From positions 7,998,001 through 8,062,000 of the forward strand of contig OX597841.1 in the NCBI GenBank assembly GCA_951406725.2: 64,000 nt of DNA. Direction: 5' to 3'. The position numbers were made by a program, and so were the translations under genes. This DNA comes from Octopus vulgaris. Lineage: Eukaryota. The notes under the pieces are model-generated. The model made no database searches and was not told the DNA's origin. It worked only from the letters and a program-made list of their open reading frames with translations. Numbering within the stretch: the stretch's first letter is position 1; the number at the start of each line of letters is the position of its first letter. Below, one piece after another: positions 1 to 64,000 of this stretch.

Positions 1-1265
1 GCCACAGGCACAGGTATCACAACTACAATTTCCATTTGATTTTTATTTTGATGTTGATGTATTTGACTCAGTAGGTCTCCTTAAGCACAGCAGGTCACCC
101 TACAATCCAAGGTAAGCACAGCAGGCCGTCCTGCAGTCGAAGGTACTTTGGATGGGTTGGGGCTGCTATGTGAAGCTGGTGCAGGAAACAGCCATGAACT
201 CACGTTATCTGTCAGGTCTTCGCAGTCACAGCATATCTCCAGAGATCTCGGTCTTTCATCATTGTCTCTGTGAGGCCCAATGTTCAAAGGTCATGCTTGA
301 CCACCTCATCCCATGTATTCCTGGGTCTACTTCTACCCTGGATTCCTTCAACTGTTTGGGAGTGGCACTTCTTCACTCATCTCTCCTCATCCATCCATAG
401 TACATGACCATACCAGCGCAAACATCTTTCTTGCATGCCACATCTGATGCTTCTTGTGTCCAGCATTTCTCTCAGAGCACTTACACTCTGTCGTCTGTGC
501 ACACTGACATTACACATCCAGCGGATAATACTAGCTTCATTTCTTTCAAGCCTACACATGTCCTCTGCTGTCACAGTTCATATTTCACTACCTTGAAGCA
601 TGGCAGTTCACACACATGTGTCATACAATCTACCTTTCACTCTGAGCGAGAGACCCTTTGTCACCAGTAGGGGTAGAAACTTTCTAAACTTTGCCCAGGC
701 TATTCGTATTCTAGTGGTGACACTCTCTGAGCATCCACCCACACTACTAACTTGGTCACCTAGGTAGTGGAAACAATCAACTACTTCTAATTTCTCCCCC
801 TGGAGTGTGATGGAATCTGTTTTCTGAGCATCTGTGGTGTCTATTGCCCCTGGGCATCTGCTGCACATGAAAGCTATCTTCTCAGTTAGTTTTCCTCTGA
901 TGTTGCTACACCTCTTATGCGTCCATAGCTTACATTGGGTACATCTTAAAGAGTTTCTACCTACACCTTTTCTACAGATTGAGCGGGGCCACCTACTTAA
1001 GGGTGTGTGTGATGAGTTCACCTTCCTACTTAAATAACTTTGGTCTTCGCTACATTTACTATAAGGCCTTTTGATTCTAAACCTAACTTCCACACCCAAA
1101 ATTTCTTTTCTAGTTCCGGTAGTGATTCTGTTATGAGGGCCAGGTCATCAGTATAGAGGAACTCCCAGGGGCAACCCATCTTGAATTCCTCTGTTATTGC
1201 CTGGAGGACTATGATGAATAAAAGGGACTGAGGGCTGAACCTTGGTGGACCCTTACTTCTACCCA
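1..1265 (-). mobile_element. RTE-clade LINE, 5'-truncated and decayed (RT C-terminal half, 3' region)
   Basis: ORF pieces ...FHYLGDQ...RIRIAWAKF...LSLRVKGRLYDTCV and ...IRWMC...LRWYGHV, plus a Cys/His-rich insert. Confidence 0.88.
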
Positions 1266-1687
1266 GAATTATTCACTTATATTAATATAACAAATAAAAA
1301 TAAAAATTTAAAAAATATACAAAACATACAGAAATCAATGAAGAGAGAAAAGAAACAGTAAGATGATAGATGTTGACTTCATCAGGTATTTCTGTTTATT
1401 TCGAAACCTACAATGAACAGGTCATTTCACAGATGCTAAACTATAAATTTCACAGGGTAAAACATTAAAATTGACACCACTAAGTTGAGAATGCTACATC
1501 ACAGAAAATTTCTGTCTCACTATTGGCTAAAAATACACAGTTTTTTTAAAGTTTTCATCAAATTTTTTCTCCACAAGTACATGGCTTCACAGGAATAAGC
1601 ATGTAAACTACATCAATATAACCGATTTTCAGATATTTGACTTCCTTTTAAGAGATGCAGATTTTATGAATGAAACAAACAAGATCT

Positions 1688-1976
1688 GATGTGGATAAGT
1701 TTAGAAAAAGGTAACTCTTGAATTCAGATAGTCAACCAAGGCATGGGTGAGGGCAGTTGCTGAGGCCATCGCTTCTGCTTTCCTTTTCTAAAGTTCTTTA
1801 CTGGCCTGTTGCTGTGGAAGGACCTTCAAGAAAAAAGGAAGGCAGAAGCAATGGCCTCAACAACTGCCCTCACCCATGTCTTGTTTGACTAACTGAATTC
1901 AGGAGTTACCTGTTTGTAAACTTATAAACATCTAATTATTGAAGTGGAAAAATGATCAGAAAAGCCATTTCTATTC
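1688..1976. repeat. Fold-back (hairpin) element, copy 1, left arm truncated
   Basis: gcatgggtgagggcagttgctgaggccat...atggcctcaacaactgccctcacccatg is self-complementary. Near-identical to 3420-3706. Confidence 0.9.
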
Positions 1977-2478
1977 TTTTTTCTTCAAATATAATTATAT
2001 ATATCCACATATATGTATTTAGAAACAAAAAATACTTAAATCCAGTCAGAGTCCATGTACTGAATATGTTCTTCATCCTCTTATTTACATATTTTTAAAA
2101 AGAAAAGTATTGTCTAATAAATTTATTTGGTATGAACAAAAGGAAAAAAGGAGTAATTTTGGTTAATATGACATTTCAAACTTAGACTTTGGAAAGAGGG
2201 TTCCTTAGTAAAGTGGCACCCAAAATTCTATTCTACAAGAAAAATGCTAATGGTTATGTAAAAGTAGTACTTATTGAGAGGCTGAATGTACAAAATTTAC
2301 TTCACTGGGATATAATCTCAGAATGTACTAACAGTAAATTTAATTCTGTCAATATTTAGTACAGTTTGTACTTTTTCCCTCACTTCAATATTTGGTGGTG
2401 ATATTACCATTAAGAGAAGCCATTCACAAATATGTTTAGAGCAATAAGGGTTTTTCTGAGATTACATTCTTGTTAGAG

Positions 2479-2507
2479 TTATCCATAAGCAGGAGTGATT
2501 TTGGATA
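2479..2507 (-). CDS. Candidate terminal coding exon, copy A (VSKITPAYG*)
   Basis: Acceptor cttttccccttcag|TA, with TAA at the same position as in copy B. Confidence 0.33.
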
Positions 2508-2891
2508 CTGAAGGGGAAAAGCTGATCCCATTTACCTTTGGAAATCTGTTCCATTTTTTGTGTCTCATGTCTAAGCAAGTATCTACTGAATTCAATATTA
2601 GTTGTATACCAATTTGGGTTATTTGTTTAAATAAAACTTTAAAAATATATGCATATGAACTGCATTAATAAAGGTAAGATAAATAAAGGTGTAAAATATA
2701 AGTTACATATGAATGTTTGCAAGAAGTTCTTTGCATATGCAATGAAATTTTAACACCTTCAAAGTTTTAATTTCAATCATACATATATATTAAGCTGCAT
2801 ATTCTACCCAAAGAAAGAATGAGCCAAACTATTTGCTAATCTTGCTCTAATGAAAATAATTTTTTTGTTAATAAATTGCTTATATACTTAC

Positions 2892-2933
2892 CAGCAGGTT
2901 TATTTGAAGCGTTAACGTAAGTACCATCCGTGC
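2892..2933 (-). CDS. Cytoplasmic tail exon, copy A (STDGTYVNASNKPA)
   Basis: Acceptor ttttaaatttcttaaag|GC, donor CTG|gtaagt, 42 nt, phase 1-1. Paralog of 8237-8278. Confidence 0.72.
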
Positions 2934-3168
2934 CTTTAAGAAATTTAAAAAAAGAACAAATAGCATGGCTATAAATAATATTTAAATTAAGATAGCTGTG
3001 TAATGATTCTACCATAATAAATACTAATGAGATAGACTCAAACACACTCACACATACATACATGCATATTAATAGACAAAAGTTAGAGAGTGACATATTT
3101 CGTAATAGTTCACTGTCTGTTTATTTTAAAGATAGGTTCTAAGATCATGCAATATTGATTGTACTTAC

Positions 3169-3228
3169 TTCGTTGTCCCATTTCTAAATATTTCGGCTCG
3201 CTAACCTCAGCACATTGTTCTTCCACAG
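3169..3228 (-). CDS. Cytoplasmic tail exon, copy A (AVEEQCAEVSEPKYLEMGQR); 5' boundary uncertain
   Basis: Donor GAA|gtaagt is intact. The acceptor homologous to copy B reads TG instead of AG. In-frame phase-1 alternative acceptors would start the exon at 3219 or 3309. Confidence 0.55.
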
Positions 3229-3374
3229 CATCAAGAAATAAAATGAAAGGCATATTTATTGTTTGGAGGGTGTGATTTAAATATTTTGATGATACACAGA
3301 AAGTAGCAGCTATATGTAGATAGTAGAAAAAGAAATAGAAAGCCCTTGGTACAGTATTAGATATCTGAAAAACT

Positions 3375-3706
3375 GAATAGAAATGGCTTTTCTGATAATT
3401 TTCCACTTTAATAATTAGGTGTTTATAAGTTTAGAAAAAGGTAACTCTTGAATTCAAATAGTTACCCAAAGCATGGGTGAGGGCAGTTGCTGAGGCCATT
3501 GCTTCTGCTTTCCTTTTCTAAAGTTCTTTACTGGCCTGTTGCTGTGGAAGGACCTTCAAGAAAAAAGGAAAGCAGAAGCAATGGCCTCAACAACTGCCCT
3601 CACCCATGCTTTAGTTGACTAACTGAATTCAGGTGTTACCTGTTTGTAAACTTATAAACATCTAATTATTGAAGTGGAAAAATTATCAGAAAAGCCATTT
3701 CTATTC
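3375..3706. repeat. Fold-back (hairpin) element, copy 2, ~145-bp arms and ~40-nt loop
   Basis: 3375 gaatagaaatggcttttctgataatt pairs with aattatcagaaaagccatttctattc 3706. It is followed by a terminus (gtgtctggggagagtcatt) also seen at ~57867. Confidence 0.92.
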
Positions 3707-3839
3707 TTCATTTTTGTATTTGGTTTGCAAAATTCTTTATATGAGTTTGTGTGTTGAAGCATATTTTGTGGTGTCTGGGGAGAGTCATTCTCTTTTATTG
3801 CCTTATTATTTAACACACTTACCTGTAAATTTTCCACTC

Positions 3840-3874
<35 letters not shown>

Positions 3875-4066
3875 GAATTTACAAAAACAAAACAAAACAA
3901 AAGACGAAGATGGGTGTGTAAACAACAAACAGATGTATTAGTTTAACGCTCGGGAAGTGAGAAAGTCTTTTATGTTTCAAGCCGACGCTCTTTGACAGAA
4001 AGGAACACAGAAATAAACAGGGAGAGAAAATAGAGAAAGGTTCAGTGGCTAGCGATCTATCATGGG

Positions 4067-4126
<60 letters not shown>

Positions 4127-4147
4127 ATACATATATATATATATATA

Positions 4148-4538
4148 TTCTTTTACTCTTTTATTTGTTTCAGTCATTTGACTGTGGCCATGCTGGAGCA
4201 CCGCCTTTAGTCGAGCAAATCGACCCCGGGACTTATTCTTTTTAAGCCTAGTACTTACTCTTTCGGTCTCTTTTGCTGAACTGCTAAGTGACGGGGACGT
4301 AAACACATCAGCATCGGTTGTCAAGCGATGTTGGGGGTACAAACACAGACACACACACATATATATATACATATATACGACAGGCTTCTTTCAGTTTCTG
4401 TCTACCAAATCCACTCACAAGGCATTGGTCGGCCCGGGGCTATAGCAGAAGACACTTGCCCAAGGTGCCACGCAGTGGGACTGAACCCGGAACCATGTGG
4501 TTGGTTAGCAAGCTACTTACCACACAGCCACTCCTGCA
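4148..4538 (-). mobile_element. tRNA-derived SINE
   Basis: Minus-strand head gcaggagtggctgtgtggtaag...gggttcagtccc has A/B boxes, with an internal (TA)/(CA) tract. Related copies lie at 7776-8130, 32575-32900, ~17095 and ~33138. Confidence 0.85.
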
Positions 4539-4627
4539 TCTAAATATATATATATATACCAGAGTAAACACATAAATGTGAAACAAGGTGGAAAAAAGAG
4601 TACTCAAATACCAGGGGTAGAGTAATA

Positions 4628-4756
4628 TGCTTTATTTAAAAGCAGCAGAAAATTCAACAAAACCTGTTATTCTAGCAAAAAATGTTCGACGAACGGGAAC
4701 GTGAAACTCAGAGTAACAGGTTTTGTTGAATTTTCTGCTGCTTTTAAATAAAGTAT
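4628..4756. repeat. Small fold-back terminus of a Penelope-like element
   Basis: ctttatttaaaagcagcagaaaattcaacaaaacctgtta pairs with taacaggttttgttgaattttctgctgcttttaaataaag. The same terminus is at 31465-31545. Flanked by (TA)n. Confidence 0.75.
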
Positions 4757-4769
4757 ATATATATATAGC

Positions 4770-5883
4770 TTTCGACATGTTTACAGTGAAAAGCAACTTC
4801 ACATGTGCTTCGGAGAACCTAATATACTCACTAACCTGCTCCAGGTGTCAAGAGCAGTACATAGGCCAAACAAAAAATAGTTTGCGTAAACGAATGGCCC
4901 TGCACAGATCCCAGATAAAAATTCCCCAAAACAGAAAAATAGCTTTTAGCCAACACATAGATACTTGCGCCAACAAAAAAACACCAAGCTTCAGGATTTT
5001 CCCCCTCTACCAATTTAGGGACGATACAACCTCGAGACAACGAATAAGTAAAGAAACTCTCTTTATTGCAAAATACAGGCCACTTCTTAACGGGTCTACG
5101 ACAAACAATTAATATACCTCAACTTTAGAATAAAAGAAATATTCACACACAAATATTACATTCCAAAGAATCCATTACTAATCACAGCTAAAATCACAGC
5201 TATAATCCATAACATGCCAACTTCAAGTCATACAACACCTCACTACTTTAACCCATTCATATTTTCCCTTCTCTGTTTTTTTCTTCTTCTTCCTCTTCTT
5301 CTTCATCATCATCATTATCATCATCATCGTCGTCATAACCATCACCACCATCACCATCATCGTCATCTTCTCCTTCTCCTTCTTCTTCTTCTTCATCATC
5401 ATCATCATCAACATCGTCATCTTCTTCTTCTTCTACTTCTCCACCTTCTACCCCTTAACTTTGTCACTAACGTTTCTTAGTATAACACCTACGCAAATTC
5501 TATAAACAAGCCTTTCAATAGAAATATTCTCCTGAATTGAACTGCGACTGCCAGCCGCCACTGACCATTCAAAATACGACCATCAGGGCACTCCCAGATT
5601 CTCCCACCCCCTTTCCTCATCAGCCTTCTTCCCCTACTACCCTACCAAGAACTCACAACTACCTCCAACACACAAGTGCAAACAAGGAAGTCAGAGAAAG
5701 GCAGAATGCTACTTATATCTGAACACTACTATAGAAATATTCCTTTAAAAAAACTTTTCTTCTAATTTTTCTAAAGTTAATTATTTAATCGTTACAGTTG
5801 AAAAGGTCTCAAAATGACCGAAACCGGTACTGAAATGTTCACTATAAAATTATTTTAGCATTTTCTATTTTTGACTTGTTTTC

Positions 5884-5890
<7 letters not shown>
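4770..5890 (+). mobile_element. Penelope-like element 3' fragment: GIY-YIG endonuclease plus pLTR/3' region
   Basis: FTCASENLIYSLTCSRCQEQYIGQT...LRKRMALH...RQRISKETLFI...P.LN matches the PLE GIY-YIG domain with CxxC. Ends in (TA)n and carries a hammerhead motif at 5795-5832. Confidence 0.9.
5795..5832 (+). ncRNA. Minimal type-I hammerhead ribozyme motif, U3-A8 core variant
   Basis: cag-UUGAAAA-gguc(ucaaaau)gacc-GAAA-ccgg-UA-cug: stem I cag/cug, stem II gguc/gacc, palindromic stem III ACCGGU, GUA cleavage triplet. Confidence 0.7.
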
Positions 5891-5943
<53 letters not shown>

Positions 5944-5968
5944 AATGTATATTTTATATATATATTTA

Positions 5969-6450
5969 TCATCATCATCATTGTTTAACGTCCATTTTCC
6001 ATGCTAGCATGGATTGGACGGTTCGACCGGGGTCTGGGAAGCCAGAAGGCTGCACCAGGCTCCTGTCTGATCTGGCAGTGTTTCTACAGCTGGATGCCCT
6101 TCCTAACACCAACCACTCCGTGAGTGTAGTGGGTGCTTTTTACGTGCCACCGGCACAGGTGCCAGGCAAGGCTGGCAATGGCCACGATCAGTTGGTGCTT
6201 TTCACGTTCCACTGGCATGGAAGCCAGTCAAGGCAGCGCTGGATTCAGCCACGTTCGGATGGTGCTTTTTACGTGCCACTGGCAGAGGGATCACAACTGC
6301 AATTTCCATTGATTTTTGATGTTGATGTACTTCACTCAATAGGTCTCCTGAAACACAAGGTTGGAACGGTGTTTCTTTACTTGCCACCTGCACATGAGTC
6401 AGTCCAGCAGCACTGGCAACTGCCAGGTGCCAGTCATAGGATTGGTTCAA
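5969..6450 (-). mobile_element. RTE LINE 3' UTR fragment with (ATG)n tail
   Basis: catcatcat-tgtttaacgtccattttccatgctagcatgg...ctggatgcccttcctaac. The same family recurs at more than 10 sites in the window. Confidence 0.8.
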
Positions 6451-6596
6451 TTTCGAAACAATTAACACAGAAAAAAATAGACAAATATTTACCGGGGTAG
6501 CAAGAAATCATACAAGTAAAAAGGTTGTAACTCCTTATTTTTAAAGGTAGAAACACCAGGTTTATGTGAAATATTTTGTATAATATATATAAATAA

Positions 6597-6947
6597 ATAA
6601 ATGGAGTTAAACGCAGGTGTTATGCAAATTCTTTTACTTCCAACACATGTTTCGAAGATATCACTGGTATTATTCCAAAGGAATAAAATGGTGTAAAACA
6701 ACGTAATCTTTTCTTCAGGGAAATGAAGAAATGAAACTCGTCATTAAGATGTTTTAACAGAAAATGATGGATATGTATAGTGATTGACTGAACGCTATTA
6801 AGTTTGTTTTTAAAAAAACGTTAGAGGATACAGCGTCAAAGGTAGCCTATAGAAAGAGGAGGGGTAATTCCTTTGGAATAATACCAGTGATATCTTTGAA
6901 ACATGTCGGAAGTAAAAGAATTTGAATAACACCTGCGTTTAACTCCA

Positions 6948-6955
<8 letters not shown>
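6597..6955. mobile_element. Penelope-like fold-back element with hammerhead-like motif
   Basis: Arms ~6597-6685 and ~6867-6955 are inverted. Minus strand 6638-6722 reads uucc-CUGAAGA-aaagau...aucuuc-GAAA-caugu...ggaa. Flanked by (TA)n. Confidence 0.7.
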
Positions 6956-7013
<58 letters not shown>

Positions 7014-7482
7014 AACACATGTATTTTAAAACAAAAAATACTTAAATCCAGGCGAAGTCCATGTACTGAATATGTTCTTCATCCTCTCATTTACATATTG
7101 TATAAAAGAAAAGTATTGTCTAATAAATCTATTTGGTATGAACAAGAGTAAACAAAGAGTAATTTTGGTTAATATGCCATTTCAAAATTAGACTTCTGAA
7201 AGAGGCTTCCTCAGTAAAGTGGCACCCAAAATTTTATTCTATGAGCAAAATGCTAATGATTATGTAAAAGTAGAACTTATTGAGAGGCTGATTGTACAAA
7301 GTGTACTTCTCTGGGATATAATCTCAAAATGTACTAACACTAAATTTAATTGTCAATATTTAGTACAGTGTGTACTATTTCTATCACTTCAATATTTAAT
7401 TGTGATATTAACATTAAGGGAAGCTATTCACAAATATGTTTAGAGCAACAAGGGTTTTTCTAAGATAAATTTCTTGCTAGAG

Positions 7483-7511
7483 TTATAAATAAACAGGAGT
7501 GATTTTGGATA
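7483..7511 (-). CDS. Candidate terminal coding exon, copy B (VSKITPVYL*)
   Basis: Acceptor ttaactgttctcctccag|TA. In phase 1 it ends at a TAA that is positionally conserved in copy A. It is short, so support is limited. Confidence 0.35.
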
Positions 7512-7775
7512 CTGGAGGAGAACAGTTAATCACATTTACTATTGCAAATTTATTCCCATTCATTGTGTCTCATGCCTTGGCAAATATCTACTGAATTCAT
7601 TATTACTTAATTATTTGGATTTTTTTGTACAAATAAAGCCAACAAAGTAAATTTTTATGAACTGCATTATTAAGGGTAAGGATTGATAAAAAGGTAAAAT
7701 ATCAGAGTTAAATAGGAATATCTGTAAGAAGTTTATCGTATATGCAATGGAATTTTAATATTTTGAAAGGTTTTT

Positions 7776-8130
7776 AGGTGTGGCTGTGAGGTAAGAAGTT
7801 TAATTTCCAAACAAATGGGTCTGGGTTTCGTCACATGATGAGGCACATTGGGCGAGTGTATTCTGCTATAATCCTGGGCGGACCAAAATCTTGTGAATGG
7901 ATTTGGTATATATATAAGGGAGTGTGTGTGCCTTTGCGTTTGATCCCCATCACCACTTGACACTTGTGTTGGTTTGTTCACATCCACAGAACTTAGCAGT
8001 TTAGCAAAAGAAACCAATAGAATAAGTAAAAGGCTTAAAAATAATAAGTACTCGGGTGGATTTGTTGGACTGAACCCTTGAAAGTGGTGCCTTAGCATGG
8101 CTGCAGTCCAATGACTGGAACAAATGAAAG
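7776..8130 (+). mobile_element. tRNA-derived SINE (older copy) present in cassette copy B only
   Basis: ggtgtggctgtgaggtaagaag...gcatggctgcagtccaatgactggaacaa. Absent from the homologous position in copy A (~2775). Confidence 0.8.
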
Positions 8131-8236
8131 ACATGCATTAAGCTGCCTATACTACTCAAAGAAAGAGTGAACCAAAATGTTGCTAACTCTTGCTCTAATG
8201 AATGAAATTTTATTATTCGATTGCTTATATACTTAC

Positions 8237-8278
8237 CATCAGGTTTCCTTGAAACATTAACGTAAGAAATCTTCATGT
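8237..8278 (-). CDS. Cytoplasmic tail exon, copy B (DMKISYVNVSRKPD; ITIM ISYVNV)
   Basis: Acceptor tttctaattttttaaag|AC, donor ATG|gtaagt, 42 nt, phase 1-1. Paralogous to 2892-2933, with splice sites conserved. Confidence 0.8.
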
Positions 8279-8498
8279 CTTTAAAAAATTAGAAATAAAA
8301 ACAATAAATAGCGTTATGTTAGTATTGTGTTGATACTACAATCATAAATGCTAATGAGACAGACTCAAACACACTCATACACACATATTAAAAGATAAAA
8401 GTTAGAGAATGATACATTTCATGACTGTTAGCTTTCTGTTAATGTTTAAGATAATTTCTAAGATCATGCTGTGTACTAACAATATTGTTTATACTTAC

Positions 8499-8558
8499 CT
8501 GCTGGTTTCAATTCTAAATAACTGGGCCCACTAGCTTCAGCATATTGCTCTTCATTAG
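8499..8558 (-). CDS. Cytoplasmic tail exon, copy B (ANEEQYAEASGPSYLELKPA)
   Basis: Acceptor tttttgaag|CT, consensus donor CAG|gtaagt, 60 nt, phase 1-1. Paralogous to 3169-3228. Confidence 0.75.
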
Positions 8559-9902
8559 CTTCAAAAAATTATAGAAAGATGTGCACATTTATTGTTTGGA
8601 GAGGATAGTTTTAATATTTTGATATTGTACAAAAAGTAACTAAAAAAAATAAAATACTAGTGAGATCTGTGGAAATTCCACAGAACGAAAGAGATTAAGC
8701 AAAGCTATTTAAGAAAGAAAGGATGATTGTTATTTGTATTTTGCTAAGTGATTTCACTTCCAGTTGCAAAATAGTATATGATTTTGAAATTTCCTTCTGC
8801 TAAGCACCTTATATTTCTCTCTTTCTCTCTACCTCTTCAACAAACATTTTAACCATGTAATTCCCCTCTTCATGTCTTTAACATTTCCCTCTTTCTCTTT
8901 CCACCCTACAGCATGTCATTAACACTTCTCTCTCTCCCACTTTCCTCTCATTGTAGTTGTGTCTTGCTCTTTGCCTCCCCCTCAACTAACTACGTGATGC
9001 ATTTGACCTTAGTGTATTATTATACTCCTCTCTTCTTCTTGCTTCTCTACCCACATTTCTCCCTCTTTCTCTCACTTTTACTCAACCTCTCACTCATTCC
9101 ACTTCCACCTCTCTAACAAACTAAAGTATAACAGGTGAAGAAAGAAGCAAATTATTATATAGATAGTGTATATTTTATATGCAACAATGTTTTCACACAT
9201 GCTACCCCAAGAAACCGAACTAAATCAGCTCTTCTAAACTGCATCTTTCTCTTCTTCACATTTCCTCTTCCTGCCATTAAAAACATCTCCAAAGTATGGT
9301 TCACCTCCTATTGACATTTGTCCTCTATCCTTACCATCAATGAGCTAACCTCCACTGTTGTTATTGATTTTCCCTTTTTCCACTACTCGCCACATCTTAC
9401 ATCTGCTGCCACTTCCAACAGACATCCATTCCATGTTCCTACCACAAATGATCCTCCACCCTTCAAATCGGTATCCCTTTCTTAATTTCCCCACTAATCA
9501 CAACTGCCAGCCCCACAACTCATGACCCTATAATGAGCCCTCCATCATTCTCCTGTCGAAAGTGCTATTCTGCTGCTGTAAGAGACAAAAGCAGAATACA
9601 CCATACATTTATACCATACATATTGCCATCTCTGTACTGTGAGTTGCCACTTCCTTTCCTTTGTACTATTTCCAGTCAGCATCTATCCCTTATTCTTACT
9701 GTGTCCCCTTCTATACGTAAATCCTTTCCCTGTTCATGATTTATTACAACTCCTATGTTCATTTGACCTGTTTTATTCCATGGTTTGTATTCACCTCCTT
9801 TTCTCCCAAACTCTTACAACCTTACACACCAGCATCCCTGATTCTGAAGTATCATCACTATAAATACAGAATGGAAGAAGATATGAGAGTGGAGGTCAAG
9901 TA

Positions 9903-10598
<696 letters not shown>

Positions 10599-10599
10599 T

Positions 10600-10815
10600 T
10601 CTATATATATATAAAACTGAGAATGTGTCTGTCTGTGTGTTCCCCTAAAACTTGAGAACTACACAACCAATTTCATTCAAATTTCACACATGCCTTACTT
10701 ATGGTCCATGTACTTTCATGATCAAAAAAACGTTCGACTTCTTGTTTAAGACGAGCCCATAGCAATATCATATCTTCTCCACTATTTCAGTATTACGTGT
10801 TAAAAGTGAAACAAA
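10600..10815 (+). mobile_element. Non-autonomous Helitron-like element, 5' part
   Basis: Starts TCTATATATATATAAAACTGAGAATG, the Helitron-type 5' TC end. A homolog lies on the minus strand at 33400-33615. Confidence 0.6.
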
Positions 10816-10829
10816 AACTGACAATATTT

Positions 10830-11620
10830 CCACCATTTATACGGAAGCATTTTTGTTAGAATGCCTTCGATAGAAGAAAGTCCAAAATTGAATTTCGCTG
10901 CAGCCGTCAGCGGGTGCAAACTCTGGATCTGTAGTATGTCTGTTTGGGTGTGTACTCATTATTGTGAGGTTTCACATATCTTTCACATAATTCATGTGAT
11001 ACTTATGGTGTTATGGGTTCATAAGTTTGTATATAACTTGTAATGTCATGGATATGTGTGAGACCCATATATATCTGTGAGAGGAGCGCAGCATAAGTTT
11101 ATGAGGTCATGTGTTTTTTCATGCATGAAGTTCATATAATGCGTATAACTGATGTTTGGAATGAAAATTTATCCAGGTTGCACGGGAGACAGAGTAGGTG
11201 GGGATATTTGCTTGAAATTTCAGAGTGTGAAATGCTGCTTATGCATGCAAGGGGAGAAGGTGTCATCCCTAATATTTGAAATATTCACTTTTGGTGTGAT
11301 AATGTATAATGTTTCAGTGATGTAAAGCTTGCATTTCCTGCCTCGTCCTCTGTTCTTGTTGGCCTCAGCAATAATACTCCAGGTTATCTGGATGTTGCTC
11401 ACACCTCTCTTTTTCAGTCTCTATTCTATATTGGCTAGGATTATTGTGTGTTTTTTTGTTTTGGGCTCTGAACAAAGCCAGGTGCAATGTATATCTTTAT
11501 TTGAAGGAGTTCCCTATCATTCCAATATATGTATTTGTTACTGTTCAAACCCATGTTATTGGTCTTATATACCAGTTCTTTTTCTGGGCACCCATTGTTC
11601 AGGAACAGCTATCTGAAGAT
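10830..11620 (-). mobile_element. Decayed Penelope-like element (GIY-YIG remnant)
   Basis: ITWSIIAEANKNRGRGRKCKLYITETLYII resembles the PLE endonuclease C-terminus (W.I...A......C.LC..E...I). Cut off by the Tc1 at 11624. Confidence 0.6.
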
Positions 11621-11623
11621 CTA

Positions 11624-12882
11624 GAGGGGTTGGACAAAATAATGGAAACATGTAGCATCATAATTTTGAAATATCTATAAAACTGTCAAAAGCTTGTTTA
11701 TATTTATGTTATTTGAATTATTATTAGTATTGCTTAATATGTTTTGCTAAAATTGCTGTTTCTTTTCAGATATCAACAGAAAAAGTTAACTGAAATTCAT
11801 TAAAATGACAGATCTATTGGACTTTCAAAGAGGTCAAATTGTGGTGTGCGTATAGCAGGCGCTAGCGTAATGAAAACAGCCGAAGTGTTTGGTGTATCAT
11901 GAAGTCCTGTCTCAAAAGTAATGACAGCCTTTGAGGAAGTGGGAAAAACCTTCTAGTCAAAACAAAACTCTGGAAGAAAACCAAAACCTTCAGATAAGGA
12001 CTGTTGGACTCTTACGCAAATTGTTAGAAAGGATCACAAAAGTACAGCTCCCAAAGTAACTGTAGAGCTTAATAACCATCTCAAGAACCCAGTTTCCATA
12101 AAACTGATTACTGGGAGTTGCACAAAGCTGGATTTCATGGGAGGGCTGCAATCAGAAAACCACTACTTTCAAAAACCAACTTTGCAAAGCATTTAGAGTG
12201 GGGTAAAAACCTACAAAACTGATCCCTAGAGCAGTGGAAGAATATCATTTTCTTGGACAAGTCATCTTTTACCATATTTCTGACCACTGGCCGAGTATAC
12301 ATGTGGAGACATCCAAAACAAGCCTTTGACCCAGACTACCTTCTTCCAACTGTTAAACATGGAGGAGGATCTATGATGATCTGAGAGGTGGGGGCTATAT
12401 CTTGGAAATCTGCCAGCCCAATGATTTCCCTTCATGGCAGACTATTTAAGCATTTTATCTGATCAAATTCATCCTATGATTGCAGAACTGTTTCTGAAGG
12501 GAAATGCAATCTTTCAGGATGATAATGCACCAATTCATAGAGCAGCTAAAGTTGTTACTGAATGGCATGAGAAACATTCTAGAGAAGTTGAACATCTTAT
12601 CTTGCCACCACAGCCTCCAGATCTCAATATTATTGAACATTTGTGGTGCATTTTAGGAAAACAGGAAAAGGAGTCAATACCCTCCACCATCATCACTGCA
12701 AGAATTGGGGACTCTTTTAGCTGAAAAATGGACAAAAATTCTTTTGGAAACAATTCAAACTTTGTACAAGTTCATACCTTGTAGAATTCAAGCTGTAATT
12801 ACTGCTACAGGCAGCCCTACCCCATATTAAAATAAATTTGTTTGAAATTTTAAGGTGTTTCCATTATTTTGTCCAACTCCTG
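11624..12882 (+). mobile_element. Tc1-family DNA transposon, full length, inactivated
   Basis: TIRs aggggttggacaaaataatggaaaca / tgtttccattattttgtccaactcct, with TA on both sides. Transposase motifs VKHGGGSMMI, FQDDNAPIH and PDLNIIEHLW (DDE type), interrupted by stops and frameshifts. Confidence 0.93.
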
Positions 12883-12898
12883 TATGTTTACACAATAT

Positions 12899-12970
<72 letters not shown>

Positions 12971-12999
12971 GCCAGAAGATGAGGTCCAGAGATTTTCAG

Positions 13000-14760
13000 T
13001 GTAGAAGACACTTAGTAGTGCTCAAATGATCCAAACTTAGACTCATACCTTTACAGGGAATCAATTCCACAGGATTTTAAAAATCATAACCTAGGTATCT
13101 CATTCGAAAATGACACACACTGGAAACATCTTAAATCTATATCACCCTTTCTAGAAACCCTATCAATCATTACAATATATCTACATCCTATCAAATTACC
13201 CTAAACTTACTCCTAATAGAATAGTCACAGATATTTTTATCAGAATCTCCAGCTTATCTACTAACAAAGATATTTTTAATAATCATGCCCCACACTATAA
13301 CCAAGCTCAGCAGATAAGTGGTTTCTGTAAAAAGAACTCTTATATCTCCAACACTAAACTTAAGGCAAAAATTGCACATTTCTTTCCTAGAGCAGGTAGG
13401 AAGACCACAGAGTAGGTAGGAAAACCACAGAACAGGTAGGAAAACTTGCAATTATTAGGTGTTTCAATTCAGCCCTCTTGGAGGTTTCTGTCAATGCAAA
13501 AATGTAGTCTACAAGTGCAGAGTAATAATACTATGCTCCCACCAAGTAAGGGTCTATAACGACAGAATGTCAATTTCAAGCACTGCTACTGAGCACAAAT
13601 GGACTCTTTCTCCAATCCAAATTCTAAATATTCTACCACCTTAGCAACTTAAATACATAACCACAAATCCCAAAACTACTCTATCCCGATCCATCATAAG
13701 GAGGCTCCCTCGTTCAGCTCAAACCTTGGTATTTGTAAGGGATCACTAATCATCCTTTGCAACCACAATCCCTGATTACTTAATAGATTCTCAGATGTAA
13801 TACTCTCTTGTAAACACAGGTTCTACTCATCATTTACTCATTTTATTAAATCTATATAATCTCATAACAATGATTATCATTAATTATAATTAACCTTGGG
13901 GTACAACAAGGTTAGCGAAGCAATGCATCTTCTCCAGTAATACCATCCTTCTCATGATTACCTTTGAAAATTCTTCTTACCCACAACATACCACCTCCCT
14001 CACAAATTGTATTCTTTCCCCATTGTCTCAATTCTCACCTTCAATCAAGAGCACTTGCAACTACCACAATCAATTAGCTACTAAACAATCAACATCCACC
14101 CCTCTACCCAATTTCATACACCTTTGCAAACCTCAGTACTCCCCCTCCACCACCAATCCACCTTCATTATAGTACTAACCACAGCTACCCTATCACCGAC
14201 TAACTCCCCACTCTATGCACCTCCCTTTATCTTCTCTCATATCTTTGTTCATACTTTAGTAATCTCCTTCTGTTGCCTAATTAGAGTCTTTCCCTCCCTC
14301 AAATAATTGTCATCCCTTTTCTCACTATCTCAACACTATACACAAACCCAATAATTGACTACCCTTAATTACTACCCACTGCATCCCTCCCACTCATCTC
14401 TCAACTCTCCACATCGACTACCACTTCCTTAATACTTCCATTCTTAAGCCGCCACTCTCTTTCTGAACTAGTTTATTTATCTCCTCTCACCATTCTGTCT
14501 TAACACTCGCCATAACTCCATCCTACCTCCTTCCTCTAATACTGCTTGCTCTCCACATTTAATCTGTCCACCTTTGCACTTCTTGATGGCAGCTCAATTT
14601 ATCCAATTCTGATTGCCTTCTATTATGGCCTACATACTGTGATGAATACATCTACCAACATTCTCCCAGAAACAGCTGTGAGACTTATATCCTCCCCTTT
14701 AATTTTCTCTGTCATTTGCACTCTGTAAGTTGGATCTACTCCTTTTCTCCTTCACTCAAC
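13000..14760 (+). mobile_element. Highly decayed Penelope-like element
   Basis: PLGGFCQCKNVVYKCRV is a GIY-YIG N-terminal motif. A hammerhead-like remnant TGATGA...GAAACAGCTGT lies at ~14640-14680. Flanked by (TA)n. Confidence 0.5.
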
Positions 14761-14788
14761 TCTCTCTCTCTCTCTCTCTCTCTTTCTC

Positions 14789-14847
<59 letters not shown>

Positions 14848-16140
14848 GCATGGATATATAGTTATGTCATCACTTCATCATTTAAAGTCTGTTTTCAATG
14901 CTTACATGCTTTGTTAGAAGCTGGTAAGCTAGAAGACTGTGCCAAGTTCAACTGTCTGTTCTGGCATGGCTTCTACAGCTGGATGCTTTTCTTAATGCTC
15001 ACCACTTTACACACTGTACTAGGTGCCTTTTATGTGACAGCAGCCCTGGTGAAATCACAAAGTATTTTACAAGACAAAAACCCTCAACAGAGGAGGGAGT
15101 AGTATTGAGGGAGGTAGTTTTGTGCCATGTGTGTATCTAATGGGAGACCACAAGAAGTTACATTATTAACCATGCATTGTTAGGAATCCACAGTTGGGTA
15201 TGTCACAGAATATATACACATGACAAAACAAGAAAGTTTGTGTATAAACTATTTAATTCGTACCAGCTTACACATGTTTCATAAACAAAAAAGAAACTAT
15301 ACAACTAAATTCTTTTTGGTATTGCTTCCAATTCTTTACATTCTGAGTTCTAATCCCACTGAAGTCAACTTGACTCATCCCCTCAATCCAAAAATTGTTG
15401 CATTTGTGCAAAATTTGATAGACATTATAACAACAACAACAACAACAACAATAATAATAATTATTATTAAGGTAGTGAGGTGACAAAAATCATTAGTATG
15501 CTAGACAAAATGCTTTGCAGCATTTTCTTCATCTTTATGTTGTGTTAAAATTCTGTGAAGATTGACTGCCTTTGATCCTTAGAGGGAGGGGAGAAGGCTT
15601 GATAAAATAAGTATTAGTTGAACCCTGGGGTCGATATAATTGATTTATCCTCCCCCTAAATATTGCTGGCCTTATGTTTAAATTTGAGACATTTAACCTT
15701 ATTATTATAAGGGCATGAGCTGGCAGGATCATTGCTGTGTTGGACAAGAAGCTTTGTGGTATTTCTTCTGGCTCTACATTCTGAATTCAAATACCACTGA
15801 ACTCAGCTTTGCCTTTCATCTTTTTGGGGTCAATAATATAAAATACTAATTTAGTAGAGGGATAATGTAATCAACTTGTCCTACCCACTAAAAGTACTAA
15901 AAGTTGAAACTATTATCATTAAGAGCAGGATTATAAGAACATGGAAAAAATGATCAGTGATACTTCTGTTCATACTTTATGTTCTGAGTTCAAATCTTGC
16001 CTGAATCAACTTTGCTTTTCATTGCTTTAAGTTTGATTAAGTACCAATTATAGGGGTGAATGTAATTTACATTTTTTCCTCCCCTTAAAAATGCTGGCCT
16101 TGTGCCAAACTTTGAAAGTTACTAATGTTTTTAAAATTTT

Positions 16141-16172
<32 letters not shown>

Positions 16173-16627
16173 ATAGAGGTAGTGGAGGTACTGGTAGTAG
16201 TAGTAGTAGTAAGAAGAGGAGTAGCAGTGGTAGTAGTAATGGTGGTGGTTTCGGTTGCAGAAATGGTCATGGTAACAGATTAGAGTTACAAGAAGAGCAT
16301 GTCCGTAACACTAAATTACTGTAATTATTTTAACCAATAGAATATATGATTTTCATACAATCATTTTTTGTTTTCTTTAAATTTTTTATCTGATTCCTCT
16401 TTGAATACTGTCAATCAAACACATTATCATAGACATGAATGATCACTACTGCCATGCACCTATCAATGCTACAACCCCAACCAAAAACAGAAAACAGTAT
16501 CCACACATACATTTAGTTTTTGGATTATTCTTTAATGTTATTAACAATAAGAAAGTGGTATCTATAATTAAATATGTCATAGAAAAGAGGAAATAATTTA
16601 TGTTTCATTCAAAATAATTATATATAT

Positions 16628-17050
16628 CATCATCATCATCATCATCATTTAGCGTCCGTTTTCCATGCTAGCATGGGTTGGACGGTTCAACTGGGGTCTG
16701 GGGAGCCCGAAGGCTGCACCAGGCCAGTCAGATCTGGCAGTGTTTCTACAGCTGGATGCCCTTCCTAACGCCAACCACTCCGAGAGTGTAGTGGGTGATT
16801 TTATGTGCCACCGACACAGGTGCCAGACGAGGCTGGCGAACGGCCACGCTCGGATGGTGTTTTTATGTGCCACCGACACAGGTGCCAGACGAGGCTGGCA
16901 GACGGCCACGCTCGGATGGTGTTTTTATGTGCCACCGACACAGGTGCCAGATGAGGCTGGCGGACGGCCACGATCGGATGGTGTTTGTTACGTCCCCAAA
17001 GCACGGAGGCCAGTCTATGCGGTACTGGCTACGGCCACGTTCGGATGATT
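16628..17050 (-). mobile_element. RTE 3' UTR fragment with three near-identical ~62-bp tandem units
   Basis: ttttatgtgccaccgacacaggtgccagacgaggctggc...ggccacgctcggatggtg repeated at ~16799, ~16861 and ~16923. Confidence 0.85.
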
Positions 17051-17737
17051 TATATCATATATGATAACACAGAGCACAAGTGTGATTAAGGCCCAATGAT
17101 GGCTGTGTGGCTGAGAAGATTGCTTCTCAACCACATGGTCTTGGGTTCAGTCTCATAGTGTGGCACATAAGCTAGATAAATAAATACTATGATAACGATG
17201 CTAGGTAAATGGTGGAAGTCATAGAAGGATGTGATTTCACAGCTGCAGTAGGGAGATCCACCTACAAAGTGGGAAACATGAACAAACCTAACATTTAATG
17301 AAAAGATTTCTAGACTAGACATGTAAGAGGCAAGAAATTTGCAAGCTGGAACGACAACAACTTTACTAGGAGAGCAGTAACCTCTAAATGAAAAAGTGTT
17401 ACAGTGTAGAAGAAACCAGAAAGACCAGCTTTCTAGTGTCACTGACATGATAGTATACACTATGATACAAAGTAGTTAGTTATTTGAAAAACCATACCAA
17501 AATTATGTTAATCATAAATACTATGTAAAATCCTATCCATGACATATAAGAAAGTGTGAGAGCACTTAGCTCCAGTCACTCTTGAACTTCCTTAGCCAGA
17601 TTTGTAGATAACTCATGCTGACTTCTCATGCAAAGGAAAACATATATCTTGTTCAACTGTATAAAGAAATACAGACTTTGAAATGAAACATCCTGATAAT
17701 ACCAGCTCCCCCCACTCTCTCTTCTTTCTTTATATAA

Positions 17738-17769
<32 letters not shown>

Positions 17770-17993
17770 CTCCATCTATTTCTGATTTGAAGTCATAGGA
17801 AGAATGGTGCATTAATTCTTTCTTTCATGAGAAAGCTACCTGCAGGAATTTATCTCTTTATGAATCAGCCCTACCAATCAGTGCCAAGGCTGCCTATGTA
17901 TGGAATGAAATATGTAAAAACAATATATGTAGTAAAATAAGGAATAGATCCTCAAACATTAAGCATCTTCCTTATATTTCCACTAAGAATTAC

Positions 17994-18013
17994 CTTGTAT
18001 TTCAATAGTTAAG
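17994..18013 (-). CDS. 20-nt microexon ((D)LTIEIQ + G)
   Basis: Acceptor aatttctctttataaag| and donor AAG|gtaatt, phase 2 to 1. It exactly restores frame between the 19-nt microexon and the 8558 exon. Confidence 0.55.
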
Positions 18014-18334
18014 CTTTATAAAGAGAAATTGATTGAGTTTAGCTTTGGTCTTTACAAATACTTCGACAAAGGCTTTTTAAGACTGAAATATTGAAATATA
18101 AGGCAAAAGCTGAAGTTTTTTGAGTTTGCTTTTGTTTACACTCTTTTATAACAAGCTAGATCAGTGTTGGCTTTCTAAAATACTTTCAATTCAATTTCAT
18201 AATGACACATATATACTATACCACATATACATACATACATGTGTACGTACATACATGCAAAGATGAGCATATATGAGCAGAAAACTATGCATGTATATGT
18301 TAGTAGAAAGCTCTGAGATGATAGTAACATTGAT

Positions 18335-18780
18335 CATCAAAGCAGTCTATCATTGACCAACAGCCGGGTTATGACCTTCCACTTTGAAGGGGATGCGTTT
18401 GCAATCCTGGAACAGGAAACATCAACGAAGTACCTGATGCACAAAATGGATAGAGATGTGGGAAAAGCAATGAAATGTGACAAACCATGCAGACCTTGTG
18501 AGTTGACACCAAAGACATCACCCACATCATAAGCAGTTGTCTGAAACTATTATCCCAATATTATCTTCCGATAAGATAAGATGTTGTAGCTAGGATATTC
18601 TCTAATATGTAACCTGTCAGAAGGATAACCCCAAGGACAAAGAAATAAAAACCCACTGTATGGTAGAAGTCAAAGCCACTCATAATAAAAAAAAGAGTAC
18701 TAGTGGAATGTTCCAGTGAAAATCTCAATAAAATGTAAGCACAACAAACCTAATATAATGATCTAGGTTAGAAATCAGCT
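18335..18780 (+). mobile_element. Decayed RLE-type (R4/Dong-like) non-LTR fragment
   Basis: Frameshifted CRPC...KDITHIISSC zinc knuckle and KHNKPNIMI (RPD-like) remnants. Confidence 0.5.
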
Positions 18781-21700
18781 CTCTCTCTACTGGCAAGAAA
18801 TCTTGAAATCAAACTGAATCATGACATGCATACATATGGAAAACAAATGCTAAATGATGATGATGATGATAAAGAAACATCATCATCACCATCATTTAAC
18901 ATCTGTTTTCTATAGACATTTGTGGGTGTGTGTGTGTGTGTGTGTGTGTGTGACAGAAAGTGTGTAAGGGATAAATTATCCAGGTGGGTACTGTAATAGC
19001 TCCCAGTTATATTTCAGGTTATGGCTAATTGAATAAAGTATCAATGCTCACTTAGTATGAGCAATCTTGCTTTGATTCTTTTGATGGGTGACTCTCGATT
19101 CATTCCTCTGGATCATGAATATTATTAGGAGTGTAAATTTCAAACAATTACAAGAAATACAGAGACTGGTACATCATCAAATTTTTCTTTTCATTTTACA
19201 GTTGGTCATCCATAATTAGTTGGTTAAAATGACCAACAGGTTTCTGCTCCACAGACTATGTACAAATGCACATGCAACCCAGCATAATATGCTGTGCACC
19301 TTCATTCAGGGTCTTTCAACAAGTGTAGTTTGAAGCAAACTGAGTTTATTTATTTTTTCATGGCAAGTTTATTTCCTTATTTTCCCCTGTTTAAGATATA
19401 AAGGGAAGTGATGAGGGATATGTTGAAATCTGATATGGCTATAAAGTTTATCTTTAGGCTGCCGGCTAATTAACATCAGTTCCAGGAGGAAATTGGGAGT
19501 TTTATATATATATATTAAATTAGGTCAAAGTATATCTTAGTGTTTTGATAGGCTTTTTCTTTATGTTACAAGAGATTGAATAGAATTAATATTAAACTTT
19601 GTTATATTGATGGAGTTCTGTCAATATATTGTTTATGAAATCCAGAAGGAAGGTACACTTTAAAGCGAGTTTTATGTTATACATAAGTTATTGTACCTGT
19701 ATGTGTTAGAATGACTTTAAAAAACAAAAAAATGGAAAATATTTTAAGCTAGTGATTAAAACGATATTTAGTTGAAAGTTGGTCAGATAAAGTTCCAACA
19801 TATACTTCTACCATTCAGCACCCCACTTTTGTGTATTGGATATCATTTTTACTTCCATATAAGTGGAGCATCAACAAGCATTAAGGTGAAACTGGCAAAT
19901 CAATTAAATTCATTTGAGGATAGAAATAAGTTGAACAACACTAGCTTCAGTCCATTCATCTTGTTGCTTAAGGATGAAAATGCTAACTTTAGTATAGAAT
20001 GAGAAAAAAATAGCATGGTTATACCTTATAAAACAAGGATGAAGAGTTGTGATTTGTGCATAGAAAAATGTACCATATTTTTACATTCAAACACTTATTG
20101 CTAAATAGGAGACAAGAAGAGGCCTTGAGATGTTTACATCTGCATGGTAAAGCCTCTCAGCATTTTCATACAGGTATTGGGTAGAATGATAACACAGTCT
20201 TCTCACTTGCACACCACAGTGAATGCCTCTGATGCTTAGTTTTTCTGTCTGCACAATTCTGCATAAAGAAGTGCAGATCACTGCAAGTGGATGGTATCTG
20301 CAGAAAAGGGAGACCCAAGAAGTCATGAAATGAAGTAGTAAGGACCGATCTCAGGATGTTAGTGAAACTGAGTCCTAGAAGTGTTGTGTCACACCAAAGT
20401 TAACAAGAAAACTTCTCTCACACCTTACCACAACAAACTAAACCACATTTCTACATCTCTTCTCTTCCTTGCATTTCCACTTCATACACTATGCTTACCT
20501 TCCACTTCCCAATCCTGTCCTCTTGGCCACTTAAAAAGCATCCAGTCTACACTGAAAAATGGTTAGCATTTGTAAGGGCATCCAAACCTTGCCTGTGCTT
20601 GTGCCATGTAAAAATCACTAAGCCCACTCTGGTGAGTGGTTGGTGTTAGGAAGGGCATCCAGCTGTAAAAATCCTGCCCAAACAGTAACAGAAGTCTGGT
20701 GCAGGATTCTGCCTCGCCAGCTCCTATCAAATTGTCCTACCCATGCCAGCATGGGAAGTGGATGTTAAACGATGATGATGATGTTATGCATGTTGTCTAT
20801 ACAACTGGAATATACCTGATGCATTTCTTTCCGGACATTTAGCATCCACAGGGAGAACCTCTCTGTTGTCAACAAAGGCAGTTGCTCCCTGGACTTTTAT
20901 AACCTATCCTTACTCCACCTATTATGCTTTCACAACACTCATTTCTAATGCTGATTAAGACAGTTAAGTTACGGAAGATACCGACTATTATCAAACTTGA
21001 GAAATTTCCTTTATTTCTTGGGAGTGCTTTTATGAAGGAAATCCCTTTCTCTATAAGCCTGTCTTGTACCTTTTGTGTACTTATTGTTTACATTGGTTAT
21101 ATAGTATAGAGTGTTTACTGGCTCCCTTTCTACATAATGAGTGTGGCTACATCCAGTTTGGAGTAGTGTTTTGTTTTATTTTCTGCAAGCTAAAAATTTC
21201 ATTTTTGCCAAAGTAACCTTTAGGCCCTTTCATTCTAGGCTCTGCTTTTATGTTAGGAACTTTTCTCCAAAACCTTTACCTGAACTGATTATGAGTACCT
21301 ATGGCTGCATTTATGTAGAACGAATTGTTCTTGATGGTTGACCACTTAATATCTTACTTTTTTGCAACATGGTCTCTTAATAATTTGTCTGTCTAACTAA
21401 ATTCATCTTTTCCTCATACTTAAAGGCGAAGTTTGTTTAAAGAAATGGCTAAACAATACTGTAGCATCTAAAAACAAGGAATCTCTAACTTAGTTACTCG
21501 TTGTCAATTATTGTAGCATTGCCACTATTTATAATGATACTTGTTTACACTATAACTATGTAGTAACAATAAATATGTAATGAAGCAGGGTCACAACCTA
21601 ACAATACAACAAGTGCTCCACAAACTATAAATGAATCAACAAATGATATTCTGACAAACTCTCCAAATGACACTTTACGACTTTCTGCAATTAACGCCTA

Positions 21701-22597
21701 TTCTCTCTCATTCTGACCCCTATTATTTATAGTCGTTCAGTCGAGTCTGTTCTCACAGGGGGTGTCATGACTCTCGCCACAACACAGGGAAAGGATGAAA
21801 AGATCATAACTAGAATGCCTTTGGTAAAATGTCTGTTCAATCAAGGCTAACTTATTAAGATATAATGTTTTTCAGCTTTTTCATTACCTTTAACTCGAGA
21901 TGATTGACTTAACCACTGAACAGATTGTTTCCTTTCAGCTTATATTCAGTTTCTTGGATGCTGCTCTTGAATTTCATTTCTAAAATATAGTTGGCATTTC
22001 TTATGCATCACAAACTTTGAAAAGTATTCTATAGAATATCTTTTAAAGAAGCAGGTAGGTAAGCCAAAATGCAAATTTCTTAAAACAAAACTTAACTTTT
22101 GCTGATGAAGTCCTATTAAATTCATAAAATAATTATAAAATAAATCATCATCATCACCATCTCGTGTAAGCCAAATCCATCAAATTCATCTCATAAAAAT
22201 CAAAACTTAACTTTTGCATGAATCATCCTATTAAATTCATATCATCATCATCATTCATAATCATCATCATCATCATCGTCGTCGTCGTCGTCTCTCGTCG
22301 TCATCATCATCATCATCATCATCATCATGTTCAATCATCATCATGTTAGTCTAATTGTTCAATATTTGTTAGATTGAGACAAATTTCTACTGCATCACCT
22401 GCTACACTGCTGTGTTGCTGGGGGTTGCAGCATTGTATGTTCTTTTCTGCTGTTGGGAGTGTGCATCTTCCCAGTACTCTACTGTATTACCTTTTTTTCC
22501 CTTGAGATGTGGTGCTGTCTTCTGTTGCATTACTGCTTATATTATGTGTTGAGTGTGTAGTGCTTTGGCTGTTTTAGCTTGCTGGTGGAAGTATATT

Positions 22598-23260
22598 TCA
22601 CTGGGTAAATGATGTATAGAGTGTGTCTTGTATTTGTAGGTTGTTTTGTTTAGGTTGTATTATTGGATTGATAGTGTCTTGCATAGAATGTGGGCTGTTC
22701 CTAGTAGGGCTATTTTTTAAAAAGTGTGTAGTGTTGAGGATCCAGGTATAGCTTCTACACTTTTGTTCATATGTTTTTTTATCATGCCCAATGCTCCAGT
22801 TATTATTGGTATTATTTTTACCTTCATGCCCCACACTTTGAATACTTCATTATCACCATTATCATTATTCATATACACACAACACATTAGACTGTTGGAG
22901 AAGAAAAAATCCTAACATTGGGCTACAATACGTAACCTTAGATGCCAAGAACCCTTCTAAGTATCCTAGCTGTCCCTAATAATACTATTTTCTGCAACTG
23001 TACTAAACTGGGTTTTATACCTATTTCCTCTATTCATCTTTTCAAATATTTAGAGATATTTCCTAATGCACCTATAAGTACTGGAATACATTTTACCAGC
23101 ACTTTCCATAGTCTCTGTAATTCAATGGCTAGGTTCTAATACTTTGCTGTTTTTCTATACCTTTCATATTGATTTTTTCATCATTTGGAACTGTAAAGTC
23201 AATTATCTAGCACTTTCTATTCTCCTTATCTACTACTACTAAATCAGGCCTTCTAACTTG
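22598..23260 (-). mobile_element. Two adjacent R4/Dong-like RLE endonuclease 3' ends
   Basis: RRPDLVVVD...IIDFTVPND...IPVLIGALG...LQKIVLLGTARILRRVLGI* at 22940-23260, and a second IIPIITGALG...LLGTAHIL at 22600-22840. Confidence 0.7.
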
Positions 23261-23429
23261 CAAAATACGATTATTTGTACCTCTGAGGATTGTGAATGAA
23301 ATTGTCTTTTTCTTAATGTCAGACACCAATGACCAGATGTCCAATCATCGACCACAACTGAGATGGTGATGATGATGATGATGATAATGATATACATATA
23401 CAACTAATCCACCATTATTGACAATGACC

Positions 23430-24310
23430 AAGGGTATCTCTTGAGACTAGAAGATGGATCACAGTGTTTGGCCGTGGCCATTCAGTCTGATGCATGCTCA
23501 GAAGGCTCTTCCACAAATCGGGCACTGGAAGTCTGCTGGGGCTGAAAGTAAAGAGTTGGCTCTGCATTGTATGCATTTTCACCATGCCCTCACAATCCTG
23601 TTCTGTTTGTAGGAGGTGGTACTTCTGTTGGTGTAGTCAGGCAGGGCAGTCTTGAGCTTGTATTTCCCAGGTACCAGTGTTGATCTGAAAGCTCTTCAGT
23701 GTATCCTTGAAGCACTTTTTCTGTTCACCTTGCATGCACTTGCCTTCTGTCAGGTCACTGTAAACCAATCTCTGAGGGAGTTGCATGTCAGGCATTTGAA
23801 CAAGATGGGTCTCAACTTTTGACTTGTCTAACTAGGTGATTTCCAACAACTTTCTAGGGCAGTGATATCAAAGCAATTTAGCTTTTCGGTGTGACATATC
23901 TAAACCATACAAATCTCACAGGCATACAATAGCATAGGCAGTAAAGCTGCTTCATACACCTTTACCTTGGTGACCAGCCGAATACCTCTCCTCACCTACA
24001 GTGATTTGGCTGCCTGGACAAATTCACCAGTATGGTGTGTCAGTTTCACAACAACATGCTTGCTCAAGTACTGGATCAAGGAGTTTCTTCCTCTGACACA
24101 TTCCCAGTCACTCATGAAGTCAAGAAGGGCTGTGTACTTGCACCTATGCTATTCAGCATGAGGTACTCAGCCATGCTGTTGGATGCTTCTGCAATGATGA
24201 TAAAACCAGCATCAAGATCATATTCACTACTGATGGCAGACTCTTTAATCTGGGGAGGCTACAGGCCAAAACCAAGATGGAAGAAGACTCAGTGTATGAC
24301 CTTTAGGTGT
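23430..24310. mobile_element. RTE/BovB-like LINE with inverted 5' segment
   Basis: The minus part (23430-24027) has RGIRLVTKVKVYEAALLPMLLYACE and a C-terminal CPICGRAF...H finger. The plus part (24028-24310) has RT FHNNMLA...VKKGCVLAPMLFS. Confidence 0.72.
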
Positions 24311-24445
24311 TTTAGCAACCAGTGCTATGAGGGAGTCATCCCCAAGTGCTATGCTGCAGTGACTCTGGCAAACAAACAAAACACATACATGGAATATGTG
24401 CAACCAATAATGTTTACAACATTAGAGTTGCTTTTAATTCATTAC

Positions 24446-24498
<53 letters not shown>

Positions 24499-24590
24499 TT
24501 AGAGACAAAACCACTATTAAGCAAATCAAACAAACAAAGACTTAATCCAATACATAAAAAATTTATATAAATTAAATAAAATTAAATTCG

Positions 24591-24636
24591 CCACTACAAT
24601 TGTTTCGTGTCTCTTCTAAGGACATTCATCAGGTGG
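24591..24636 (-). ncRNA. Minimal type-I hammerhead ribozyme (identical copy, on the host-gene sense strand)
   Basis: Exact reverse complement of 25780-25825. Confidence 0.82.
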
Positions 24637-25779
24637 TATTCAGATCTAAAAATAATCAATATTTTTAAGATATAAATTTAAAATGACTAAAAAATATAAA
24701 TAAAATAAATTTATCAATGATAAATATATCTATATATAATCTATATATAATCAAGAACTAAAATAACCTCTATAAACTATTGAATATAATGAAACCTAGT
24801 ATTTAAGTTCTCATATTTAAAGATGAAGAATCTAATTTCAAAACAAAAAGCAAAATAAAATATATATACACACATGCTCATACACATATATCTAAGTATA
24901 TATATAAAAACATATCTAAATACATACACTAACTCACACACATATATATATCTCTATATATGTATCTGCTGAATTTGTTACTCCTCTGTGTTGGAGTGTT
25001 GCGTGGGAGATGCGGTTGTGTGTAAGTGATTGTGTGTGTGTGGGTGTGCATTGTTTATGTGTAGAAATGTTGTTTTCTTTTGGGTGTTTATGTATGTGTG
25101 AATGTGTGAGTGTGTGTGTGTTTGTTTGCGTATTTGTGTATGTTTGCTGTATGTATGTGGTATTTGGAATATGTGTGTGTGTTTGTTTTAAGTATTTATG
25201 TATGGTTGTTGTATATATGTGGTATATGGAATTTGGTAGTTTCTTGCTAAGAATGAAATGTTTCTGTGGGTTGTGGTTGAGTATCTGCAGCTGCTGGATG
25301 TGGTGTTTCCTATGTGTTGTTGTCATGCTGAGTGAGTGTTTTTATGAATGAGGGTTGTATGTGTGTGAGTGGGAGTATGAATAAGTAATGTGTAGTAGTA
25401 TACGGCTACTTTATTAATTTATCGTTGCCTAGATGTTTATGTGTATGTATAGAGATATATATATGTGTGTGTGAGTTAGTGTATGTATTTAGATATGTTT
25501 TTATATATATACTTAGATATATGTGTATGAGCATGTGTGTATATATATTTTATTTTTGCTTTTTGTTTTGAAATTAGATTCTTCATCTTTAAATATGAGA
25601 ACTTAAATACTAGGTTTCATTATATTCAATAGTTTATAGAGGTTATTTTAGTTCTTGATTATATATAGATTATATATAGATTATATATATATTTTTCATT
25701 GATAAATTTATTTTATTTATATTTTTTAGTCATTTTAAATTTATATCTTAAAAATATTGATTATTTTTAGATCTGAATA

Positions 25780-25825
25780 CCACCTGATGAATGTCCTTAG
25801 AAGAGACACGAAACAATTGTAGTGG
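25780..25825 (+). ncRNA. Minimal type-I hammerhead ribozyme
   Basis: ccac-CUGAUGA-a-uguc(cuuagaaga)gaca-c-GAAA-caauug-UA-gugg: canonical core, stem I ccac/gugg, palindromic stem III ACAAUUGU. Predicted cleavage after A25821. Confidence 0.82.
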
Positions 25826-26454
25826 CGAATTTAATTTTATTTAATTTATATAAATTTTTTATGTATTGGATTAAGTCTTTCTTTGTTTGATTTGCTTAAT
25901 AGTGGTTTTGTCTCTAATTAATATTATATAATATTTTACTATAAAATTGGATTCAATCCTAAATCTGATTTTTCCCTGTAAATTTGGATTTATTCCCTAA
26001 TATTTATTATATATATATATATATATATACTCAACAAAATATTTTCCTTACAAAAAGGAAGGCCATTAGCTAGATTAATTAGATATTCTCCCAGTCTTTT
26101 GGAATGTTAGTTATAATATAATCATTTAATCTATAATATATAAATCTATAGTATCTACAGTTGCATTTAGTAAATAATCAAACAATTTATACTTTTAAAC
26201 TTCATTTCCTCACAATTTCAATAGTATTTTATTTGCATAAGGATTCACTTGCAAAACTTTACACGTATAAGGTTTTGATTTACTGTCACCTTAACAAAGA
26301 TTCTATTATACTAATTGGAAAAGGCAGATAGAAGAGCCAACTAACATGTGAACTATATATGATTTTGTATTACCTTCCTACAACTTGGGTTCAACTGATA
26401 GAAATTTTCTATCTACTTTCAAATAAACAACAAATAAGAATGTTATATACTTAC

Positions 26455-26473
26455 TCTTTATTGCGTTTAACAC
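26455..26473 (-). CDS. 19-nt juxtamembrane microexon (GVKRNK + GA)
   Basis: Strong acceptor ctttttactttttttag| and donor GA|gtaagt, phase 1 to 2. The basic peptide continues the KRR of the TM exon. Confidence 0.7.
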
Positions 26474-27939
26474 CTAAAAAAAGTAAAAAGTGATGCATAT
26501 AGGAATGTTATTCAATATTAAACATTTCTTGTGAGAGTAGTACAAGTAATTTTCTATATCAAATAAGACTACCATTAGTTACAGCAGTAAATTTTGAAAC
26601 AAATTTATCTCAGATTTTCCATGTTGTTAAGATTGTAAGATTTACAAACACCTCTTCCACTCTTCCTTCACACCCTCGTAAAATAGTCCTTCCTTCCATC
26701 TCCCACTCTCCTGCTACCATCTCATGAACTTACTCAGCCACTTGCCTGATCCAATCTTTGGTTCCTGTCACTCTATGTATCTTGAGTGTCACCTTCCATC
26801 ACATCTTCAACATCTCTCTTCCTCTCTCACTCCAACTGAGTTACCCAATGTATCTCCTCTACTGCAAGACACCAATTTCTGTACCTCCATCCATACTCTA
26901 ACCTCTCATTACCTGGTACAAAACCACCGCTCTCAATTCTATTCCCTACTCAGTTGAGAGTGTCTTGTCTTTCTAGTTACTTGGTGACTTCACTGCTGTT
27001 AGTACCAGGTAAAAGGCACTCAGTACACTCTGTAAAGTGGTTGGCACTTTGAAGGGCATCCAACCATAGAAAACATGTCAAAGCAGGCATTGGGGCTTGG
27101 TACATATATCTATATTCTCTCTGTCCTACCCGAGTGTGTATGTGTGTGTGTTAATGTGATGTCTATGTGTATAGATATGTGCAAGTATAGTAGTGTATGC
27201 GTGTAATTTTTAGGTAGGTTGTGTAAAAGCATGTATGTGAGGAGATGGGAGTGTGTATGAGCATATGGAAAAATTGATGAAACAGATTGGACAATAAGTA
27301 CAAGGTGGAAGATATTATTGATGTGTGAGCAAGTTTTCACCAAAAGCATATAGAGGTTGGAGAATGCATTCAAAGGAAAGCAGATGTGAAACAATGAGAG
27401 ACAGTTTAAACTAAAATTTTAAAATGTGGTAGAAATATTTAAATTCAGTGTTGATAAAAACAAAGATATTGGTAAAAAGTCCAGAGAAATTGAAGGTAAA
27501 AAGTTTCCAGGAAAATCATCCAATTCAAGAAGATGAAACAATATACATTAAGATGATGAAAAGCCAGATGCTAATGCACAAAAGAAATAAAATGGTAAAC
27601 AGAGGTGAGAAGAGAAATAACAGAATGGAATTGATAAAGAGAAGATTTGATGCAAGGGAAAAGAAGGAGCAGGAAAAGCAGCATCTGAGGGTGTGGCTGT
27701 TGACAAACTGAAGATTGTGTAGTAGTCAAGCAGAAATGGCATGTGGAAGTAAGAGGAGAAAGAAGTAGGAGAGAGAAGGAAACATAAGGCTTAGGTGTGT
27801 AATTCTGGAACAAGAAGGAAGGAAGGCAATGTAAGTTAGGATGAGGTGATGAATTTAGACCAAAGTTTTGAAAAGAATGTATTCCTGTTACTTCTGGAAG
27901 AGAGGATATATATAGTAACAAAGGACCTTTCCTTCAGTG

Positions 27940-28600
27940 TAAATAGCAGATTGTATGATGCCTATGTGTGAACAGCCATGTTACATGGCAGTGAAACATG
28001 GGCTGTGACTGCAGAGGACATGTGAAGACTTGAAAGAAATGAAGCTGGTATGCTCCACTGGTTGTGCATGTCAATGTGCACATACAACAAAGTGCGTCTT
28101 AAGAGAAAAATTGGGCATAAGAGGCATCAGATACAGTGTGCTAGAGAGAGGACTGCTGTATGGTCAAATGATGCATATGGATGGGGACAGCTGCATAAAG
28201 ATTCTTATTGTGGAAGGAAACTGTGGAAGAGGTCGACCCAGGAAGATGTGGGTTGAGGTGGTGAAATGTGATCTTTGGATGTTGAGTCTCATGGAGGCAG
28301 TGACAAGTGACCAGGACTTCTGGCAAATTGCTGTGCATGGGAAGAGGCATCAGGCTAAGTGGAACTCTGATTCTGGCCTAGTGCTGGTGATGTGTGAATG
28401 GCACTTGTACCAGTGACATGTAAGATGGACCTGTGCTAGTGACACATAAAAGGCATCGAGTACACTCACTGGAGCAGTTGGTGCTAGGAAGGGTATCCAG
28501 CCATAAAAACCAAACCAAAATATACTGGAGCCTCATGTAGCTCTCCAGCTTACCATTTGCAGTTAAATTGCCAAACTCATGCCAGCATGGAAAATGGATT
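27940..28600 (+). mobile_element. RTE LINE 3' fragment, decayed
   Basis: AMLHGSETWAVTAED...LREKLGIRGIR...VEGNCGRGRPRKMW, followed by the family 3' UTR. Confidence 0.8.
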
Positions 28601-28754
28601 ATTAGAAATAAGAGCTAAAATGTTCCTAATGCTATAAGAGAAGCACATAAATGTATACATATGTGCTCTCAGAGGCTCAGGAATTCTCCATTGTTTTGGG
28701 TGATTGCAGCCCTTGTGAGCATATATATATATATACATATATATGCTTTTCCTA

Positions 28755-29985
28755 CAGTATTAGGAGCTCAAAGACCCAGCAAACAGACAAAAATTTAGAG
28801 ATTTACTAATGGAAGCTTCTGAAGAAAGAGAGGAAGAGTTGGGGACACATAGCTTAGAGGACAACTGAAAGTTCCTGAGGGACAATCTACTGAGGGCTAC
28901 AGATGAAATCTGTGGTTGGTGCAGAGTCCCAGCTAGATCAAGGGTGACATGGTAGTGGAGCAAGGAAGTTGACAGTGCTATAAAATCAAAAAGACAGGCC
29001 TGGAAAAACTGGAAAACCAGAGGAAGCAGAGAATTATATCAGGTAGCCAAAAGGGCAGCTAGGCGTCAGGTATGCATAGCAAAAGGAGTAGCTGAAGGTA
29101 AGAGATTTGCAAATGTTCTACAGTATGAGATGTTCAGGATTGCAAAGCAGTGTATCAGAGAGAATAGAGATGTGGTGGGTGAGAAATGTGTGCGAATGGA
29201 TAATGGTATGCTTGCACTTAGCAAATCATAGAAGTAAGATGTATAGCAGTGTCACAATGAAATGTTATTAAATGTGGAATATGAATGGGAGGAGAGTTTA
29301 CCAAATATCGAACCAATTGAGGAACTAGCCATCAGAGTTGATAGAAGTAAAATAGATAAGGCAATTAAGGACATGAAGATAGGGAAAGCCCCTAAGCCAT
29401 CAAGAGTCATTACCGAGATGATTAAAATTTCTGGTGGTGTAGGATACAGCTTAGTCACCTGCATAGTTAATCAGGTTATTCAGGAAAGCACCATCCTCAA
29501 TGACAAGTGTAGTAGTATAATAGTTACAAGGGTAAAAGTGATGCCTTAGATAGAAACAATTACAGAAGTATTAAATTGCTAGACCAAGTCATGAATGTTA
29601 GAGAGAGTTATGGCTCAATTGATTAGAAATAGAATGAAACTAGATGAGATGCAGTTTGGTTTTGTACCTGGAAAGAATTCCACAGATGCCATCTTTGAAG
29701 TGAGACAGCCACAAGAAAAGTATATGGCAAAATTCCTCATCTTTTAAAATGTGGCCCACGTAGACCCGAATGAAATCGGGTTATAATACTGAAACACGTA
29801 AGACAATAATAAAAGCACCCACTACACTCTCGGAGTGGTTGGCGTTAGGAACGGCATCCAGCAGTAGAAACTCTGCCAGATCAGATTGGACCCTGTGCAG
29901 CTATCTGGTTCGCCAGACCTCAGTCAAATCGTCCAACCCATGCTAGCATGGAAAGCGGACATTAAACAATAATGATGATGATGAT
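28755..29985 (+). mobile_element. RTE LINE internal fragment (pre-RT/RT N-terminal) joined to an RTE 3' UTR
   Basis: AIKDMKIGKAP...EMIK...NYRSIKLLDQVM...EMQFGFVPGKNSTDAIF; the 3' UTR at 29810-29985 ends in (GAT)n. Confidence 0.8.
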
Positions 29986-30471
29986 ATATATATATATACG
30001 TGTATATGTATAAAGTGTATATATTTATATATATGTGTGTGTGTAGACATGTATATATAATGCGTATATATGTACATATTTAATGCGTATGTATATATAT
30101 ATATATATATATAATAATAAATATTAGGGAATAAATCCAAATTTACAGGGAAAAAATGGGGTCTAAATGGGGCTGGAAGGGGATTAAAATTTACAGGAGA
30201 GGATAATTTGAGGTGAGAAATTGATCGGGAGACGTTTTGGGGCACAACAGTAGTTGCTTTGGTTTGAAAACGGAGATTTTATTGATTTTTGTGGACACTT
30301 GGGGGTCTAGATTGGACATCTTTTGCCTGATTTCAATCAAATTTTCAACATGATAAAGTGGAAACGGATTTGTAATTTAAGTGCGGAAATTTAATTCTTT
30401 ATATTAAAAATTTTTATGTATTGATTAAGTCTTTCCTTGCTTGTTTTGCAAAATAGTGGTTTTGTCTCGAA

Positions 30472-30502
<31 letters not shown>

Positions 30503-30722
30503 ATGTGTGCATATGTGGTCAGATTGAGCTGAAAATATGCACACCTATGTTAAAAGTGCTAGTGAGTTTGCTCAATTGAAAGGCATGGCCTCTAGGGCAA
30601 AATTCCTCATCTTTTAAAATGTGGCCCACGTAGACCCAAATGAAATTGGGTTATAATACCAAAACAAGTAAAACAATAATAAACTATTTTAATCCTGAGC
30701 AAGGCCGGGTATATCTGTCTAA

Positions 30723-31227
30723 TCTATAAAATGAAGAAGGCAAACGTTGATACAAATTGATTTTTATGTAAAATGGGGTCTAAATGGGGCTGGAAGGGGA
30801 TTAAAATTTACAGGAGAGGATAATTTGAGGTGAGAAATTGATCGGGAGACGTTTTGGGGCACAACAGTAGTTGCTTTGGTTTGAAAATGGAGATTTTATT
30901 GATTTTTGTGGACACTTGGGGGTCTAGATTGGACATCTTTTGCCTGATTTCAATCAAATTTTCAACATGATAAAGTGGAAGCGGATTTGTAATTTAAGTG
31001 TGGAAATTTAATTTTTTATAAATGGGAGAGATATAGATAGAGAAAGATAAAGAGTAAGAGAAAGCGAGGGAGAGTCCGAGAGAAAGGAAGAGTAAGAGAG
31101 TGGGAAAGTGAGAGAGAAAGGAGAGAGAAATAAAGAGGGAGAATGGGGCGAAAAGAAACAGAAAGGAAGCAACAGAAAGTAACAACCACACCCTCACCCA
31201 TGCGTAGAGCGGGTCACATTAAACTAG
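30723..31227 (+). mobile_element. Non-autonomous Helitron-like element
   Basis: A|TCTATAAAA 5' end, subterminal hairpin accc...gggt at 31196-31214, and CTAG|T 3' end. A second Helitron-type 3' end (cctg...cggg...CTAA) lies immediately upstream at ~30693-30722. Confidence 0.65.
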
Positions 31228-31574
31228 TTGAATTATATTTTGTATATAATCATCTATATATGTCTTTTGAATCCACTCTTTGATTTGAGGTTTTCTTCGG
31301 TTTTTATAATTGGATGAATTTATATTGAATTCATTTACTTTATTTATTTTGTTCATTGCTTGCTTAAGACTGTTAACTGAAAGGACCAATGAAACAACTC
31401 TATTTTTAAAGGGGCATCCTTTAAGTAGTTTTTGATCATATCGTTTATTTCTGTTCTATTTTAACAAAACTGTCAAACGAATGGGAACATGAAACTCTGA
31501 GTAACAGCTTTTATTAAATTTCTGCTGCTTTTCAATAAAGTATATATATATATATATATATATATGAGCTAGCA

Positions 31575-31910
31575 ACCATTATCTCGGCCTATGCCGCTCA
31601 GCCAAGGCTACCCGATGGACAGAAAGACTGATTCTATGACTCCCTCTTGCAGATTACCTCGTTGACAAATGATAGGGACCTTATATTTGTGGCTGGTGAC
31701 TTCAATGGACATGTTGGACAACATACAGGGGACCCTCCATGACATACATGGAGGCTACAGTTTTGGTTCCAACAATGAGGAAGGAACCAGGATGCTGGAG
31801 TTCTGCGATGCAAATGATCTTATGGTTTGCAATACTAACTTCAGGAAAACTGCCAGTCACCTACCGTTCTGGCAGACACACTAGCCAAATTGACTACATC
31901 CTCGCCAGAG
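31575..31910 (+). mobile_element. RTE LINE AP-endonuclease fragment
   Basis: ISAYA...FVAGDFNGHVG...GYSFGSNNEEGTRMLEFC...NTNF...SQIDYIL. Confidence 0.85.
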
Positions 31911-32430
31911 TTAGAAAGACCCCTTCATGGGGACTTAACACCCACAATTTTGTCATTTTATCTAAGCAAAGACGAATAGTTGTACTCTTGGAAGCTGTGG
32001 GATTATCCAAGCATAGATGAGCATTATTTGTAATTCAGTGGTACAACAGTGTAAGAGTTTGCTTTGACATACACTTAGATTGTGATTTCTGCAATGTGCT
32101 GCATATAAATTGTCAAGTAAACGAGAAGCATCTTTGCCTCCACTGATTCAGTTGCAAAGTGTTGAGTAAAGTTATTTGATTGCAGTTATTCTATAAGTTA
32201 TTCTATTAGTTTCTTCTTGTGAAAACAGTAAGTTATGGGGATGTAAATAAACGAACAGCAGTTGTGAAGCAGTGATGAGGGTGAAACACAGAAACAAAGT
32301 CACACACATACACTTAAATATATACATACATATATATACGATTGATTTCTTTAAGTTTCTGTCTACGAAATCCATATACATATATATATATATATAGATA
32401 TATGTATATATAGATATATGTATATATAGA

Positions 32431-32490
<60 letters not shown>

Positions 32491-32574
32491 AGTATATATA
32501 TATACACACACACACACACAAAGATAAATTGTGTGGGCAAACAAAAATATGAGATACTGCCTAGCGGTTTTTTT

Positions 32575-32900
32575 TTATTTTGATAAGCCTGGTACTTATT
32601 CTATCAGTTTCTTCTTGTGAAACTAGTAAGTTATGGGGATGTAAATAAATGAACACCAGTTGTGTGTGCAGTGATGAGGGAGAAACACAAAGACACACAC
32701 ATAGACTTACTTATATACATACATATATATATATATATATACGATTGATTTCTTTCAGTTTCTGTCTACAAAATCCACTGACAAGGCTTTGGTTGGTCTG
32801 AGGCTATAGCAGAAAACACATGCCAAGTCACTACACAGTGGGACTGAACTTAGGACCATGTGTTTTGGAATGAAGGTTGTTACCCCACAGCCACACCTGC
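32575..32900 (-). mobile_element. tRNA-derived SINE, with a partial local duplicate at 32190-32375
   Basis: Same family as 4148-4538. Confidence 0.75.
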
Positions 32901-33103
32901 ACCTATGCATGTGTGTGTGTGTGTGTGTGTGTATGCGTGTATGAGTGTATATATGTATGCATGTATGTATGTGAATATATATGTGTACATATTACATGTA
33001 CATCTATATATATATACATCTACACATATACATGTATACATAAACATCTATATGTATAGAAATAAATGTATACATATACAGCTATACACACACACACACA
33101 CGC

Positions 33104-33134
<31 letters not shown>

Positions 33135-33254
33135 TTGGTGCAGGTGTGGCTGTGTGGTAACAAACTTCGTTCCAAAACACATAGGCCTGAGTTTAAATTT
33201 AAAATAATAAGGGTGAGAAATTGAATATTAATCTGATTAATATGAATTGAAAAC

Positions 33255-33603
33255 CAGTGGTGTTGCATATAAGACCATAGCGGATCTTCTTCTAGCAAAA
33301 TGGATGTCCACTGTTAATGGTTCATCCCCCTTATATAATAGTTTGACTTTAATAGTTTCAGTATTAAAGTGAAAGTATCTGACATTAGAATAGAGAGATG
33401 TTTTTGTTTCACTTTTAACATGTAATACTGATATAGTGGAGAAGATATGCTGTGGGTTCGCCCTAGGTAAGAAGTTAGAAATTTTTTGCCCATGACACTC
33501 CCTGGACCCCAAGTAAGGCATGTGTAAAATTTGAATGAAATTTATTGTGTAGTTCTCAAGTTTTAGGGATTCACACAGACAGACAGACAGACACACATTC
33601 TCA

Positions 33604-33650
<47 letters not shown>
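33255..33650 (-). mobile_element. Non-autonomous Helitron-like element (homolog of 10600-10815)
   Basis: Minus strand reads tatataaaactgagaatgtgtgtctgtc...ccctaaaacttgagaactacacaa. Confidence 0.6.
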
Positions 33651-33660
<10 letters not shown>

Positions 33661-33920
33661 GAAGAAAGTCCTATCTTTATTTTAGATCACACCTTTACTT
33701 CTTATTACAAAAGGATTGTTGGATTTACCTGTCATGCATGAGGATTTAACTGGGATTTATATTCTATTTACATTTACTGGTATCTGATTGTTGGAAATTT
33801 AACCTTATTCTTTTATACTGAGTGCTTACTTGATACCTGCCAGGACTTTTTAATCCCATTTTATTCTTATCTGTCTGTCTGCATGTCTAACTGTCTGTAT
33901 GTATGTATATACATACACAC

Positions 33921-34042
33921 TAGGTTGAAGAAAAAGTCTGTGCGCCATGTTAAAATAATGAACTGAATGAACACACACCACAAAAATATATTTAAAAAAG
34001 TGTATATATTTAATACAGTGCACAAACTTTTTCCTTGACCTA
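33921..34042. mobile_element. Small Tc1/mariner-type MITE
   Basis: Imperfect TIRs taggttgaagaaaaagtctgtgc / gcacaaactttttccttgaccta, ~120 bp overall. Confidence 0.55.
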
Positions 34043-36508
34043 ATATACTATGGAAGATTTTGGATTTGATACAAAGTTCTGGGTTATCAGTCCATATATG
34101 AAAAGTAAAATTTCAATCCATTAAATGCTTCATAAAAGATATATGTAAAATAGATATTTTGATATGAAAGGCAAATATACACATTGAGGCAATACACATT
34201 CAGCGATATTTAAATCACGTAAATTTGTACATACTGGATTGGTTTGTTGCATCAGAGACGCTAATATTAAAGCTCCAAGAATATATGGAAAATTCGAAGG
34301 AAGAAGTCCAAATTAAAATCCAAATGTGAAAATTAACATATACATCCCAAAGCTGTTTCAGGAACAGAGTGATAAGAGTAGATATCGATTTAAAATCCAT
34401 TCCAGTATCCATATTTCCTTCATCAGGGATATCTATATCTTGTATGGATCACATCTGGTATTTTTGTTCATAAATGTCAAAGTTCAATTACACTATACCA
34501 GTTTGTATTTTATATAAAATCGATTGGATGAAAAATGAGTTGAATAGAAATAAAATAATTAAGATGAATTTAAAATATATGGTGGAGGTAAAATTAAATA
34601 TATAAGTTTCCCGGAAATTATTCTAGAAGTGAAATGATTTTTCTCTCTTTTCATTTTTTTTGTTTTTTATTCATTACAGATTTATTGTTACTTAATGAAA
34701 GAATTTAAATGTGCATAAGATGATCATTATTCCATAACTATTTTATTGATGAGAAACTCTTTATGGATTTTTTGTTATTTAACAATTATTTGTTATTTAT
34801 ATGTGGAGAGGTATTTATGTCTACATGAAGTGATAAGATTGGAGAATTTGCTTAGCATTATCTTCTTATTTAGACATAGTATATTGATTGATTCTTTTGT
34901 ACATAACCTACAAGTTTGTGTATATGAATTATAAGGAGAGGTTCCAGTAACTACTGATCATATTAATTTATAGTTAATATTTTGCATTTTTAGAAGGTTA
35001 ACATATGTTACTAGTGATGAGGAAAATTTAGTTTTAGGGTTAATAAATGAATTCATGTGCACTCAGTATCTAGTTTTAAAATCGGCTGTGCTCCCGATAT
35101 ATGTTTTAGATTGGTTAGGGTTAGATGTTAGTACTTGGCATTTATAGACTAGGTTCTTTTGTTAAATAAGGGGCAGTATTCAGGCTTGCAGAAGTTGCAT
35201 GCTTTTTTGCCTCATGTGGGTTTTAAATCATTGTCCCAAATAATTTGCATTGATTTGGTTAGATTCCAAATTACTGAGAAGCTGTGTTTATTTCATTAAT
35301 CACATCCATTTGACTTGTCTGGGTAGGATTTATAACCCCTTGTTGTTGTGATTCACCAATTATATTTCTTCTTGTATTATCATTAAGTAAAATATTATTG
35401 TTGCGCTCCAAATCAGAGATTTCCCATAGAGAAACTTTACCTAATGAATGGTTTCTAAGCTTATATCTATTATTAGCTGCTATAACTGACCCTAGATTTG
35501 GTGTAGTGGAGTACAATATCTTTATACAAGATTTATTAAATATAGAATAATACTTATGGTTTTGTGGAAAGGTTTTTGCTAAGATTTTAAAAAATAAGCT
35601 GGGGAAGTTTCTAATTTGAAGAGAGAAGGACGAGGTAAACCATATGGTTTCCCATTTTCTAGAAGAGGTTTTATTGCCTGATTATTTATATTGAATTTCT
35701 TAGTGGGTTTATGCCAATAGTTATGATTTTGTCGAATTCGATGAATCTAGCATATATGGTAAGAATGTTGTTCAAATGAATCATTCAACATACCATATAT
35801 GGAGTAAAATTCTCCTTATTCATTATCCGCCACCCACAATACACACAGATACAGGTTGGTGAACATATAGAAAGGTGTGCTAGGAATCTTAATCCCAATT
35901 TTCTAATTTTCCCCTTCCCTCAATGTTCACAGAACACCTCAGTACAACAAAGAATGCATGAAGAGGCAACTTTCACCAATAAATATCTTCCACACCTCAA
36001 TATGAACACATAACATAATACAGAACACTACTAACCTTTCAATTAGTACCACTAACCCCCATACATCCCATACACCATTCACATTTCATTTCTGTATCTA
36101 CCCTAATTGCACCAAATCTAGAACTACTTACCTCCCATACACATAATCGTCTTACTCAGTGACTAATAGACCTGACACCGTTCATTAATTGATGTGCATT
36201 CAAAGCAATGATTAGTAAATTCACAAAACCGGTATGCTTTTGCATCTCTTTAACAATTCACAATAATGGCTTTTATTACTTTTATTCCTACCTCAGTTCA
36301 TCTGATTGTATAAATCTATCGTTACTTTCCATAAAAAGCCATTATTTTTTTTGATTTCCAATGTGCATTTTTGCTTATTTTTCTTCTTACTTTCCCTCTA
36401 AATATATATATATATACACACATGTATACACGTGCACGTACACACACACACACACATACACACATTGTTGTGATAAATAAAGCTTTATAATATGAAAAAC
36501 ATACAAAC

Positions 36509-36613
36509 CTCTTCTTTTGTAGAATATATAAGTAAGAAGACCCATTATTATTAATAATAATACAATTCCGACAGTGCAACCAATAATTATTTCCATAGGG
36601 ATTTCTTGCTTTT
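36509..36613 (-). CDS. Ig-superfamily receptor, transmembrane exon
   Basis: Acceptor tcttttcag|AA, donor AGAG|gtttgt, 105 nt, phase 1-1. Translates KKQEIPMEIIIGCTVGIVLLLIIMGLLTYIFYKRR: a ~23-aa hydrophobic helix followed by a basic stop-transfer KRR. Confidence 0.9.
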
Positions 36614-36721
36614 CTGAAAAGATGTATTAAAAAGACCATGAATTATTACATCAATATATATATAGTAAGTATAATGAAGAATTTTTCATTACTCATGTGT
36701 CTCATTTTATTGGGGTACACA

Positions 36722-38995
36722 ACTCATCATCATTATCATCATTATCATTTAACATCCATTTTCCATTCTGGCATGGGTGGAATGGTTTGAGTGAGGTCTG
36801 GAGAGTCAGTAGCTGCACCAGGCTCCAATCTGATCTGCCATTGTTTCTACAGCAGGATGCCCTTCCTAATGCTAACCTCTCTGAGAGTGTAGTGGGGGCC
36901 ATCAGCACAGGTGCCAGTTAGGTGGGCCTGGCATTGATCATGTTCAGATAGTACTTTTTACGTGCCACCAGCACAGGAGCCAGTCAGGGGTTTCTGGCAT
37001 CGGCCACATTTGGATGGTGTTTTTACATGCCACCAGCATAGGAGCCAGTCATGCGATCCTGGAATCAATCACGTTCAGATAGTGCTTTTTATGTGCCACT
37101 GATACGGGAGCCAGTCAGAGGGTACTAGCATCAACCTCGTTTGGATGATGTTTTTTATGCTCCACCAGCATGGGAGCCAATTAGGCAGACCTGGCATTGA
37201 CCACGTTCAGATGGTGTTTTTTACATGCTACCAGCATGAGAGTCAGTGAGAGGACACTGGCATAGACCATGTTCAGATGGTGCATTTTATGTGCCACGGG
37301 AACAGGAGCCAGTCAGGAGGCACTGGGCACAGCTACAATTTTAGTTTTACTTGACTCAACAGGACTTCTCAAGCATAGCATATCACCCAACGCATCAAGG
37401 GTACTCTTAAATGGACTGGACATGCAACACTGGCATCGGCCATGGCAGTGATCTCACTTCAGTTGCCAGGTTTTCTCAATCACAGCATATCTCCAAAGGT
37501 CTTAGTCTCCTGTCATTGCCACTATGAGGCCCAGTGTTCAAAGGTCATGCTTCACCACCTCATCATATGTCTTCCCGAGTCTACCTCTACCACAGGTTCC
37601 TTCCACAGTTAGGGTGTGGCACTTCCTCACACAACTGTGCTCATCCTTATGTAACACATGACCATATCAGCGGTGTCGTCTCTCTTGCACACCACATCTG
37701 ATGTTTCTTATGTCCAACTTTTCTCTCAGGGTGCTTACATTCTGTCATATATGCACACTGGCATTACACATCCAGTGGACCATACTAGCTTAATTTCTTT
37801 CAAGCCTACGCATGTCCTCTACATTCATAGCCCATGTTTCACTGCTGTGTAGCATGGCAGTTCGCACACATGCATCATACAGTCTACCTTTCACCCTGAG
37901 TGAGAGGCCCTTAGTTGCCAGCAAAAATAGGAGCTCTCTGAACTTTTCCCAGGCTATTCTTATTCTAGCCATGACAATGTCAGAGCAACCACCCCACTAC
38001 AGATTTGGTTGCCTAGTTAGCGGAAGATATCAACTACTTCTAGTATTCCCTCCTTACATGTGATGGAATATGTTTTCTGTACATATTCAGTGTTTAATGC
38101 TCCTGTGTTTAATCTTCAGTGTTTAATGCACAAAAACTATCTTCCCAGTTAACCTTCCTTTGATATTGCTGCACCTTTTATGTGTCCATTGATTACATCG
38201 GGTACATCATATGGAGTTTCTACCTATGCATTTTCTAAAGATTGAGCAGGGCCATCTACCCGAAGTGGTTTGTGATTTTTCATCCTCCTTACTTACAAAA
38301 ACTTTGGTTTTTGCTAGGTTAACCCTAAGGCTCTTCAATTCTAGACCTTGCTTCCACACCCTAAACTCTGTCTCTAGTTCTAGCAGTGACTCGGCTATTA
38401 GAGCATGGTCATCAGCATAGAGGAGCCTGTCTTGAATTCCTCTGTTATTGCCTGGTGGACTATAATGAATAAGAGGGGACTGAGGACTGATCCCTGGTGA
38501 ACCTGTACTTCTACCTGGAATTATCCACTATACTCGTTGCCAACTCTCATCTTACTGACTGCATCCCTGTACAGCTCTTATCAACCACTTGTCCATCCTC
38601 AGTTTTCCCATTGACCATCAGATAAGGTATCAGGGGACCCTGTTATAAGCTTTCTCCAAGTCAACAAAAGCCAAGTACAGAGGTTTATATTTGGCCAGAT
38701 ATTTCTCCTGCAGTTGCCTTACCAGAGATATAGCATCAGTGGTGCTTCTGCTTGGCACAAAACCAAACTGCATCTTATCTAGGCTAACTCTCTCCATAAT
38801 TAGTTGGGCTGTGACCCTCCCCGTAACTTTCATCACCTGATCCAATAATCTGAAACTACCTGATTTACGATGTGGATGACAAGACCATAATCCACACCAC
38901 CTGATATTTTAAGCATCTCAGCAGTGATTACTTATGGGACAGGTGCTTCTCCTGTTTTCATATCCTTAATTGCTTTATCTACCAGGGTACTATCA
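36722..38995 (-). mobile_element. RTE LINE, RT plus 3' UTR with ~7 tandem ~63-bp units, decayed
   Basis: QFGFVPSRSTTDAI...LYLAFVDLEKAYNRVP, LLYADD and RIRIAWEKFRELL. Tandem array at 36890-37330 and an (ATG)n tail. Confidence 0.9.
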
Positions 38996-39279
38996 ATTTT
39001 TATAGTGTTTCATTTTATTACACTTCTGTTTTCCTTTCCACCACACATTTAATTCAACAAAAATGTCTTTCCATTATAATCCCCTAAAAGCAATAGATTT
39101 CTCAGCTCATGTTGCACATCCAACAAATGGTATTAATCTAATGCCTACCAGTGCTCATATCATGTTTCCATGCATCATTCAAATCCCCACAAATACACCA
39201 AGCAATATGCCTCTTAAACAAAGCTGCAAATTTTTGAATTTTTTGTATTCAATTGCAACCAAAGTTGTTATAGAGTCAC

Positions 39280-40830
39280 TAGAAATGGAGAAAGCCTTTG
39301 ACAAGATCCCCTGCTCCTTAATCTGGTAGCCAATGTAGAAGCTAGTGATAGATGAGTGCTTGGTGAGAGCCATACAAGCCATGTACAGGGACGCTGTCAG
39401 TAAGGTGAAAGTTGGCAATGAGAAGAGTAATGGATTTTGTGTACAGTTAGGTATTCATCAAGGGTGGAGGCGCAATGGCCCAGTGGTTAGGGCAGCGGAC
39501 TTGCGGTCATAGGATCGCGGTTTCGATTCCCAGACCGGGCATTGTGAGTGTTTATTGAGCGAAAACACCTAAAGCTTCACAAGGCTCCTGCAGGGGGTGG
39601 TGGTGAACCCTGCTGTACTCTTTCACCACAACTTTCTCTCACTCTTTCTTCCTGTTTCTGTTGTACCTGTATTTCAAAGGGCCAGCCTTGTCACACTCTG
39701 TGTTACGCTGAATCTCCTCGAGAACTACGTTAAGTGTACGCGTGTCTGTGGAATGCTCAGCCACTTGCACGTTAATTCCACGAGCAAGCTGTTCCGTTGA
39801 TCGTATCAGCTGGGACCCTCATCGTCGTAACCGACGGAGTGCTCCTCCTTCACCAAGGATCAGTTCTTAGCTTCCTCTTCTTTATCATAGTCCTCCAGGC
39901 CATAACAGAAGAATTTAAGACTGATTGCCTTTGGGAGCTCATCTATGCTGATGAGCTTGTTCTTATAGCTGAATCTCTACTAGAATTGTAAAAGAAATTT
40001 CAGGTGTGGAGACAAGGTCTGGAATCAAAGGGCCTTAGAATTATTTAAGCAAAGACCAAAGTCCTAGTAAGTAGGAAAGCAGACAAGTTATTAATCTCTT
40101 CAGGGAGACAGCTGTTCTTGATATGCAGAAAAGGTAGAGGTAGAAATTCCATAAATTGTACTCAGTGTAGCACACAAGAAATACTGCAGTATCATAGGAA
40201 GTTTAACAGAAAAACTAGTCTTTGTGTGTCACAGGTAAGCAGGTACAATAAAAACTAAGAATGTATGAAGTAGGTGGGCAGTTCTTTACAAGTGTAGATA
40301 GCTTCCATTACCTTGATGACCAAGTTAACAGTGGAGGAGAATGCTCTGAAAATGTAGTTGCTAGAATAAGAATGTGCTGGGCAATGTTGCAGGTAACAAA
40401 AGGCCTCTCTCTCAGAGTGAAAGGTAGAATGGATGATGCCTATGTATGGATAGTGACAGTGAAACATGGGCTGTGACTGCAGAGGGTGAGTGAAGGCTTG
40501 AAAGAAATGAAGCCAGCCTATTCCAGTGGATGTGCAATGTCAGTGTGCATGTACAATAGAGTGTAAGCATTTTGAGAAAAAAATTGGGTATAAGTGGCAA
40601 CAGATGCAGTGTGCAAGAGAGAAGACTGTACTGGTACAGTCGTGTGATGCATATGGCTGAGGACAGCTGCATAAAGAAGTGCTGATCTGTAAACTTTTAA
40701 ATGAGGTAAACTGAGGAAGATACGAGACAAAGTGGTGAGAAATGATCTTCAGATGTTGAGCCTCACACAGGAGATGACAAAGGACCGAGACTTCTGGTGA
40801 TTTGTTGTGCTTGAGAAGATATGTCAAACT
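39280..40830 (+). mobile_element. RTE LINE RT fragment, decayed, interrupted by a SINE
   Basis: EKAFDKIP...HQGSVLSFLFFIIV...LIYADELVL...LSLRVKGR. Confidence 0.88.
39464..39848 (+). mobile_element. Young tRNA-derived SINE with target-site duplication
   Basis: A box tggcccagtgg, B box ggtttcgattcc. TSD ttcatcaagg (39454-39463) / ttcaccaagg (39849-39858). An older copy lies at ~41480-41770. Confidence 0.9.
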
Positions 40831-41223
40831 AAGTAAAATTGTGGCCGTCCATACATACAGGCATGTCCTTTATGGCCGTGCCTTCCTCTCACACTCACCA
40901 ATGTAATCTGTCCTTTGTCAAAATTCCCCCACTACCCATCTTCCAAATACCTCCCCTTCATTCCAACAACCATAATCCCCATTTGCTGTAGTCACATCCA
41001 CTCTATCTCAAATACCTAACTGCACACACTACATGCCCTCACATATCAATCACACTACCTCCCAACCATTCCAGTTTAAATTTCTCTCACCATTACCTCC
41101 TAAAGTCACCTCATCCTCATCTCTCTAAACATTTCCCCTCACACTTTTGTAGAACATCCACTTTCTATTCTCTTCGGACTACTACTACTCCCCACCAGAT
41201 TCCGATGCAACTTCAACACCATC

Positions 41224-41264
<41 letters not shown>

Positions 41265-44200
41265 CTTTGAATGTCTCTTCTTTTCTCTCTCTTCTTTTTT
41301 CCTGCTGGAGTAGCCAAGTATCTCTTCCATAGTAAGATATTTATCTCTATTCCCCTATCATATTCTAATCTCTCACTTGGCACTAAGCTACTTCCCTCAG
41401 TTCCACTTCCTCTCCCAACTGAGAGGTCTCACAAGTTACTTGGCAACCCCACTGGTGCTGGTGCCACATGTGAAGGTGCATGGCTTAGTGGTTAGTGTAT
41501 TTGGCTCATGATAATAAAACTGTTAGTTTGACTCCCAACAGTACATTGCATCCTTGAGCAAGATGCTTCAATATCATGTTGCTCCAATCACTGGGTTGAC
41601 AAAAATTAATTGTACCTGTAATTCAAAGGGCCAGCCTTGCCACATTCATTGTCACACTGAATCTCTCTGTGGAGTGCTTAGTCACTTGTATGGTAATTTC
41701 ATGAGCAGGCTGTTCCAATGACCCAATCAACTGGAACACTCATCACCATTACCAATGGAGTGCCAGTTGGTGCCATATAAAAAAAGTCATCAGTGCTGGT
41801 GTTGCATTAAAAGCACCCAGTACACTCTGTAAGGTGGCAGGCATTAGGAAGAGCAATCAGCCATAGAAACCATGGCAAATCAAACAATTGGGCCTGGTGC
41901 AGCTCTCTGGCTTGCCAGCTTTTATGAAACCATCCAACCCATGCCAACATCAAAGACAGACATCAAAATGATGATGAGGGCAATTTATATCCTTCTAATA
42001 AGGATGTGTTCATTCTGTTAATGCTTTAGAAATGTTTCTAATCATTCTTCTCTGTGACTGCACAGACATAACTGTAGTTATGTAATGTAGTGTTGAATAT
42101 TTCAGCATTTTACACAGTGACAGCACAGTAAAAACAATATGTCCGTCGGGTTACACTAATGATTTCAAACCCACGCAATGATGTGGCAATCTTTTCTGGG
42201 GAAAGTGGAAGTGCATGCCGAAATTGTGTGTACTTGTAACTGCTGGCTAAGGTCCCCTAATCAGCCTCATCTAAGCATTATAATTCTTGAATTTTAACAT
42301 ATGATTTCAGAACTATTTTTCATAAGAAAAGTTCTTATTGCAGAATCTGTCAAAAGCTATAAATTAGGAAAAGAATAAGGAGACTAAGGCCAATATAGCA
42401 TTTGCAGTTTGTTAAATTGGATAATAAATTGAATTCCTGCCATTTCATATAGTGATATAAATTGTTTGTAACTATCCCAGAATACTTTATAAATATGGTC
42501 TACACTAGGAGTGAGGAGCTCATCACCTGATTTTAAATTTGAAATTACTCAATGAGAAAATCTATAAAGATCCATATGAAAAAATTTAAATAGTAATGTA
42601 ATATACATAGCATATCTATGAATTTGAAAGATTCATTAATTTTCTCAGTAAAAATGTACCTCAGAAATTCTTATACACCTTTCAATTTACTTTTCATACT
42701 GAACAGTTCCCCCAACTCTTCCTTATGCCATTGGTCTTTGATTAATGAAAACCACAGATGAACCATCATCTTCAAGCAATCTACATGCATGGAACTGTTT
42801 CTAACTTGGTGTGACCAATGTTATCCTGTCTCAGACAGGTTCTGAATTTTTCTAACTTTTTCTACTTAGTGCTGCTTTGTAATGACTTGACATCATTTAA
42901 CTTGCAATAACTGCATTAATTCCAAATATTCTGTTCTATGACAAAAAAAAAAAAAAGAACATTGCTGCTGTCATTTCACATCTGTTATCTATACTGGCAT
43001 GGTGAACTGTTTGACAGGAGCTGGTAAGTCTGGGAGCCACATCAAGCTTTAGTGTCTGTTTTCGCATGGTTTATACAACTGGATCTCCTTCCTAGTGCTA
43101 AGTGTCCAACTGACAGATTTATTAAATCTCCATGAACATTGTATAGGGAATCATATAAATCAAAATAACTTAAGAGATTTAACCAATTTGGACCAGTAGA
43201 AAGGCCAAAAAGAGGTAATATTTCAGTATTTATATGCATTCGTTCACTGTTTCCCTATTTCAGCAAAAATGCCTTACTACATTTAAAACAACTCCACTTA
43301 AACTACATAGAAAATATTTAAATAAACACACTAAAAATAGGTTAGTTAATCAACCTGAAAACTTCACTAAAACTGAGGGAGTAGTTTCCCAATATAAGTT
43401 TTGCCATCTTCACACCCTACTCCAACAAACCAAACTACATCTCTCCTCTTACTCACATTTCCTCTTTTAATGCACTATGCTTATCTCTTGCTCCCCAGTT
43501 CTGTCCACACTGCACTGCTCACAGTATCATTACTATCCTGTTGTCCCCTACCCACTCTATATGCCCAGGTTTTACCAGTCACTGCATACCCCACCCCCAC
43601 ACACCTTGCATTCACTCTCTATACATGTACCTTGGCAACTCCCTCCCTTTTATATTCTGACCCCATGTCTTTAGAGCATACTCTTCCAATTTGCTACCAC
43701 TGATCTCCTTGTGGCTCTCCTCTACCATCCCATTTATATTCTGATCCCCATTCCTTATGAGCATGCTCTGGTGCTTTACCACTATCTCTCTCCTGCTCTC
43801 TTGCACTCTCTTTCTCTTTCTCCTGCTCTCTTGCACTCTCCCTCTTTCTTTTGCTCTCTTTCACTCCCTTTCTCTATTCCTTAGACTGGTTAACTATGTA
43901 TCGGTTCTACAGCAACACACCCACTATTGGCCTCAATCTTGATCACTCCTTCTCTCTCCTTCTGACTGGGTAACCATGTATCACCTCTACAGCAACACAT
44001 CTATTTGTTTCTCTGTCATACACTAACCTTTCATCATCTGGCACAAGATCACCTCCAATGCCACATCCTCTCTCAAAGGATTTTTATCTTACAAGTTATT
44101 TGGTGACTCTGTTAGTGTTGGTGCCACATAAAAAGCATCCATTCCACACTGTAAAGTGGTTGGCATTTGGAAGAGCATCCAACTGTAAAAAAAAAAAACA

Positions 44201-44628
44201 TGCTAAAACTGATCTCAGTTGTGCTGGTGTCACATAAGCATTCAGTCCATTCAGTGGAGTGGTTGATGTTAGGAAGGGCACCTAGTCATAAAAATCATGT
44301 CAAAACAGAAAGCATAGCATGGTGCAGTCTTCCGCTTAGTGACCTCTAGTCAAAATGTCCAACCCATGCCAACATGGAAAGCAGATGTTAAATGATGATG
44401 ATGATAATGATGATTTCTGAAAGGAAAATTATTTGTACTTACAAGTGTAATACTGAGCAAGAAACAAAGCTAAACTAGAGCCCCTGACATTAAAACCCAG
44501 AGCTGACTATAACACTTAAACTGAAAGTAGAACTTTAAGTACTTTATGAATATATTAATAAATTATAAACAATTCTGTATAACATAAAATAACATTTTAA
44601 ATGATTAAAGAAGCATGTAACAACTTAC

Positions 44629-44937
44629 TCTTATATCTCAAAGTAAAAACAACAGTTTCTTTTCCTATGGAGTTTTCCACTGTTAAGGTATAAGTACCAA
44701 TAGCATCATCTTTGATGTCTTCTATCTTTAAACTAGTACAGCTTCCTTTGAAAGGAAACTCATCTTGTAAATAATCAGTTATTAAATATTTGTTTGAGTC
44801 AATTGATTCCTCATTTTTCTGCCATTTTACATCAGATTTTGGATGCGAATAAAAACACTGTTTGAAAATTACAGTTTCTCCATTTGAAACATTTCTCTTT
44901 TTTGGACCATTTGATCCTGAACTGAACATGGCTTTCA
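44629..44937 (-). CDS. Ig-superfamily receptor, membrane-proximal Ig (I-set-like) exon
   Basis: Acceptor ttttccaccag|TG, donor AAGA|gtaagt, 309 nt, phase 1-1. Translates VKAMFSSGSNGPKKRNVSNGETVIFKQCFYSHPKSDVKWQKN...GSCTSLKIEDIKDDAIGTYTLTVENSIGKETVVFTLRYK. Confidence 0.92.
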
Positions 44938-45429
44938 CTGGTGGAAAAAATAATAAAATATTAAAAGAGAAAATACACATGTACTAGAAATTAAATATTT
45001 TCTGAAAATAACAATAAATATTCTAAATTATCAATTGAAGATTATCATAAGTTTTTGGAAAAAATAAGATGAAATAATCCTTTCTACTATAGGCAAAAAG
45101 GCCTGGAATTTTGGGGAAGGGGCTAGTCAATTATATTGAGCCCAGTGCTTCACAGGAACTTATTTTATCAATTCCAAAAGAATGAAAGGCAAAGCAGGCT
45201 TTGGTAGAATTTGAACTCAGACTGTGATGCACATGGCAGTATAACCAAGCACTTAGAGTACTGACTGATGCAGTGGTGGAGAGGGTAATGTGAATTAGCA
45301 ATGACAAAAGGCCACAAGTAGTGGGGCATGGGAAGATAAAGGTTGCAAGCCAGCCACTGTAAGGAAGAAGAATGATTGAAATGGGGAGTTAGGATCTTTC
45401 CGTTGATTCTGATGGTAAATATCACTTGG

Positions 45430-45800
45430 TAAATATCACTTGTCACTTTTTACCATCAAGAGACTTGACCTTGTCAAATGGTGCCAAGAAAAAAAGATGG
45501 TAAAGATGGTAGAGCGGACAGTTTCCTAGGAAGGAGACATTGAAAATGCTCTCCTCAGGAAAGAAAATATATGTTGTTTAAACTTTGTGAAAACAATGGA
45601 AGAGAGGTAATATACCTTCCTGTAGAGACAAGTGTCAGAGGATTTGTTGGAATCAGGGTTCACTTGATGCTCGGGAGTTTTGGACTAGGTGCAAATGACA
45701 CGAAAGATGTTACTAGAAAATTGCCGGAAGTTGTCAAGAAAGCAACTTATTATATCTTCCTGAGGAGAGAGCATGAGTGATGAAGCAAGAATTAGCAATG
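45430..45800 (+). mobile_element. Decayed RLE-type non-LTR 3' fragment (NeSL/HERO-like)
   Basis: CENNGREVIYLPVETSVRGFVG resembles the PVEVG.RGF endonuclease tail. Confidence 0.4.
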
Positions 45801-45979
45801 AGGATGGTAGAAATAACTGATCCAGAGTTGCAACATCTGATCACCAAAGCTTGTGCTGTTGCATGCTTATGTTGTTGTTTACACCAGTAGGTGGCCCTGG
45901 ACAGTTCTAGTGTCATGATAGAAAGGGCTGAAACACCTACAGAGCTGCTTTACTGCCCAAAAAGTGGTTGAGGAACCTG

Positions 45980-46705
45980 TGGAATAGGTAGACCCAGAAA
46001 GACCTGGGATGAGGTAGTGAAGCATGACCTTCGAACATTAGGCCTCACCAAGGCAATAACTAGTGACCGGGACCTTTGGAAATATGCTGTGCTTGAGAAG
46101 ACTCGGCAAGCTCAAGTGAGACCATAACCTTGTAATTTATGACAGGGGTGTAACCAGCCCACTTATGCATACCTTTCCTTCACTGGACACTATTCTCCAC
46201 TTGCGAAGACCTGTTGAGGCAAATGATATTGAAATCAAATTCAATGACTGGCATCCATGCCAGTGGAGCGCTAAGAGTACCATACGAGGATGATCGTTGC
46301 CAGAGCAACAAGCTAGCCTCCATGCCGATGGCACGTAAAAAGCACCATTCGAGTGTGATCATTACCTGCGTCGCCTTACTGGCACTTGTGCTGGTGGCAC
46401 GTGAAAAACATTTGAGCAAGGTCATTGCCAGAGCCACTGGACTGGCTCTCGTGCATGTGGCACATAAAAAGCACCATTTGAGCGAGGCAGCTGCCAGTAC
46501 CACCTGACTGGCCCTCATGCCGGTGGCACGTAAAAAGCACCCACTACACTCTCGGAGTGGTTGGCGTTAGGAAGGGCATCCAGCTGTAGAAACTCTGCCA
46601 GATCAGATTGGAGTGTGGTGCAGCCATCTGGTTCACCAGACCTCAGTCAAATCGTCTAACCGATGCTAGCATGGAAAGCGGTTGTTAAACGATGATGATG
46701 ATAAT
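45980..46705 (+). mobile_element. RTE LINE 3' end with tandem-repeat 3' UTR
   Basis: GRPRKTWDEVVKHDL, followed by repeated ggcacgtaaaaagcacc units and a gttaaacgatgatgatg tail. Confidence 0.85.
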
Positions 46706-47525
46706 GAATTTAAAACTACAAGTCAAGTGAACAACGTCAAGTGATGTATAGAAGTGGATAACTTGGTTTGATGATTATTTTTATAGATGTGGCCAAAGAC
46801 AAGACACTACTGTGTAAAATAAAGAGGAAGGTTTTTCAAAGGATTCAAATTGATATAATCTGTACAAGATATCAATTGAGAAATTTTGAGATTTATGTAA
46901 GTTAGAATGGGATTATCACTATGTGATATTGTCTCAGATATCACCTTGAGATTATTATTTCCAAGTGACTAATCCATTACAAAGTTTGAAATTTATGCTC
47001 AAAGATCACTTAATCAAAAATGAAGAAATATGCAATTATGTGCATCATCTCTAATAAAGACAATCTCTACAATGCTACTCAGAAACAGCCTATTGGTTTC
47101 ACAGCCAATATTTCTAAGATTATGATGATTCATCACCTCCTACTTTAACTTTGATCTCAAGACATCTGAAGATATATAAAACTAGGTCTCCTAGAAACCA
47201 TTACCTTTATGTCACAAAGTGGCTTTCATGAAGGTCTAAACAGCATACAAACATTTCTCTTCTTTCTAAAGCTAACAAATATAATATGATATAGAATTTA
47301 AATGAAAACTCTATGTTACTAAAAGTTTTAGGAAGATCTTTGAAAAATAAATAATTTATTGCCAAAAAGGAAACTAACACCATATGTATCTCTTTATAAT
47401 TTGAAATAACAACAAATATTTTATGCTCTTGGTCTATAATTTAATTCATATGCTTCCAATTAATGTGAAAAAATGCTTTCAGTTCTTTTTTGGAAATATT
47501 GATGACAATCACTTTATTAAAACAA

Positions 47526-48738
47526 CTGAGTTGACAACTAAGTTCCTGCAGTCTTTTAAATTTTGGAATTTATTGCATTTTTAAATTTTGGAATCTATTT
47601 TTTTGTTTCTAGTTAATCTTAGAAACTGAAATGTCAAGTTAAGAGAAACGAGCATTTTCAATACCTGCTTCTTTTTGCTTTTAATCAAGGCCGCAAAAGC
47701 TACTCGTGATATTTGTGCTGTGTATGGAGAGGGTACCATAGCTGAAAAAGCCACTCATGATACGTATGCCAAGTTCAAAAATGGAAATTTTGACCTTTAA
47801 GACATACCTTGTTCTGGCCGTCCAGTTGAGTTTGATGTAGATCGATTAAACCAACTTTTGCACGAAAATTCTCGTGAAATGACAAGGGAACTGGCAGAGA
47901 AAATGGAATGCTCTCACACTGCTATAGAGAAGCATCTTCACTCGATGGGAAAGGTTCAGAAGTATGGAGCATGGGTTTTTGCATGTTCTAAGTGACAACA
48001 ACAAAAATTAACAAGCCACAATCTCCACTGGTTTCCTTGCTCATCACCGCTCAACTCAAAGACACAAGCAACGATTTCTTTACTGAATCGTTACTGGCGA
48101 TGAAAAATAGTGCCTGAACATCAATATGAAACAGCGTAAGGTATGGCTTAACCCCGGTAAACAAGTGACACTGCGTGTAAAACAAGATCTTCATCAGCGT
48201 AAAATGATGTTGTGTATATGGTGGGACTGGGAAGGAATTATCCATTACGAATTGATTGAATGGAACCAAACAGTCAATGTTGAACTCTATGTTCAACAGA
48301 TGGAACAACTCAACATGGCTATCCAAGAGAAAAGACATAATCAGCAGCATAAAGCTCTTCTGCTGCATGACAACACCCACCCTCATATCGCCAAAATGAC
48401 CAAGGTAGGCGTTCAAATGCATGGCTGAGAAGTGCTGCTACACCCACCATACTCTCCTAATTTGGCACCAATGGATTTCCACCTCTTTCTATCTCTTTCA
48501 AATGCTATGTGTAGAGTTTTGTTCAATAATGTTACAGAATTGAGAGCTTGAATCAATTTTTTGAGCCGAAATCGGGTGATTTCTACCAACGAGGTATTGA
48601 AAAATCTTGTTGAACATTGGGAAGAAGTAGTAAACAACAAGGGTGAATGCATTATTGATCAATTAGTTGTTATTTTTAATTAAACCTGTTAAAAAATTTA
48701 AATTTAAAAAAACGGCAGGAACTTAGTTGCCAACCCAA
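47526..48738 (+). mobile_element. mariner (DD34D) transposon, full length, inactivated
   Basis: TIRs gttgacaactaagttcctgc / gcaggaacttagttgccaacccaa-TA. Motifs IVTGDEK, MLCIWWDWEGIIHYEL, LHDNTHPH and HPPYSPNLAPMDFHLF, with stops. Confidence 0.93.
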
Positions 48739-48949
48739 TACAATTCTTCAGTATTTATATCTCAAACAATTCCTGAAAATTATAATTTAAAATTATCAAT
48801 TTTATTGATACACATAAAAAGAAACAAAGTCCAACAATATACTAATGGGATAAAATTAAATAAATAACTGAACAATTTTACCATTATAAAAATTAAAAGT
48901 GAATTGTAAATATGTTTCAAAAATAATTGTGGCTTTGTAAAATACTTGC

Positions 48950-49201
48950 CTGGAATTTTGTAGTTTGATGACTTAGTCACATTAAAATCTTCATTGATTA
49001 CATGACACTCCCATGTACCAGTATTATTGAAGGAAGGATTGTTTATAGATAATTCTTCTTCATTATAAGTATTCTTAGTGGTGTTTCCCCATTTTTGCTT
49101 CAGTTCATATTTATGATTTGCTGGATTTCCACCAGATGCAGTGCAACTAATTATTATTTTATTTGTCTTTTTTGAAATATTAAAGTTTACTTGAGGAGGA
49201 T
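48950..49201 (-). CDS. Ig-superfamily receptor, Ig-domain exon with non-canonical GC donor
   Basis: Acceptor ttttttaag|AT, donor CAG|gcaagt, 252 nt, phase 1-1. Translates YPPQVNFNISKKTNKIIISCTASGGNPANHKYELKQKWGNTTKNTYNEEELSINNPSFNNTGTWECHVINEDFNVTKSSNYKIP (Ig Cys...L-x-I...TGTWEC). The ORF track shows only its last few codons. Confidence 0.9.
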
Positions 49202-51429
49202 CTTAAAAAAATAAAATAAAATAAAATAATCAAGGAACAGTTTCAATTTAGAAAATAGGATTAAAATTAAAAATTTCAGTTTCACACACATTTTAAATTC
49301 AGATTCTATGATTGTCATTGAACATGTTTCTCATACAGGATATCAAAGTAAAATACAGAAAGCAATCTAAACCACCACAATCTTGGGACAATTTTAGCTT
49401 GGCCCTGTGGCTAATGAAATCTTTATAAGGTTTTTAAGATTTACAGGAGGTTGCAACAGTGAGATGTACTTCCATGCAGTACTTGTATCTAGATGGGTAG
49501 ATTGTCCATTGAGAAATAACTGTATTCACCAGGAAGATAGTTTACTGAGGTGTACAGTAAACAAACAATTCATGAAATTTCTACTAATAATATTCATAAA
49601 AATTGTCAACCCATACAGATATAAGAAATTAAAATCATTTCACAATGAAATTTCTTCACATAACATGCAAAAAATGCCTCTCAATAAGAGAAATTAGAAG
49701 CGTTCTTCAGTAGATCATGGGAAAAAGGATATATCCGTTCTTCATCACAATATCAATGTAGTGTTTAAATGTATCCACTTAGGGTAATAGCATGATAGGA
49801 AGAAAGTGGTAAGATGCCAGACAAATGAAACCAAAGTAATTGAAAATACTGGGTCAAAAGATTCAAATATTAAGTTTTTATGTTGTTGAAGTTGATGTAG
49901 TTTTCATTCTGAGAACAAAATATAAATAAACCGAATAAAATAAATTATTGAAGTAAATACGTATATAGTACTGAGATGAACTTTTTAAATGAACTCTTTA
50001 AATTTAAACAGTTAGCTTTGCTTTTTTTGTCTTCCTATCATTTTTAATTAGAGCCCTCTATCCAAAGTTATGGGTTTAAAACCAAATAAACAGTTGTATA
50101 TCTTTTGGTTAGATTTGAATGGAACCTTTACTTTTGATGCCCTTATCCATAGATGCTTATGATTTTCAATTGTACATCAGACATTATGCTTTTGTCTTGT
50201 CATCCCTAATCAAAGTTTCTCAATCTCTTCTGTAATGATATTTAGGGTTTTTTTCATTTCCACACTGAAAAATTTTATAAGTGCATTATAAACATAACTC
50301 TTTGATTTATCCAAACTTGAAGTCTGAATGTGACATCTTTGAAATTTGTTGTATTGATTTGATTGTATAACTAATACAGAATCTTTGTATGTTTCTAGGC
50401 GACTGTTTGTTGTAAAGTGGAGCTAACAGTGATTGGGGATTTCATTGCATACATATAGAAGAATACAGGTTATTTATTGCAGAAAAATATGGTCTCCAAA
50501 TGACTGCTTATATTTGAAAAAATACTTCAATAGGATAGACACATTTTCTTGATGCTTTAAATCACCTCCTTTTCCTTCTCCTTCTTCATATCCACTCTCC
50601 ATGATGGCAAGGAAGGGTAGTCACATATGGGACCTTACTGAGACCGCTGTTTTCATAGACAAGTTGGAAGACTATGCCACATTTGGCTAGGTTTTGACTA
50701 TGTTTCAATAGATAGATGTGCTTCCTATGACCAACCTGTACACAGAGTGTACTAAATGTATTTTAGTGTAGTACCACCACTAGAGAAGTTGTCATATCTT
50801 TGGCTAGAGAAGACCAAATACACATCTTGACTCTATGCTTTCTCTGTTCATTTACAGCTACTTTACAGAGTGTATTGGGTGCATTTTATTGTGGAACCAG
50901 TATTAAAGACGAGGTTATGTCCTCAGCAAGAGAGAACTGAAGGGATCTCTTGACTCTATGCTTTCTCTGCTTATTTACCAACACCTTAACAGAGTGTATT
51001 GTAGATATTTTTTCTCATCACTATAAGAGTAGTGAGACTCAAAACTGCGACAGAGTCCAGTGGATGATGTTTATTTTCCTACTGTAAATGCCTCTCCCTG
51101 GCCACTCAGAAACTGGAGTTGCCCAAAAAAACATAGCTGAGCCAAAATGCACATTTTATTGCTACATTTTCAGAAATATATATATATTTAAATTGCTTAA
51201 TTACTGGCAATATAAAGTGTATCTCACATTTTATTTGGAAGTTCAATAGTCTTGTATAGGCATTTTTATAAGTTATATTAACTAGTGACATATTTTGCAA
51301 TAACTATTCAAAATATTGATCTAGTTTGTTTCCGAAAGTAGAACTTCACCAAAAAAGAGCCCCCCTCCCACCAATCATTGTGAGCAAGCAAATCACATTA
51401 AAGTTGATGACTTGAAAACTAGATCAATA

Positions 51430-51524
51430 TGTCCCATTTTTCATGGGTGCTGTAAAATGAACTAAAAAAAACAAACTCTTTTATTAGTTCATTGAAATGT
51501 ACAGCACCCATGAAAAATGGGACA
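51430..51524. repeat. 95-nt hairpin with perfect 25-bp arms
   Basis: tgtcccatttttcatgggtgctgta / tacagcacccatgaaaaatgggaca, plus inner aatgaactaa / ttagttcatt. Confidence 0.9.
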
Positions 51525-53449
51525 CTTCTATCAGTAAGAAGGGAAATAAATTTTGCTGGGTAACAACTCATAAAAGAATATGCTGAGTATCTACAGCTGG
51601 CAACTGATCTTGACGGAATCTTGAGTAATCATATGTTTGTAGATTATATATGTGTATAAGAAGTTATTTTGCATTTAATTTAAGCATGCCTAAAGATGTG
51701 ATTAATGTGTATTCTTCTCTGACATTATTGAAGTTGCATTTCCTTTCACAGCAGAAATGATTATGATGCTGCTGTCATTAGGACAATTTGTGATGACATT
51801 CATTTCTTCTTAAAATATGTTTTGGTTTAAAATGTTTGCCTTGCTCAGTAAATTTTTGTCTTTCCAGGTTAGCTCATATTTTCCAGTTTTTTTAACAAAC
51901 ATTTTGCTGAAAATAATGATTTCTAGGTAGGAGATGTAATCAAAAGTTTTATTGAAAACTTAGCTTCTCTAATTTCAAAATTCAGTGAGCTACCTTCAGT
52001 TAAGGATAATAAATGAGTTAGGTTGGGTACATCATTAGCTTTGAGACATCTTCTATGTGAACTGCATTAGTCTATTCAAATTCAAAATGAGATAATGCTT
52101 CAGTGGCATTGAATATAAAATCAAAATTTTTAGGTTTTGAATTGTGTTTTGACAAATTTTGAGTTCAAATGTCTTATTTATCAAGTTTCTATCCTAGGGA
52201 GAGATATTTCAATTAAACAGGTCTCTGTAAAACAAATTTGACACCTATCTATCCATTAATAGTGGATAAGGATACTGAAATATTACAGGAGAAATTAAAT
52301 GTGCCTACTTAAAACCTAGTAAAAAGGATATCAATATTTAGAAATTGGGCAGTTGTAGATGTTTACAGAATACACCATTTGAAGTAGGGTGGTTGTAGAG
52401 AGCAAAATATGGACTTCAGAGACCAGAAAAATTACAAACACCCATATTCATTTAAACTGGAGAAACTGATGTGATGTTTGGTCACAATAAATCCCTTAGT
52501 AAAATCAAGGATCAACAAACCCAAATTATCTTTCAGTTCTTTTGTTCATATTTACAGGTCATGCTCTTAATCTGAGGGAGTTCTTTGAAGCTCAACAACA
52601 ATATTGCACAGAATGGATGTCATTAACATAATTCTTAAAGTAAATAGAGTGAATACAGCAGGGTCAGTGTTAGAATAATGATTTTTTTAGAGATCAGTCA
52701 ACAAAAATTATTTGCAGACATTATCTTTCACAAACTCTCCAAGACTGGTAAGACTGATACAGCTCATGTTCAGTTGTACACATCAATATCTACAGGCAAG
52801 TCATAGGTGGGAAGGGAATTTCACATTGTTCAACTCTAAGAAGGTTTGATTATGCATAGTGGTCAATGAAATACAGTATTGACGAGAAGAATGGGAGAGA
52901 TAGATGTATTGGGTGAACTTGGATGGAGGTTGTTTAAAGCTAGGAGCAGTGATCGGAGTAATAATAATAAAAGAAGCAGAGAGAAGAGAAGCACATGTAC
53001 GGGCGAAGGATGGTATGTGTTACTGAATCATTATCAATTAGGGGGGCTTTCACTGAGAAAATCTGTCCTGGGTGTAGGGGATGTAATAGCAAATCTGTCC
53101 TGGGTGTAAGAGCAGTAATTCTTTGTGGATCTTACTTGAATTTTATAGAAAATCAGTAATTGCTCAAAAGCTGAAATATTTTCTACTTCTGAAGCGAAAA
53201 GGTAGTCTTTAGGATACTGTTTCAGTTAGGTTATGTGGGTTTTCAGGATATATTACCAGAAATTGTGAAACCTACCTTTTATAGTGACTACGACCTTAAT
53301 ATTAATCAGTTTTGTCCTCTTCAGTTCCACACAGGCTGACTTTATTTTTCCTTACTTTTAACTGATGAAGTAGTATTGATTTCATGACTACACTCCTTCC
53401 TTAAATAATAAACCGCTTTACTGATCAAAAAGACTGAATTCCATTGCAG

Positions 53450-53970
53450 AATGATTGGTGATAGGAAGGGCATTCAGCTGTAAAACCTATCACAACCCCC
53501 TAGCATAAAACAAATCATATACACCAGAGAGAGATGATGTAAGGAATATCAGATGATGATGGACTATGACAAGTGGCAAGGGCTGAGGTGGAACAAATCC
53601 TTCTAACTCATGCCAGCATGGAAAAATAGGCATAAGACAATGATAATAATGATGATGATCATCATCATAGTTTAACGTCCACTTTCCATGCTGGCATGCA
53701 TTGGACGGTTCGACTGAGGACTGGCAAGCCAGAAGGCTGCACCAGGTTCCAATCTGATCTGGCATGGTTTCTACAGCTCGATGCCTTTCCTAATGCCAAC
53801 CACTCTGAGACTGTAGTGGGTGCTTTTTATGTGCCACCAGTATGAGGGCCAGTCAGGCGATACTGGTATCGACCACCTCGGTTGATGCTTTTTATGTGTC
53901 ACTGGCACAGGAGCCAGCACTGGCAATGACCATGCTCCAGTGGTGGTTTTTACATGCCATCGACACAGGG
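53450..53970. mobile_element. Two RTE 3' UTR fragments tail-to-tail
   Basis: The plus copy ends catgccagcatggaaa...gatgatgat at ~53660; the minus copy begins catcatcat...ttccatgctggcatg. Confidence 0.7.
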
Positions 53971-54297
53971 TTGCTTAAAGATGGTAAGAATATGACAAAT
54001 CCATGCGTGTCGCTCACAAGTGAAGATGACTCACAAGTGAAGATGATTTTAGACACTTATGCAATCACAAGGAGACATAAATGCCCTCTCAGTGTACCCA
54101 CTCTTGACCCAGTAGATCATCAAGGAGGTGTTGCTTGAAGAGAGAGAGGGCTGCACCAGCACTTAGCTGGTAGTCATTTTCAGCTGAGTAGACTAGAGCA
54201 ATGTGAAGTGATGTGCTTTGCCCAAGGACACAATATGCCACTCAATCTGAGAATTTATACAAAGAAGTAAAAGACATTTGATGATGGTGAGGATATT

Positions 54298-54318
54298 AGT
54301 GATAGTAGTAGTAGTAAC

Positions 54319-54367
<49 letters not shown>

Positions 54368-54384
54368 ACAGTAGTAGTAGTAAC

Positions 54385-54415
<31 letters not shown>

Positions 54416-54417
54416 AC

Positions 54418-54466
<49 letters not shown>

Positions 54467-54576
54467 ACAGTAGTAGTAGTAGTAGTAGTAGTAGTTGTAG
54501 TAGTAGTAGTAGTAGTTGTAGTAGTAGTAGTAATAGTAGTAGTAGTAGTAGTAACAGTAACAGTAGTAGTAGTAAC

Positions 54577-54607
<31 letters not shown>

Positions 54608-54609
54608 AC

Positions 54610-54640
<31 letters not shown>

Positions 54641-54648
54641 ACAGTAAC

Positions 54649-54679
<31 letters not shown>

Positions 54680-54726
54680 ACAGTAGTAGTAGTAACAGTA
54701 GTAGTAGTAGTAGTAGTAGTAGTAAC

Positions 54727-54775
<49 letters not shown>

Positions 54776-54848
54776 ATAGTAACAGTAGTAGTAGTAGTAG
54801 TAGTAGTAGTTGTAGTAGTAGTAGTAGTAGTTGTAGTAGTAGTAGTAA

Positions 54849-54880
<32 letters not shown>

Positions 54881-54888
54881 ACAGTAAC

Positions 54889-54962
<74 letters not shown>

Positions 54963-54990
54963 GAGGAGGAGGAGGAGGAGGAGGAGGAGG
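54298..54990. repeat. (GTA)n microsatellite with ACA/GTT/ATA interruptions, then (GGA)10
   Basis: Direct reading. Lies ~25 nt into the intron after the 55015 donor. Confidence 0.97.
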
Positions 54991-55014
54991 AACAAATATT
55001 TATATTTAACATAC

Positions 55015-55263
55015 ATTTCAACAGGATATTAATTTCCTTTCTGGCTGTCAAATTTCCATTCCTTTCGCTCTTTGCAATGGCAGTGCAGGAAACACGACTG
55101 ATATTTTTACGATTAAAAGTTAATATAGAATTTGAAAGGAACGTTCGATTTTCATCCTCCAACCACACTTCTGGGGTAGGGTTTCCTTTTGCATTACAGT
55201 CTATAATGGATGCTTGATTCTCAAATAATGTCACATTCTCTGGTGCAGTAATATCAGGTGGAT
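55015..55263 (-). CDS. Ig-superfamily receptor, Ig-domain exon (most 5' exon found in the window)
   Basis: Acceptor ttttatag|AT, donor AAAT|gtatgt, 249 nt, phase 1-1. Translates (Y/D)PPDITAPENVTLFENQASIIDCNAKGNPTPEVWLEDENRTFLSNSILTFNRKNISRVSCTAIAKSERNGNLTARKEINILLK, with the Ig C-x-A-x-GNP-x-P-x-V-W pattern and a second Cys. Confidence 0.9.
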
Positions 55264-57234
55264 CTATAAAATTTTTAAAAAAATTAATTAATGAAATTTT
55301 TAAATATCACACACTGAAAACTTTTGAAGAAACATCCTGAAACACTTTGCTATAAATTATTATGAAATTTGTTTAATTCTTTGAATCCTAACATTCTGTC
55401 AGGTGTGCCACAATACCAGCCATCTACATGAAAATCACAAAAACACTGAAAAAATAAGGCAAATTCAACCGGAAAAAATGTAATAAATATAATACTTTCT
55501 ACTATAGGTGCAAAGCCTGAAATTTGGGGGAGGAAGCTACTTGATTACATTAACCCCAATGTTGAACTGGTGTTTATTTTATCACTCTGAAAGGATGAAA
55601 GACTAAGTCAACCTTTGTAGAATCTGAACTTTGAATGTAAAGACAAATGAAATACTGCTAAGCATTTTGTCTGGGGTGATAAATATAAATTATGTTTAAT
55701 TTGTCAAGAGAGATCTTTCACATCACTCCCTTATGTCTTCTGTCTTTGATCACAAAATTTTTCAGTAGTTATTATCTCCAGTGCAAATAAACAAGAATAT
55801 ATTCTTATCTTTCACACCCCAATCCTGTCCTCACTACCCTGCCCCTTGTAACAATGCCATCCTGTTGTCCCTCACCTCCTCTATATACCCAAGTTTCACC
55901 AGTCACCATATTCCCCTTCTCCCTGCTCTCTGCATTCATGTCAAGTCCTTACTTCCTGCTCATGCACCCTTGGAAATAATCTACCATCCCATTTATATTT
56001 CGATCCCTGTACCTTGAGGTATGCCCTGGCACTTCATCACCATCACTCTCTCTCTCTCTCTCTCACCTTTCTCACTCTTGCTCTCTCTCACCCTTTTCTC
56101 TCATGTTCTCTCACACTCTCACTCTCTTCCAGTCTCTCTCTCATTCTTGATCTTTCGTCTCTCTTCTCTCTCTCGGTCTCTCCCTCTGACTGGATAACCA
56201 TGTATCTCCTCTACACCAACACACCAGTTTCTGTCCCTCTGTCACACTATAACCTCTCATCACCTGACACAAACCCACCTCCTCCAATACAGAAGATCTT
56301 TGTGTAGTGAATTACTGAATGACTCCAGCAGATCTGGTGCCAAATAAAAAGCATCCAGTTCACGTTGTAAAGTGGTTGGTGTTAGGAAGAGCATCCAGCC
56401 ATAGAAGCCATGCCAAAACAGACAGTGATGCCTGGTGCCAGCTTCTGGCTTGCTAGATCCAGTCAAACTGTCCAACTCATGCCAGCATGGAAAACGGATG
56501 TTAAATGACAATGAAGATGATGATGATGATGATATTCATTCTCACAATTATAATCAGAATATGATGCATTTATCTTTGATATATTATCTTTTTGATAGAG
56601 AATTTCTTTGTGTTGACCAACCTCTCTTCATGTGACGTATCTATTGCTGGCAGATCCCAAGCATTCTATCAATAGTCTCTGCACAAAAGGCTTCCTGAAG
56701 TAAATTTTACAAGAGAAACTCGATAAGAATAAGCTTTGAGTATTTGGCAACAATTAAATAAAACAAGAACTACACATGAATTATACATAAAGCTATTTGG
56801 GAGCCTTTATACAGTAGCTCAACCTGCCTGAAATAGAAGCCAAATTTCCTTTACATCATTCCATGTCTTAAATACACTATGTTTGAAAAAATAGTGTAGG
56901 ACAAAAGTCCATCAAACATGTTAACTGTTGTAACTATTTTAAGTAGGCAATGATTGTAACAGAGAAAATATTCGGCATTTTTTAAATTTTAGTGTCATAC
57001 TAATTAAAATTGCTGTCTTCCATTCATAGTCTTGTTCTTCCAGGTGCAAATGACACATAGTAAGCAACCAACACATTCTGTTAAGTGGTTGGCATTAGGA
57101 AAGGCATTCACTTGTACAAACCATGCCATAACAAACGACTGGAGTTTGGCCAGTTGGCAAGTTCCATGTCAAACTGTCCAACCCACAGCAAGGAAAATGT
57201 AAGTTAAATGACAATGATAGTGTATATATATATA

Positions 57235-57279
<45 letters not shown>

Positions 57280-57286
<7 letters not shown>

Positions 57287-60230
57287 TAAATGAAATAAAA
57301 CATATGCATATATATAAACATATATGTACGTACCTACCTCTACATGTACACATACACGCATATATGAGTACAGGACACCAAACGGACGTCGAACACAAAG
57401 AGAAACGAAAACATAGACACAAACCAAAGGAACTGGACATTTTTTTAAAAACAACAAAAAAACAAAAAAATGGAGTACAGGACAATTAACACAAAGAAAA
57501 AACCCCTTCTTCAGTCGCTATGGTTTCATCTACTCTACGTTTCGAAGGATAAAAGCGAGACATATCTTCGACAAGAAACTTTCCTTCCTGTGAAAAGCAA
57601 ATCAATTAAAATTCTGAGATCTTTTCGCAGAGGGGTAAAAAATGGTAAAAAAATGGTAAAAAAACAGGACAGTAACGACAGTACAAAAATATAAACAGTA
57701 AAAGACAGGACAGGGAAAAACAAGATAAGAAGGGCTGTTGACGCCGAACGAAAAAAGTATTGCAAACGCAGAATTTTTTGTGAACGACAGGGGAATCAAG
57801 CATTGGACAATGTAGATGATGATAAGTCCAGATAATTTTTTGAAAAATAACTTTCATTATTCTGTTGTGTCTGGGGAGAGTCATTTTCTTTTTGTGCCTT
57901 ATGATATAACACACGCACCGGGACAATTTCCACTTATTTCTTATTTTTATTTTCCTAAAATTTTCATTGCATCTTGCAACCTTTTCAATAGTCTTGACTG
58001 TCCGTTATTTACACTGAGTTCCTTTTTGTTTGTTTGTGCACATGTGTGTGGGTCAGTGTGTGTGTGTGTGCATGCACGTATGTATGTATGTGTGTATGCA
58101 TGTATGCAAGTGTGTGTAAGTATATATATGTGTGTGTATGCATATGTAAATATGTGTGCATCTGTATGCATCTGTATGTATGTATTCTGCATATTCATGT
58201 GCTTGCATATCCGTGTTTGTGTATTTTCTATGTATGTGTGTGTGAGCATGCGTTTGTATATGTATGCACCTCTGTCTCCTTGTCTATGCATGTCTGTGTG
58301 TGTGTTTGTGTGTGCGTGTGTGTGTTTGTGTGTGTTTGTTTTGCAACTATGTACCATGTTTATATGTATGGATTTGTATCTCTATATGTGTGGACCCGTG
58401 TCTCCATATGTGTCCTTGTGTGGAGTAAAGTGTGTGTGTGTATATATGGTCATGTGTGTCAGTCTCTATTTGCGTATGTGTGCTTGTCTGTTCTTATAAT
58501 CTATGTACCTATCCGTCTGTATGTTGATCTGTTTATTTTCATATCCATATGCTTACATACAAAAAAGAAAATCCCACGTGCATACACAACTGTGGTATGG
58601 AGGTATGGTGTCTACTATGCATATTTCCTGTTTAGTATTGGGGAAGTTTCATTTATAAGGACGTATTCCAGTATTTGTCTGAGTGTTGGGTCTTTTGGGT
58701 GCTTGGAAAAGATGCGGATGTCAAGTTGACTCAAGTTGCCTCCCTGGTGGTCTTTGGCATGTTGGTAGAGTATGGAGGACTGTTTTCTGTCGTCATATTG
58801 TCTCAGATGTTCATTTAGTCGTTCCGCAATGCTCCTAGACGTCTCCCCTATGTACATCATGTTCATGTCTTTACAAGCACCTTCTATGCATCTTCTGCTG
58901 TAAACTACATTTCGAGTTCTACAGGTAATGCCAGAGCTAATCCTACATACGAGGGGCGTTCAATAAGTAATGCCCCTGACCCAGTTCCCTTAGCAGTAGA
59001 GCAACGAAACTTGGCACAGTTATTAGTCTTTTCCTACATAGGAACCACCCAGACTTACGCATTTCTCCCATCGTTTGATGCAGCTCTGAAGACCGTTTTT
59101 GTAGAAGACCCCAGCTTGGTCCTCCAACCACGACGTGACTTTAGAAATCAAGGCTGCATCATCTGGGAAACGCTTTCCTTTCAAAAACAACTTCATGGCT
59201 GGGAAGAGGTGAAAATCAGAGGGTGCAAGGTCAGGAAAGTAGGGGGGATGGGGGATGAGTTCATAGCCATACACCTGTGCTTCTGATCTGGCGACAAGCG
59301 AGTTGTGGACCGGAGCGTTGTCCTGCAGGAGGAGGATGCCTTTGCTGATCTTGCCCCGCCTCTTGATTTTGATAACTTCTCTTAATTTCCTCAAAAGTGA
59401 AGCATAATAGACTCCTGTAATTGTGGCACCCTTTGCCAGGAAATCTGTCTTCACTACTCCGTCCTGGTCCCAGAAGACTGTAAGCATGACCTTGCCAGCG
59501 GAGGGCTGCACCCTTGCCTTCTTTGGAGGAGGTGAGTCACGTGTTCTCCCTGTTTGTCACAAGTTCTTTGTATCTTATTCCATTCTTTGTTTCTATATCT
59601 AGGGCAGGTACCACTGATATCATTACGTATAACATTACCTAATTTCCTACTAGCTGCCTCCACCCCTTGTATACTCGAACCCTACCTTTCTGATCATACC
59701 CAGAGAATTGCATGCAGTGCATGAAGTTCTGTATATGTCTTATTCATTTTTAGGGTTCGCATAGTGGGGACACATTGTTAATTATTCTAACTAAGCCTGC
59801 AATCAGTATGTTAATTTTCATCTTGTGTGACAAAGCTGAGTTCTTGTGAACAACATATTTTGAAGTTATGGGTTTCATGTAATAGGAGTGGAAGAGCTGC
59901 ACTTATTGTTCAGTCTCTAACCAAAGTTCAGTATCAAGTACAGGGAGTCTATTGTTGGAGTGCTTGGTGGGGGAATCTATAGTTTTCTTGATACTTTGGT
60001 GAATGGAGTTAGCTATTTGCTGGATGCTCTCCATTATGTTCTTCTCAGTTTCTACATTACCGTCACTAGAGTTGGTCCTAACTATGATATTAATGTCATC
60101 TTCATATCTACTGTAGAGTAGAAGAGTTAAGGACTGTTCTGCTAAACTTTGTTTAAGTTTTCTGTCCCACCAGGTCATGAAGAGGCCAGCCACATCTCCA
60201 GCTACACCTACATGTGGATACATACAGATG
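57280..60230 (-). mobile_element. Penelope-like retroelement (RT and GIY-YIG, with pLTR-like region), interrupted by mariner
   Basis: RT motifs LYSRYEDDI...RLPVLD at 59903-60241; endonuclease CRTRNVVY...C...YIGETSRSIAERLNEH...RQILE...P.LN at 58615-58945. The outer boundary is approximate. Confidence 0.85.
58950..59555 (-). mobile_element. mariner (DD34D) 3' half nested in the Penelope element
   Basis: TA plus TIR cgaggggcgttcaataagtaatgccc. Open ORF SAGKVMLTVFWD...LQDNAPVH...HPPYFPDLAPSDFHLF...RWEKCV. Confidence 0.93.
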
Positions 60231-60576
60231 GTTAGGTACATAGATTATAAGAACAGACAAGCACACATATGCAAATGGAGACTGAAACACATGACCATTT
60301 TTACAGACCAAGAATCAACTTATCATCTATTGAAAGAACTGACCAACTGTATAGATATAAACACAATTTTTTTCTTCTTTCTTTCTTCCTTCCTTTCCTT
60401 CTCTTTTCCATTGACACTAAGAAAAAACACATTTTTTCACTTTGAAAACATTTTTCTTTCAGAAAACCTGGTAAGCTGGCTGAACCAAAGTAAGCATCTG
60501 TCCCAGCCACCTACTTAAAAAATATATATTCTTTTGCTTTGGCTTTTGTTCAAAAGCTTCCTTTCAGATACATGAG

Positions 60577-60612
<36 letters not shown>

Positions 60613-60942
60613 TACAAACAGACACACACACACACAAACACACACACAGACAAACACACACACACACAAACACACACACTCTCACTTTTTCTCCCACTGT
60701 CTCCCCATTTCTCTCCCTCTTTTCCTACCCTATACACTCCACATTACTCTTCTCCCCCCTCTCTTTACTTATTCACTAATACTGTAAAAAGAGATAAATC
60801 CCTTCACAAAATGTAAATCTGAAAAATCTATTAGAGTAGATGAAAGTGCTGATATGTGATTTGTAAAAACATTCGACACTTTAATAAATATTTGTATATG
60901 TTCAACCATCTAGATCACTGAACACCTTATTTATTTATATAC

Positions 60943-61011
<69 letters not shown>

Positions 61012-61015
61012 TAAT

Positions 61016-62278
61016 AATGCCAAGAAAAGAGGGAGGCCGTGGTCTTTTGCAACTGGCAATAACAATGAAGATTGCTACAATTGGCCAAGACACCTACCTG
61101 AAAAACTCTGAGGACTGGATGTTAAAACTTGTCTCAAAACATGAAAACAAGAAAGCATCATACTCAGTCACAAAACAGGCAAAGGAATATCTAAGTGAAT
61201 TCCGAATACAGCCAATTTCGGAATTAGAGATAGACATACAAGAAACAAGCACAGAAAAAGCTAGGCGCATGAAAACCCGTGCCAAAACTGCGGCCTCAGA
61301 TATTCTGAATAATAAATAGCAAGAAAAACCTCTCTATGGCAAATACCCAAAGAGAGCGAATAATGCAGATATTGATAAAGCCCTGACCCATCAATGGCTA
61401 ATGGCCTCTGGCTTAAAATCTGAAACAGAAGGGTTTATCATAGCAGCTCAAGATCAATGCCTACCAACAAGAAACTACCAGGCCAACATATTAAAAAATG
61501 GCAGTAGCCCAACATGTCGTGCATGGCGACAACAAAATGAAACCATTGATCATGTTGTCTTCAAATGCAGTCTTCTAGCGCCTACAGAGTACCTCAACAG
61601 GCATGGTAGAGCTGCACAATATATTCACTGGGTAATTTGCAAAAACCTGGATTTGCCCCATGAAAAAAACTGGTGGGAACACAATCCACCTCCATTGCTT
61701 GAAAATGACCACATCTCACTCCTCTGGAACTTCACCATTCAAACTGACAGAAAGATAGATGCAAATAGGCCAGACATCATATTGAAAGACTTCAGACAAA
61801 GAACATGCCTCCTCATTGATATGACTGTCCCAATCGATATAAACGTATCTGTCAAGACCTACCAAAAACTGAGCAAATATAAAGATCTTGAAATAGAAAT
61901 CAGCAAAATGTGGAAGCTGAAGACTAAAACAATATCTGTTGTCATAGGTGCCCTGGGAATGATAGCGAAAGTGGCTGATTGCTACCTAACTCAGATACCA
62001 GGAAACCACAAAATGGCAGAAATTCAAAAGATAGTGCTCATGGGAACTGATCATATCCTACGCAAAATACTCTCTATGTAATCCCAAGGTTTAAAACAAA
62101 CTTTTTTTTTTTTTTAAATTTAGGTATTAGACATTCACTAGTACAACACCAAAAAAAACCCCAAATATATGGCACACTAGGCATAACAACAACGTGAACT
62201 TCCAACCTGTTGTCTCTTGAGGTCTCTAGGTGAGACTTGGAGCCAACTTGTACAGACATAAAGCAAAAGTCAAACATA
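61016..62278 (+). mobile_element. R4/Dong-clade RLE non-LTR retrotransposon, 5'-truncated, inserted in (TAA)n
   Basis: PRKEGGRGL, AAQDQCLPTRNY, zinc knuckle CRAW...ETIDHVVFKC, RH, NRPDIILKD...IDMTVP...KYKDL. One in-frame stop at ~61317. (AAT)n on both sides. Confidence 0.9.
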
Positions 62279-62290
62279 GAATAATAATAA

Positions 62291-62351
<61 letters not shown>

Positions 62352-62354
<3 letters not shown>

Positions 62355-62908
62355 GCCCTGATGCAGTACCAGGCAGTGGCTCTCATGGCTTCTGATCTTA
62401 ACTGATTGGAAGTGTTATCATGTACATTGTTTTGTCTTGGTATAAAAGATGGGCTACAGCAAATATTCTGCTCAATACCACAGATTTGCTTGTCAGTTGT
62501 TTGACCATAACCAGTTGAGCATGTCCCTTAGTGGCTGACGATATGTGCATCTCTGATCACGAGCAGAAGTAGTGGGGGAGCATCATAGCCATGTGTTGAG
62601 AAGGATTCTTTGGGGTTTGAATAATTCACCTCTGGAAACATGGGTGTTTCGTTCAACGTCCTTAAACAACCCTTATTCAGGGACCTTTTGAGCGGGATGG
62701 GTTACTCGATCTGAAGAAAATTCTAACTGGGCTCCACCTGCAAGGTCATGTGCTGTTTATCTTGATATGAGATCACCATGTCGCGCACATATGGTTGTGA
62801 TGCATGTGCCTGGTGTACCCTTATCAGACGGGTAGTCATCATGGGTATACTGGGCTTCGTATATTTTACCCCAGTGTCACTTTGATGGCATGCTCTGCTC
62901 GCTCACTC
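62352..62908. mobile_element. Non-coding ~560-bp element embedded in (TAA)n
   Basis: Sharp boundaries with (AAT)n on both sides and higher GC than the flanks. No ORF. Confidence 0.5.
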
Positions 62909-63242
62909 AATAATAATAATAATAATAATAATTAGAAAATGGAAATGAATTGGATATAAATGAATTTATTAATTAATCAATATCATCATCTATAATTGTT
63001 TCATTTCATGAAGTCAAAATTACAAGACATATACAAATATAAATAAATTTTTCATTTTAAATACCTTTGGTGAAAATCTTCAGATTGCATAAAAGGATAA
63101 TATAAGGACTACATAGTGATTTGATGGAATATTCAATTTATACACAGAATATATATTTATGTTTACTATGTGTAAGTGTGTGTGCACGCATTGTTAAAAA
63201 TATTCATTCATTTTTTAAATTCACTATTACTAATAACAATAT

Positions 63243-64000
63243 CATTGGGCAAAAAAAAAGAAAATTGTCATGCTATTTAAACTTTTTCAGATGATTTAGG
63301 GTAATTTTAAGGTACTGAATCTGAATCTGACATCAGTTTTTAGACAGCAAGTGTAGCTTTTTTAGTTATTCACAGCATCAGATTTTCCAACCAATTGATA
63401 ATATTGACAAAGTAGTAGGCTATTTGCTTTCAATTTTCATTCATATACTCATCACGGAAACAAAAACAAGTGCTGATAGAGGTTAAATGTAGGCTACCTG
63501 TTAAATTGTCACACAAGATGAGAATTTATTTTACTTTGTTATTGCTGTAATTATAGTAAAGTTCTCCTCACAGAAGGCTATTGATATTAGGTTATAGCAA
63601 GCCACTCAGACACCCTTTCCTTGATAATTGCTAGGGCTGTTAAAACAAAGTACATCAAATAAGAGAGCCAGGTTACATGAAAAGCTGTTTAGTAGAAAGT
63701 TTAGTTATTTATTAAAGTGATCAATGCTTGAAATTTAGAGATGGAAAAAATTGTTTCATGATAGCCATAGCTTCAGTACATTCTATAATAATTTCAATGA
63801 TTTTTTGAGAAATATATTTTGATGTTTTACAGTAATATTTACATTTGATTAATTTTATATTTTAGTTTACTGATAGTCTTCATTGAGTGTTGATTTAGGT
63901 TATTTCTGTATATTATGATGAGGAGACAAGTTTGTGCTAATCACCTGGACAGCTTTTGTTATGTGTGTGGAAAATTTACATCAAAAGATCAGAGAAATAA
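63243..64000 (+). mobile_element. Chapaev3-like (CMC) DNA transposon 5' end with start of transposase
   Basis: Terminus CATTGGGCAA. An ORF from 63915, MMRRQVCANHLDSFCYVCGKFTSKDQR, runs off the window and matches the C-x-N-x2-D-x-FCY-x-CG N-terminal motif. Family assignment is from memory. Confidence 0.6.

Follow-up and report, generated by a model that had tools for sequence, protein, structure and literature searches.

The two tyrosine-motif cassettes in the window, by which we mean the whole 64,000-nucleotide stretch of Octopus vulgaris DNA analysed here (contig OX597841.1, positions 7,998,001 to 8,062,000), are probably tandem-duplicated pairs of micro-exons that keep the frame and belong to a single tyrosine-rich receptor tail, in which they are likely spliced serially, and the gene that carries them is likely a non-functional partial duplicate.

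Both copies of the duplicated unit lie on the minus strand, B at 8638-6995 and A at 3305-1989 (E 1e-80 and 0.0), and a repeat of ~360 bp is inserted in cassette B at 8131-7776. Cassette B consists of a 60-nt micro-exon at 8499..8558 (QYAEA, YLEL) and a 42-nt one at 8237..8278, which encodes the ITIM-type ISYVNV; in cassette A the counterparts are found at 3169..3228 (QCAEV, YLEM) and 2892..2933 (YVNA). All four exons have gtaagt donors and phase 1-1. The AG/GT sites are intact in both exons of B and in the 42-nt exon of A, while the 60-nt exon of A has TG instead of AG at the site homologous to the acceptor, with in-frame AGs at 3219 and 3309. The exon sizes, donors, phases and peptides given for the two copies in the preliminary description are thus borne out by alignment, exon coordinates and translation. 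The unit does occur twice inside the window, but the cassettes total three, since a third one, C, lies just outside at -6163/-6451, with a TG acceptor and an AT donor. Between A and B, 71 of 102 exon positions are identical as against 514 of 641 in the introns (p 0.019), a contrast drawn post hoc; positive selection on the modules is not claimed, the dN/dS of the whole family being 0.75-0.83, which is weak evidence of constraint.

Upstream of the cassettes, on the same strand, the window holds three Ig exons with no stops. The most 5' exon found for this copy, at 55015..55263, was detected by tblastn with P0001 and has AG/GT sites (Pfam Ig_3, E 7e-5); the second, at 48950..49201 (Ig_3, E 3e-4), has a GC donor that is also present in the C5 genes g4, g5 and g7; the membrane-proximal I-set exon with its splice sites is at 44629..44937 (E 1.5e-11). 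These Pfam matches together with full-length homologues place the gene among the type I receptors of the immunoglobulin superfamily. A single transmembrane exon of 105 nt in phase 1-1 follows at 36509..36613, with no charged residue for an adaptor. It is spliced to Ig exons in a retro-fragment on C15, which stops at the transmembrane exon and is therefore uninformative about the tail. The public models P0197, P0062 and others join the transmembrane exon to the modules of the cytoplasmic tail. Two micro-exons between the transmembrane exon and cassette B had been missed earlier: a 19-nt first cytoplasmic exon in phase 1-2 at 26455..26473, whose peptide VKRNK occurs in P0001, P0074 and P0197, and a 17-nt exon in phase 2-1 at 22096..22112 (TSSAK), of which the donor is TT here and GT in four C5 copies. 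A candidate exon at 17994 was rejected: its peptide occurs in 0 of 52 proteins checked, and its donor is kept in g7 and g3 and lost in g6.

How the cassettes are used can be judged from public protein models of three Octopus species, in which B and A modules stand in one chain. The 60-nt exon of A is also present in seven of the ten proteins containing that of B, which argues against mutually exclusive use, and two more join the 60-nt exon of B to an A-type 42-nt exon, as P0062 does with the very exon at 2892..2933. Concatenation of the two tails, which the preliminary description had kept as a side option, is therefore what the gene models display. The isoforms in O. bimaculoides and O. sinensis differ by single modules of 14 or 20 residues; at O. 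sinensis LOC115229375 the models X1 and X2 contain the ITIM exon, and X3 skips exactly that exon. A choice between an ITIM-plus and an ITIM-minus form of one gene is suggested by these models, but by internal exon skipping rather than by alternative terminal exons. Though some public models are clearly chimeric (P0137, P0003 and P0009), it is probable that the cassettes are spliced one after another, with individual exons left out, and they do not appear to form two alternative tails.

The same question turns on segment T, proposed earlier as the terminal exon of each copy, which occupies 6995..7511 in B (with a stop at 7485-7483) and 1989..2507 in A, both on the minus strand. A pyrimidine-rich, acceptor-like CAG does stand at T in both copies, unlike in the T paralogues, but the homologues are not exon-like: a normal acceptor is found in 1 of 26 of them, whereas 77 of the 87 modules have one (Fisher p 5e-16), and the T homologues contain frameshifts and scattered stops. 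One could suppose that the g7/C28 lineage has turned T into a terminal exon, which would make B-T and A-T two alternative 3' ends. The pyrimidine-rich YAG is confined to that lineage; A and B are more alike in T (87-90% identity) than in the introns (77-86%); the ~490 nt that follow each copy contain 3 and 2 AATAAA/ATTAAA signals, against a window mean of 1.7 per kb; and in the C28/C31 copies T would be the only terminal exon. We nevertheless regard such recruitment as improbable, since besides the acceptors missing in 25 of 26 homologues, the T peptide occurs in 0 of 205 proteins, T is conserved no better towards distant paralogues (66-81%) than the exon-intron part (68-79%), the next exon pair interrupts the T region of g7 after 155 nt, and B is joined to A in the orthologue models. 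Segment T is thus likely an intron of the duplicated unit. Each array has one true terminal exon, located at seven places on C5 and at none on C28 or C31, and this together with the T acceptors speaks against two functional terminal exons, and hence against the paired receptor with an inhibitory and an activating tail made by alternative 3' ends that had been suggested for this gene.

With regard to the motifs themselves, the consensus of an ITIM is [I/L/V/S]xYxx[I/L/V] as given in PMC9546547, and ISYVNV in the 42-nt exon of B agrees with it. Cassette B is not an ITAM, its last residue being V; the pattern Yxx[I/L]x6-9Yxx[I/L] was found in 0 of 51 protein tails scanned. Neither is the ITIM conserved in the family: it matches 3 of the 38 intact modules with 42 nt and 1 of the 28 with 60 nt, and in 26 of 34 of the 42-nt modules D or G occupies position -2. 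Copy A had been described as having lost an ITIM and gained YxxM; the polarity is in fact the reverse, YxxM and YxN being the family norm and the ITIM of B the rarity.

This norm is established on C5, where at 27.4-29.3 Mb six related Ig-transmembrane genes carry 8-19 phase-1 micro-exons each, all of them upstream of a terminal exon shared by the array. The total of 87, a census that omits 2 unmapped matches, antisense T matches, g6 and the C28/C31 near-copies, comprises 40 modules of the 60-nt type and 47 of the 42-nt type, and 66 are intact. Direct homologues with the same modules and terminal exon are LOC115212114/116/119/249 and LOC115229375, as well as LOC106874069, LOC106869178, LOC106879981 and LOC106880794; these Octopus loci are annotated only as "uncharacterised", and in the literature searched no paper describing the octopus C5 receptor family was found (PMC13186322 mentions octopus solely in its references). 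It might be argued that neutral duplication accounts for most of the arrays, with tyrosines present by chance and skipping that reflects noise in splicing, as dN/dS is near 0.8, 21 of 87 modules are broken and recent near-identical copies are numerous. We consider this very improbable, because, of the intact modules, 24 of 28 with 60 nt and 34 of 38 with 42 nt retain the tyrosine, followed at +3 by Met (YxxM) in 18 of the former 24 and at +2 by Asn in 28 of the latter 34; furthermore, most modules keep their splice sites while T decays, modules occur in models from three species, and a cuttlefish relative has YIN repeats of its own.

The copy in the window, which corresponds to the public model CAI9742789.1, differs from these genes in its integrity. 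It is truncated, being 95% colinear with g7 but only as far as window coordinate 69776. Its N-terminal exons and terminal exon are missing at this locus and both were found only on C5: the N-terminal Ig exon gave nine matches, all of them on C5 (15 of 15 candidates scored), and the exon for residues 416-499 is absent from C28, although the C28/C31 region is heavily duplicated with assembly gaps and the absent parts might be assembly faults. The TA tract at 9906..10570 takes the place of 34 kb with several tail exons in g7, and of 4.6 kb in C31a, a sister copy of 99% identity, where this stretch includes a 42-nt exon encoding YATI. Besides, P0062, a public model of this copy, begins inside the last Ig exon and finishes in unrelated sequence. 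Because both its N-terminal exons and its genuine last exon are absent and splice sites are broken (the TT donor of the 17-nt exon and the TG acceptor of A, with the TG acceptor and AT donor of cassette C), we judge from the sequence that the window gene is probably a partial copy, no longer functional, of an intact C5 gene. The alternative that the C28/C31 copy is a real short gene with its own start, encoding 3-5 Ig domains, a transmembrane segment and a tail of B plus A, or else a whole gene broken in assembly, seems to us unlikely. Its Ig and transmembrane exons are open with proper sites, C31a still has the 42-nt exon that is absent here, plus two more exons upstream, the frame survives if the 19-nt and 17-nt exons are both skipped, a nearby AG bypasses the TG acceptors in the g3 and g2 models, and similar partial models exist in O. 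sinensis (P0003, P0197), in both of which an extra Asp appears at the acceptor of A. Against it, apart from the terminal parts found only on C5, the TT donor is common to all four C28/C31 copies, C31a has no transmembrane exon, and comparison with g7 gives no signal of purifying selection (31 nonsynonymous and 4 synonymous changes; p 0.13 against neutrality).

With the window copy likely dead, interest shifts to the C5 genes, g7 foremost. By the rules of SH2 docking, YxN is a Grb2-type and YxxM a p85-type site. Kinases would act on the acidic YxN and YxxM modules of the intact C5 genes, which upon phosphorylation may dock SH2 proteins of these two types; exon number and skipping would then set the count of docking sites per receptor, and the rare ITIM module could add an optional phosphatase site. 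A bolder reading, which we offer tentatively and think somewhat more apt to fail than to hold, is that of an undescribed octopus cluster of seven-Ig receptors, whose tails of 8-19 duplicated micro-exons with one phosphotyrosine site each would be tuned by single-exon skipping, with an ITIM exon that can be switched on or off in the g7 lineage, thus making a spliced phosphotyrosine code and a paired receptor inside one gene. Among known systems, CEACAM1 L/S, the Siglecs and the LILR/KIR paired receptors are Ig receptors with an inhibitory motif removable by splicing, and LAT-type adaptors have several YxN sites as multivalent Grb2-type docking tails; the octopus tails may be likened to both in form.

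Parallels exist among invertebrates too. In PMC6851185, several exons of the crustacean Dscam tail are included or skipped, altering its tyrosine motifs, and the last exon is read in two frames; the octopus genes resemble it in having one Ig ectodomain and optional tail exons, whereas the Dscam tail exons described there are mutually unlike and the octopus ones are tandem copies of two units. Identity with Dscam was rejected, as the octopus family has no Pfam Fn3 match and no ectodomain exon arrays were seen, and a PDB match to Dscam reaches only E 1e-4 over one short stretch. The Botryllus fester co-receptors FcoR (PMC11507803, a preprint) are likewise clustered, lineage-restricted type I receptors with an ITIM optional by splicing; the core motifs reported there are the ITIM and the acidic [E/D]VY, irregularly spaced, while in the octopus tails each micro-exon has a single motif, at regular intervals, and most are YxN/YxxM. 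Hydractinia Alr, as described in PMC9546547, is similar too: its IgSF genes lie in tandem, pseudogenes and partial duplicates occur among them, splicing is alternative and the tails carry tyrosine motifs, but those tails have true ITAMs and there is an Fn3-like domain in Alr. Little is known of the immune and recognition receptors of cephalopods. The C5 family points to candidates for work on hemocytes or self-recognition, and a fast-evolving IgSF cluster in which duplication and skipping of micro-exons alter the length of the tail and its mix of motifs would permit a direct test, in an invertebrate, of the number of SH2 docking sites against signal output. The best PDB matches of the family are ICAM-1 and Robo2 (E 2e-6).

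The unit described in the preliminary account is indeed duplicated on the minus strand of the window (G000 C28:7998001-8062000), with cassette B at 8638-6995 and cassette A at 3305-1989, and its 60-nt and 42-nt exons, gtaagt donors, phase 1-1 and peptides all match what had been read from it. The homologous acceptor of A's 60-nt exon reads TG, and in-frame AGs are found at 3219 and 3309. On the 5' side of the cassettes lie three Ig exons recognized by Pfam on the minus strand, a TM exon (36613-36509) and two micro-exons of 19 nt and 17 nt; the Ig exon at window 48950 has a GC donor common to genes g4, g5 and g7 on contig C5. The units are not the pair that they had been taken for: a third cassette (C) is located 6 kb past the window, and the exon pair and segment T, the putative terminal exon of each cassette, have 43 matches each, all on C5, C28 and C31. 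The homologous proteins are labelled Octopus.

Behind the duplication is a moderately interesting undescribed family, built of arrays of symmetric micro-exons followed by a single last exon. Seven Ig-TM genes occur at C5 27.4-29.3 Mb. Our module census covers g1-g5 and g7; two hits without a map position and the nearly identical copies of g6, C28 and C31 were set aside. The 60-nt type is represented 40 times and the 42-nt type 47 times, each gene having 8-19 modules, and 66 of these 87 are intact, with both AG and GT, complete codons and an open frame. A tree built from 43 modules of 60 nt groups them by gene (13 label changes vs 27.9 when shuffled), its deeper forks being weak. In the same tree A shares a group with C and a pair of modules from g7 (95/90), and B one with a single g7 module (100/100), so neither cassette is the nearest copy of the other. 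The AG acceptor of the 60-nt module has been lost at several places (window 3228; C5:28757246, 28577828, 27868571 and 27679214); g3 models of two species and g2 models use an in-frame AG 6 or 9 nt downstream of the lost acceptor, and two O. sinensis models start 3 nt upstream of it, giving an extra Asp.

How the modules are joined was read from public gene models. It had been proposed that one ectodomain is coupled to alternative tails, inhibitory-type B or activating-type A, by 3' exon choice, and this main mechanism is not supported: among the ten proteins with B's 60-nt exon, seven hold A's exon too, two join B's to an A-type 42-nt exon and one runs into an intron. These proteins include O. 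sinensis LOC115229375 X1-X3, O. bimaculoides XP_052824007.1 and O. sinensis XP_036355409.1, in which the order is TM, B, A. The exon encoding ISYVNV is present in LOC115229375 X1 and X2, and exactly that exon is skipped in X3; at three loci of O. bimaculoides the isoforms vary in single modules of 14 or 20 residues and in the last exon. RefSeq isoforms are usually supported by RNA-seq alignments. Taken together, the models suggest splicing in series with module skipping. Chimeras also occur among the public models (P0137, P0003 and P0009); P0137, an LRR/adhesion-GPCR-like gene fused to tail exons, is likely an annotation chimera.

Judged from sequence, segment T is likely not a terminal exon. 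Among its 26 homologues the acceptor is CAG/TAG/AAG in 1, GAG in 13 and without AG in 12, a normal acceptor being thus found in 1/26 against 77/87 modules (p 5e-16); its frame and stop differ freely from copy to copy, and its peptide is absent from all 205 fetched proteins, 54 of which carry tail modules. Each array is followed by a single copy of a different exon (read as GYQ/DYQ-stop or in another frame), at 7 places on C5 (7/7 candidates scored) and at none on C28 or C31. Against the reading of T as intron, a pyrimidine-rich YAG precedes it in B, A and g7/g6, and A and B are 87-90% identical in T compared with 77-86% in introns. Toward distant paralogues T is kept no better than the rest of the unit, as would be expected if the T part had been copied or converted more recently. 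In public models the shared terminal exon (C5:28751159 and 28230384) has two reading frames, giving GYQ/DYQ-stop or a longer ITSEG/VTNEG peptide.

YxxM binds p85 and YxN binds Grb2. Among intact 60-nt modules the second Tyr is kept in 24/28, with Met at +3 in 18 of those 24, and among intact 42-nt modules Tyr is kept in 34/38, with Asn at +2 in 28/34 and D or G at -2 in 26/34. Under the consensus given in PMC9546547, an ITIM occurs in 3/38 intact 42-nt and 1/28 intact 60-nt modules, and a strict ITAM in none of the 51 proteins scanned. These counts reverse the idea that A lost the ITIM and gained YxxM, A being close to what is usual in the family and B being the exceptional one. The tails would offer multivalent phosphotyrosine docking, the number and mix of sites depending on which exons are gained, lost or skipped, and the g7 lineage may carry an optional ITIM. 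A and B are 70% identical in exons and 80% in introns (window 8558-8237 vs 3228-2892); together with the Ig exons compared with g7 this hints at fast protein change, not significant family-wide.

Similar arrangements are described for the crustacean Dscam tail, with skipped tail exons and a last exon in two frames (PMC6851185), for Botryllus FcoR, where splicing switches an ITIM (PMC11507803), and, as a gene cluster, for Hydractinia Alr (PMC9546547). The octopus family is a member of none of them, its closest hits in the PDB being ICAM-1 and Robo2 (E 2e-6). All 12 full-length close relatives are from Octopus; Argonauta has a g8-like gene (P0053), and a cuttlefish relative (P0061) has its own YIN repeats, EPQYIN. 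The repeat of the g8 gene (C5:29.16-29.32 Mb; P0051) is another one, LYAKV; its tail ends in YAEL and TIYADL and looks more like a classic inhibitory one. We found no paper on the family in the literature searched, which excludes subscription journals and the supplements of octopus genome and hemocyte papers, where these loci may be listed.

The window's own gene copy is likely dead. It is 95% colinear with g7 up to window 69776. The N-terminal Ig exon and the terminal exon are found on C5 only, and the exon for residues 416-499 on C5, C31 and C15 and not on C28, in a search that recovered 5/7 C5 genes. The donor of the 17-nt exon is TT in 4/4 C28/C31 copies and GT in the 4/4 C5 copies found; acceptors are TG in A and C, and the donor is AT in C. 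The public model of the window's copy, P0062, begins within the last Ig exon; in it TM is followed by the 60-nt exon of B and the 42-nt exon of A, and the end is unrelated sequence. The Ig exons are stop-free, with 31 nonsynonymous and 4 synonymous changes from g7 (p 0.13 against neutral). At 9906-10570 a TA tract of about 660 bp stands where g7 has 34 kb and the sister copy C31a 4.6 kb including a 42-nt tail exon; it is possibly an assembly collapse. The sister copies of about 99% identity (C28b, C31a-c) could be genuine duplicates or else haplotigs. The N-terminal Ig exon of the family also has two remote matches (34-35%) at C5:98632679-98757893, far from the cluster.

The region is densely packed with segmental duplications: C28:7958001-7978168 is repeated at 8075311-8109670 (88-96%, offset about 130 kb), an inverted 99% copy lies 2.7 Mb away at C28:10.68-10.73 Mb, and C31 has copies at 2.84, 6.65 and 9.11 Mb, one with B doubled. 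On C5, g6 (28570049-28639423) is a duplicate of about 70 kb and 98-99% identity of g7's whole 3' end, from the 17-nt exon to the true terminal exon; it lies 178 kb downstream of g7 (28748280-28815915), has no TM exon of its own, and may be either a stronger candidate for a complete second tail or a duplicate made in assembly. Open frames and repeats in the window (59556-59026, 195-1277, 37449-38529, 39849-40817, 4717-5109 and 58959-58618) resemble fragments of mariner transposase, LINE reverse transcriptase and GIY-YIG. A repeat on C15 contains a frameshifted cDNA fragment (L021:4261-5466; C15:67915761-67916966) in which five Ig exons and TM are spliced together, and the flanks of this repeat match the window element 24481-25934 with inverted repeats of about 490 bp; the fragment is possibly an mRNA captured by a DNA transposon.
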